Below are positions 1 through 64,000 of a stretch of 64,000 nucleotides of DNA, piece after piece. The notes beneath the pieces were generated by a model that was not told where the DNA came from, did no database searches, and worked only from the letters and a program-made list of their open reading frames with translations. Where the stretch lies: assembly GCF_018977255.1 (NCBI RefSeq), contig NW_024704742.1:70930001-70994000 (forward strand), given 5' to 3'. The translations under genes and the position numbers were made by a program. Each line of letters starts with the position of its first letter. Positions within the stretch are counted from its first letter, which is position 1. This DNA comes from Callorhinchus milii (lineage: Eukaryota).

Positions 1-1112
1 GGGGAGGGGGTTGTGTCAGGGCTGTGTGTGTGTTGGGGAGGGGGTTGTGTCAGGGCTGTGTGTGTTGGGGAGGGGTTGTGTCAGGGCTGTGTGTGTGTGT
101 GTTGGGGGGGGGTTGTGTCAGGGCTGTGTGTGTGTTGGGGAGGGGTTGTGTCAGGGCTGTGTGGTGTGTTGGGGAGGGGGGTTGTGTCAGGGCTGTGTTG
201 TGTGTGTTGGGGAGGGGGTTGTGTCAGGGCTGTGTGTGTGTGTTGGGGGGGGGGTTGTGTCAGGGCTGTGGTGTGGGGATTGTGTCAGGGCTGTGTGTGT
301 GTGTTGGGGAGGGGGTTGTGTCAGGGCTGTGTGTGTGTGTTTGGGAGGGGGTTGTGTCAGGGCTGTGTGTGTGTTGGGGAGGGGGTTGTGTCAGGGCTGT
401 GTGTGTGTGTTGGGGAGGGGGTTGTGTCAGGGCTGTGTGTGTGGTGTTGGGGAGGGGGTTGTGTCAGGGCTGGGGGGGGGGGGGGGTTGTGTCAGGGCTG
501 TGTGTGTTGGTGGGGGAGGGGTTGTGTCAGGGCTGTGTGTGTGTGTGTTTGGGGGGGGGGTTGTGTCAGGGCTGTGTGTGTGTGTGTGTGTTGGGGAGGG
601 GGTTGTGTCAGGGCTGTGTGGTGTGTGTTGGGGGAGGGGGTTGTGTCAGGAGGGGGTTGTGTCAGGGCTGTGTGTGTGTGTTGGGGAGGGGGTTGTGTCA
701 GGGCTGTGTGTGTGTTGGGGAGGGGGTTGTGTCAGGGCTGTGTGTGTGTTGGGGAGGGGGTTGTGTCAGGGCTGTGTGTGTGTGTTGGGGAGGGGGTTGT
801 GTCAGGGCTGTGTGTGTGTGTTGGGGAGGGGGTTGTGTCAGGGCTGTGTGTGTGTGTGTGTGGGGAGGGGGTTGTGTCAGGGCTGTGTGTGTGTGTGTTG
901 GGGAGGGGGTTGTGTCAGGGCTGTGTGTGTGTGTGTGTGGGGGAGGGGGTTGTGTCAGGGCTGTGTGTGGTGTTGGGGAGGGGTTGTGTCAGGGCTGTGT
1001 GTGTGTGTGTTGGGAGGGGTTGTGTCAGGGCTGTGTGTGTGTGTTGGGGAGGGGGTTGTGTCAGGGCTGTGTGTGTGTTGGGGAGGGGGTTGTGTCAGGG
1101 CTGTGTGTGTGT
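1..1112. repeat. G-rich minisatellite, ~33-39 nt unit GGGGAGGGGGTTGTGTCAGGGCT(GT)nT, roughly 30 copies, runs off the window start
   Basis: Directly visible tandem units with a constant core and variable (GT)n length; it explains the three long low-complexity ORFs at 11-1362. Confidence 0.97.
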
Positions 1113-1309
1113 CGGGTGTTGTGGTTTATGTCATTTTCCTGAAAGCATTGTGTCCTTCTTCATGTCATCCGCTCACAATGCTTTGTATTACAAATACAAA
1201 ATTATATCTCTGTCGCGCCTTTCACATTGGGAGGATGGGAGGTGCTGGACAGTCAGCGATCCGGTTTGGGGTGTGGTGGGTGTTGGGTGCAGGGAGGGAT
1301 GGGATTTGT

Positions 1310-1625
1310 GGAGTCCTGTAGCTCAGTGGTTAGAGCACTCACTTTGTAAGCGAGAGACCTGAGTTCAATTCCAGGCAGAGGGTGAAACCTTGGGCAAGTT
1401 TCCTTACTCCACACAGAGCGTAATAATAATCCCTCCAAAACCAAAAAACAATAATAAATTGGTCACTTCAATCCACGACTGTTTGTGGGACATTGCTGTG
1501 CGCAATTGGCTGCTGCGTTTCGCCCACAAATATACAGTCAATTCACTTTACAGCATATTCTGTGAAGCGCTTTGAGACGTCTAGAAGACGTGAAAAGCGT
1601 TATATCAAATGCAAGGATTATTATT
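1310..1625 (+). mobile_element. tRNA-derived SINE family A, short subfamily (one of many copies)
   Basis: tRNA-like head with A box (TAGCTCAGTGG) and B box (GAGTTCAATTCC), body GGGCAAGTTTCCTTACTCCACAC, L2-like tail, (ATT)n end. Confidence 0.92.
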
Positions 1626-2039
1626 GTAGGGTTGGAGGGTGGCTGAAGGTGTGGTCAAAGAGGACAGTCTTGAGACGTGCCTTGAAGGAGGAAAGGGAGG
1701 GTACGATGCAAAGGGAATGTGGGATGGAGTTCCAAAGGGTTGGGGCAGAGAGGCTGAAGGCTCAACTGCCAATGGTGGGCGTGTTGGGCAGGGACGTGGA
1801 GCAGGCCTACTGAGCGGAGGGCGCAATCGGGTTGATATGTGATTACCAGGGTCACAGAGGTAGGAAGGGGCAAGGCCATGGAGGGCCTTCAAGGCGAGGA
1901 TGAGAATTTTGAACTCTTATCAGGTCTATTTGTATAAAAGGTATAATCGTCTAATTCGTAAATCTGCCTAATTCCTGTTCCAAGAGTTTATATTCTATGC
2001 ACATTTGACATAACTTGGAGTGTGTCCAAGGAGGCTCTG

Positions 2040-2905
2040 GCCCTAAACTTTCAGTCCTCCTTGGACGCTGGAGTGGTGCCGGAGGACTGGAGGATTGCAA
2101 ATTTTACTCCCCTGTACAAAAAATGACCTGGACTTGGGTGTAGGGAGTACAATTCCCAAGTTTGCAGATGATACTAAGCTAGGAGAAGTAGCAAACAGTG
2201 AGGAGGATAGTAGCAGACTGCAAGAGGACATAGACAGACTGGTAAAATGGGCAGACACGTGGCAGATGAAGTTTAATGAAATGCGAAGTGATGCATTTTG
2301 GAGGAAGAATAAGGAGAGGCAATATAAGCTGATGGTACAATCTTAAAGGGGGTGAAGGAACAGAGAGACCTGGGGGTTCATATCAGTAAATCTTTGAAGG
2401 TGGCAGGAGAGGGAGATAAAGCTGTTAAAAAAGCATACGGGACACTAAGCTTTATAAATAGGGGCAGAGAATACAAAAGTCAGGAAGTTATGATGAACCT
2501 TTATATAAAACACTGGTTAGGCCTCAGCTCGAGACTGTGTTCAGTTCTGAGCACTACACTTTAGGAAGGATGTCAGGGCATTGGAGAGGATGCAAAGGAG
2601 ATTTTCCAGGATGGTCCCAGGAATGAGGGACTTCAGTTATCAGGAGAGGCGAGAGAAGCTGGGATTATTCTCCTTGGAGCAGAGAAGGTTAAGAGGAGAC
2701 TTAAGAGAAGTTTCCAAAATTATGAGGGGATTTGATAGAGTGAACAAGGAGAAACTATTTCCACTGGCGGGTGGGTTGGTAACCCAAGTGCACTGGTTTG
2801 AAACAGTTTTTAAAAGAAACAGAGGGGAAGTGAGGAGAAATGTTTTCACACAGCGAGTTGTTCAGATCTGGAATGCATTGCCTGAAAGGGTGGTGGAAGC
2901 TGAAA
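2040..2905 (+). mobile_element. CR1-type LINE ORF2 3' fragment, degraded
   Basis: KFADDTKL reverse-transcriptase motif, RLQEDIDRLVKWA, LFSLEQRRLRGDL, FTQRVVxxWNALP. Confidence 0.93.
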
Positions 2906-3692
2906 GAGGAAGAGTGTTCCAGAGTCATTAAATGTATGGTCCCAACTGATACAACTTATGTGAGATTTATTGTAGAAAGAATATGTATTTCCAGAGCCTA
3001 ATGCCAGAGTCTCAAAGTGCTTCACAGGGAATTACAGGTAACTATAGTTACTGTTTTCGTTTGCACATGAAGCATTCAATAAATCGAATTACTTACATCT
3101 TGGGGATTGGTGGCCAGGACACCGGGAGAGAGAAAAATGCCCTTCTCTTGTAAAAGCTTCTTGGGATATTTATTGCCAATGGAGAGGGTCCAGGTGGAAA
3201 GAGTGAGGACCTTTTTGTTCCTTGTTTCTCACTTCCTTTTGTCAAACTGGCCTTACATGGAAGATGCAAACAGATGATATGACTACACGAATGGTCGCAT
3301 TTCCTGTATTCCATTCTGCATGTTGGTCAATATTCACTGTTCAGTACATACGTTTAGGCTGACGCTCCAGTGCTTTGCTGGGGGAGAGATACATTGCCCA
3401 GGTGCAATCCTTAGGATGAGATGTCAAACCAAGGTGCTGTCTGCACCTTTTCAGTTACAGATCTTACAGATTCTGTGATGTTATTGAAAAAGATAAGGGG
3501 GTTTCTCATGGCATCTTGGTCAGCAATTCCCCAGGTTAGAATGGGGCTATTTGTAGGAAATTGCTGTGCACAAATGTCCAGCTGCGTTCACTTACAGAAT
3601 ACACAGTTAATCCATTTTATAGTAAACTCCTCTGAGACATCTAAATAACGTGATAAGACGCTGTATTGAATGCATGGATTATTGTTTTGCAG

Positions 3693-3775
3693 GATGTATG
3701 CTGAAGGGAGACAGAAAGGAATACAAGTTCAAGGTGGAATGTGGGCGAGCAGCTCACCAGCTTGTTCTGAGAACG
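3693..3775 (+). CDS. npm1: Nucleophosmin-like (NPM1 paralog, probably npm4-type) coding exon 2: (G)CMLKGDRKEYKFKVECGRAAHQLVLRT
   Basis: ttttgcag|...|gtgag; 83 nt, phase 1 to 0; aligns by eye to NPM1 [27 protein letters not shown]. The symbol denotes the family; orthology is uncertain. Confidence 0.93.
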
Positions 3776-4764
3776 GTGAGCCCCAAATGTACCTACATCA
3801 ATTCCAGGAAGGGCGAAACCTTGGGTAAGTTTCCTTACTCCACACACCTAATAATAATCCCTCCACAACAATAATAAATTGGTCAATTTTAATCCACGAC
3901 TGTTTGTGGGACACTGCTGTGCGCAATTGGCTGCTGAGTTTCGCTCACAAATATACAGTCAATTCACTTTACAGTCTATTCTGTGAAGCGCTTTGAGACG
4001 TCGGGAAGACGTGAAAAGCGCTATATCAAATGCAAGGATTATTATTATTATTATCACAGAATAAGGGGACTTTTGTTTCCCTTGTTGGTTTGTAAGTTGT
4101 AGGGGGCCATCTTGTATGGTTAAATTCACAGGTGATCATAACATGGTCCCAGAGCGCTTAACGTTGGCAGAGCCAGGGGTAGAGGGTGTGGGGAGGTGGG
4201 AGTTGACTGTAAGAATGACCAAAAAAAAGGTTTTTAGTCGGGATTTGAAAGTGGGAAGGGAGGGGGCAAGGCGGAGGGATTGGGGGACAGAGCTCACTTA
4301 CAAAATATACAGAGCTTCGGGGCATAGTGGTTGAAAGCACAGCCACCGATGGCCTGAGCCAGCCGAGCGGAGGCAACGGGTGATGGAGTGGAAGATGAAC
4401 AAATTGGAAAGCTAGGGAGGAGTGAGGGCATGAAGGGATTTGAAAACGATTCAAATTACCTCACGTGCACGCGCATCAATGGTGGACCTGATGTGGTTTG
4501 CCCATCACCCGTTGCCTCCATCACCCGTTGCCTCCGCTCGGCTGGCTCAGGTCAAGCCTGAAGGCCTTTCTCTTCGACCGTACCCACGGTCACCTCCCCC
4601 ATCCTGTGCGTCAGAGTCTGCCACTTTCAAGTGCTTTGGGATGTTAGCCTGGGTGAGGGGCGCTATATAAATGCAACTTGTTGTTATGGATGTTTGTGAA
4701 ACTTTGTAGACAAATGGCTGTTGCGTTTTACTGACAGTCACTACACGCAATTGCTGCAAAATGT

Positions 4765-5570
4765 TCTGTTCGACCCTGAGCTGTCCTTTCTTCCTCATAT
4801 CCGCGCCTTAACTGGCACCGCCACAACTGGCACCGCCTTCCATCACCTCCGGAACATCGCCAGACTACGGCACTACCTCACCCCTCACGCGGCTGAAACT
4901 CTGGTCCACGCCTTTATCATCTCAAGGCTGGACTACGGGAACTCTCTCCTCGCCGGCCTTCCCGGCACCTCCCTCCACACTGCAGGTCATTCAGAACTCT
5001 GCAGCTCGTGTACTGTCCCGCACCAGGCTTCGGGACCACATCACTCCCACCCTCGCTCGCCTCCACTGGCTCCCCATCCCCCAGAGGATCGAATTCAAGA
5101 TCCTCATCCTCACCTACAAGGCCATTCACGGCCTCGCTCCCTCCTACCTCTCCGACCTACTATCCCCCTACCTACCTGCCCGTACCCTCCGTTCCTCTGG
5201 CTCCGGTCTGCTCCACATCCCCCGCCCCAACCGCCCTACCATCGGTGGCCGGGCCTTCAGCCTCTCAGCCCCGAGGCTCTGGAACTCTATCCCCCAGTGC
5301 CTTCGCCGCCTCCTCCCTTTCCTCCTTCAAGGCCGGTCTCAAGACCTTTCTCTTTGACCGAGCCTTCAGCTCCTCTCTCGACTCTCTACCCCCTCCTCGC
5401 TCCCTCCCTTCCCCCCCTCACCCTGACCATTTCCCCCCTCCTCGCTCCCTCCCTCCCCTCCCCTCACCCTGACCATTTCCCCACTGTTCGGGTCCCGACC
5501 CAACTGTCCAGCGCCTTGGGACGTCCTCCCGACGTGAAAGGCGCTCTATAAATGCAATCTTGTTGTTGTT
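4765..5570 (+). mobile_element. L2-clade LINE 3' fragment, relatively young (CpG-rich)
   Basis: HLRNIARLR...ETLVHAFIISRLDYGNSLLAGLP motif, 3' stem-loop and (TTG)n tail. Confidence 0.93.
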
Positions 5571-6169
5571 GACCTGAAGGTAGGAAAGGTGGGGGCAAGG
5601 CAGAGGAATAGAGGGAGAGTATTCCAGGGTTTCGGGGCATAGTGGCTGAAAGTACAGCTTAGATGAATGATCAAATAAAGTTAGGATGTTGACCAGGACA
5701 CTGGGGAAAAACTCAGGTCCCTTTACAGAGTGTGCAATGGAGCAAACTGCCTTCTGAACCAATTTACCTGTGATTCCTCTGTTGTAGTATCTGCTTGTTA
5801 CCACCAGGTGGCTGCCTTGTATTACTTGGGCATCAGGTAAAATCAGACCTCAGAATTCTCCAGATCTTAGTCTTTAGACCATTGGTTTAAAGCCATTGTG
5901 AAGAAGATTTGAAAACCTGTTCAATTTGGTCTAATTTCAAAGCCAGTTTCTATTTCTGTAAATGTACGTGGCTTCAAAACTGAATCTTCCAAAACTCCCT
6001 CTGATTTCTTACGGACGAAAAATAGAGCAGCTTGTATTTATATTGGTTTTTTTTGCTCATCACGGGATGTGAGCCAGGCAGTGTCGGAATTAATAAAGCT
6101 GGTTTACGGACCAATAGATAGCTGGTTCAAATCCTGGCGGTTTCATGGGCTATGTCGGGAGGCTGAATT

Positions 6170-6978
6170 ATAACAATAAACTTTGCATTTGATATAGTAC
6201 CTTATCATGTCGTTGAGAGACGTCTCAAACACTTCACAGAATATGTTATAAAGTGAATTGACTATATTTTGTGGGCGAAATGCAGTAGCCAAATGGCACA
6301 GCAGTGTCCTGCAAACAGTTGTGGATTGAGTGGATTTTTTTTAAGGGATTATTACACCCAGGAAATGATCCGCCAATCAACTAACAACCAGGTAGTCCTG
6401 TGGAGTAGTGGTTAGAGCACTCAAGCAATAGGACCCGGGTTTGATTCCTGAGGGGGTGAAACCTTAGGCAAGTTTCCTTACTCCACATGTTCTGTTTACC
6501 TAGCAGTAAGTCGGAACCTGGTTGTTAGTCGATTGGCGGATCACTTTCAGTAATAATCCCTCCAAACCCATGACTGGTTGTGGGACACTGTTGTGTGCAA
6601 TTGAAGATGTGATAAGGCGTTATATCAAATGTAAGGATTATTATAATAATTAATAATAAAATAATAATTATTAATAATTATTATAATAAGCGCTTTGAGA
6701 CGTCTAGAAGACGTGAAGCGTTTTTCACGTCTTCTAGACGTCTCAAAGCGCTTCACAGAATATACTGTAAAGTGAATTGACTGTATATCTGTGGGCAAAA
6801 CGCAGCAGCCAGTTGTGCACAGCAGTGTCCCACAAACAGTCGTGGATTGAAATGACCAATTTATTATTGTTTTTTTTTCTTGAGGGCGTGTGGAGTAAGG
6901 AAACTTACCCAAGGTTTCACCCTGCCGGGAATTGAAACCAGATCTCTCGCTTGCTCTAACCACTGAGCTACAGGACTC
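6170..6978. mobile_element. Cluster of three family-A SINEs (-, +, -) just upstream of Npm exon 3
   Basis: Head, body and tail motifs recognisable in alternating orientation. Confidence 0.85.
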
Positions 6979-7026
6979 CCATTATATTTATAGGAGGGTT
7001 TTCTTGACTCTTTGCCCTGTGTGTAG

Positions 7027-7146
7027 GTGTGTGTGGGCTCCGAGGCCAAAGATGAGGTACATCTGATCGAGCTGGAAGCCATGAACTCGAGCGGGAAAAT
7101 GACCAAAGTGCCTTTAACCACTCTGAGACCCTCAATCCTGACCACA
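7027..7146 (+). CDS. npm1: Nucleophosmin-like exon 3: [40 protein letters not shown]
   Basis: tgtag|...|gtaagt; 120 nt as in NPM1 exon 3; matches [40 protein letters not shown]. Confidence 0.96.
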
Positions 7147-8226
7147 GTAAGTGTCTCTGCTTCTTGCACTAGTAGTTTACACCCACCATCTGGGTTCCAT
7201 GTCTTCACTAACAGACTCCTGGCTCCCATCATAGCCACAATTTACATTTGTATAAACAACAACTTGCATTTATATAGTGCCCTTTGCGGGGACTAGCGTT
7301 CCCTGCGTATACAAATATACATTTGTATATCACCTATAGCACATCCAAAGCTGGACACTCAGGGATTTCCACCTGAGCTGGGGTTAGGATCAGGAGGGGT
7401 GGAGAGGAGGAAGGGTGGGTGTAGGAGAGTGACTGTAAGTGTGATCAAAGAGGAAGTTAATCTAGATAAAAGCTCTCTGCCCTATCAACGCCCCACCCCG
7501 GTCTGGGTCTGAGTCTTGCATGTCACTCCACAGAAGCTGTACAGGTGAAGCAGGCCCTTTGGCCCATTTAGTTCTGTCCTTCAGTCCTTCCATTCCTGCG
7601 ACAAACTGGTTTTCGATGAGTCCCAGAGTCCCTGCCTCAACTTCTGTAACTTCCGTTCCAACTGTCGATTTCCATTTTTGTGTAAAGAAACACTTCCTGG
7701 TGTCTGAACTAAACTTGTCCTTCACAGCCCTGAACCATGAAATGAGCGACCAGCTTTATCTGGGGATTGTTGGCCAGGACACCAGGAGAGATAAACTCCC
7801 TTCTCTTTTTGAATAGGATCTTTAAACTCTGGAACTTTCACACTGAATCCCTCCACCTTGCCCCCTCCCTTGCCACTTTCAAATCCCGCATAAAGATCTT
7901 CCTTTTTGAATGTGCTTACTGTCACCTCTCTCGCCCCTCTCCCCTTGGCTCAGTGTCAGACTCCGCCACTGTCAAGCACTCCCGACATTACCCCGCGTGA
8001 AGGGCACTTTATAAATACAAGTTGTTGTTTAACGTTCTCATTCTTTGTTTGGAGTCAGCACACGGTGTGAGGAAATCTTGCTTTGTGTATATAGTTTGGG
8101 ACACGACATGTCAAATGATTACCAGGATGGTGGACCCTACCCCGCGTGAAGGGTGCTATATAAATGCAAGTTGTGGTTGTAGATGGACCGTGGTCTTCTT
8201 TCGCCTAACAAAGTCTTGTGTTTCAG

Positions 8227-8320
8227 ATGAGTCTGGGAGGGTTTGAAGTGTCGCCTCCGGTCTCGTTCCACCTGAAATCTGGCTCGGGTCCTGTCTACAT
8301 CAGCGGAGAGCACATCGTGG
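8227..8320 (+). CDS. npm1: Nucleophosmin-like exon 4: [31 protein letters not shown](G)
   Basis: tttcag|...|gtacgt; 94 nt; contains the nucleoplasmin-core GSGPVxISG signature. Confidence 0.97.
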
Positions 8321-9946
8321 GTACGTTTCCTGCTCCTCAGTGACTGGCTCTGATTGACTGTACAGGAAGTCCACAAAGTCCTGTTACCCCTGTACTGAAG
8401 TGCTTCTAATACAATTATCATTTTTTCATGTGTTTCCGTTGTTGGTCAGTGCACTGTAAAAAAACAAAACACATGGGGTAACATGTGGACACCATGTGCA
8501 CAGTCCACATTGATTGGGGGCTGTTTGTAAAGCTCTACTCTCAGTGTTTGGGGATCGGGATGAATGATCAACTGCCTTTTCAGTCCCTGAGGACCCTGCT
8601 GTCTATTACTATAAGATGCTAGAAGTCTGAGCACTAAGGTTTTGGAGAAAAGGTGAGAGACTGGGAGTAAATGATCTGTGGTGATAAATGGGGTATTATT
8701 AATCTGAATAATAATGCTTGCATTTGTATAATGCCATTCACATTGAGAGGATTTCTCGAAACCCTTCACGGGATTTACTGTGAAGTGCAGTGACTGTGTC
8801 CTACAACCAGTTGTGGATTGAGTGACCAAATATATTTGTTTTCTTTTGGATGGATTATTAACCCCGGAAAGTGATCCACCAATCAACTCACAACTGGGTT
8901 CCTACTTACTGCTGGATAAACAGAGATGTGTGGATTAAGGAAACTTGCCTAAGGTTTCGTCCTGCCTGGAAATCGAAGCTGGGTCCTCTCGCTTGCGAGG
9001 CGAGTGTTCTAACCAATAGGCTACAGAACGCCTCTGTTTTGGAGTGTCAGCCTAGACTGAGTTCAGAGTCTCAACGTTAAAGTTTAAACCCACTACTTTG
9101 TGACTCGGAGGCCAAAGTAGTACCTGCTGAGCCAGGCTAACACCAATATTAGGTTTTCAATGTTGTTAAGTTGTTCAATATAAAATAAAGTAGCCCATTG
9201 AAACTTTTAATCTCAGAGCATTTACAGGGTGAGGGTGGGGGGAGTGGGGGTGTTAGAAAGAGTAAGAAAGAACTTGCATCACTTAGAAACATCTCAAATA
9301 CATTCTTGCTCACATTGTATTTGTCAAGTGTAGTGACTGTTTTTGAAAGCAAGAGTGGTAGACTTTTTTTTGGCACAGCAGGGTTCCCACAAAGAGCCTT
9401 GGGGTGACTGGCCAGATTTAGTGTGGAAGATTGTTGGCTGGGACATTGAGAGACACTAATGATGTATTGGGGTAGAGCAATTCATTGTCTTGTGAGAGGA
9501 GCCAGTTGTATATCTTGACAGATCTATAATAATAACAATCCTTGCATTTGATATAGCGCCTTATTTCATTGTTGAGAATCCTCAATGCACTTCACAGGCT
9601 ACACTGTAAAGTGAATTGACAGTATATTTCAGGGCGAATGTGTCAGCCAATTGTGCACAGCAATGTCCCACATACAGTCTTGGATTGAGTGACCAACTTT
9701 TTTTGAGGGATTATTACCCCTGAAAGCGATCTGCCAATTGACTAACAACCAGGTTCCTACTTACTGCTGGGTAAACAGTGGCGTGTGGAGTAAGGAAACT
9801 TGCCTACGGTTTTGCTCTGCCTGAGAATGAAACCTGTGTCCTCTTGCTTGCGAGGCGAATGCTCAACAACACAGCTACAAGTGATCTGCGTGCTTTATGA
9901 TGGTTAAACTATATTCCTCTTTATCTGCCTGTGCCAATGGCTTCAG

Positions 9947-10311
9947 ATTGCTTGAGCAGTGGACGGTTGCGGGAATGGAACAGGCCATGCAATACAGTGG
10001 CTTTGCACCTTGCTCTCTCAGAGCACCGACCACAACACCCTGCTCCCCCAGCTCGAGCCGATGGAGTGAAAAGTTCTTCCCTTGTCAAACCGCCAGGCCC
10101 ACCAAGGCACTGAGGCGGGACGTGCTGCTCCCAGATCCCGAGGGTTTGCGACGATCCAGAATCGCACAACTCGTGTCATTCCAGGATTCGACTGGATTTC
10201 CACCACTCCAGGATCCACTCATTAAAAGAGGATATGCAGGAGGATTTCTTACCATTGACACCCTGGAGGGAGATGATTCCTATGTTGCTGGTTGCGTCAG
10301 AAATCATTCTG
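9947..10311 (+). pseudogene. Nested exon-like segment A of an unidentified gene or pseudogene in Npm intron 4 (ATG at 9975; MEQAMQYSGF...VAGCVRNHS)
   Basis: Pyrimidine tract plus ttcag acceptor, ctg|gtgagt donor, open frame throughout (ORF 9897-10397), no resemblance to the local repeats. Confidence 0.55.
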
Positions 10312-11131
10312 GTGAGTCTCTGTGCGTCTGTCTGTTTGTATTGCATGCGTTAAGGAAATTTAAAAGAACAGTCTTGGCCACAAGCCTGGACACCTGAAAT
10401 TCCACCTCATCTCAGCTTGCGAGACCTCTTTTTTAAGTTTCAGATTTGGTCAGGATTCTGTGTTTTTTAAAAAAAATAATATTAATGATGATCCCTACAT
10501 TTCACGTCGCGAGGATGTCTGAAAGCGCTTCCCAGGATATTTTGTAAACCAGACATTATGTATTTTGCAGGTGAAACCGGCAGCCAATTTGTGTACAGTG
10601 ACATCCCACAAAATTCCATCCTTCGGATGAAATGTTAAACCCACCTTCTGACTGCCTGTTCAGGTGGATGTTAAAGATCCCATGTCTCTATTGGGAAAAG
10701 AGAAAGGAGTTTTTCTCCCCTGGTGTCCTGGCCAACAATCCTTCAAATACAATTGGTCACTCACTCCATGGCGTTTCACCCACAAAACATATAATCACTC
10801 CCACTTTACAGTATATCCTGTGAAGTACTTTGAGACTTATCAACAACCTGATAAGGTACTATATGAAAATCCAAATATTATAAAATGCAACCTGAATTTG
10901 GAAGCCACTCAGCTCCTTTTTAAGAACTGCAGGAAACGACACCCGAGTGAAGACTGAATATAAGATTTTCTTAAATTATTCTCAGAGCACCTGGTCTCAC
11001 AGGCCGACTAAGTGATATTCAGGTGTGGGGGAAGTGTACCATCTTGTGCAATATCTCTGTTGCCAATTGATACTAGAATTGTTCCATGCTGTGAGTATAT
11101 GCTGTTCTCAGATCTTGTTCTGTGCCTGCAG

Positions 11132-11318
11132 GTGAGGCTGGATATCATGGATGGCGAGGGTGGCTATGAGCATTGAGGAGTTTCAAGAGTAACTGTTTTG
11201 GCCAATGGCACATTGAGCACCGGGCATATTGCTTTGAGAGAATCACACGAGAATGACGCACTCCATCTGAGGACATGGTGTGGCGTGGCCAGCGGAGGAG
11301 CAGGATGGATGTCTTTCT
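11132..11318 (+). pseudogene. Nested exon-like segment B: GEAGYHGWRGWL*ALRSFKSNCFGQWHIEHRAYCFERITRE*RTPSEDMVWRGQRRSRMDVF(L)
   Basis: cctgcag acceptor and ct|gtaaga donor; read in the phase left by segment A; in-frame TGA at 11167-11169 and 11254-11256. Confidence 0.5.
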
Positions 11319-11460
11319 GTAAGAACAGATCAGTGGTGCTGATTTTATCTGGGCCATCCTTGGCCAGGCAATCAGGAGAAACTCCCTGCCCTTTTCGATC
11401 AGCATCGCGGGATCTTTAATGTCTACCTGAACAGGCGACAGATGGGATCTCAGTTTAATG

Positions 11461-13412
11461 CAGGGGAGGCAAAATATGGCCCACGGCCATATCCAGCCCG
11501 CCAAATGATTCTGTCCGGCCCTGTCTAGCAATAGAAAAAATTATAGTTTGTTCAGTCAGAAAGTCGCACAAATTTCACACTTGAATCAGACCAGAAACAT
11601 CAGCGAATCACACTGCTTAGTCGTGCACACGCTCCCTTAAGTGTTGAATCAGGCTGACGTCAGAAATGTACGGATCGGCAAATTTTCAAACGCGTGTGCG
11701 GTAACTGGCAATACGTTTCACTGAAATGGACGTTAATTCAAAATGAGTTTATCAAAGAAGCGGAAAATGGACGCTGAAGGCTGAATAATCAACAAAGAAT
11801 AGACTTCTACATTTTTTTTGCCAATGTGGGTGGAAAATAAAATAAAATAAATTAAAATGAAATAAATAAAGAAAATAAAACAGTGTGTAGTTACAAAATA
11901 AATTACAAAAATTGCATGTTTTTCACTGGCACTCGATGAAAGTCGTGATGTCAAAGACACAGCCCAGTTAATAATTTTTATTCGAGGTATCACCAAACAT
12001 TTTGAGCTCACAGAAGAATTGGCATCAATGCAGTCAATGAAAGATATAACAAGTGGAGAAGACTTTTTGGAGGCAGTAAATAAGTGTATCCTAAAATTAG
12101 AATTGTAGTGAAAAAAATTGGTGAATGTGACCACCGATGGAAGCCCAAATCTGACAGGCAAAATGTTGGGTTACTGAAAAGAATTCAAGATCAAGTCAAA
12201 GAAACAAATCCAGAACAGAATACTATTTTTCTACACTACATTATCCACCAAGAGGTCCTCTGTAAGAGTGTTCTAAAACTAAGCAATGTCGCGGACACAG
12301 TTACGAAAGTTGTTAACTACGTTCGAGCAAGAGGATTAAACCACAGGCAATTTGTAACTGCTTGAGGAATTGGAATCCAAGCACATGGATGTAAGATGGC
12401 TTAGTTTAGGAAAGGTCTTGAAAATAGTGTGGGAACTGAGAACAGAGACTGATTTATTTTTGGACATGAAACAAAAAGGTTCAGATTTCCCACAGCAGAA
12501 TGATGCAAATTGGCTCTCTGATTTCACATTTGCTGTTTATATCATGGGCCACATGAATGAACTGAATTCAAAGCTGCAATGGAAGGGGGCCTTTGTGCAT
12601 GATTTGTATTGCAGTTTCAAGTCATTTATGATGAAATTATTTCTTTTATTGCATCAGATAGGAAACAGGCAGTTTGCCCACTTTCCAAATTTGCAGCATT
12701 ACTGTTTGCGATCACAGCCTTAAAAAGTATACTTTATCACTACTTGACTTGCATGGCGAATTTTCTCGCCGATTCCAGGATTTCAATTTGATCGAAAATG
12801 ACCTGTCTTTGGTCTCTTCACCATTCTCATTTGATGTTGACAAAGCCCCATTTGATCTCCAACTCGAGCCTATTGACCTGCAATGTGATCCATTGCTTGC
12901 GGACCAATTCAAATCAGTGCCGCTTTCCAGTTTTTACGCCTCTCTTAATGAATATACCTTTCCAAAAATAAAGGCTCATGCCCGGAGGGTACTTGTGCTG
13001 TTTGGATCAAAATGCATATGGAAGGAGACATTTTCTGTGATGAAATTCAATAATTCAAAATCCAGATCTGTGATGACTGATGACCACCTTGCAGCAGTAC
13101 TCTGCATTGCAACAACGGAGACAATGCTTGACTTCAGTTGTCTGGTTAATGCACATCAGCGCTCTCATTCATCCCATTGAGTGAGCTTCTCACATTCTTA
13201 TCAAAATGTGAATAAATTAATAAATATCGAATAAACGTCTGCTCCCTGAGTTTTTATTTAACCTAATTTTAGTGAATGTCTATATACTTTATTTTGTGTA
13301 TGTACAAGTGTAAGATTTGATTTTGAGCTATTATTAAGCATTTGCATCTATATTAAGTGTGTGGCCTGCTATCAAAACTCGTGAAGTGGTCGCCAGACAA
13401 AATAATGGCCTG
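11461..13412 (+). mobile_element. Decayed hAT DNA transposon (SPIN/Buster/Charlie-like, GTF2IRD2-type transposase), internally deleted and frameshifted
   Basis: Starts CAGGGG, ends CCTG, flanked by GTTTAATG / GTTTAACA. Transposase motifs SKKRKMDAEG, FSLALDES, LHYIIHQE, VRWLS and the C-terminal FGS...FSVMK...DDHL dimerisation region lie between 11742 and 13180. Confidence 0.93.
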
Positions 13413-14228
13413 GTTTAACATCTCCTGAAGGATGGTGCCTCACACAATACAGCGCTCCCTTGAATGGTGGGCCTAGACTGTGAGCTCAAAGTCCTCATGT
13501 GGGGTTTGAACCAACAACCTTCTGCTTCATATAGGTGTTTCCCCAACATTTCCCTCCATCGTCTCACCCCACCTTACTTCTGTGACCTCCTTTAATCCTA
13601 CCAACCTGGCTCAGTGTGTGCTTCATGTCTCTTACCTAATTCCCCCCCCACCATCCCTCTGACTCAGTGTCCCTCTTCCTTGCCCCCTCTCCCCACCTTT
13701 AAAACCCTTCTTAAGACCTATCTTTTGACCACGCTTTTGAACCCCTTCTTTATCCCTCCCCCTGACAAAATGCAAATGTTGGCATCTAAGTCAGGCTCTG
13801 CCACCTCATGTGTTTATAATAATAATCCTTGCATCTGATATAACTCCTTATCACACTGTTGAGACGTCTCCGAGTGCTTCTCAGAATCTATTGTAAAGTG
13901 GTTGACTTTTTTTGAGGGTGAAACGCAGTAACCAATTGTGTACAGTAGTGTCCCATAAAGATCTGTGGATCAGCTGACCAAATTTTTCTTTATACAACGG
14001 ATAGTATTATTCCTGTTCCTCTCTCTTTCCCCCACACACCCGGTCCTAAGCACGTGTATCCAATCACATTGCTAGTCCAGTGTGGCATAGTGTTACCTCC
14101 ATGTTTTTTTTCACTGAAACATGTGGAAGCATGATGATAATTGTATTTAGAAGATTAAATACAGTTAAACACTTGTACTGTATACAATGAAGTACTTGTA
14201 TACAGTATAAGCGTTTAACTGTATTTAG

Positions 14229-14390
14229 ACATCCAGAGGATCGGTCATTTGCATGGCAGATAATGATCAGATCCATCGCCATGTTCGGTGTGACATCTTC
14301 AGAAATATGGATGGAGTGAGGAGGAAGTTACTGGTGTCAGACATAGTTACACTCAACTCATCTGTGACAGAAAATAAATATTCATTGTAA
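14229..14390 (+). pseudogene. Nested exon-like segment C: HPEDRSFAWQIMIRSIAMFGVTSSEIWME* (stop 14317-14319; a second frame is open to 14390)
   Basis: tttaac...tttag acceptor; phase-2 entry matches segment B; AATAAA at 14373-14378. Confidence 0.4.
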
Positions 14391-14595
14391 GAAGGAAAAC
14401 AGAGGTGGGTAACAGGACTTTGTGAACAACCTGCATGTGGTAATCTGGGGTGTGGTCTGACACATCTCGAGCCTGATTTGGTGTGATTAAAGAACCTGGC
14501 TGCTGAATGGCTCAATGGCTGGTTTTGATTTGAGCCTCTCTCCCGGTTTTGCCTGGATGCCCTGCCCTCACTGTCTCCTGGTTTCCTGTTTCTAG

Positions 14596-14702
14596 GGCTG
14601 CCCGAGTCGGAGTCGGAATCTGAGGAGGATGGTGACAGCTGTGCCATGAAAAAAATGCCCGTTAAACGTGAGTCACCCCCTGGTGCTCTACACCCTTCGA
14701 AG
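14596..14702 (+). CDS. npm1: Nucleophosmin-like exon 5: LPESESESEEDGDSCAMKKMPVKRESPPGALHPSK (A2 acidic tract, first half of NLS)
   Basis: tttctag|...|gtaggg; 107 nt, phase 1 to 0 as in NPM1 exon 5; ESEED and KRxxPG motifs retained. Confidence 0.92.
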
Positions 14703-16077
14703 GTAGGGAGGAGGAGATCACTTAACGTGCGAGTCTTGCTCAGCAAAAGGTGATAACAGAGTTTGTAATTTTACAGCGTCTTCTCACATCACACTTTGTT
14801 GCTTTTGAATGAGCGACTTAACTAGAGGATTTTTATAATATAATAATAATAATCCTTGCATTTCATAATCCGCATTATCATGTTGTTGAAACGTTTCAAA
14901 GCACTTCACAGAATATATTGTAAATTGAATTGACCATATTTTGCGGGTAAATTGACTGTATATTTTGGTGGAGTCCCAAAGCGTAGTTAGCGCACTTACC
15001 TTATAATGTGAGAGGACCCGGTTTTGATTCCCGGACAGGGCGATACTCCCCTGTTTACCTAGCAGTAAGTTGGATCCCGGTCATTAGTGGATTGGCAGAT
15101 CTCTTTACGAAAGTAATAATCTCTCCCCCTCCAAAAAATTGCTCACTCAATCCACTACTGTTTGTGGGACATTGCTGTGCGCAATTGGCTGCCGCATTCT
15201 CCCACAAATATGCAGTCAATTCACTTTACAGTGTGTTCTGTGAAGCGCTTTGGGACGTCCTCCCGACGTGAAAAGCGCTATATCAAATGCAAGGATTATT
15301 ATTATTATTATCCCTCATCCCTATACAATGATATCTCATTGTATTGGGATGAGAGAGCTGTAGTGGGGGAGCAAGCACCAGCACACGATGGGGAAAGAGC
15401 AGGGGAATGGGATTAAAATAGAGAGTTCCAGTGGGGGAGCGAGCACCAACATAGAATAAGGGTTGAAAGGTCTTTTCTATGACTAATGGCTAACATTCTC
15501 TAATAAATTCCTCTTAGGAGTAAGTGTAGCAACGTTGACGATTTGGACTTATGATAGGGGTCTCCTCATAGCTGAACTTCTTCAAAGTGGTTGCACTTAG
15601 TGGTCAGGGGGATGTGGGCCCCAGTGTTTTCACTGTAGCCGAAATAATCATGTAGCCCATTTAGACTTTCAGAAAGCTTTTTCTCGAGACAAAAAAAGTT
15701 TCACACGAGAGACTTCTAATTAAACTGAAAACCACAGGAATCTGTAGCAGATCGGGGGAGTCGATAAGCAACTGGTGCTTCTAATGGAGCTCAAGTAATC
15801 ATAAGCACTTTAATGTTGGTCTGTGAGGGGCGGGGGACAGGTAGTGTTGAGTGAGGGCTCACTAGCTTGGACCCTTATTGTTCCTAAAGACCCAGGAATG
15901 TCCGAGATTCATTCCCTGTTCTGAACCGAGATAAATGAGGCCAGGATTTTTTTTCACCACTGGGAGTTGGTGAAAATGTGGGGTGAGCTGCCCCAGAAGA
16001 CAGGTTCAATTGAGAGATGCCAAAGGGAGATGGATTGATGGATGGATGGCTACTTGGAAAGTGAAGGTATTTATGTG

Positions 16078-16485
16078 TGTCAGCCTGACTTATTTGGTGG
16101 CACTCTCGCCTCTTGAGTCAGAAAGTTGTGGGTTCAAGCCCCACATCGGGACTTGGAATTACACATCCTCCAGTGCAGTGCTGGGTGTGTGTTTCATTGT
16201 CGGAGGTGCCGTCCTTCGAATAAAATGTTAAACAGTTGCTGCCTACATCTTCAGGTGGATGTTAAAGATTCCATGGCACTATTTGAAAAGAGAAGGGAGT
16301 TTCTCTTTCCTGGTGTCCTGGTCAACAATCCCCCAAATAAAACATTGGTCACTCATTCCATGACTGATTACTGCTGTATTTCCCATAAAACAGTCACTGC
16401 ACTTTACAGTATATCCTGTGAAGTGATTTGGGACGTCCTCCAGATATGAAAGGAGCCATATCTAATTTAAGGATTATTATTATTA
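16078..16485 (+). mobile_element. SINE family B, DeuSINE (SacSINE1/AmnSINE-like)
   Basis: tRNA-like head, Deu-domain-like GGTGCCGTCCTTCG...CAGGTGGATGTTAAAGAT...CCTGGTGTCCTGG, L2-like tail; family name from recall of the consensus. Confidence 0.82.
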
Positions 16486-16973
16486 CTATTAGGAGTAATA
16501 ATTACTTGCATTTGTGAAATGTCTTTCATAGCTCAAAAGACTTTACAGAATATAATATGGTAGAACAGTGCTGTGGAGCAAACAAAACAGCGAATCTGTG
16601 CTAGTGCCATCCCACAAACCATATCTGAGCAGCAAATTCATGTCAATTTGGGGGTGAAATTCTGGCAAGCTTTCCCACTGCTTGCCCAGCTAGGACCACT
16701 CTACCCATTAGGGCTTTGGCTTGCAGGGTTAACAGGAGCTAAGAGGGAAGAATCTCTTCCCCAGTTACTGGTCTACCCTTTCAGGTCCTGCCAATGAGCC
16801 AAGCTGGGCCTTGCTGTCATCAGCAGTGCCCTGCATGTCACCTTGGAGACATCACCACTGCAAGGAGATCCTGTTTACCTCTTCCGCTCCAAGGATAGTC
16901 ATGAGTTGGTCATTTGACATTGGATAAGTGAGGGTTTGAGCCCTCTCTTGGTGGGTAAGGCAATCTGGATGAT

Positions 16974-17830
16974 ACAACAACAAAGTTACATTTGTATAGC
17001 GCCTTTCACGTCGAGAGGACGTCCCAAAGTGCTGGACAGTCAGTGTTTTGGACCCAAGCTGGGGGTCGGGATTGGGGAGGGTAGAGGGGAAGGGGGGGTG
17101 ACCAAAGGCACAGTCGAGGAAGAGGATCTTGTGATGGATCTTGAAGAAGGCAAAGGAGGGGTCAAGAGTTAGGGACTGCAGAATGGAGTTCCAGAGGGTG
17201 GGGGCAGAGTGGCAGAAGGCCCGCCCGCCAATGGTGGGGCGGGCGAAGCGGGGGCAGTGAAGCAGGCTGGAGCCTGTTGAGCAGAGGGAGCGGGTAGGTT
17301 GGTAGGGGGTTAGGAGATCCCAGAGGTAGGGGGGAGCAAGGCCATGGAGGGTTTTGAAGGTGAGGACCAGGATCTTGAAACCAGGATCTTGAACTGTATC
17401 TTCTGTGTGATGGGAAGCCAGTGGAGTCGGGCGAGGATGGGCATGATAGGGTCAGGGAGTCTGGTGTGGGAGAGGACATGGGCTGCAGATTTCTGGATGA
17501 TCTGTAGCCTATGGAGGGAGGAGTTGGGGAGGCCGACAAGCAAGGAGCCTGCGTAGTCGAGCCTGGATATTATGAATGCATGTATGAGGGTTTCGGCTGC
17601 CTGTGGTGTGAGACTGTGGGGGAGCCAGGCGATGTTGAGGAGGTGGGGGAAGGCAGAGCAGGTCATAGCACAGATGTGGGGTAGAAAGGATAGTTGAGGG
17701 TCAAACAAGATCTCAAGGTTCCGGACTGGCTTAGCAAGGTGGTGTGTGCAACCATGGATGGTGATAGTGTCAATGCCTGCGGTGTGGAGGGGCTGACGGA
17801 AGCCAATCAGGAGAGCCTCGATCTTAATAC
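16974..17830 (-). mobile_element. L2-clade LINE 3' fragment
   Basis: ETLIHAFIISRLDY...LHWLPI in ORF 17310-17708; (CAA)n tail at the left end. Confidence 0.92.
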
Positions 17831-18103
17831 AGTCTAAGATACAGGATTAAAAACCAAGTGATAACGTGCTGTATCAAATGCAAGAATTATTATTATTAAA
17901 ATGTGAGTTTTTTTCTTTCTAAACTCCCTCATGACTTGGTCTCTCCAGAGGTTTCTAGACAATGTAACAAGTGGACTTGTTGCTCGTATCTCACTCAGCT
18001 TGGATGTATGTATGTAAAATCTTTCTCGTATCTCCCCTTCCCCTCTCGACACACACATGTTCTGAAGATGGCGTTCCCTGACCGTTTCTCTCTTTCTTTG
18101 TAG

Positions 18104-18249
18104 AAACTGTTCCAGTTGGAGAAAGGGGGGAAAGGAGTGACGGCTACCAAAGCTGGCACGGAAGGCGATGAAGATGCCGATGACGAAGATGATGATGAAG
18201 ATGATGATGATGATGAGGAGGAGGAGGAGGAGGAGGAGGAGGAAGAAGA
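18104..18249 (+). CDS. npm1: Nucleophosmin-like exon 6: KLFQLEKGGKGVTATKAGTEGDEDADDEDDDEDDDDDEEEEEEEEEEE (A3 acidic tract)
   Basis: Strong polypyrimidine tract and tag acceptor, gtgagt donor; 146 nt, phase 0 to 2 as in NPM1 exon 6. Confidence 0.92.
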
Positions 18250-20992
18250 GTGAGTTTTCCTTCATCAGTTTTTCTACCTCGTCCGCCCACCCTTCTTTGT
18301 CTCGGACTCAGATGGTTGTGGCCTCAAGTCCCAAATCAGAACTTTGAACTCACAATCTAGGCTGAGGTTCCAGTGTAGTGCAGGGGGAGTGCTGCATTGT
18401 CGGAGGTGCTGTCCTTCGGATTAAACCGATGCCCTGCCTGTCACATTAAAGATCCAACTCCATCAGGTCCCCTCTGAAATCATTCCATTTCCAGAGAGGA
18501 AAGTCTCTCCTATATTGTTTGGGACACTGCTGTGCGCAATTGGCTGCTGCATTTCGCCAACAAAATATATAGTCAATTCACTTTATCGTGTATTCTGTGA
18601 AGCGCTTTGTGATGTCTCAATGACATGATAAGGCTCTATATCAAATGTAAGGATTATTATATCCATACTTCCTGATAACATCCCTGTAAATCTACACTGT
18701 CCTTTCTCTCTCTCTCCAACGCTACAATATCATTTCTGTAATGTGACCAGAACTGTATGCAGGACTCCAAATATGGTCGAAATGCAACACCATTTATACT
18801 AAATCTACATTTACATTGTATTCCTCTGGAGATAAAGCCATTAGTTATGGCCTGCCCACCTGTGCTGCTCCTCTCATTCTTGTGAATCTGAGTCCCTTTG
18901 TTGCCTCTATCTCTCTTAATAATAATAATAATAATTGCATTTTATATACCGTCTTATCAATAATAATAATAATCCTTGCATTTGATATAGTGCTTTTCAT
19001 GTCTTCTAGACATCTCAAATCGCTTCACAGAATATACTGTAAAGTGAATTGACTGTATATTTTGTGGGCAAAACTTTTAGTAAATTTGGCAGTAATTTTG
19101 TGCACAGCCTGTCCCACAAACAATGCACATCAAGGGAATGGCCAATATATCTGGGGGGGAATTCTCGGCCGGGATCCCGGGAGAAACTCCCTTGTGCCGT
19201 AGGCCTGGATAACTGTCTGGTCGTGCAGTGTAATAGTTACCTGTCAGTGATTACAGGCTGTAACCCCAGCGAGGGGCACAGGTAGGGATGCATGCATGAG
19301 CATAAGATATTCATAAACGTTGCCCAAATGTGCCGAGATTGCATTCCAGCCTTGAAATTGGCCCTTGCTGCCCTGTTATTATCTGTAAATGGGCGCCGGG
19401 CATTTCAGGGTGTTGTTACATTGGCCTGGAAGCTGGGCGAGGCACAGGGGGCGGTGGGCACGCTCCTGTGAATGCCACATTGAGTTTTGCAGGGAGTTAG
19501 AATATATTAATAATAATCCTTTGCATTTGATATGGCACTTTATCACGTCTGAGACATCTCAAAGCGCTTCACAGAATATACTGTAAAGTGAATTGACTGT
19601 ATATTTTGTGGATGAAACACGGCAGCCAATTGTGCACAGCAGTGTCCCACAAACAGTCGTGGATTGAGTGAACAAATTTTTTTTAAAAAGGATTATTATC
19701 CCCGGAGAGCAATCCGCCAATCGGCTAGGAACTGGTTGTTACTTACTGCGAGGTAAACAGAGGCACGTGGGGTAAGGAAACTTGCATTGTCCCGCCTGGG
19801 AATTGAATCCAGGTCCTCTCGCTTGCAAGGCGGGTGCTCTTACCACTATGCACACAGCGAGTATGTTGTGTAGGTTTCAGTGCATCATTTTGCACATGAC
19901 TGTACTGGCAGCCTACACAACACAACACAATAATAATAATAATAATAATAAAAAAGGGACTGGAGAAGATCAGGAAATATATTGATCTACAAATTGAATG
20001 TGGACTTATGTGACAGTTTAAAACAAACATAGTTCCTATAATCATCAGTGCAACTGGGTCTGTTAATAATACTATTCAAAAATGGCATGACAATATACTT
20101 GGTGAACAAAATATCAATCTCCTGCACAAAGTAGCCAGGTTGGGAAGCTCAAATAGACTAAGAAATGTAACATCAATTCTTATGTAATGTGGCAGTGTTA
20201 CTGATCTGACTGACCATCACTGAAAACCACTTAGAAACTATCTCTACAGAGTGATTTAAACTGTAATAACATAATAATAATAAAAATTAATCCTTCCGTT
20301 TGATATGGCACTTTATCATGTAATGAAGTACTGGGCCTCTGACAATGCACTATTCTCCCTCACCCCACCCATCCAGCACAGTACTGGAGTGTCAGCCTCG
20401 ATCGTGATTTCAAAGCTCTGACGTAGGTTTGAACCCACAACCTACCAACTCCTAAAACAAGAGCATGACTGACTGAGCCAAGATGACAGATGCAGTCTCT
20501 CACCAGGGCCAGATACAGTTTTGAATGGAATGATTTAAGAAATTAATGTTAATTTAAGAAATACGAGAAGCTCACTGAGGCCAGGAGATAACTGCTAATG
20601 ATTGTTATTATTTTCCCTTTAAGAAGGAACTTGTTCCATTCTGTTCAATTTGTTACATAATTGCCAGCCTTTTTAATCCCATTTCCTTGACTTTTCTACA
20701 TATTCCTTAACACCCCTTGCTGCCTAAGTACCTCTCCATTGCCCTTTTAAGCATCACAATTGATTCTGCATCTGTGGCCTTCAGAAAGAGAAGAGTTTCT
20801 CTCCTGGTGTCCTGGCCAACAATCCCCCAATAAAATTAGTCGTTCATGGCTGTATGCAGGACATTTTGAGAGTGACACTGTTCGCCTACAAAACACGGAG
20901 TCACTAACTACATTTTGCAGCAAATCGTGTGAAGTGCTTTGAGACATGTTGTTGACATAAAATATGGTGTTTCAAAAAAAGGATTATTATTG

Positions 20993-22330
20993 TGGAGTCC
21001 TGTAGTATATTGATTAGACCACTTGTCTTGCAAGTGAGAGGACCTGGGTTTGATTACTGGGCAGGGCAAAATCTTAGGCAAGTTTCCTTACTCCACATGC
21101 CTCTGTTTACCTAACAGTAAATAGGAACCCGGTTGTTAGTTAATTGGCAGATTGCTTTCTGGGGGTAATAATCCCTTTAAAACAATTTTAATTTGGTGAC
21201 TTAGACCACGACTGTTTGTGGGACATTGCTGTGAGCAATTGGCTGCTAGGTTTCCCCCACAAAATATACACTCAATTCACTTTAAATGCGTTTTGAATTA
21301 TATTGTAAGGTTTATTATAATATTGATTATGTCCTCTTGTGATAGCTTCCTCTAACACAAAAAACTGGGTACAAAATGAGCTGCATTTATACAGCGTCTC
21401 TCCAGTGGGGCAGAGCACACTTGTACAATACATTTGTATTTACTAATTGCTTCCTGATTATCGCGTTGTGTGTTAGGGAAGAAGATGAGGAGGAAGAAGA
21501 AGAGGAAGAAGATGATGATGATGTTGATGACATGAAGGAGGCTGTGAAACCAGTGAAGACCCCTGTAAAAGCGCCAGTGAGAGTGAGTTACTGTACCCTT
21601 CCCTTCCTGGTCGGTCAGTGTCTGACGAATGTACAATGACCAGATTGAATCCAGAGGACAGGCAGAGTCCTGTAGCGTGGTAGTTCTCTTGCTCGCAAGC
21701 GAGAGGACCCGGGATCGATTCCTGGCCAGGGCGAAACCTTAGACAAGTTTTCTTACTCTGCTGCCTCTGTTTACTTAGCAGTAAGTAGGAATCCACTTGT
21801 TAGTCGATTGGCGGTTCGTGTTCCGAGTGTAATCCTTGTTGAAATAAAAAAAATGTAGTCACTCAATCCACGACTGTTTGTGGGACACTGCTGTGTGCAA
21901 TTGGCTGCCGCATTTTTCCCACAAAATACAGTCAATCCACTTTACAGTATTTTCTGTGAAGCACTTTGAGATGTCTATGTCGTGATAAGGTGCCATATTG
22001 TGGAGTCCTGTAGCTTAATGGTAACTGGGTTCGATTCCCAGACAGGGCGAAACGTTAGGCAAGTTTCCTTACTCCCCACGCCCCTGTTTACCTAGCAGTA
22101 AGTAGGAATCTGGTTGTTAGTTGATTGGCAGATCACTTTTCCAGGGGTAATAATTCCTTCAAAAAAAAATTTGATCACTCAAACCGAGACTGTGTGTGGG
22201 CACTGCTGTGCACAATTGCTGCCGTGTTTCGCCCACAATGTATGCAGTAATTCACTTTACAGTATATTCTGTGAAGCACTTTGAGACATCTTAAAAACAT
22301 GTAAGGTGCTATATTAAATGCAAGTATTCG
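20993..22330 (+). mobile_element. Three family-A SINEs (long subfamily) around Npm exon 7: ~20993-21290, ~21665-22000, ~22001-22330
   Basis: Each has a GAGTCCTGTAG head, CTGTTTACCTAGCAGTAAGTAGGAA-like centre and the shared tail. Confidence 0.85.
21477..21582 (+). CDS. npm1: Nucleophosmin-like exon 7: EEDEEEEEEEEDDDDVDDMKEAVKPVKTPVKAPVR
   Basis: tgttag|...|gtgagt; 106 nt, phase 2 to 0; a second in-frame donor (gtgaga) follows 21576. Confidence 0.9.
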
Positions 22331-25300
22331 TGTCATTGTTTCAAATGTATGGATTATCAATATTATTAGGGTGGAGGTGCCAGCTTGGCTCAGTCAATTG
22401 CATTCCTGACTCGGAGACAGAAGGCTTTAAGCTCGCAGTCGAGGCAGCGCTCCGGTGCAGTTCTGGGCAGCATTGAATTGCCAGGTTGCAGTCTGTCCTT
22501 CACATGAGACCTTAAACCGAGGCTGTTATGGCTGTTCATGTGGAAGTTAAAGATCCCACAACAGTATTAGAATAAAGAAGGGAAGTTTCTCTCTCCCAGT
22601 GTCCAAGCTCATGATTCCCCCAGACAAAATTGATTGTCACTTAATGGCTGTGGCAAGACATCAAATTAATGTCTCATCACAAGTATATTATAGTATAGCG
22701 TTGGAACATCAGCCGAGACTGTGAATTCAAAGTCCCGTCATCGTGGGGGCTTGAACCTTCCACTTTCTGACTGAATCAAGGGCGAGAGTGCCACCGACTG
22801 ATTCAGCCTGACACTTGTATTGTGTTTCCTGTGTACTGTGGGTTCACAGTGAGCCTGTGTTTATATACAGAGCTGCATCGCAGGAATTGTGTGTGGAATT
22901 GAATGGGTGGCAGACAGATGGAAGGATAGATAGACCAATGGACAAATGCTGCCTGTACTTACTGCAAGAGAAAGTTGTACTTTACCCTGTGGCCACTAGG
23001 GTGTGCAGCTTGATACAGTTTCTGACCAGATTTGGATAAGAGCAGCATAGTGGAATCCAACACTAGGAATAAACTGCAAGGCTTTCAGGATTCTGTGTTA
23101 TGGTGAGTCTAATCACTAACACTTTGTCTGAATCAGGCATAACAACTTCATAAAATCAATCACCGAATGTTACAAATCACACACAACCTACGTTGAGAGG
23201 ATGAAGGGCAGAGGGTGTCTACATCTGTATCTGCAGGCCTGTAACGTAGTTGTTAGAGTGCTCGTCTCAAAAGCGAAAGGACCAGGGTGTGATTCCCAGA
23301 CAGGGCGAAACCTAGGCAAGTTTCCTTACTCCAACCAGCTCTGTTTACCTAGCAGTAAGTTGGAACCCAGTTGTTGGCCAGGGTACTCGCAGAAACCTTC
23401 TCTTTTCGCTTAGCGACAGACCTTTAAAATGCAACTGAACAGGCATGGACGTGATCTTGTTTTAATGTCTCAACCAAAAAGACAGTGCCTCCAGCGATGA
23501 AGTGCTCCCCCTGCCCACATCCACCCCCCCCCACCACCACTTCACCCCTCCATTCCTAGCACTGCATTGGAACGTCAGCCATTGACTGCAAGTTCAAAGA
23601 CCCCATTAAGGGGGCTTGAACCCACAACCTTCTGACCCAGAGAAGTGATTTTTCGATCTGCTGAAATGCTGCATCAAATGAAGGAATTATTGCAGTTCTT
23701 AAATTATTACCTGCTAAATTTATATATTTTTTGAAAAATAAGAAAATGTTATGACACTACAACATTTCTCCCCCTCTTCCCCCCTAGCCAGTTAATAGCA
23801 GGTCCTACACCAACTAAATTGCAACCTTGCGCCAACTCCCGACCCACTGAAATATGTGGTTTTAAATTTAATCATATGGGCTCTTGCTCTGTAATCTCTG
23901 CTTCGCTTTTCAGTAAGCAAATTCTTCTTATTTTGCTGTAACCAGCAACCCAACAAAGAAACAAAGAATGTTTACTCTTTCTTGGGCTTCCCAGCTGATG
24001 TTTTGGCTGTGATCTCTCCTGCCAGGCGTTTGTGGCACCTGGATGTGCTTGGCTCTCTCTCTCTCTTTCTCTCTTACTGTTTCTGGTTAGGAAATTTAAA
24101 GAAAAAAAAATCTTTGCATTTGATATCGCGCCTTATCACGTTGCTGAGAGATTTCAAAGTGCTTCACAGAATATACTTTAAAGTGGATTAACTGTATATT
24201 TTGTGGGTGAAACAAGGCAGCCAATTGCACACAGCAGTGTCCCACAAACAGTCGTGGATTGAGTGACCAATTTTTTTTTGAGGGATTATTTCCCCTGGAA
24301 AGCGATCCGTCGATCGACTAACAACCAGATTCATACTTACTGCTAGGTAAGCAGAGGCGTGTGGAGTAAGGAAACTTGCTTGAGGTTTCATCCTCTTTCG
24401 TGTAAGGCGAGTGCTCTAACTATAATGCTACAGGACACTAATGCCCTGGGATGAGAGAGAGACAGAAATATAGAGGTGATCTGAGTGAAGCCAGGAATGG
24501 AAACCTCCCAGGTCTCTGCAGCTAGGTTTGAGCGTGGGATTCCTTCGCAGGTGAAAGAGGTGTGACAAACAGTCACACGTCACGCTTACCGTCACACCTA
24601 ACCAGGCCACAAACCTCCGGCTTTGTGGTTTCAGCCAGGCTCACACAGCAGGCCTGCCTCTTCAACAATGTGGCAAAGTCTGATGCATCTTTCTCGTTTT
24701 TATTTCTTGTTTCTTTATTTCCCATTTCTTTTATTTCGCCCACCAGATACACCGTCACTCCACTTTACAGCATGTTCTGTGAAGCACTTTGAGATGTCTC
24801 AACGACATGACAAGGTGCTATATCATTCTTCTTATTTATTTCTATTTCTCTTTTTGCTCTCTTTTGTCCCTTTTCTAGCACTCTTCTAGCGTTCTAGATC
24901 TCTCTCTCTCTTGCTCTTTCGCTCTCCACACAATCTCTTCACTTCACCCCCTCCCCCACTCCCATGCATGCACATGCTTCACATACCCCGATCAATGCTT
25001 CGCCAACGTCCACATGAAGAGGCACAGATGGGACCTCAGTTTAATGTCTCATACGAAGGACCCAACAGTGTTCCTGACAATGCCTAGGTAACATACATAT
25101 GTGGAACTCTATCTGGTATGGAGACTCTTAAATACAGTGATTAGTTTGACACTCGCTGACCTAACACAAACCCTTTCTATTTGACTTCTTTAATGTGATC
25201 TATTCAACCCAAGATTAGCACACAAGCAAGTGAGAGCAGCGGGTTCATAGACATGAGATGCTTCAGGATTTACAAACAGGAAAATGTAGGTTTAAAGTTA

Positions 25301-27189
25301 ATCCGTGTGAATGAGCATAATCAGTGTTGTTTGTCTCCCAAACAAGCACACACACACACACATCAGGAAAAGCTTTCTGATCTTTATTTTTTAATCTGTC
25401 CTTTTTTTAAAAAAAGGGCAGAAAAAGCCTGTGAGAGAGATACTAGCTTGACCTGACTTAAAGTCTCGACAATGAAGTATCTCCCCTACCTCCATTATAA
25501 TAATAATCCTTAGATTTGGTACAGAGAGATTCATGTCTGGAGGAAGTCTCAAGTGCTTCATAGGATATACTGTAAAATGGAGTGACTTGTGGGCAAATGC
25601 AGAGTCAGCTTGTGCACAGTAATACCCCACAAACACTCGTGAATAATAATAATCCTTGCATTTGTTAAAGCTCCTTATCATGCCATCTCAAAGAGCTTCA
25701 CAAGATTTACTGTAGAGTGTGGTGACTGTGTATTTTGTGGGCGAAATGCGGCAGCCAGTTGCTCACAGCAGTGTCCCACAAACAGCCATGGAGTGAGTGA
25801 CCAGTTTTATCTGGGGGATTGCTGGCCAGGACACAGGAAGAAACACCCTTCTCTTTTTCAAATAGAGCCGCATGATCTTTAACGTCCACCTGAACAGGCA
25901 GATGAGACCTTGGTTTAGCATCTTATCCAAAGGGCATGTTGACATGAAAGAAGGCCCAGCAATCGCAGGGGTTGTTATTAATAATCAAATCGCTTCCAAT
26001 GACCAAAATCTTCCTCTTTGCTTTTGATCAGCTCACACTATCTCCCACTGGTTTGAAACTCGCACGCTGCCCACCAACTCCCTTTTGCCATTCACTTGGA
26101 GTGGAGTTCCTCTCTCGGAGTATCACTCCTCTCGATTCAGCTTGTTTTGGTCTTTGTTTTCCTCTCGAGGCGTGGACACAATAATTTAGGCTTTAACATC
26201 ACAAGCAATTACTCGGCACAGACGGGAGCCCGGTGTTCTGCCCTTTCATCTCCGCCATTCAGCTTCCAATCTAGCCCAGACTGGGGGGATCAAAGCCTCT
26301 GCTGTGCTGATTGTAGGGGGAGTCCTGCCTGACGCAGTGGGGGAGGACGGTGCCTGTAGATACAGGCTCATAGCTTTACACTGGCCTCTCTGGCCAGCCG
26401 CAGGCATGGCTGGGGTGCGAATGGATAGATTACAACAGGGGGCAGTCCACTGGGTTTAAGGTGAGATACATCCATGGGGAGAGAGTGTAAAGGGAGCTTT
26501 ATGCTACCTCTAACCTACATTGTACCTATTTAGGGATGTATAGAGGGAGCTTTACTGTGTGTCTAACCCGCCCTGTCACTGACCTGGGAGTTTGGGCGTA
26601 CAGTGTAGAGGGAGCTTTACTGTGTCCCTAACCTATTCTGTCGCTGACCTAGGAGTGAGGATGGAACACACCCATCAAGTCCTTGCCCTGCTCACTGTGG
26701 AATTTTAATAAGGAAATGTAAGGAAATTCACAAAATGTAAGAAAATGTAAGGAGTATTAATTCCCTTTTTTAATTCCGCTTTCCAGGTTTTCCTTAATGT
26801 GTTTATTGCTCAGGTAGTGATTCACCTGTTTCCATTCCATCTTTGTGCAGCGGTGTGAGATGTTAACCTATGTTGAGAGGTATTATCTGAAAGTTATCCA
26901 GTTCTCTTTTTGAACAAATCTATTGATGAGACCTCGCTCGCCATTTGTGGCAATGAATGAAGCCTACACATAAAATACTCTTGAGTGAAGGAATTACTTT
27001 TGCCTGTTTCTCGCCAACAATCCTGAAACTAACCCTTGGCACTGGTTGAAGGTTTTTCCTTATTAACCTTGTCATTTCTTCAGACCTTTGAACACCTCTA
27101 TCGATAAGCTCTCTGGGACGTAGAGTGAGTGACCAATTTTATTTGGGGTTTTGTTGGCCAGGAGAACGTGAATAATGCAAATAATTATT

Positions 27190-27625
27190 ACTCTTGTTAA
27201 TAATAATAATGCTTAAATCAGATATGGCTCCTTTCATATCCAGAGGACGTCCCAAATTACTTCACAGGATATACTGTAAAGTGCAGTGACTGTGTTTTGT
27301 GGGTAAACGTGGAAGCCAATATATGCACAATAATCAGTCATGGAATGAGTGACCAATGTTTTATTTGGGGGATTGTTGACCAGGACACCGGGAGAGAGAA
27401 ACTCTTTTGACTTTTCAAGTAGTGCCATGGGATCTTTATTGTACAGGTAGCTTGGACCTCAGTTTAACGTGTCATCTGAAGGACGGCACCTCTGACAATA
27501 GAGCAAATCACTCAGCGCCGCGATGGGGTGTCAGATTAGACTATGTAATTTCAAATCCTGACATGGGACTTGAACCCAAAACCTTCTGACTCAGAAGCGA
27601 GAGTGTTACCATTGAGCCAGGCTGA
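27190..27625 (-). mobile_element. SINE family B (DeuSINE-like)
   Basis: Reverse complement of the family-B structure; shares private variants with 16078-16485. Confidence 0.82.
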
Positions 27626-27847
27626 ATCCTATCCAAGTTAATAGCAAAATAGGGACTTCCTTCCTTCCTCCCTCCCTCCCTCTTCTACTGTCCCTTTTCT
27701 ACCTGTCTCTTCTGTCTTCCCTCTACACTGTCCTCTTCTCACCCTCATCCCCTCCTCAGTTTGGTTAATAGCTGAATATTCACTTTGCTCCCGTAGAGAG
27801 CAGCTCTCATCCCAGGCCAAACTGCCCCCCAAACCTGTTTTTATAGT

Positions 27848-28218
27848 GGAGTCCTGTAACGTATTGGTTCGAGCCCTCACCTCGCAAGCAAGAGGACCTG
27901 GGTTTGATTCCTGGGCAGGGCAAAACCTTAGGCAAGTTTCCTTACTCCACACGCCTCTGTTTAACCAAGCTGTAAGTAGGAACCCGGTTATCAGTAGATT
28001 GGCAGATCGCTTCCCGGGGGTAATAATCCCTCAGAAAAATATGGTCACTCAATCTATGACTGTTTGTGGGACACTGCTGTGCGCTATTGGCTGCCGAGTC
28101 TCGCCCACAAAATATACAGTCGATCCACTTTAAAGTATATTCTGTATATATTCTGTGAAATGCTTTGAGACGTCTCAACGATGCGATAAGGCGCTATATC
28201 AAATATAAGGATTATTAT
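27848..28218 (+). mobile_element. Full-length family-A SINE, long subfamily
   Basis: Head, central domain, tail and ATT repeat all present. Confidence 0.88.
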
Positions 28219-29627
28219 TTTTTATTGTACCATGAAATTGTACATTGGCTTTAAACGTACATAATCGGCGTGCAGTGAGTAACTCCAAATATGTTTTTGT
28301 GACCCTTATTAACCTTCTGATAACCATTGTCGGGTCTCTCTGACTTGTGCGGAGTTTGATGTGCTCATAGGTTGGAGTGACCTGCAATCACTCACACTCA
28401 TTCATAAAAAAAAAGGCTCATTCATAAATTGAGCCTGATGTTCGTGGTTAGGGCTTGGTGTATGGAATACATTCCATTCCCCTGCTTCATACAATTCGTG
28501 GAGTCCTGTAGTGCATTGGCTAGCGTGCTCACCAGGTTCGGATCCCGGGCAAGTTTCCTTACTTCACTCGCCTCTGTTTACCTAGCAGTAAGTAGGTATC
28601 CGGTTGTTAGTCGATTGGTAGATCGCTTTCTGGAGGTAATAATCCACCCCCAAAATAATAATACAATAATACATGGGGTCACTCAATCCGTGATTGTTTG
28701 TGGGACGCTGCTGTGTGCAATTGGTTGCTGCGTTTCGCACAAAATAGAGTCAATTCACTTTACAGTATATTCTGTGAAGAGCTTTGAGACAACTCAATGA
28801 CCTGACAAGGCACTACATCAAATGCAAGGATTATTATGATTATAATCACAGTTTTCCCCACAGTGCTCTTAACCTAAGTATAATCTTTCATGTGAGATAA
28901 AGATTGTTGTTCAGATGAGACACTAAACCGAGCTCCTGTCTGTGCTCTGGTCAGTTGGATGTTAAAGAACCTGCAGCTATACTCGAGAGAAGGGAGTTTC
29001 ACTCTCCCCAGTGTCTTGGCCAACAATCCCCCCAGATAACAATTGGCCATTCACTTCATGGCTGTTTGTGGGATGTTGCTGTGTGCAGATTGGCTGCCAT
29101 GTTCACTTGCAAAATACACAGTCACTACACTTCAAAGAATAACCTTTCAAGCGCTTCGAGATATCCTCCTGACATAAATGGAACTGTATCAAACATACAG
29201 AATATTATTATTATGAAGTGTTTTACTGGCACGGTGTGGGTTATGGAGAAAGTGGTAAGAGGGGTACATAAGTGGTGACCAGTGGAAGAGGTAGGTTCTA
29301 GGAGGGTTTTGAAAGCAGGGGTGTGATGAAGAGGCAATTCCAAGGAGAAGGCATAACATGGCAGATCTTTTAATCCTTTTTCTCCACATATGTTCTTTTA
29401 AACCCCTCCAAGGTCTTGCTCCTCGTACCTCTGTGACCTACTAAAACATTGCCAACCTGTCTCTCCCCCCTGCCCTCTCCACATTCAGGTCTTCAGCCTT
29501 TCTGCCACAACCCCTCTGCCTCGCCCACTCCCTTGCCTCCTTCAAGGTCCATCTCAAAACCTTCCTCTTTGACCCTCCTCTTGACTCCAACTCCCACCTT
29601 AGGTGCAAATCCTTGAATGTTCAGGGC

Positions 29628-29942
29628 CTTAATAATAATAATAATCCTTGCATTTGGTATAGCGCTTTTCACGTCTTCTAGTCATCTCAAAGCGCTTCAC
29701 AGAATATACTGTAAAGTGAATTGACTGTATATTTGTGGGCGAAACGCGGCAGCCAATTGGGCACAGCAGTGTCCCACAAACAGTCATGGATTGAAGTGAC
29801 CAATTTATTATTGTTTTTGGTTTTGGAGGGATTATTATTAGGCGTGTGGAATAAGGAAACTTGCCCAAGGTTTCGACCTGCCAGGAATCGAACCCAGGTC
29901 TCTCACTTGAGAGGCGAGTGCTCTAACCACTGAGCTACAGGC
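29628..29942 (-). mobile_element. Family-A SINE, short subfamily
   Basis: Close reverse-complement match to 1310-1625. Confidence 0.9.
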
Positions 29943-32900
29943 CTTGGGATACCATCCCGATATGAAAGGTACTATATAAATGCAATTTGTTGTTGTTGAT
30001 GTTCTTAGATGTGCAGTGGTTGAAAAGAAAGGACAAAGATGGGTAGTAAGGCATATGGAGTAAAGCCAACGAAATGGGATTAAAGGATCTGTCATGATCA
30101 TATAAAATAGCGGAAGAGAGGCCTATGAGCAGAGACTGAAAGAACTGGAACAAAGAAGGTTGAGGGGTGACCTGATCAAGATCTTTAAAATTATGATTTG
30201 ATAGTCATTAGGTGAGAAATTATTCACACTAGTTGATGAGTCAGTGACTGAAGGCGTTATTTTAAAATAGTAAACAAGCAAATGGGGAGATGTTTTCAAA
30301 CACAGATTGGTTCAGATGTGTTTTTCCGAGAGCAATGGTTGAGGCAGAATCCATATTAGCTTTATAATAATAATAATCCTTGCATTTCACGTCTTTCAGA
30401 AGGGATCTAGACAGATAGCTGAAAAGAGACAGCTACAAGGGTATAGGGGATTCCACTCTTGCCCCTCAGTCAGAAGATTGCGATTAAGACTTATCAAGAC
30501 TTTGAGCTCAGTCTAGGCTGATGCTCCAGCAGAGTACTGGCGGACACTGCATTGTCAGAGGTTCCATCCTTTGAATTGAGACATTAAACTGAGGTCTGTT
30601 AGGTGAACGTGAAAATCCTGCGGTACTGTTGGAAAAGAGAAGGGAGTTTCTCTCTCCTGGTGTCCTGGCTAACAATCCCCCAGATAAAATCAGTCACTCA
30701 ATTCATGGCTGTTTGTGGGGATGTTACTGTGCCCAAATTGGCTGCAGCCTTCACCTACAAAATACACAGTCATTACACTTTAAAGTAAATCATGTGAGGC
30801 ATTGTAAGACATCCTTCTGATGTGAAAGGCGTTGTATCAAATATATGGATTGTCATTATTATATTGTATTTGCCAATGGACAGTGAAGGCTTCTTTTCCT
30901 TTAGAAGCCAGTAGCTTTTTTTGGAGAGTCAAAAGTTAATATAATTTTCCCCACCTAACGGCTGCTAAGTCTTAAACAACAGATGCATATCTCCCTCCCC
31001 CCTTCACGCCTGCCCTCCTGTAAATAGTGCCGTTGAGAAGTTGCTGTCTTTGAGCAACTGTGCGCTCACTGTCTGTCCTGTCATTACCTGGAGCGTGCAC
31101 ACCCATAATCAGCAAACATCTGCTTCCGATTGCAAATCACAAGCGTTGCCTGTGTCTGTTGCATCAATACACACAGGCCTGTCCTTTGCAGATTAATCGC
31201 AATCCTCCCCTCATCATTCCACCACTCCTCCCCCCCCCACCATCATCACCACCTTTTCACATGCCTGTTTGTACCCTAATTCCATGCTGCAGCTACAGGA
31301 CACCTGAATTCATGCTTCTAACTTTAGTTAACTCGAGGAACAGCTGAGCATCGCTGCACGCTACAGGCAGCCTTCTGTTTCTCTGGTTTGGTTCTTTCCC
31401 CTTCGGGTGTTTCAGATGTTCTCAACCTGTTGTCCAGACTGTTCTCTTCTTTTTTTTAAAAAAAAATTCTCCAAAAAAAGTATTCTTGTTTAGCCACCGA
31501 GCTCCATAGTTGAACGTAACCACTCTCGTTTGGAACAGATTGGTATGATTTTACTATGGTAATAATAATAATCCTGGTATTTGATATAGCGCCTTATCAC
31601 ATCTTTGAGACGTCTCAAAGCGTTTCACAGGATATACTGTAAAGTGAATTTTGTGACTTGTTTATTTTGTGGGTGAAATGCAGCAGCCAACTGTGCACAG
31701 TAGTGTGGAGTAAGGAAACTTGCCTAAGGTTTTGCCCTATCCTGGAATCAAAGTCAGGACCTCTCACTTGCGAGCTGAGTTCTCTAACCACTGAGCTACA
31801 GGACTCCACTTTAGCCTCCCCACATAGCCTGGGCTGATGGCAGAAAACTCAGGCCCAGAGCGGGATTTGAACCCGAGCTCCATCCAAACCACCAAGGGTG
31901 CACTTTCCCCTTCCCCCATCTGCTCCACAACTTTCAGTCTGAATAAGTTCCTCTAAAGTGACTGTTCCTTTGCAAAAGATTTTCTTTTCAAACAAAATTG
32001 TGGCGATTCAGGCTTATTCACTTAACAAGAATCGGCTATCGAATTACTGCTTTACTCGGGCTTACATCAGAGTGTTTGGTTGGTACCACATGAAATGAAT
32101 TCCAGCCTTTAGCCGTGTGTAATTAAGTTTGGCATGATTATGTGAGACAAATTGGAGAATAATGCTTCTTTTGGTTCTCTAACCACAGTGTTCAGACCTC
32201 TTTTACCTTAATAACTATGTACTAATCAGAGCGTGACTGCCTAGTTAGACTTGCTACAAGGAGGAGGAGGGTGTGTGTGTGTTTGGGTGGGGGGGGGTTG
32301 CCTTTCAGTGTGGTGCAAGAGTATCTGAGTTTCAGAAACTGAGGCCAGGCCTGACAAACAATCACCTTGTATAAAAGGACAGGATTCCAATGAAATTGGT
32401 TCAACAGCACTTGAAATAAGGCTTTAAAACACCGAGGCACTGATTTACCAATGGAAAAATGGCAGCATTTGTATTTTTTGCAGTTTCTATTGCGTGGCCC
32501 TGTGTTGGCACTTTAGCTCAGTTCAGGCTCTCATTCCAGCACAGCGTGGAGAGAGTGCATGTGTTTCTGGGGAGGTGGGGGGATGGCACTGCATTATCAT
32601 TGGTGCCATCCATCATAGATGTTAAATACCAGGTCCTTGACTGTCCGTTCACTTCTTCATGTGGATGTTATTAATGATAATCATATCCTTGTATTTGATG
32701 TAGCACCTTATCAAGTCGTTGAGACGTTTCAAAGTGCTTCACAGGATATACTGTAAAGTGGAGTGACTATTTTCTGGGTGAAATGAGGCAGCCAGTTGCA
32801 CACGCTAATATCTCACAAACAGCTGTAGAGTGAGTGACCAATTTTATCTGGAAGATTGTTGGTCAGAACACTGGGAGAGAGACATTCCCTCCTCTTTTTC

Positions 32901-35164
32901 GAATAGTGCCTGGGATCTTTATCGGCCCCCTGAACAGGCACAAAGGGATCTTCATTTAACATCTCATCTGAAGGACGGGTTTGATTTGACCCAGTGATAT
33001 GATTGGGGGGAAAATAATTGAGTTCCTCTCTCTTGATATCCCCTGGCCAACAATCCCCAGATAAATTGGTTCATTCACCTCCTGACTGCGTGGTGGAATC
33101 TTGTTCCCAGTGATTTGGGACCTTCTCCTGACGTGAAAGATGCTGTGCAAATGAAATGTGGTGTTGTTGCCTGAAAATGGAAAGGTCACTATTATAATAA
33201 AAATATTCTTCCTGAGATTTGTTATATAAAAGCTCCTTTCACGATAGGAAGGCATCTCAATGCTGTGTATTTTATCGGCAAACGTAGCTGTCAATTTTGC
33301 ATGCAGCAATATCCCATAAACAGCCATGAATATTGTAGGAGGGCTGTTGTTGGCCAGGAGAAACTCTGTTTCTTCGAATAGCTCCATAGGATTTTTAATG
33401 TCCACCAGAACAGGCAGACAGGACCTTGGTTTAACGTGTCTTCTGAAGGATGGCACCTCTGACAATGCAGTGCAAGCCTGTACTGGAGTATCGGCTTAAA
33501 TTGTGCCAGGTAAAAAGTCCCGATGTGGGATTTGAACCCACAACCTTCCAACTTGGAGGACAGAGAGCCTTGGAGGCCAGACTGAGCCAGACTGATACTA
33601 CACTTGATGGTGATCAATGTTTTGTCTCCTTCATTGCTGTGAGCGTCTGAGACGCTGAGCTTTTTCGCTGTGGCTCCTGGCCAGCTTGTGGGAGATGGTC
33701 CGTGAGCTTGTGCAGGATTGTGGCGGGAGATGAAGGGATTTACTGAGAGGGTTCCAGAGAGTAGGGGAAAAGTATTTTAAACTCCTGATAACTCAACCCT
33801 AGCTTAACTTCTGCTCCCTCCACTCAGCAGGCTATGGTCCGCTCCAAGTCTCCCCACCTGCCCGCCCCACATTCGCAGATGGACCTTCAGCCTCTCTGCC
33901 CCCACCCTTTGGAGCTCCGTCCCACAGTCCATTTGCCTCGCCCCTCCCTTGCCTCCTTTAAGGAGAGTCTCAAGATCTTCCTCTTTGACCGCGCATTCGG
34001 TCAGCCTCCAACCCCCACCTTGCCTGCCCTCCACCCCTCTTGATCCCAACCCCCAGCTTAGGTCCAAATCCTTGACTGTCCAACGCCTTCAGACATCCTC
34101 CCGACATGAAAGCCACTATACAAATGCAATTTATTGTTCAGCTCAAGTCATCATGCTGTCAATATTTCAGCCACATTTATTTATGTACTTATACATATGC
34201 CTAACTACCTACTTCTGATAACACGTCAATGAGAGGTGAGTTATCAGGAGTTTACTGTAACTGAAAGACTGAGTTGGTGGAGTGGAGAGAATGGGCGGGC
34301 AAGTAGGATTGCCAGAGACGCCAGACACAGGGTGGGAGGGATGCCTTGGAGACATTTGCAGGTGAGGACAAGGATCTTATAGCTGATCTGCTGGGGAAGA
34401 GGGAATAGGTGGGGCTCGGCTTGGCATGAATTGGGCAATGGGCTTGCAGAGCCTGGTGTGGGAGAGAATGTAAGCTTCGGAGATCTGGATGTAGTGTCGT
34501 GGGGGGGAGGAAGAGGGGGGAGCACTTTAAAGTAGCGATCGCTTTTGCATGACTCTCTGAAGGCTGAATCCCTAGCATTGGCTGTGAGCCAGCCAGCCAG
34601 CTCCCAGCGATGTGAATGTGGTTTCTGCATCCTATAATAACGCAGGCTTTGATCTGGCTGATGTGCGAGACATTGATGTGAACGCTTTCATTTACGGCTG
34701 GATTTTTTGGTGTTGATTCATAACGGCCTCTCCATTACCTTCCCCTGAAAAAGAGGGGTCATTAATCTGCTCGTTCAGGTGAGTGACGCCCACGTTAGGA
34801 GATGGAATGTTCCTTTGTCTCCTTCATTCGAATGGCGTTCAGTTTCCGAGTCAAACACAACACAAGTGTAAAGTGCAGAACAACCTCGAGATCGCCCCAC
34901 ACCAAACGTCTGTCTCCCCCACAACACAAACATGCATTACTCCAAAAGTTCTTGGTTCAAACCCACTTAGTCTATGATGATGCTCTCGCTTGTGAACTAG
35001 TACACTACGGGATTTCGAATGATGCACTGAGGTTAACATTGTTGCATGTTCAACCCAGGTAATCTGTATTAGTATTTAGTTTAAGTAGATGCAGGTTGAG
35101 AGCATGAGACAATGATGAGATTGAGTGGATAAAGCCAGGTCTCTTGTGCTCCTCCTATTCTCAG

Positions 35165-35269
35165 ATGCCAGAAAAGAAACCGGACGTGGGGTCTAATTCC
35201 CTGAAAAGCCCGCGGAGGCCGTTTACCATGGGGGAAATTAAAACCAAAATGAAGACCTTGGTCGGAAAG
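35165..35269 (+). CDS. npm1: Nucleophosmin-like exon (NPM1 exon 9 equivalent): MPEKKPDVGSNSLKSPRRPFTMGEIKTKMKTLVGK
   Basis: ttctcag|...|gtaaac; 105 nt, phase 0-0; EIKTKM matches NPM1 DIKAKM (helix 1 of the C-terminal domain). Confidence 0.92.
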
Positions 35270-36670
35270 GTAAACCAACTGTGTGATTCATGATTAGGAG
35301 GAGGCTATTCAGCCCATCAAACCTGCTTCTCAGATCTCTTGATCCCATCTCCTGGCCTTTTCTCAATGTTTCCTCAATGCCCTAACTTCCCAAGTATCTC
35401 TCTTATCTGTCCTCTTAAGCATCCTGGTTGATTCTACCCATTGTGTGCCAGAACCATGCTTCACCATTCTCAAAACATGCACATTACTGACCAGACTCTA
35501 TACCACACACACACACAATAACGCAATACAACCCTACACCGACACACGTACCAATAATATGCTTACAGTCCCACACACACACACACGTAATAACGCACAT
35601 ATATACAGACACAGAGCACCTACAACACACACACAACCAGTAATCCACACTTGGTTCCAATAACACAGACACACACAAAGCACCAATAACACAGCTGTGC
35701 CTACCCCCATCCCTCCCCCATTCACACCTGTGGCCTGTGAAAAGCTTTGAGATGTTTCAATGGGATGAGGCACAATACCAACGTTTCACATACGGTAACA
35801 TCTCTGAATAAACCTGCTCACTCACTTTGTTCTGTTTGCTGTGTCCAAATTGGCTGCCATGTTCAACCCCAAATACACAGCCTGTGTGTGATTACTTTAT
35901 AGTAAACTCCTGCATAGCTCTTTCGGATGCTTCGCTGAGGTGATGAGGCGTTATGTCAAATTCAGGAATTATTGTTGTTGTATGTTTAAATGCTTTGCAG
36001 CGACTGTGCCAGACACCAAGCGGAGAGGGGAACGCATCGTGAGGGTTTTTTGGGAGTTTTTAAATAATAATCCTTATATTGACATATTTTAAACAATAAT
36101 ATCCTTATATTTGACATTGTTGAGACATCTCAAAAAGCTTCATAGCATATACTGTAAAGTGAATTGACTGTATTTTGTGGATGAAACACGGCAGACAGTT
36201 GCGCGCAGCCTTGTCCCCCAAACAGTCTTGGAATGAGTGACCAATTATTTTTTAAAAGACAAGAGAGAAATAATAATAATAATTGCATTTGATATTGCGC
36301 TTTTCATGTCTTTGAGATGTCTCAAAGCGCTTCACAGAATACATTGTAAAGTGAATTGACTGTATATTTTGTAGGCAAAACACGGCAGCCAATTGCACAC
36401 AGCAGTGCCCCAAAAACAATCGTGGATTGAAGTGACCAATTTATTATTATTGTTTTTAAAGGAATTATTACCCCCCGGTAAAGCGATCCACCAATCGACT
36501 AACAGCCGGGTTCTTACTTACTGCTAGGTAAACAGAGGCGTGTGGAGTAAGGAAACTTGCCCAACATTTCGCCCTGTCGGGAATCAAACCCAAGTCTCTC
36601 GCTTGCAAGGTAAGCGCTCTAAACACTAAGCTACATTTGTCTCAACCGTATGTTTGTGTTTCTCCCCCAG

Positions 36671-36745
36671 GGCCACTCCCTACCAAGAAACGAAAAGAAG
36701 TTTGAAAACCTTGTGAAACATACTTTCCGATTAGGAGATAAAACC
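36671..36745 (+). CDS. npm1: Nucleophosmin-like penultimate exon: GHSLPRNEKKFENLVKHTFRLGDKT
   Basis: ccccag|...|gtgagt; 75 nt; matches NPM1 [25 protein letters not shown]. Confidence 0.95.
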
Positions 36746-36984
36746 GTGAGTATCTAAGTTGGTCCTCCCACTCAAAACATTGTTAAGCGAGTGTGGGGAG
36801 ACGTTACCTGTCTGACAGCACTGCCTGTGGGCTCCCCTGTCCCCAGCAAACTGTTCTGCACAGTCTGTGTTATTGGTGTGTGAGATCAATGCTGTGTGGG
36901 TTGTGTGTGTGTTGGTGTTGTGTGTATATGTGTGTATGATCAGTGCTGCGTCTGTGTGTATTTGTGTGTATGTCTATGTCCTCT

Positions 36985-38182
36985 CTGTTGCCTTCGACAC
37001 TGTCAACCATTCCATCTTCCTCCACTGCCTTTCCTCTCTCAACCTTCACAGACCCGCCCTTGCCTGCTTCAAATTCTACCTCTCCCACTGTCTCCACCTC
37101 ATCTCCACTGACGGCTTCTCCTCTAGCCCCCGCACCATCTCACGCAGCGTTCCTCAGGGCTCTGTCCTTGGACACTTCCTTTTCAATATCTACATGCTCC
37201 CCCTTGGTGACATCATCCGTAGACATGGGGTCAACTTCCACATGTATGCGGATGACAACCAACTCTATCTCTTAGCTCCACCCTCAACTCCAGGACAACT
37301 GCTGTGCTCACTGACCTGACTGCCTGTCGGACATCAAGTCCTGGATGAGCAATAATTTTCTCAAGTTGAAGGTGAACAAGACCGAGGCGCTCCTGCTTGG
37401 CTCCCATCAGCGCCTCCATACCTCGGTCGCTGACAGCATCACCCTTCATGGATGCACTCTACACCTCAAAGAGCCAACAAGGAACCTCGGCATCCTGTTC
37501 GACCCTCAACTGTCCTTTGTACCCCACATCCGTCCCATGACCCGCTCCACCTTTCCCCACCTCTGCAACATTGCACGACTCCACCACTGTCTCTCACCGT
37601 AGGCCGCCGAGATTCTCACACACACATTCACCACATCCAGGCACGAGTACACAAACTCCCTGCTTGTCGGCCTCCCCGACTTCTCCCTCTACAGGCTGCA
37701 CATCATCCAGTACTCTGCAGCCCATGTCCTCTCCCGCACCAGGCTCCGCAAGCCTATCATCCCAATCCTTGCCCGACTCCATTGGCTTCCCATCACACAG
37801 AGGATACAGTTCAAGATCCCTCACCTTCAAAGCCCTCCATGGCCTCCTGTGACCTCCTAACCCCCTACCAACTTGTCCGCACCCTCCACTCAGCAAGCTC
37901 TGGCCTGCTTCCAATCTCCCACCTTGTCTGCCCCACCATTAGCGGGTGGGCCTTCAGCCTCTGGAACACCGTCCCACAGTCGCTCCACTTAGCCCTCTCC
38001 CTTGCCTCCTTCAAGACCCTCCTCTTCAACCATGCCTTCGATCACCCTCCTACCCCTACCCTCACCGCCCTCCACCCGTCCTGATCCCAACCATCAGCTC
38101 GGGTGCGGATCCCTGACTGTCCAGCGCCTTGGCACGTCCTCCAGACGTGAAAGGCGCTATATAAATATAATTTTTTGTTGTT
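36985..38182 (+). mobile_element. L2-clade LINE fragment filling most of the last Npm intron
   Basis: AFDTVNH, VPQGSVLG, YADD motifs; tail ends about 30 nt before the terminal exon acceptor. Confidence 0.92.
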
Positions 38183-38214
38183 ACGGGTTCTGTAATCACA
38201 CTCTGTATTCTCAG

Positions 38215-38265
38215 GTCATTAAGGAGTTGTGGGTCTGGGTACAGACACTGAAGCAAACCAAGTGA
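38215..38265 (+). CDS. npm1: Nucleophosmin-like terminal coding exon: VIKELWVWVQTLKQTK*
   Basis: ttctcag acceptor, phase 0; LWxW matches the NPM1 nucleolar localisation tryptophans (AIQDLWQWRKSL). Confidence 0.95.
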   Translation, partial: VIKELWVWVQTLKQTK

Positions 38266-38398
38266 GCGACTCAGCGAGCAAGGCATACTTCCCCATGTTT
38301 CTGCACGGTTTACCATGTTGAAGAAATCCAGGGTGTTTCCCAAAAAACGTTTTTTGTTCTGGTCACTTCGTCTGCTTAAGGCTGTGATTTCTTAAAAA

Positions 38399-38404
38399 AA
38401 TAAA
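38399..38404 (+). terminator. Candidate polyadenylation signal of the Npm gene
   Basis: AATAAA about 135 nt after the stop codon, followed by ATTAAA and T-rich sequence. Confidence 0.6.
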
Positions 38405-41400
38405 AAAAATTAAAAATTCTTAAAAAATTTCTTTACATTTTTTTAAAAAAATGGCTACTAGAGCTCGATGCGTGGTGACAGGATCTGGGAGACTGATACA
38501 AGGAGATCCAACAACTTAGATTTATATAGCACCCCTCACGCAGGATAGCGTCCCAGAGCGCTTAACCATGGCTGAGACTGGCACGAAGCCGAGGAGAGAG
38601 AGGATCGTAAGCACAGTTGAAGAGGAAGATCTTAGGCATGACTTGAAGATAGGTAATGATAAGGATAGAGGAAGAGTGTTCCAGAGTTTGGGGGTGTAGT
38701 GGCTGAAAGTCCAGCCACCAATCTTGGAACGGAGGGCACGAGAGACATGAAGGAGGCTGGAGCCAGTGGAGTGGAGGCGGTGGGTCGAGGGTTGGGAAGT
38801 AATCAGGTTGCTGAGATAGGGAGGTGCCAGGGCATGAAGGGATTTGAAGACTAGACATGCAATACAACAACAACAAATTGCATTTACACAACACCGTTCA
38901 TGTAGGGAGGACGTCTAAGGCGCTGGACAATGAGGGCTTTCCACCGAGCTGGAGGTTTGGGATCAGAGAGGGGTGGAGGGCTAGTGGGTTGGAGGCATGG
39001 TCGAAAAGGAAGGTCTTGAAACAAGCCTTGAAGGAGGTAAGGGAGGGGGGTGAGGCGGAGGGCTCCGGGATGGATTTCCAGATAGCGTCAAAAAGGCAGA
39101 TAGCCGACGGAGGAGCGGGCATGGTGGGGGATGTGGAGCGGGCCAGTGCCCGCCGAGTGGACAGGTTGATGACATCAGCTGAAAGCTAAACCATTTACAC
39201 GTGAAATAAGGTTTTTTTCATGTAGTGGGAGTGTGGAATTCACAAGCACATGTGAAATTGACATGCAGGCACTTATACACAGGAAATGTACATGCACACA
39301 CATGTAAACTGGAAACTAAAATATACATCTCACAGAAGATAAACATATACAAGAAATTGATGCACACACACAGTACTGTTGTTGCTGATTGGCAGCCAAT
39401 TCATATGCATGACAGAGAAATAAAAAAGTGATAAAATAATAAGAGTTAAAGTGTGGGGACAGGGAAGGGTGGCAATAACAACAACAAATTACATGTATAT
39501 AGCGCCTTTCACATTGGGAGGACAACCCAAGGCGCTGGACAGTCAGGGATTTGGATGCGAGCTGGGGGGAGCGGATGGAGAAAACTCACAAATCAAAATA
39601 CTAATTGTTTTTTCTTTAGTTTGATTCTGCATTCAAAACGCTCAAGAAACTCAGCTCCTCTCCGAGTTTATCTCCCATTTCCTGTCATCAACAGAAACAT
39701 GTAGTCCTGTAGAATATTGGTTAGAGCACTCACAATCGAGAGGACCCCGGTTTGATTCCTGGGCAGAGCAAAACCTTAGACAAGCTTCCTTACTCCACAC
39801 TCCTCTGATTACTTAGCCGTAAGTAGGAACCCAGTTGTTATTTGATTGGTTGATGGCTTTCTGGGGGTAATAATCCCTCCAAAAAATAATAATAATTTGG
39901 ACGCTCAATCCATGACTGTTTGTGGGACACTGCTGTGTGCAATAGGCTGTCACGTTTTGCCCGCAAAATACAATGTCAATTAATTTTACAGTATATGCAA
40001 CCTGATAAGGCACTATATCAAATGCAAGGATGATTATTTTTATTATTATACATTATATGATAAACCATTCCCAACCATGTCTCTCCTTTCACCCAACCTT
40101 CCCCTGACCATCCGAGACCTGAGAAAGCCTCTACGGAGAGGCAAGAGTTCATTTTGGAAGATCTAACTCCAGCGGTATGGGTGCACAGCTTAAATAACTT
40201 GTATTCAATAGAAAGCTTTAAAAACAGCACACCTTGATGTGTGATGGGTTGGGGGTTGTAAGAGTGTGCCACACCTTTAACAAGGGGACAGCCTGTGTAT
40301 CCAATTGCCAGAACAACAGCAGCTGAGATTTCCTGATTATTGAACCTTCCGCACAACGAGGTCACTGACCCCAATAACTAATTGCTTCCCAATGAAATGC
40401 TGGGATCCAATTACCTCACTGTCCCTCCTGCACTAAGCTCCGTGAGCCGATCTCCCACCCGCACCCCCAACCGGCTTCACTGACTCCCCATCCCCCAGAG
40501 GATTGAGTTTACGATCCACACCCTCACTTTTAAACCCGTCCATGGTCATGATCCTCCCTACCTCCGCAATCTCTGAACGCAATATCAATCTGTCCACTCC
40601 CTTCGCTCGGCAGGCACTGGCCTGTTCCACGTTCCCCACCCTGCCTGCTCCACTATTAGTGGTCAGGCCTTCAAACTTTCTGAGCCCACGATCTGGAACC
40701 AACTCCACCTTGCACCCTCCCCCCACTGTCAAAGGTGACGTCTTTTGGATGAGATGTCAAACTGGAACATGCAGTCGATAAAGATACTACAGAGCTATTG
40801 AAAAAGAGAACAAAGTTTCTCTCAGTGCCTTGGCCGACTGATCCTCAAACCAAAATCTAAGTCAGTCATTCGTGGGATGTTGCTGTGCATAGATTGGTTC
40901 TTGTGTTCATCTACAAATTACAGTCACTCCACTTTACAGTAAATCCTGTGTAGCGCTTTAAGTCTTCCTCCCATTGGGAAAGGCATGAGTAATGATACAG
41001 AATGATTAACGCCTGCCCAAACAGGCACAACCGGGACCTCGGTTTAATCGAGCTTAGTGGTTAGCGCACTCGCCTCGCAAGCAAGAGGACCCAGGTTTGA
41101 TTCCCAAGTGGGGCTAAACCTTAGGCAAGTTTCCGGACTCCAAACGCCTCTGTTTACCTAACAGTAAGTAGGAACTCGATTGTTAGTTGATTTCTTTTTG
41201 AGGGATTATTACCCCTTTCCAGGGCTAATAATTCCTCCACCAAAAAAAATGTGGTCACTCAATCCACTACTGTTTGCGGGACACTGCTGTGCACAATTAG
41301 CTGCCGCGTTTCACCCACAATATACAGTCAATTCACTTTATATTCTGCAAACTGCTTTGAGATGTCTCAAAACCATTATATGGTGCTACATCAAATTATT

Positions 41401-44400
41401 ATTATTATAACATCTCATCCGAAGTACGGCACTTCCAACAATGCAGGGCTCCCCCAGCACTATACTGGTGTCTCAATCTGGACTGTGTGAGCTCCAAATT
41501 CCTACGTAGAGCTCGAACCCACAATCTTCTAACTCAGAGAGTGCTACCAACTGAGTCAGGCTGACACAGCCAGAAAGCCATGTTTTTGGGTCCCTGAGCA
41601 GTAACCTGTGTTATTGATGTGGATTAGACATGTCGTAGTGGATTAGACGTGTTTTCTGGTCAAATCTAATCTGTTAAATCAATCCATTTAATCTCCATAT
41701 TGAACGTCCCCTCCCATGCCTCCCAGGGTCAGAACATCTTGAAAGTTGTACCAGTTAAGCTCTTTAACTTCCAGAACCTAGCTGCTTATTATTGTGAATT
41801 ATTGTTGTAAATATTTCGAAGGCGTCATTGTGTAGAGGTATTTGTGTTGTGGTGCATACTGTAGTGGGGCTGGGCCCACTGTAAATGTATAGCGGAGCGT
41901 CTGATAACTGTGGGAAAACAGTCAGGCTGCTTAATGAGAATTCACAGCACTTGCTACAGTAATGATTCACTAATACCCAACAGGTAACCTGAGCATCTCC
42001 AGTGTGTGAGCACCAGTCAGGGAACGTTAACTCCAGCCACTGTGGAATGCAGGTCGTTATTCAAGCACTCTGAGACGCTACCTGTGTGAAGGGCGCTATA
42101 TAAATGCAAGTTTACGTTGTGGTTATTCTCTTTGATATTATCAGGCTATCTGGTATACAGTTACAATGGGCTCAGCCCAACTACAGCATGCAAAACAACA
42201 AAAACAACTTCAGAAAAAGTCTTCAAAATATTTAAAACAATCATTTACACTAATCCTGTAGCTTCTGGTTAGCGCACTCGCCTCACAAGCAAGAGGACCT
42301 GGGTTTGATTCCCAGGCAAGGCAAATGTTAGGCAAATTTCCTTACTCCACACGCCAGTGTTTACCTAGCAGTAAGTAGCAGTAAGTAGGAACCTGGTTGT
42401 TAACTGCCTTTCCGGGGGTAATGATTCCTTCAAAAAAAAGCTTAATATTTGCATTTGACTTAGTATCATTATTTTTAAGAGGAAACCTGATGCGTACATG
42501 AGGGGGAAGAGAATAGAGGGGTGTAGAAGAGGAGAATAGAGGGGTGGAGGAGAGGAAAATAGAGGGGTGCAGGAGAGAGGAATAGGAGGGGGAGGGGATT
42601 GGAGTATAATCACAGGTCTGGCTTCGACTGGTTGAGCTGAATGGCCTCTGTGTGTGCTGTATTGCATTATCTATCTCCAGGTAACCTTGGCCTCAAAAGG
42701 GGGACCTTACAGAAATAGATTTAGAATGGTAAACCGTGTTGAACAGGTAAACACACAATACTGTCAGACACACCTAAGGAGCACAAGAGGGCACAGATTC
42801 AGGGCTGTGAAGGGCAATTTCAAGACAGACACCAGGAAGTGTGGGGAATCAACTGGGAATAGGGGCGGATGGGTGTGGCCAGGATGCTGGGAAGTGGCAC
42901 CTGTCAATCACCTGCAACCTGCTCCCAGGCACTGTGGAGTAGGATGCAAGCAAATTGGAGAGATAGGGAGGGATTTGTACACGAGTGAGAGGATCTTGAA
43001 ACCTAAAATAAAAGTTTCCAGCCAGCTAGGAGCTGATGAGCCTTTCCCTTTAAGGTAATGGTTTGCGCTTGCATAATTGGCTGCTGCTATGTCAAATGCA
43101 AGGATTATTATTATTATTATCATGTGTAACATAGCTGTCTGGAGCTGCGCTGGGTGCCAGTCAGTGTAAACTGTGCCATTTACCAGCACTGAACAGTAGG
43201 GGACAGCGGCACCACAGACAATCACTGTGCTGCCAACTGGGATCAACTTGGATCTGCACTGATGGCTAATGCACAACAATGAAATCTTAATAATTATTAT
43301 AATAAAAATAATCTTGGCATTTTCATAAAACCTCTAACATCAAAACATCTCAAACGCCTTGCAAAAGCTGTCAGGAAGGATGTGATTGATTTTATCTGAG
43401 GATTGTTGGCCAGGACACCGGGAGGGAGAAACTCCTCTTTTCCTGTAGCACCACGGGATCTTTAACTTTCACCTGGGAACAGGGCACAGATGGGAGCTCA
43501 GTTTAGCATCTCATCGAAAGACAGTGCCTTCGACAATGGAGCGTTCCCTTCACCACTGCACAAGAGTGTCAGCCCAAACTGACTTTTAACAAACTTCAAC
43601 ATCCACTTGAACAGAGCATAGATTGGAGCTAGGTTTAACATCCCCTCTGAAAGGTTCTCACTTCTTGACAATGCAACACTCCTCCCATCCCCTCCCTTTC
43701 CCCCCAGCATTGCACTGGAGTCTGTACTGTGAGCTCAAAGTTCTTGACGTGGTGGATTGAACCCGGAATCTTTTGACTCAGGCAAAGAACGAAACATAAA
43801 TTTTCTAAAATAGAATTAAAATACAGCATTTGGGGGCAATGGGAATTGGGGGAGCGGGGGAATTGGAGGAAGGGGGATGGGAGTGGGGGAGGGGGTTCAG
43901 GCGCAGTGTTGAGTGAGTCTCTAAGTGGCAGTGATTCATGTTGGGCCCAGCTGTCTGTCCAGCTGACTTAAGGGGAGAAATACGCAGAGCAATCTGGGTC
44001 GTTTACACTAAGTATAGGCTGAGCTGAGAGAGGACGGTGGAGCAGCTGTTATCTCTGGACTCACAGAGATCCATAACTCAGGGCAGGGGGCGGATGCTTG
44101 GCGGCGGGTGGGGCGTGCGAGGACCAGGGGAGCTCCCTTCTCACCGCTCAACAATAACATCAATGCATCGATCGTCCAATCTTGGCCTCCCCCCCACTCC
44201 GTACAATCACACAATTGGTTCGGGTGAAGAAGACCCTTCAGCCCATCTCATCTCAGCCTTTCAGAACACCCCGCCCGATGTTCCACCCATCGCAGTGTCA
44301 AGCTGTTTTTTCAATGAAGCCCAGTATTCCAGCCTAGACTAAAATGTAGACTTCTTCCAGGGAAAGGGTGTGCGTGAGTGCATCTCTGTTAAGCTGAGCT

Positions 44401-44849
44401 GGCTCCAGGGTAACATGCTCAACAATGTCGGAATCAAGGCCACCCTCTGTGACAGTCTCTAGTCCAGTTCCTGAGCCAGGTGGGCCGCAGTATTCCAGTG
44501 CATTGCTGATGACAGCACAGCCCAACCTGGCTCATCGGCAGGACTTGGAAGGGCAGACCGGTTACTGGGCAGGGAATCATCCCACTCAGCTCCTGTTAAC
44601 CCTGCAAATCAAAGCCCTAATGGGTGGGGTGGTCCTCGCTGAATAATCAGCAGGAAAGCTTGCTGGACAGTGCTCTCAATAGCAAGCTTTGCAGTTTTAG
44701 CTGGTTAGACTTCAGCAGTTACCCAAATGCACACTCTTGGGTCCCCAAGCTTTGGCTCTTGCCAACCTACATCTGATATTCTTGCCAACGATGTACCACA
44801 AATAAACAGTCAATCTACTTTACAGAATATTCTGTGAAGCATCGACTCC

Positions 44850-45725
44850 ATGTCCGACGATATTCTGTCAGCTTGTCTCGCTGACATCAGGGCCTGGATG
44901 AGTGCAAACTTCCTGCAGCTGAATGTGGACAAGACAGAAGCCATACTCCTTGGCTCCTGTCAATGACTTCACTCCTGTGGATCTGAACTCCTCAACCTCC
45001 CTTAGCTCTCCTTCAGATTTACTGAACCAGTGTGCAATCTAGGGGTCCGATTCAAACCCCAACTGTCCTTCCTCCCCCACATCTGGTCCCTGACCAGGAC
45101 CCCCTACCTCCACCTCCGCCACATTGCCCGCCTCTGACCGTACCTTACCCCAAATGCAGCCAAAACCCTCGTGCATGCGTTTATCACCTCCCGCCTGGAT
45201 TACTCAAACATACTCCTCGCCAGTCTCCCCAGCTCCACTATTCAAAAAATCCAGCTCATTCAGAACTCTGCCACCCACATACTGACCTGGACCAAACTCC
45301 ATAACCAGTTCTGGCCAGGCTCTGCTGGCTCCCCATCACTGAACAGATCGTCTTCAAGATCCTCACACTTGTGTTCAAATCCCTTCACTCCCTGGCACCT
45401 CCCTACCTCTCCGACCTCCTCACTCCCCAATCCACCACCCGGCGCCTCCACTCGACTGGCACCGGCCTCCTGCTCGCCCCTCGCACCCTCCGCTCCACCA
45501 TTGGAGGTCGCACTTTCAGCCATTATGTCCCAAAACTCTGGAACATTCTTCCTCTATCCCTCCACCTTGCTCCCTCTCTCCCCTTTTTGAAATCCCACCT
45601 GAAAACCTTCCTTTTCAACCGTGCTTACAGACACCTTTCCCCCACCCCACACCTGACTCAGAGTCAGACTCCGCCACTGTTAAGTTCTCTGAGAGGGTGC
45701 TATATACGTGCAAGTTGTTGTTATT
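44850..45725 (+). mobile_element. L2-clade LINE 3' fragment
   Basis: HAFITSRLDYSN...IQNSA and FKSLHSLAPPYLSDLL motifs plus tail. Confidence 0.9.
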
Positions 45726-46149
45726 GAAGCTCTTTTAGGCTTCTCAACGATGGGATAATGTACTATATCAAATGCAAGGATTATTATTTATTATAATTCT
45801 TTCCGGAATTAGATGAACAAGGTACAGCCCTCCGGGAAGAGAGAGAGTGCGCATTCTATTCCAGGCACAGGGAAATTTCCATGCGTTGGTGGCATACATA
45901 TGTGGAACTCTCAGTTTGCTTTGGAGACTCTTAAGCATGGTGAAGAGTTTTTTCGCATGTCAGACACCCGCTGTTCCTCTCTGCCTCGAGGTACCTCTCC
46001 CTGATTCTGGATGCCCTTGAACTCGGTGCTCTCACTTCATTTCCCATTTCACTTCTTTGGCAGCACAAGTAATACAGAATCTCAAGTATAAAAATGGACG
46101 ATCGTACTTGGTTTTTGGGCACGTAATCATCGAGAGGATGAAATAATAA

Positions 46150-47490
46150 TCATAGAATTATGCAGCACAGAAGGAGGCTATTCAGCCCATCGTGTCTGTG
46201 CCGTATCTTTGAAAAGAGCTATCCAATTCAATCCCACTCCCCCGTTCTCTCCCCATAGCCTGCAAACTTGTCCTCCCCAAATAATTATCTACTTCTCTCT
46301 TAAAAGCTGTTATCGAATTGGCTTCCACCACCCTTTCAGGCAATGCATTCCAGATCCGAACAACTCGCCGTGTGAAAAAAATTCTCATCATCTCTCCTCT
46401 GTTTCTTTTAACAACTATTTTAAATTGGTGCTCTCAGGTTACCAACAGACCCGCCAGTGGAAATAGTTTCTCCTTGTTCACCCTATCAAATCCCCTCATA
46501 ATTTTGAAAACTTCTATTAAGTCTCCTCTTAACCTTCTCTGCTCCAAGGAGAATAATCCCAGCTTCTCTAACCTCTCCTGATAACTGAAGTCCCTCATTC
46601 CTGGTACCATCCTGGTAAATCTCCTTTGCACCCTCTCCAATGCCTTGACATCCTTCCTAAAGTGTGGTGCCCAGAACTGAACAGTCTCTCGCTGAGGCCG
46701 AACCAGTGTTTTATAAAGGTTCATCATAACTTCCTGACTTGTATTCTCTGCCCCTATTTATAAAGCCTTGTATCCCATATGCTTTTTTAACAGTTTTATC
46801 TACCTGTCCTGCCACCTTCAAAGATTTATTGATATGAACTGTCTGTTCCTTCACCCCCTTTAAGATTGTACCATCAGCTTATATTGCCTCTCCACATTCC
46901 TCTTCCTAAAATGTATCACTTTAGATTTCTCCACATTAAACGTCATCTGCCATGGGTCTGCCCATTTTACCAGTCTGTCTATGTCCATTTGCAGTCTGCT
47001 ACTATCCTCCTCACTGTTTACTACTTCTCCTAGCTTAGTATCATCTGCAAACTTGGGAATTGTACTCCCTACACCCAAGTTAAGGTTATTTATATAGATC
47101 AAAAACAGCAGTATTCCCAATACTGACCCCTGGGGGACATCACTGCACACTTCCCTCCAGTCAGAAAAACAACCTTTCACCACTGCTCTCTGCTTCTGTC
47201 TCCCAGCCAGTTCTGTATCTATGCTGCCACTGTCGCTTTAATACCGTGGGCTTCTATTTTGCTTACAAGTCTCTTATGTGGCTCTTTATCAAACGCCTTT
47301 TGAAAATCCATATAAACTACATCAACTGCACTACCTTCACCCACCCTCTCCATTCTTCATCAAAAAACTCTATCAGGTTTGTTAGACGTAATTTGCCTTT
47401 AAAAAATCCATGTTGGCTGTCCTTTATTAACCCATATTTTTCTAAGTGAAAATGTATTTGTCCTGGATTATAGTTTCTAGAAGTTTCCCC
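46150..47490 (-). mobile_element. CR1-type LINE 3' fragment, same family as 2040-2905
   Basis: SQHGF, VPQGSVLG, KFADDTKL, LEQRRLRGDLIEVFKIM in minus-strand ORFs, followed by 3' UTR. Confidence 0.94.
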
Positions 47491-48709
47491 ACTGCCCCAC
47501 TTCTCAAAGTGTTTCATAGGGTTTATTGTAAAGTGAGGTCACTGTGTGTTTTTCTAGCCAATTTGAGAATAGCAATGTCCCATGATGAGGTGGGGATTGG
47601 GGTGGTGCTCGTTCCATCCATTCATTCATTCCAGAATCCCTCAGCGTCACCCCTCTCTTGCCTCTCAAGGTCTCAAGACCTTCTTCTTTGATCGTGCTTT
47701 TGGGCACACCCCACCTTCCCTGCCCTCCACCCTTCTTGATACCTACCCCCAGTTCGGGTGTAAACCTTTTACTGTCCAGTGCCTTGGGACATCCTCCCAA
47801 CGTGAAAGGATGTTTCCACAACAACAACAAATGGTCTGATAAGGCACTCTTATCAACTGCAAGGATTATTATTTTTAAAGTAAATCCAGCAAAGCGCTCT
47901 GAGACACATGAAAAGCGCTGCATTAAAGGTAAGGTTTATTATTTTATCATTAGTAGATCAATCTGTTGAGCACTGACTTGGGACAACAAGGTTATAGCTA
48001 GTAACCTAGGGAATCTAGGAACATTCTGCCCCTCAAGCCTGCTTCCCACAGACCAGGCTCACATACTACAACCTCCTAATTGTCACTGATGGAGCCATCG
48101 GTGGAAAAGATGGTTCACTGTTATTGTATCAAAGCTCCTCAAAATCCTAAACTCAATGATCAGATCAACCTTCAGCCACCTAGGTTCCAGAGAGACATCC
48201 CTAGTCTAACCAACCTTTCCTTCTCCAACCCACTCCCCGCATCCCTGGGACCCTTCTTGTGAAGTTTAAGGGATCCATCAGGACTTCATTATTTTGTGAC
48301 TGAATTCTATAGGCAGATGCAGCAGCCAGTTTGCACATAGCAATGTCCCACAAATAGTAAACCAACTTTATCTGGGGGAATCTTAAGCCAGGATACCGGG
48401 AGAGAGAAATTCCTATTTTCCATAGTGTTGTGAGATCTTGGTTGTAGCTTCCTGCCCCCATGTCTGAGCTTTTAAGCTCACAGTCCAGACTGATGCTCAA
48501 GACTGGGGGAAGCAGAACACTGCATTGTTGGAGTTGCTGTGCTTTGACTGAAATGTTAAACTGTCTGTGTTGAGGCAGACGTTAAAGATCCCACAACGCT
48601 ATTGGAAAAAGAAGGGGGTTTCTCTCTCCTGGTGTCCTGGCCAACAATCCCGTAGATGAATGGCAGTAGTTAATTGTGAGATGCAATACAATGAAGCAGA
48701 GTGCTGAGC

Positions 48710-49076
48710 AATAATAATAATAATCCTTGCAATTGATATAGTCCCCTATCGTGTCATTGAAACATCTCAAAGCGCTTCACAGAATATATTGTAAAGTGGA
48801 TTGACTGTATATTTGATGGGCAAACGCGGCAGCCAATTGTGCACAGCAGTGTCCCACTAACAGTCGTGGATTGAATGACCACTTTTTTTTTGAGGGATTA
48901 TTATGCCCGGAAAGTGATCCGCCAATTGACTAACAACCGGGTTCCTACTTACTACTAGGTAAACAGAGGTGTGTGGAGTAAAGAAACTTGCCTAAGCTTT
49001 TGCCCTGCCCGGGAATCGAACCCGGGTCCTCTCGCTTGCAAGGCGAGTGCTCTAACCAATACGCTACAGGATTCCA
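48710..49076 (-). mobile_element. Full-length family-A SINE, long subfamily
   Basis: Reverse complement shows the GGTTCGATTCC B box, central domain and tail. Confidence 0.9.
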
Positions 49077-51432
49077 AAATGTGAGTGCTTCCTGTCTCAG
49101 GTCCTCCCAATCAAACCCCCCTCGGCTGTCTGGTATGGTGCCTGCGTGTGTAAGTGCGGATCGGTGCGCTAATGGTTACGAGATTGGGCTGTCAACTGAT
49201 AGGCATTGTTTGATAGAGGATGAAAGAGAACGGTGTGTAGGGGCAGCCAGCCACAACCTGTGCTCAGTGACTCAACCCAATCCATTATAGCTTTCCCAGT
49301 GCCACCTTTAGGAAAACAAATTAGCTTTGTTCTGGGAATAAACACAGAGGTGATGAACGCAACCCTGTAATCACCACTCCACTTGCCTGGAGCAAGACTA
49401 CATCCCAAAAGGCAACAGGTCCGAAAGGCTGTGTCTGTCTGGCTTTTTCCTCTCTCTGTTTACAGCTGTCGAAACCAGATGCAGGCTGGACATTGGCAAG
49501 AAGGAGATGCGTTTTGGGAGACTGAGTTTGGGGACAAGGAGTGGGGTCGGGGTGAGGGGAAGGTAAACAGATTGAAGCTGTTTCCACTAGTCAGTGAGTT
49601 GGTAACCACAGGTATGGATTTAAGATCATCATCAAAAACACACAGCAAGAGAGTTATTTCCACACATTCACAAACACTCAAATACACACATATACACACA
49701 GTATCAGACACAGTCACTCTCACACACTCATTCTCAAAAACACGATCTCACTGATCACTCTCATAGACTCACGCACGCATTCACTCTCTCACAGTCATTC
49801 ACACACACATTCATATACTCGCACTCATTCTCACAATGCACACTCACACTCTCTCTCTCTCTCTCTCTTACACCAGGGGTCCATGTCCTTATAATCACAA
49901 TGAGATTATAAGGATATGGACCCCTGATTCTATATCTGATTGTGGTTGAAGCAGATTTGTGACAGCGTCGCCCACAAACCACAGTCACTGTACTTCATGG
50001 TAAATCCTGTGAAGCGCTTTGGGATGTCCTCCTAATGTTAAAAATATTATTATTATTTGCTTTCAAGAGGGATATGGACACATTAAACCATCTGTGCCTG
50101 TTAAGGTGGATGTTAAATATCCCACGGTGTTATTGGAAAAGAAAAGGGAGTCTCTCTCCAGTGTACTGGCCAACAATCCCCCAGATAAAATTGATCATTC
50201 ATATCATGGTTGTTTGTGGGACACTGCTGTGTGCAAAATTGACTGCAGCGCTCACCTACAAATTACACAGACACTACACTTTAGAGTAAAGAAGAGCTCC
50301 AAGATATTACCCGGCGTGAAGAACGCTATATAACAACAACAAATTACACTTGTATAGCATCCTTCACGTCAGAAAGATGTCCCAGGGTGCTGCATACTGT
50401 GGGCTTTTTAGACCCGAGCTGGGTCCAAAATGCAAGCTATTGTTGTAAATTTTATGAAGTGCCTTGAGACGTCTCGATGATGTGATAAGGCATGCAATAA
50501 GGTTAAGCTCTCCCTAAATCGCTTTGCCTCATGCCTCGCTCCTTGTTTTCAAAATCTCGATAAAAATAATAATAACCCTTACATTTGATATAGTGCCTTT
50601 TAGTTTACAATAAATTCCTTAAAGCTTTGATGTGTCTTCTGGAAGGAAGCCGTGAATTTTATCTGGTTTAAGAAACACAATTCTCTTTTCAAATAGTACC
50701 ACAGGACTTTGAACAGAGGCTGGATTTAACGTGTCATCCAAAGGATGGCACACTTCAACAATGCAACACATCTCAAAATATAGTGCATGTATATTTTGTG
50801 GGCAAAATGCAGCAGCCAATTGTGCACCACAGTGTCCCACAAACAGTTGTGGATTGAGTAACCAAAGCAGTATTTTTTTAAGGATTATTACTGGAAAGTA
50901 ATACAGAGGTTGACTAATGTCTGGGATCTTACTTATTGCTAAGTAGTAAACAGAGGAGTCTGCAGCAAAGTAACTTGCCTAAGGTTTTGCCGCTTTTGGG
51001 AATCTTCGAAATGCTTTGAGACGTCTCAGTGATATATCAAATGCAAGGATTATTATAATGATGCGGGCTTTAACATCCACCTGAACAGGCACTTATGAAA
51101 CAGCCAGGTAGATGTTAAAATCTGTGACGGGCTTCGGATAATACATTAAACAGAAGGATGGCATCTCCAACGTTGCAATGCTCCCCCGGTACTGTGAGCT
51201 CTCATCTGAGCCAAAATATCTTCAAAATATCTTGCAAATTAGTAGTACAAAAGAGTACAGGAAGAGCGGGAACACTTTATCAAAGGGTGATTGGTGTGTG
51301 GGTCAGACAACCAGCACAGGTGGTTCTTGAGACAAGAAATTACATAGGTTTTCAGAGAGGAATAGACAAGATCACACAAGAGATCTGGTTTGAAGAAGAC
51401 CCTTCGGTCCATTTGATCTCAGTGTTCCTCAT

Positions 51433-52150
51433 ACAACAACGACAACAACTTGGATTTATATAGCGCCCTCTATGCTGGATGGCGTCTCAGAGCACTTTAC
51501 AGTAACGGATCCCGGGACCGAGCCAGAGGGAGGGGGAGGAAGGTGACCAAAGGCGTGGTCGAAAAGAAAGGTCTTCCGCCGAGACCTGAAAATGGGAAGG
51601 GAGGGAGCGAGACGAAGGGAGTGAGGAAGGCAGTTCCAGAGCCTCAGGGCATAGTGGCTGAAGGCTCGGCCGCCGAGGGTGGAGCGGAGGGACTCGGGGG
51701 ACGAGGAGGAGACCAGACCCGGAGGAACGAAGGTAATGCGTACTGTTTTGAGGAGAGAGGAGGTCAGAGAGGTAGGGGGTGCAGAGGAGTGCAGGGACTT
51801 GAATACAAGGGTGAGGATCTTGAAATCGATCCTCTCTGGGATAGGGAGCCAGTGCAGTCTGATCGCGGAGCGGAGTTTGGTGCGGGTGAGAATGCGGGCG
51901 GCAGAGTTTTGAACTATTTGGATTTTATGGATGGTAGTGGATGGGAGACCAGCGAGGAGGGTGTTAGAGTAGTCTAGTCGAGAGGTGACAAAGGCATGGA
52001 ACAGCGTTTCAGCGGCTTTTGGGGAGAGGTATTGGCGGAGACGGGCGATGCGTCGGAGGTGGTAGAAGGCGGTGCTGGTGAGGGACCAGATGTGGGGGAG
52101 GAAGAATAATTGGGGGTTGAACCTGATGCCTAGGTTGCGTACCCATCCTG
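51433..52150 (-). mobile_element. L2-clade LINE 3' fragment
   Basis: 232-aa ORF 51456-52154 with HAFVTSRLDYSN, LHWLPI, GGRAFS...LWN motifs. Confidence 0.93.
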
Positions 52151-52199
52151 CCATCCTCCAATTACTGCATCAAGCCATTTTTTAAAAAAAAATTATCTT

Positions 52200-52532
52200 T
52201 TAATTTGATATCCCATTGTTGAGATGTCAAATTATATATTGTAAAGTGAGTGACCAATTGTATTTGGGGGATTGTCAGCCAGGACACCAGGAGAGAGAAA
52301 CATGCTTTTCTTTTCGAACAGTAACACAGGATTTTTAACATCCACCTAAACAGGCAGACAGGACCTTGATTTAAATTCTCATCCGAAGGACAATACCTCC
52401 GACAATGCAACACGCCCCAGCACTGCATTGTAGTGTCAGCTTAAACAATGTGATTCCAAGTCCAAAGTGGGGCATGAACCTACAATCTTCTGACTCAGAG
52501 GCAAGAGTGCTACCACTGAGCCAGGCTGACAC
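52200..52532 (-). mobile_element. SINE family B (DeuSINE-like)
   Basis: Head and Deu-like core on the minus strand; divergently paired with 52981-53370. Confidence 0.82.
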
Positions 52533-52699
52533 ACAAATATTTTACTATAATAATAATTCTGGCATATGATACAGCACCATATGAATCTTGTGCACAGAAA
52601 TCAACATGAATTGAGCGACCAACTTATCTGGGGCTTGGGTTGGCTTGGGTTCTGAGACTTAGAGATAGATCTTTTGAGGAATGTTTTGAGGATGTTGGG

Positions 52700-52960
52700 A
52701 GGGCAGCTAAATGGAGCAAGGAGTGAGAGAGAAGAGCGAGGAAGATGGTGAAAAAGGGAAGAGGAAGCAAGGGAGGTGGAAAGGAGGAATGAGGGAGGAG
52801 AGAAGAATGAGAGAGGGGAGGAGGAAAGGAAGAGAAAAATGAAGTGAGGATGGAGGGAAGGAGTGGTAAAGGAGGGGAAGAGTGAAGTAGGAAGTGAGGA
52901 GTGAAGGAGGGGGAAAGGAAGAATGAGGAAAAGAAGAGAGAGGGAAGGGAGGGATGAGGG
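52700..52960. repeat. Polypurine (GA-rich) low-complexity tract
   Basis: Almost entirely G/A on the + strand. Confidence 0.85.
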
Positions 52961-52980
52961 AACTCCTCCAATGGACTTTG

Positions 52981-53370
52981 TGTGTCAGTCTGGCTCAGTG
53001 GTAGCACTTTTGCCTCTAAGTCAGAAGGTTGAGATGTCAGGACTTGGAATCACATAGTCTAAGCTGACACTACAATGCAGTGCTGGGTGGGGGGGGTTGC
53101 ATTGTCAGAGGTGCCGTTCTTTGGATGAGATGTTAAACTGTGGTCCTGTCTGCCTGTGCTGGTGGACGTTAAAGATCCTGGGGCGGTACTGCAAAGGAGA
53201 AGGGAGTTTCTTTCTCCCGGTGTCCTGGCCCACAATCCCTCAAATAAAATTTGACCATTCAGTTCATGGACATCGCTTGCGCAAATTGGCTGTGTTTGAC
53301 TACAAAATACTCACTGCACTTTCCTATAAAGATCTCTGAGAGGAGTCATTGATGTGATAAGGCGCTACAT
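52981..53370 (+). mobile_element. SINE family B (DeuSINE-like)
   Basis: TGTCAGTCTGGCTCAGTGGTAGCACT head, Deu-like core, tail. Confidence 0.82.
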
Positions 53371-54194
53371 GTAGTGTACATGTAGTGTAGTGGTTAGCAC
53401 GATCGCCTCGCAAGCGAAAGGACCCAGATTCGATTCCTGGGTAGGGTGAAACCTTGGACAAGTTTCTTTACTCCACATGTCTCTGTTTACCTAGGAGTAA
53501 GTAGGAATCCAATTGTTAGTCGATTGGTGGAATGGTGGAGTGTAAGAATCCCTCAAAAAAAATGTGACCGCTCAAACCACAACTGTTTATGGGGCACTGC
53601 TGTACGCAATTAGCTGCCACATTTTTCCTACATGATATACAGTCAATCCTCTTTACAATGTATTCTGTGAAGCGCTTTGAGATGGCGTGATAAGGCACTA
53701 TATCAAATGCAAGGTTCATTGTGATAGAGACTGGTTTGGGGCAGGAACTATGAGGATTGGCTCCAACTGTTGGATCTGTTCTCATTGAACAGAGAACGTT
53801 AAGAAGCCATTGAAATCCTGAGAGGTTCTGACAGTATAAATACTGAACGATTATTCTCACCGGTCAGTAACCAGTGGGAATAAAGTCAAGAATGTCACTG
53901 GCAAAGTGAATGATGAGCTTAGAGGGAATATTCTCACACAGGGAGGTATTACAATGCAAAACACTTTGTTACTGTGACTGCTGAGGCTGCAATCCTAACT
54001 ACATTGTCAAAGTAACTGGTTGAAGATTTGAAGAGGAAGCATATAAAAGGAGATGGAGAAAACGTGTACAAACAAGGACACACACAAACGCGTATACAGC
54101 AACACGTTCACACAAATAAATATACACATAAATATATGTACACGAGAACAAATACACAGAAATTAATATACACAGTGGAAAAACAATAACTGTA

Positions 54195-54737
54195 CTGTGT
54201 ACAGTTCTGGTCACCGCAGTACAAAAAGGATATTGGAGAAATCGAGAAGATACAGAAAAGGGCTACCAAAATGATTGCGGGAATAGAAGGACTGGACTAT
54301 GAGGAGCGACTAAGTAAGTTGGGCATGTTCACGCTGGAAAGGAGAAGATTGAGAGTGGATATGATTGCTGTCTTTAATATTCTAAAGGGGCAAAACTATA
54401 TAGATCATGACAGGCTGTTTCAACTTGTCCAGAATAGTAAAACCAAGAAGACATGGCCTGTGATTGAAGGGGGATAATTCAGAATGAATCTACCCAAACA
54501 CTATTTCAGTGAGCAAATAGTGAACCTGTGGAACAGGCTCCCTAGGGAGATGGTTGAAGCAGGAAGTGTTGATTCTTTCAAACACAGATTAGATAGTTTT
54601 CTTTCAGGAAATAACATGATGGGATATAGTACATAGGTAGTTTGGGACATATGTGCATGTGACTGCCAGGAGGGTGGAAGGCAAACTAAATGGATCCTTG
54701 TTTTTTTTTTCATCTAACACTTCTTATGTTCTTATGT
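54195..54737 (+). mobile_element. CR1-type LINE 3' end (different subfamily)
   Basis: YEERLSKLGMFTLERRRLRVDMI and a terminal (TTCTTATG)n-like repeat. Confidence 0.85.
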
Positions 54738-55074
54738 AACAACAACAAAATTACATTTGTATAGCGCCTTTCACATTGGGAGGATGTCCCGAGGCATGGG
54801 ACAATCAGTGTTTCAGATCCGAGTTGGGGGTTGGGATTGGAAAGGTGGGAGCAGGGGGGGAAGAATGATGACCGAAGGCACGGTCGAAGAGGAGGGTCTT
54901 GAGACGGATCTTGAAGGAGGCAAGGGAGGGGGTGGGGCGCAATGATTGAAGGATGGAGTTCTAGAGGGTGGGAGCAGAGTGACTGAAGGTCAGTCCGCCA
55001 ATGGTGGGGCGGGAGACGTGAAACAGGACAGAGCCCGCTGAGCGGAGCGAGTGGGTAGGTTGGTACAAACTCAA

Positions 55075-55112
55075 ACATATACATGCAAACAACTACAGAC
55101 ACAAACATACAT

Positions 55113-55143
<31 letters not shown>

Positions 55144-55245
55144 TATACACGCATACATATATACACATACACACATACATAGACACACATACACATATAT
55201 ACATATACTCACATACATATATACACATACATACACACATACAGA
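55075..55245. repeat. Compound (CA)n/(CATA)n microsatellite
   Basis: Directly visible. Confidence 0.92.
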
Positions 55246-55559
55246 TCACAGTTAACAACAGGGAATTATCGAAGCGTTTTACAGAAAGAACATTCACAGA
55301 TATGTACATCTTAAACCAGTCGCTCATTTTAAATACTTTTTTTAATTAAATTATTTTCAATTTTTATTGCAAAATGTAAAGTAATTGTTTTTCTGAAAAA
55401 AAAGTATCTCGTATATAGATCGAGATTCGCCTGCAAGAGTTCAAATGTTTATGCCAAGTTGTGAATCAAGACAAAAAACAGCCTTTAACTCACACATGAC
55501 AAAACCGAATGTTTTAACAAAATAAAGGAATAAATCCAAAATAAATTCTCATTACAAAT

Positions 55560-56629
55560 TCTCATTTGAAATTCTCATTTTTTTAAAAATAAAAAAATTG
55601 TTTGCCTCCCCACCCCCTCCCCCAACAAAAACAAATTTGTATTTTCGCAAGCGACAGTGGGCAATTATTGCGGTGTGTTGTGATAATTATCATATCGAAT
55701 GGCGCAAATTTACTCCCACACTCGCCCCCCCCTCGTCACATCCCATTTTTTCTTTGCAGGGGGAGAGGAGAGGTGTTATTAAGAATGCATTGATTAACAT
55801 TGCAAATTGTGCATCTGAATTTGGTTCAAGTCTGAGTGAATTTATTTCTGTTTGTGTGTGGGGGGAAGAGAGAGAGAAAATAGGGTAATGTATATCTCTC
55901 ATTCCAACCCCTTCCCTTACAGAGAGAGAGAGAGAAATATGTGATAGGTTTATTATAGCTGCAAATAACACACACACACAACCATGCAAACAGCACCTCC
56001 TCTCTAAAATGCAACTAACACACGCACTGAAACCACTGACACACACACACACACTGAGGTCCACACACACAGACTTGTTGTGTCAAGTGGTCGAGAGATC
56101 TGCTGCAGAAGGGAAGAGTGAGTGGGAGAGAGAAAGAGGGGGACAGAGAGACCTGGACATCCATCGAGGCTGAGACTTGGGTTATCGATCAACACCCCCC
56201 CCCCCCCCTCCCACCACCACCCCACACACCCTCCTTCTTTTCCTTTAACTTGTATTTTTATTTTTTGGAAACTGTGGATCAAAGTTTTGGGAAAGTTTTT
56301 TTTTGCAATGACTGTTCCTCACACCGTGGGAAAGTGAAGTGAACATTCACCTTCCAAAAGGGTGGGGGGGAGAATTATTTCATAATCCTCTTTTTTTTCT
56401 TAAATAGCTAACGAGTCAATTTGGGGAACTCTGTATTTTTTTGTTGTGGTGTGTGTGTGTGTGTGTTTTGGGGTTGGGGTTGGGGAGAGACCCACTTCTC
56501 AACTTCTGTGAGAGGCAAAAAGTTCTTATTGAAGAAAAAAAAAGGAGAAATTATTATTATTATTTTCATCTCCCTCCCAATCGTGGAAGAGGATCTCAGC
56601 TGAGAAAAGCTCCCAATTTCGGCGAGAGA
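55560..56629 (+). promoter_or_regulatory. Putative promoter and 5' UTR of the Fgf gene
   Basis: About 1 kb free of transposons directly upstream of the ATG; many TAAT/ATTA cores, an AT-rich TATA-like stretch near 55950 and a TCF/LEF motif ATCAAAG at 56278-56284. The start site cannot be placed. Confidence 0.55.
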
Positions 56630-56661
56630 ATGCGCTCCACACCTGCGAAAGTCGTTTACAT
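56630..56661 (+). CDS. fgf24: FGF8-subfamily gene (probably fgf24), first coding exon: MRSTPAKVVY(M)
   Basis: 32-nt ATG-initiated exon ending in phase 2 at gtaaga, the size recalled for FGF8/FGF18 first coding exons; downstream of an Npm gene. The paralog call is an inference. Confidence 0.8.
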
Positions 56662-56841
56662 GTAAGAAAGAATCTCTTTTCGACAGATAATTGTTTTCGT
56701 TATTATATTTGCATTATGCATAAAGGAGAAGCATTTGGCTGCAATTAGATGGATGTTGGAGCTGGCAATTATTGATTAATCAATAATTATTTGTGTAAAA
56801 TAAATAATATTTTCCCTCTCCCCCACCCCTCCCCTCTCTAG

Positions 56842-56878
56842 GTGCCTTCACATTCTGACTCTCTGCCCCCAAATACAG
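56842..56878 (+). CDS. fgf24: FGF8-subfamily gene (probably fgf24), second coding exon: CLHILTLCPQIQ (rest of signal peptide); later exons not seen in the window
   Basis: ctctctag|...|gtaagg; 37 nt, phase 2 to 0; matches FGF18 CLHFLLLCFQVQ and FGF17 CLQLLILCCQTQ. Confidence 0.85.
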
Positions 56879-57924
56879 GTAAGGAATGATTTATACCCCC
56901 TTCCTCTGTTTATCTATATAACCCCCTCCCCCCCAAAAAAAAAAGCTCTTGTTATTTTACTTTCACCCTCAATTTTATTTTTCATAATTTATAATTGTAA
57001 TTTTAAAATTATTTATGTTTATACCAATATCCACCCTAGAACTTTGGAAAAATTCCCCTCCCTGTGTTTGTTTGTTTGTTTGTTTGTTAGTTTGTGTGTT
57101 TGAAATTGCCTTAACTATGAGATTATTATATTTTTGTAATAGTTTGTTTGAAATTGCCTTAAATATAAGATTATTATATGTTTGTGTCTATGCGTGTGAG
57201 GCGGGGGGTTAGTTTTTAAAGCGAGCCTTAAATACAATTTTGTTTTGCTGACAAAAAATAATACCAGCCCTTTAAACATAACTTTTTTGTAACTTTTTTT
57301 GGAGGGGAAAAGTGGGGGAAGTTGTGCTCCCCTCCCCCCCACCCACCCCCCCCCACCCCCACCTAAAGTTAAGGGTAAAGATTTTTTTGTACTGTATTAA
57401 CAAAAAAGGAAAGTTTGTAAAGTATTTTAGGAGGAGAGAGAAAGGTTTGTGCTGCATATATATATATATATATATATATATGTGGTTGTTATAATAGAAT
57501 TGGCAAGGTTTATCAGTGAGATGCATTAGGATTTGGAACAATTAGGAACAATTAAACATCTCTTCACGCATGCCCCCGCCCAGACACAAAGTCCTGTGTG
57601 TTTAAACTGTGTGTGTCTTTGTGTTGTGAGGGGTGTGGGGGGGAGGATGATAATAATAATAATAATAATCCTTGCATTTGATATAGCACCTTTTCACGTC
57701 TTCTAGACGTCTCAAAGCGCTTCACACAATATATTATAAAGTGAATTAACTGTATATTTGTGGGCGAAATGCGGCAGCCAATTGCGCACAGCAGTGTCCC
57801 GCAAACAGTCGTGAATTGAAGTGACCAATTTATTATTGATTTTTTTCTTAAGGGAGAAAAGACCAGACCAGATCTTAATATTAATGCAAATGTACATTCT
57901 GTGTAAATTTGTATCCAGATATGA

Positions 57925-58470
57925 TAGTCAGACTGGAATCTAATCCAGGATTGTTGTTGTTGGTAGTGGTGGTGGGGGATATGTATAAAACAGCCTCCTC
58001 CCCCCCACCCTCACAGTGAGTTACGGGCTGGAACCTAATCCAGGGGTTTGGGGGAGGGACGGAGTTATATATAGAATATGAATCATTAATTATTTATGCT
58101 TATACCAATATCCCCCGGTAGGACTTTTAGAAAACTTCCCTGTGTTTGTTTGTTAGATAGTTTGTGTGTTTGAAATTGCCTTAAATATGAGATTATTATA
58201 TTTGCATTGTATGTGTGTGGGGGACAGGGGTTCATTTTTGAAGTAAACCTTAACTACCATTTTTTTCTTGCCAACAGTGAGTTAAATCTGGAGTCTAATC
58301 CAGGGTTCGTAAATGCGGGGGGAATCTATAGAATAACAGCCCCTCCCCTCAGGATTGCATTAAATGCTGGAGTCTAATCCTGGGTCTGAGTGGTGTATGT
58401 ATAGAATGACGCAGGCACAGAGTTCCAGGCTGGAATGTATATTGAGGAATGTTGGGAGTTTATATATAAA
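57925..58470 (+). repeat. Degenerate minisatellite with CTGGAATCTAATCCAGG...TATATAGAAT units
   Basis: Four to five spaced copies of the core; resembles a repeat I recall as common in shark genomes. Confidence 0.7.
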
Positions 58471-58744
58471 TGATGCTGACGTGGTTGTATTTGTCTACAA
58501 ATACACAGTCACTACACCGAGGCAACACTTCCCTGTGAGATGCTGTACATTGTAAATGTTGCTCAATTGTCTGCCCTCCCCAAAATCAAAGCAAGGATTA
58601 GTTATTTATTTACCCCAGTCTCAAACGTCACAGTATTTGGGCCAAACCATTCAGTAAAGTCATGGGAGAGGGGAGGAGTGAGATGAAGAGAGCTCACATC
58701 TATTGGTTTTAGTTATTGACTAGTATGATCACAATTTTAGGTGA

Positions 58745-59005
58745 GTACCGTTTCCTCTACACTGTCTGTCCGCACTCCCAGATCAGCAATAACACGGATT
58801 AGAGACAAGAGTAAAGCTTCCTGTAAACTGTCCATCCACACTCCCACATCAGAATTAGAGACAGAGTAAAACTCCCTCTACACTGTCCATCCACACTCCC
58901 AGGTCAGGGCTAGAGACACAGTAAAGCGCCCTCTACCCTGTCGTCCACACTCCCAGGTCAGCAACAGCGTGGGTTAGAGATAGTGTGAAGCTTATTCTGT
59001 GCTAG
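58745..59005 (+). repeat. Degenerate ~55-65 nt minisatellite TAGAGACAGAGTAAAGCTCCCTCTACACTGTCCATCCACACTCCCAG
   Basis: About four tandem units; related sequence on the minus strand at ~26480-26670 and a single unit near 60455-60490. Confidence 0.78.
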
Positions 59006-59519
59006 CCAACAAGTTACCAGTATGACCTCCCTGAGGTTCCTGGCACAACCCAGTGAACCCTGCTGGAATGTGAGTATGTTTACACATCAGGTGAGGAGAG
59101 AATGTTGCTCAGTTGCCTGACCTCCCAAAATCAAAATAGTCCAAGGGTATCAGGCTGTAATTATAAATGGGATTGACAAAGTAAACAATGCGTTCAGATG
59201 TATCAAGACAGTAGAACAAGAGGTCGGAGGTTTAAAGTTGCAAAGGGGCAATTTCAGAACAGACACCGGGAAGTTTTTCTTTACTCAGAGTGTAATTAAC
59301 CTTGAAACTCTGGAACACTCTTCCTCTATTCCTCAGCCTTGACCCCTCATTCCCACCATCAGATCGCACATGAAGACCTTCCTCTTCGACCGTGCCAAGG
59401 TCACCTCCCTCCTCCTTCCAGCTCGGCATTGTGCTCCACCACTATCAAGCGCTCAGGGATGCTACGCTAAGTGAGGGCTCTATATAAATGCAAGTTGTTA
59501 TTGTTGTTAACGACTAGAA

Positions 59520-59836
59520 CAGTAATAACCCTTGCATTTGATATAGCGCTTTTCACGTCGGGAGGACATCCCAAAGCGCTTCACAGAACACACTGTAAAG
59601 TGAATTGACTGTATATTTGTGGGTGAACGCGGCAGCCAATTGCGCACAACAATGTCCCACAAACAGTCGTAGATTGAAAATGACCAATTTTATTATTGTT
59701 TTTGGTTTTGGAGGGATTATTATTAGGCTCTGTGTAGAGTAAGGAAACTTGCCCAAGGTTTCGCCCTCTGCCTGGAATTGAACTCAGGTCTCTCACTTGC
59801 AAAGGGAGTGCTCTAACCACTGAGCTACAGGACTCC
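59520..59836 (-). mobile_element. Young family-A SINE, short subfamily, in Fgf intron 2
   Basis: Near-identical to 61253-61576 and to the head/body at ~62410-62610. Confidence 0.92.
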
Positions 59837-61252
59837 ACTGGATGAGGTCAGGATATGGTTGAGGTCAGGATACTCGTACTCATTTAAAACACAGTTTGAT
59901 ACTGTGATGGGAGGGTGTTCCAGAGGGATGAAATCAGATGAGTTGAAGGGTCTTCTGCAACTGAACCAATCTTGTGATCTGGTGATAATTGGGGTCAGAG
60001 GGACTGTATCACAGTGTAAGTACCAGCTTGGCTCAGTCAGTATCACTCTTGCTTTCAGGTCGGAAATGTGTGGGTTAAAGCTCCAACTTGGAGACTTTGA
60101 GCTCACAGTCTAGGCTGATGCTCCAGTGCAGTGCTGTGGGGAGTGCAGCATTGTTGGAAGCGCTGTCTTTCAGGTGAGATATTAAACCAAGCTTCCCATC
60201 TGCACCTATTCAGGTGGACGTTAAAGATCCCACGGTACTGTGAGAAAAGATCAGGGAGTTTCTCTCTCCTGGTGTCCTGGCCAACAATCCCCCAAATAAA
60301 AATCAGCCATTTGTTTCATGGCTGTTTGTGGGACATTGATTTGTGCAATTGTGCTACCACATTTGCCGATAAATGCACTCTCACACCATTTCGCAGTAAA
60401 TCCTATGAAGCACTTTGAGATGTCCTTGCGACCCTCCCACGTCAGTGACTGCACGGGTTAGGGACATAGTGAAGCTCCCTCTACACTGTGATAAGGCGCA
60501 ATACAAATGCAAGGGCTATTACAAATAATTATTATTATATTAAACACAGACCTTTCCTGACCTTTCCCTCGCTGTGGGTGTTTTGGGGTGATCACTAGCC
60601 GCTGGCTTCTGACTCAGCAATGCTGCTTTTTGCTCTGTGTGTCCGTGGTGACTCGGTGATTCTCCCAGTGACTCCTGCAAACCATTGTTTGGAGTGTAAA
60701 GTAATTCTATTTACAATAATCTTCCAAATAGCTGCGTGTCATAAAAACAAACACTGATGCACATAATGAAAAGTCACAGACAGAGGGTTTCTGGGCACGA
60801 GCGTTCCTGTTAAAGGGGCACAGCACCTCAACACATAGCCTCTTCTAATGAGTCCTGTTGGGTCGTGGTTAGCGCGCCTCACATGTAAGACAACCGGAGT
60901 TTGATTCCCAGGTGGGGCGAAACCTTAGGCAAGTTTCCTTACTCTACACGCCTCTGTTTATCTAGCAGTAAGTAGGAACCTGATTTTAGTCGATTGACGG
61001 ATCGTAATAATTCCTCAAAAGAAAGTGGTTAGCCAATCCAGGACTGTTAGTGTGACACTGCTGTGTTTAATTGGCTGCTGCGTTTTGCCCACAAAATACA
61101 CAATCAATTCACTTTACAATATATTCTGTGAAGCACTTTTTGACGTCTCAATGATGTGATAAGGTGCTTTATCAAATGCAAGGATTATTATTATAATGTC
61201 AAGTGCCCTGACGTTTAATCGCTCCCGAATCCTAATGACAGATTATTTGTAG

Positions 61253-61576
61253 ATAATAATAATAATAATCCTTGCATTTGGATAAAGCGCTTTTCACGTC
61301 GGGAGGACGTCCCAAAGCGCTTCACAGAACACACTGTAAAGTGAATTGACTGTATATTTGTGGGCGAACGCGGCAGCCAATTGCGCACAGCAATGTCCCA
61401 CAAACAGTCGTAGATTGAAAATGACCAATTTATTATTGTTTTGTTTTTTGGAGGGATTATTATTAGGCTCTGTGTGGAGTAAGGAAACTTGCCCAAGGTT
61501 TCGCCCTCTGTCTGGAATTGAACTCAGGTCTCTCACTTGCAAAGCGAGTGCTCTAACCACTGAGCTACAGGACTCC
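61253..61576 (-). mobile_element. Young family-A SINE, short subfamily, in Fgf intron 2
   Basis: Near-identical to 59520-59836. Confidence 0.92.
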
Positions 61577-62936
61577 AACGCGATCAACGCGACAGGCAAT
61601 TTGCTCACATTAATGTCCACAAATAGCCATGGAGTGAGTGACCAAGTTTATCTGGGGGATTGTTGGCCAGGACACCAGGAGAGAGAAACTCCCTTCTCTT
61701 TTGCAACAGTGCCATGTCATCCTGAACAAGCGCAGACTTGGTTTTGAGACTGATCCGAAGGATGGCACCTCTGACAATCTGTCTCTCCCCAGGAGTGTGC
61801 TGGGATCGTCAGCCGAGTTTGTGAGTTCCAAGTCCCAACTTGGGGGCTTGAACCCACAACCTTCTGACTCAGAGGTGAGAGTGCTACTGACTGAGCCAGG
61901 TTGAGATGTGAGAAGTTGTGGCTTTCTTCCACTGGCGTTGAGAGCGTTAAGGGTGACCTGACGAAGGGTCATGAGGGGGTTAAAGGGGGTGTGTGGAGGT
62001 AGGGGATTAGACCGGGTGGCTTATTTGAAGAGAAATGCTAGCACAAATGTGATAGATTAAATGGCTAGTTTCTGTTCCGGAACATTCTATAGATTTGCGA
62101 GTTAGACAGTTGGGTCAACCTTTACTGTTGTGTCTGTCTGGGAGGGAGGGAGCAAGGGTCAATTGAACAGTGAGGAATTTATACCATATGACTCAGCCCC
62201 ACAGCAAGTGTGACAAAGCCACTTGTCTCCTCACGGCGTCATTTCTAATCTGACAAGAATATTTTTTTTGACCAACGTTTTGACGAACACGGCTCCTTTA
62301 AGAACTAAACGTGGCTCAGGTCATTGAGAAGAAGAAAGAAATTTGGCGTTTTAATAGCGCCTCGGGAAATGTGGAATGACTGTGTATTTTGTTGTCAAAT
62401 GTGGCAGCCAGTTTGCGCACAGCAATGTCCCACAAACAGTCGTAGATTGAAAATGACCAATTTTATTATTGTTTTTGGTTTTGGAGGGATTATTATTAGG
62501 CTCTGTGTGGAGTAAGGAAACTTGCCCAAGGTTTCGCCCTCTGCCTGGAATTGAACTCAGGTCTCTCACTTGCAAAGCGAGTGCTCTAACCACTGAGCCA
62601 CAGGACTCCACTTACAAACAGCCATGGAGTGAATGACCAATTTTATGTGGGGGATTGTTGGCCAGGACACCGGGAGAGAGAAACTCACTTCTCTTTTCCA
62701 ATAGCACTGCGGGATCTTTAATATCCACCTGAACAGTACTCAGGTGGGAGCTCATTTTAATGTCTCACATGAAGAATGGTGCCTCTGTGCCCTACATGTG
62801 GGCGCTTACTGTGCACATACACTCTCTTCCCACTTTTAAAATCCATTTGAAGACCTCCCTCTGATTGTGTTTTTGGTCATCCCTCCCACCACCCCCTTCA
62901 GACATCACCCCACAGTTTGCCTCTCGATCAGAGGTG

Positions 62937-63390
62937 GTGTCAGCTTGGCACAGTGGTAACACTCTCGCCTCTGAGTCGGAAAATTGTGCATTAAAACCCT
63001 CATGTCAGGACTTGGAATCACGTAGTCTAAGATGACACTCCGTGCTGGGTGGCTGCAGTACTGGGGGGATGTTTGTTTTTACGACATCATTCAGATGAGA
63101 TGTTAAACCAAGGTCCCGTCCACCTGTTCAGGTGGACGTTAAAGATCCCATGGCACTTTCGAAAAGAGCAGGGAGTCTCTCTCTTCCAGTGTTCTGGCCA
63201 AGAATCCTCTAAATAAAATTGGTCACTCACTCCATGACTGTTTGTGGGACACTGCTGTGTCCAATTGGCTGCCGTGTTTCACTGACAAAAACACAATCAA
63301 TCTGCTTTACAACATATACTGTGAAGTGTTTGAGATGTTTCAATGATGTGATAAGGAGCTGTACCAAATCCAAGGATTATTATTATTATG
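62937..63390 (+). mobile_element. SINE family B (DeuSINE-like), near full length
   Basis: Head, GATGAGATGTTAAACC...CAGGTGGACGTTAAAGATCCCATGGCAC core and ATT-ended tail. Confidence 0.85.
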
Positions 63391-64000
63391 GATGTGGGTT
63401 CAAGTTCCCTATCTGGATTTTGAGCTCGCAATCTAGGTTGACAGTCCAGTGCAGTACTGGGGAGAGCAATGCATTTTCAGAGATGCCATTTTTCTAATGA
63501 GACCTTACACCGAGCTACCATCAGTGCCTGTTCAAGTGGACGTTTATGATCCCACTGCATCGATGCTGAGATAGTTCAAATGATTGATCAAATGCAAGGA
63601 TTATTATTATTAAAGGGTTGGTCCTGTCGCACAGTGGGACTCTCTCCAGAGGGGATCGTCCTGGCTATAAATCTCTTTAAGTTGCTGTGTTGTCAGGTTC
63701 GGACTCCACTACCGCTCTGTGCACTGAGGCGAGAGCCATTTGCAGCCCATTTACCCACCGATAAGATCTGCCCAGCGGCCAGGAGTCTGTGATCTGTGGA
63801 GTCAGCCTGTAACCAGGAGCTGAGAGCCTGTGTGGGGAGGAGGCGAGGGGGGAGGCAGGGGCTGGAGAGGAGATGGAAATGAGGAGAGACAGGGGAATGG
63901 GAATGTGGAGAGAACGGGAAATGGGAATGGTGAGAGGAGACAGGAATAGGGAGAGGAAATTGGAATGGGGAGAGAGAGGAGACGGGAATGGGGAGCTCAA

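What the first reader, a model, noticed from the sequence alone, without database searches (positions are those of the whole stretch)
9947..14390. Hidden three-exon gene or recent pseudogene nested on the same strand inside Npm intron 4
Seen: three islands of unique sequence among repeats, with canonical splice signals (9947-10311 ag/gtgagt; 11132-11318 ag/gtaaga; 14229 onward ag, AATAAA at 14373). Joined from a strong-context ATG at 9975 (GGAATGG) they read MEQAMQ...LQDPLIKRGYAGGFLTIDTLEGDDSYVAGCVRNHS-GEAGYHGWRGWL*ALRSFKSNCFGQWHIEHRAYCFERITRE*RTPSEDMVWRGQRRSRMDVF-LHPEDRSFAWQIM..., about 200 aa, unrelated to Npm or to the transposons here. Established: NPM1 exon 4 splices directly to exon 5, and I know of no gene nested there. 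Inference: an unannotated nested gene, probably recently disabled. I cannot identify the protein family.
Basis: partly seen in the sequence, partly recalled or inferred. Interest (0 to 1): 0.85.

Follow-up and report, generated by a model that had tools for sequence, protein, structure and literature searches.

The report
Chance ORF, real cryptic intronic splice
The supposed hidden gene inside a nucleophosmin intron is ordinary intron DNA with a chance open frame and a transposon as its "last exon", although one of its predicted splice joints is really used at a very low level.

Summary
The stretch lies in the nucleophosmin intron 8321-14595. RNA contigs of 4 of 4 runs join 8319/8320 directly to 14595/14596.

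What holds up:
- The ATG-9975 frame is open for 112 codons.
- The splice-like signals are where stated.
- Islands 1 and 2 are single-copy.
- One RNA contig joins 10310/10311 to 11131/11132, GT..AG.

What fails:
- "Exon 3" with its AATAAA lies inside a dispersed MITE-like repeat, 1154 first-look candidates.
- The frame stops 12 codons into "exon 2".
- Contigs read through the proposed acceptor 9947 and donor 11318.
- The peptide has no credible relative, domain or fold. A control shows that chondrichthyan gene models are in the library.
- One animal's RNA carries a stop at codon 29.
- An open frame this long is expected about once per window by chance.

Verdict: this is not a protein gene or pseudogene. 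The one real feature is a low-level internal splice, most likely noise or nested splicing on the abundant host pre-mRNA. Interest is low.

The parts
8227..8320 (+).
   Evidence: Pfam PF03066 match at window 8215-8319. RNA contig joints 7146>8227 and 8319>14595 (cut +1), GT..AG, in 4 of 4 runs.
8321..14595 (+). Host intron that contains the whole finding
   Evidence: Joint 8319>14595 'skips 6275, GT..AG (cut +1)' in X1, X2, X5 and X6.
9526..9888 (.). SINE copy directly upstream of island 1
   Evidence: Repeat families D7, D4, D20 and D17 with 7-16 copies in the window.
9889..10497 (+). Unique island 1. Holds the chance open frame (stop-to-stop 9885-10397; ATG 9975 to donor 10311 = 112 aa).
   Evidence: frame. 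(single copy). (no relatives). (contigs 9903-10310 and 9867-10183 run through the proposed acceptor at 9947).
10059..10061 (+). Codon 29 (CGA) of the open frame. C>T at 10059 in the X2 contig makes it TGA.
   Evidence: table 3: 10059 C>T, X2 9.04 of 9.04, X1 0 of 5.69. The codon position follows.
10312..11131 (+). 820-base piece removed by the observed internal GT..AG splice. It contains a SINE at about 10498-10890.
   Evidence: X6 record 26 joins 10263-10310 to 11131-11285. The G at 10311 and the G at 11131 are interchangeable, so this is the GT..AG joint 10311>11132. SINE families D10, D19, D6 and D14.
10891..11340 (+). Unique island 2 ('exon 2' 11132-11318). The frame from island 1 stops after 12 codons and there is a second stop further on.
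   Evidence: single copy. (stops). X1 record 6 covers 11131-11430 and so reads through the proposed donor 11318. X5 record 20 and X2 record 13 cross 11131 unspliced.
11460..13200 (+). Decayed non-autonomous DNA transposon, hAT-like
   Evidence: 281 first-look candidates. The 39 long other-locus copies scored are 85-90% identical. Weak Pfam hAT dimerisation match, E 0.057, below the cut-off.
14114..14436 (.). MITE-like dispersed repeat that contains all of 'exon 3' (14229-14390), its acceptor and its AATAAA
   Evidence: 1154 candidates, with the 40 other-locus copies scored at 76-84% identity; the copies extend over 14114-14438 and have inverted matches at their ends; hairpin at 14147-14236, with only sub-threshold miRNA-model scores.
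14596..14702 (+). Next nucleophosmin exon (acidic tract)
   Evidence: Joint. Translation.

Best explanation
This is ordinary DNA of nucleophosmin intron 4: two single-copy stretches between SINEs, a decayed hAT-like transposon and a MITE-like repeat. The 112-codon frame (170 stop-to-stop) is a chance open frame and makes no conserved protein.

The one functional-looking element is a strong donor (CTG|GTGAGT at 10311/10312, one of only two GTRAGT in the intron) paired with a strong acceptor (pyrimidine tract plus CAG|G at 11131/11132). The spliceosome uses this pair at low frequency and cuts out 820 bases. I infer that this happens on the very abundant host pre-mRNA, as nested or cryptic intra-intronic splicing or as a rare unproductive isoform.

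Shown: the joint, the read-through at the other proposed boundaries, the repeat nature of 'exon 3', and the lack of relatives. Inferred: that the spliced RNA is a by-product of host transcription and has no function of its own.
For: 1. 'Exon 3' is a repeat: 1154 first-look candidates, with the 40 other-locus copies scored at 76-84% identity. The copies share ends beyond the 'exon'.
2. The frame ends 12 codons after the verified joint. The product is at most 124 aa.
3. Contigs cross 9947 (X1 9903-10310, X2 9867-10183) and 11318 (X1 11131-11430) without a break, so the proposed outer exon borders are not used in the main form.
4. Contigs on the proposed exons have depth 4.6-10 (records 5, 6, 12, 13, 20, 26). 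Contigs on other unique parts of introns 3 and 4 have depth 2.6-6.8 (records 1, 2, 3, 8, 10, 11, 15). Npm mRNA contigs have depth 75-288. The tool warns that contig depth is a poor measure.
5. Unspliced contigs cross 11131 in X2 and X5.
6. No relatives were found. Pfam: 0 families for P0001 and for 8 other island frames. Own genome in six frames: only itself and one match at E 5.5. 5.8-billion library: 6 and 129 candidates, none at E<=1. 1.84-billion library: 1 hit, judged spurious. Atlas: no usable hit.
7. The control search with Npm exon 3 finds the Callorhinchus milii and a shark nucleophosmin, so chondrichthyan gene models are in that library.
8. C>T at 10059 turns codon 29 into TGA in the X2 contig.
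9. The frame length is expected by chance, 0.91 per simulated window.
10. AlphaFold2 on the single sequence gives mean pLDDT 33.8. This is weak evidence.
11. If the RNA starts at or before 9867, three ATGs (9897, 9900, 9937) precede ATG 9975.
Against: In X6 the spliced contig (depth 5.49) is somewhat deeper than the bins of other unique intron parts in that run (0-3.2). A stable spliced RNA is therefore possible.

The joint appears in two studies of different years: directly in X6, and indirectly in X1 through contig breaks at exactly 10310 and 11131. So the event is reproducible and not a one-off error.

Island 1 has somewhat raised CpG (o/e 0.57 against a window median of 0.41) and GC of 0.54.

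No genome of a related species could be searched, so conservation of the islands is untested. Contigs cannot show strand, ends or full-length molecules, and 471 joints were not displayed.
Confidence: 0.7

Rival explanations
1. The joint belongs to a functional non-coding or unproductive RNA. This would be either an independent low-level intronic lncRNA on the + strand, or a minor Npm isoform that includes these pieces as poison or decoy exons and so tunes Npm output.
For: The GT..AG joint is seen in RNA from two studies. The donor is one of only two perfect GTRAGT in the intron, and the acceptor is strong. In X6 the spliced form is the only form listed at that place. If exon 4 were joined to 9947, the Npm frame would stop at 10114-10116, as expected for a poison exon. 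Decoy exons and intron-embedded splice sites are described in human genes (PMC7373989, start of abstract in the listing; PMC4482092, abstract).
Against: No joint from exon 4 to 9947, or from 11318 onward, is listed. Contigs run through both places. The depth equals that of the rest of the intron in X1 and X2. There is no CpG island. Conservation is untested.
Confidence: 0.17
2. It is a young, lineage-specific (orphan) protein-coding gene. A two-exon RNA would encode a 124-aa protein with no relatives.
For: There is an open frame with ATG in GGAATGG context. The joint is verified and keeps the frame for 12 more codons. Both islands are single-copy.
Against: The frame length is at chance level. 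There is a nonsense variant at codon 29 in X2. Upstream ATGs lie at 9897, 9900 and 9937 in RNA that contigs show to extend to at least 9867. No confident fold. Recognition score of 1694 is below the level that 91 in 100 known-family proteins reach. Depth is at intron level.
Confidence: 0.05
3. It is a recently disabled pseudogene of an older three-exon gene.
For: Stops appear only from 'exon 2' onward, and splice-like signals are present at all proposed borders.
Against: No parent or paralog in the same genome. No homolog in libraries that do hold chondrichthyan gene models. 'Exon 3' is a transposon copy. The outer borders are read through in RNA.
Confidence: 0.03

Closest known systems
Nested splicing / intrasplicing (internal donor and acceptor within one intron used before the canonical sites), as described for the human dystrophin transcript (PMC4829307; passages read)
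   Same: Both splice sites lie inside one intron of the host gene, on the host strand. The joined product is rare. The canonical exon-exon joint is the main product.
   Different: In the DMD study only 23.6% of nested events were GT-AG, and the introns are very long. Here the intron is 6.3 kb and the pair is a strong canonical GT-AG. It is not shown here that the joint sits on host pre-mRNA, and no lariat was seen.
Splice sites embedded within introns / intermediate intron splicing in human genes (PMC4482092; abstract read)
   Same: Low-level products from intron-internal sites of active genes, at a fraction of primary-transcript level.
   Different: Those products join the upstream exon to intronic acceptors. 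No such exon-4-to-intron joint is listed here.
Same-strand nested protein-coding genes in introns (general concept, recalled)
   Same: Location and strand. One internal splice joint.
   Different: No intact multi-exon frame, no homologs and no expression above intron level. The last 'exon' is a transposon copy.
MITE-type non-autonomous DNA transposons (for 'exon 3')
   Same: Short element of about 320 bases, over a thousand candidate copies, inverted matches at the ends of copies, internal hairpin.
   Different: Target-site duplications and the autonomous partner were not looked for. The left inverted end was not found in this copy.

Membership tests
Nested protein-coding gene | One open frame running through all proposed exons | tested here: not met
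   The joined frame stops 12 codons into 'exon 2' and four more times after that.
Nested protein-coding gene | Homologs or a recognisable domain | tested here: not met
   Searches gave none. The single hit is a bacterial MucBP repeat protein that matches 33 residues eight times. A control shows that chondrichthyan gene models are in the library.
Nested protein-coding gene | All exon junctions seen in RNA | tested here: inconclusive
   10311>11132 is seen (X6 record 26). 11318>14229 is not among the 15 joints shown, and 471 were not shown. Contigs read through 9947 and 11318.
Nested protein-coding gene | Conservation of the frame in related species (dN/dS below 1) | not testable with these tools
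   No related eukaryote genome is held: 'It has no relatives here'.
Pseudogene (duplicated or processed) | A parent gene or paralog | tested here: not met
   The six-frame search of the own genome found only the locus itself and one match at E 5.5.
Nested (intra-intronic) splicing | Donor and acceptor both inside one host intron, on the host strand, joined in RNA | tested here: met
   GT at 10312 and AG at 11130-11131 lie inside intron 8321-14595. The contig joins them.
Nested (intra-intronic) splicing | The joint is carried by host pre-mRNA (flanking intron still attached, or an internal lariat) | tested here: inconclusive
   Contigs with or next to the joint extend into flanking intron sequence (9867/9903 upstream, 11430 downstream). 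Contigs cannot show whole molecules.
Poison or cassette exon of Npm | Junctions from the flanking constitutive exons into the cassette | tested here: not met
   No 8320>9947 joint is listed, and contigs read through 9947. The in-silico frame would give a premature stop.
MITE-type repeat ('exon 3') | High copy number of a short element | tested here: met
   1154 first-look candidates, with the 40 other-locus copies scored at 76-84% identity over about 240 bases.
MITE-type repeat ('exon 3') | Terminal inverted repeats and target-site duplication | tested here: inconclusive
   Inverted matches of the 3' end lie upstream of copies L006 and L008. TSDs were not examined.
MucBP domain (Pfam PF06458) | Score over the Pfam cut-off | tested here: not met
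   P0001 matches no Pfam family at E<=1. Single-repeat BLASTP scores are 28 bits or less.

The most novel reading that the evidence does not exclude
A spliced two-exon RNA born inside nucleophosmin intron 4 encodes a lineage-specific 124-residue orphan protein, or acts as a regulated decoy or poison unit for the host gene. This would be a de novo gene caught early, still segregating a nonsense allele.
Probability: 0.05. Interest if true: 0.45.

Novelty: new member of a known kind. Interest (0 to 1): 0.15.

Why it matters
It matters little. The case shows how an intron of a highly expressed gene can imitate a gene. It has a chance open frame in the only unique DNA between repeats, consensus splice signals at chance density, and even a genuine splice joint at pre-mRNA-like depth. 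For annotation, no protein-coding model should be placed here, and the AATAAA 'terminal exon' belongs to a transposon. If the rare spliced RNA proved stable and conserved, it would be one more example of intron-internal splicing in a housekeeping gene. That would be of modest interest.

Tried and rejected
1. RNA holders. The look-up of sequencing runs listed no holder on record as RNA. The runs laid are called RNA only because their contigs carry the Npm exon-exon joints. Parts without cover are not used as evidence.

2. Joint 11318>14229. It is not among the 15 joints shown, and 471 were not shown. I do not count this as absence. The read laying cap (1 call) prevented a second look, a look at DNA runs X9-X12, and a narrower stretch.

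3. The phmmer hit P0002 (E 1.1e-10). It is a 1812-aa bacterial surface protein with 16 MucBP repeats. The score adds up eight weak matches of one 33-residue piece, each 28 bits or less. I rejected it as a repeat-inflated chance match.

4. Rfam over the intron. It gave only sub-threshold miRNA-model scores on the MITE hairpin and one tRNA-like SINE head. There is no structured RNA in islands 1 or 2.

5. CpG island or promoter at island 1. The o/e is 0.57, below the window's 90th percentile of 0.67. Rejected as an island.

6. AlphaFold2 without an alignment and the ESM Atlas. Neither gave a signal, and both are weak tests.

7. Earlier notes of this scan. Nothing at this place and no look-alike stretch. 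The five notes on this genome concern other loci.

8. Literature. 'NPM1' + 'nested gene' + 'intron' returned 4 papers, none on this by title or abstract start. 'Callorhinchus milii' + 'nucleophosmin' returned 2 papers, both on citrullination. In these searches no nested gene in this intron is in print.

9. Conservation across species. No related eukaryote genome is held, so this was not tried.
Full report
**Setting.** The window is G000:C1:70930001-70994000 of a 991.5-Mb eukaryote assembly. It is dense in SINE copies. Pfam Nucleoplasmin (PF03066) matches window 7024-7164 and 8215-8319. The 40-residue translation of 7027-7146 is 98% identical to a UniRef entry named nucleophosmin of Callorhinchus milii, and 80% identical to 'nucleophosmin 1b' of a shark.

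RNA-type contigs of 4 of 4 runs laid (X1 and X2 from one study, X5 and X6 from another) join 7146>8227 and 8319>14595, both GT..AG, the latter with 'cut +1'. The Npm exons here are therefore 7026-7146, 8227-8320 and 14596-14702. The finding (9947-14390) lies wholly in the intron 8321-14595. The exon before 7026 ends at 3774.

**The observation.**
- The frame from ATG 9975 to 10311 is open, 112 aa. Stop to stop it is 9885-10397, 170 aa.
- All stated signals are present: AG|9947, CTG|GTGAGT at 10311/10312, CAG|G at 11131/11132, TCT|GTAAGA at 11318/11319, TAG|A at 14228/14229, AATAAA at 14373.
- The joined reading is not a 200-aa protein. It stops 12 codons into 'exon 2', once more in 'exon 2', and three times in 'exon 3'. 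The longest product through the first joint is 124 aa.
- Two of the three 'unique islands' are unique: 9890-10400 and 11100-11340 each match only themselves in the genome.
- The third island is not unique. Window 14193-14433 had 1154 first-look candidates, and the 40 other-locus copies scored are 76-84% identical.
- Against seven fetched copies, the similarity runs over about 14114-14438. Inverted matches of the 3' end lie upstream of two copies. The start of the element forms a hairpin at 14147-14236 that reaches only sub-threshold miRNA-model scores. This is a MITE-like repeat, and the 'acceptor', the 'exon' and the AATAAA all lie inside it.
- Between islands 2 and 3 lies a decayed hAT-like element at 11460-13200. 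It had 281 candidates, and the 39 long other-locus copies scored are 85-90% identical. Its Pfam hAT dimerisation match is weak, E 0.057.

**Chance.**
- In 100 first-order Markov simulations of the window, the mean number of stop-to-stop frames of 170 aa or more was 0.91, and 62 simulations had at least one.
- The real sequence has 12 such frames, mostly in repeats.
- GTRAGT occurs 47 times on the + strand of the window, 0.73 per kb.
- An open frame next to splice-like signals is therefore not in itself more than chance.

**RNA evidence (contigs only, one call allowed).**

- X6 record 26 (203 letters, depth 5.49) lies on 10263-10310 and then on 11131-11285. Because 10311 and 11131 are both G, this is the predicted GT..AG joint 10311>11132.
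- In X1, record 5 covers 9903-10310 and carries 30 further letters that do not lie on the genomic continuation.
- X1 record 6 begins exactly at 11131. These are the breaks expected where a spliced and an unspliced path meet.
- Neither island has a second genomic copy. A DNA copy lacking the 820 bases elsewhere in the genome is therefore excluded. A deletion allele at this locus was not tested.

- X1 record 5 and X2 record 12 (9867-10183) pass the proposed acceptor 9947 without a break.
- X1 record 6 runs through the proposed donor 11318 to 11430.
- X2 record 13 (10809-11296) and X5 record 20 (11082-11283) cross 11131 unspliced.
- No 11318>14229 joint is among the 15 shown, with 471 not shown.

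Depth:
- Contigs on the proposed exons have depth 4.6-10.
- Contigs on other unique parts of introns 3 and 4 have depth 2.6-6.8.
- The Npm mRNA contigs have depth 75-288.
- The tool warns that contig depth is a poor measure, so I use this only as a hint. It suggests that the islands are covered like the rest of the intron, that is, like pre-mRNA.
- A UniRef model of this gene (P0003, 121 aa) itself runs from exon 4 into the first codons of this intron. Intron-containing RNA of this gene was evidently abundant enough to be modelled.

**A nonsense variant.**
- table 3 lists 10059 C>T in the X2 contig (9.04 of 9.04). X1 has C (0 of 5.69).
- Position 10059 is the first base of codon 29 (CGA, Arg) of the frame from 9975, so the variant reads TGA.
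- It is a CpG transition.
- Telling a segregating allele from an RNA-level change needs DNA from the same animal.
- Either way, an animal expresses this stretch with the frame closed at codon 29.

**Homology and fold.**
- Pfam: no family for the 112-aa peptide at E<=1. There were only noise-level matches for the 170-aa frame and none for eight other frames of the islands.
- Own genome, six frames: the locus itself plus one match at E 5.5.
- 5.8-billion-protein library: 6 candidates (near lengths) and 129 candidates (longer), none at E<=1.
- 1.84-billion representatives by phmmer: one hit, E 1.1e-10.
- That hit is a 1812-aa bacterial protein with 16 MucBP repeats and a KxYKxGKxW signal peptide. 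It matches one 33-residue piece of the query eight times at 28 bits or less each. I regard it as a repeat-inflated chance match.
- ESM Atlas: no usable hit, recognition 1694.
- AlphaFold2 on the single sequence: mean pLDDT 33.8, with no residue over 50.
- The control shows that the library holds chondrichthyan gene models, so the blank has some weight.
- No related eukaryote genome could be searched, so conservation at the DNA level remains untested.

**Other checks.**
- Island 1 is not a CpG island. Its o/e is 0.57, against a window median of 0.41 and a 90th percentile of 0.67.
- If the RNA extends to 9867, as the contigs show, ATGs at 9897, 9900 (in frame) and 9937 (out of frame, 58 codons) precede ATG 9975.
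- If Npm exon 4 were ever joined to 9947, the Npm frame would stop at 10114-10116. No such joint is listed.

**Explanation.** I put about 0.7 on the following reading.
- The finding is ordinary intron DNA with a chance open frame.
- Its one real feature is a strong donor, one of only two GTRAGT in the intron, paired with a strong acceptor 820 bases downstream.
- This pair is spliced at low frequency on the abundant host transcript.
- This works like 'nested splicing' or 'intrasplicing', in which internal sites of an intron are joined before the canonical sites are used (PMC4829307, passages). It also resembles the low-level use of intron-embedded sites in many active human genes (PMC4482092, abstract).
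- Membership in that class is only partly tested. Both sites are internal and are joined in RNA (met). That the joint sits on host pre-mRNA is inferred from contigs that run on into flanking intron, and is not shown.

Rivals:
- A functional lncRNA or a poison/decoy unit of Npm: 0.17.
- A young orphan gene for a 124-aa protein: 0.05.

**Novelty and score.**
- The three-exon protein gene is not real.
- What remains is one more instance of a known kind of event.
- Two literature searches found no report of a nested gene in this intron.
- Interest: 0.15.

Noticed in passing
window 1-1400: Tandem array of roughly 34-36-base units (families D1 and D2, 18-19 registered copies) with very strong GC skew (+0.60) and GC of 0.55. 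It yields open frames of 379-453 aa in three + frames. These are a repeat artefact and not genes.
   Followed up: no
window 11460-13200: hAT-like non-autonomous element with at least 281 candidate copies in the genome, many of them sharing the same internal break near query position 427. RNA contigs of depth 80-500 with several mismatches lie on it, presumably from other copies. Its 5' part has the highest CpG o/e of the window, 1.0-1.28.
   Followed up: partly
window 14147-14236: Near-perfect hairpin at the start of the MITE-like repeat. It scores 38.6 bits against mir-5014 and lower against other miRNA models on both strands, all far below the gathering scores.
   Followed up: no
window 6771-6966 and 8320-8360: The UniRef nucleophosmin model P0003 (121 aa) begins with residues that match frames inside a SINE-bearing part of intron 2/3. 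It ends with residues read from the start of intron 4. It looks like a model built on intron-retaining RNA and not like a true isoform.
   Followed up: partly
window 8957-9030 (-): tRNA-model match of 33.7 bits, over the gathering score of 29, inside a SINE copy. It is the tRNA-derived head of the SINE family that fills this window.
   Followed up: no
window 3745-3774: End of the Npm exon that precedes 7026-7146, located from the loose end of the mRNA contigs of X5 and X6. That intron is about 3.25 kb.
   Followed up: partly
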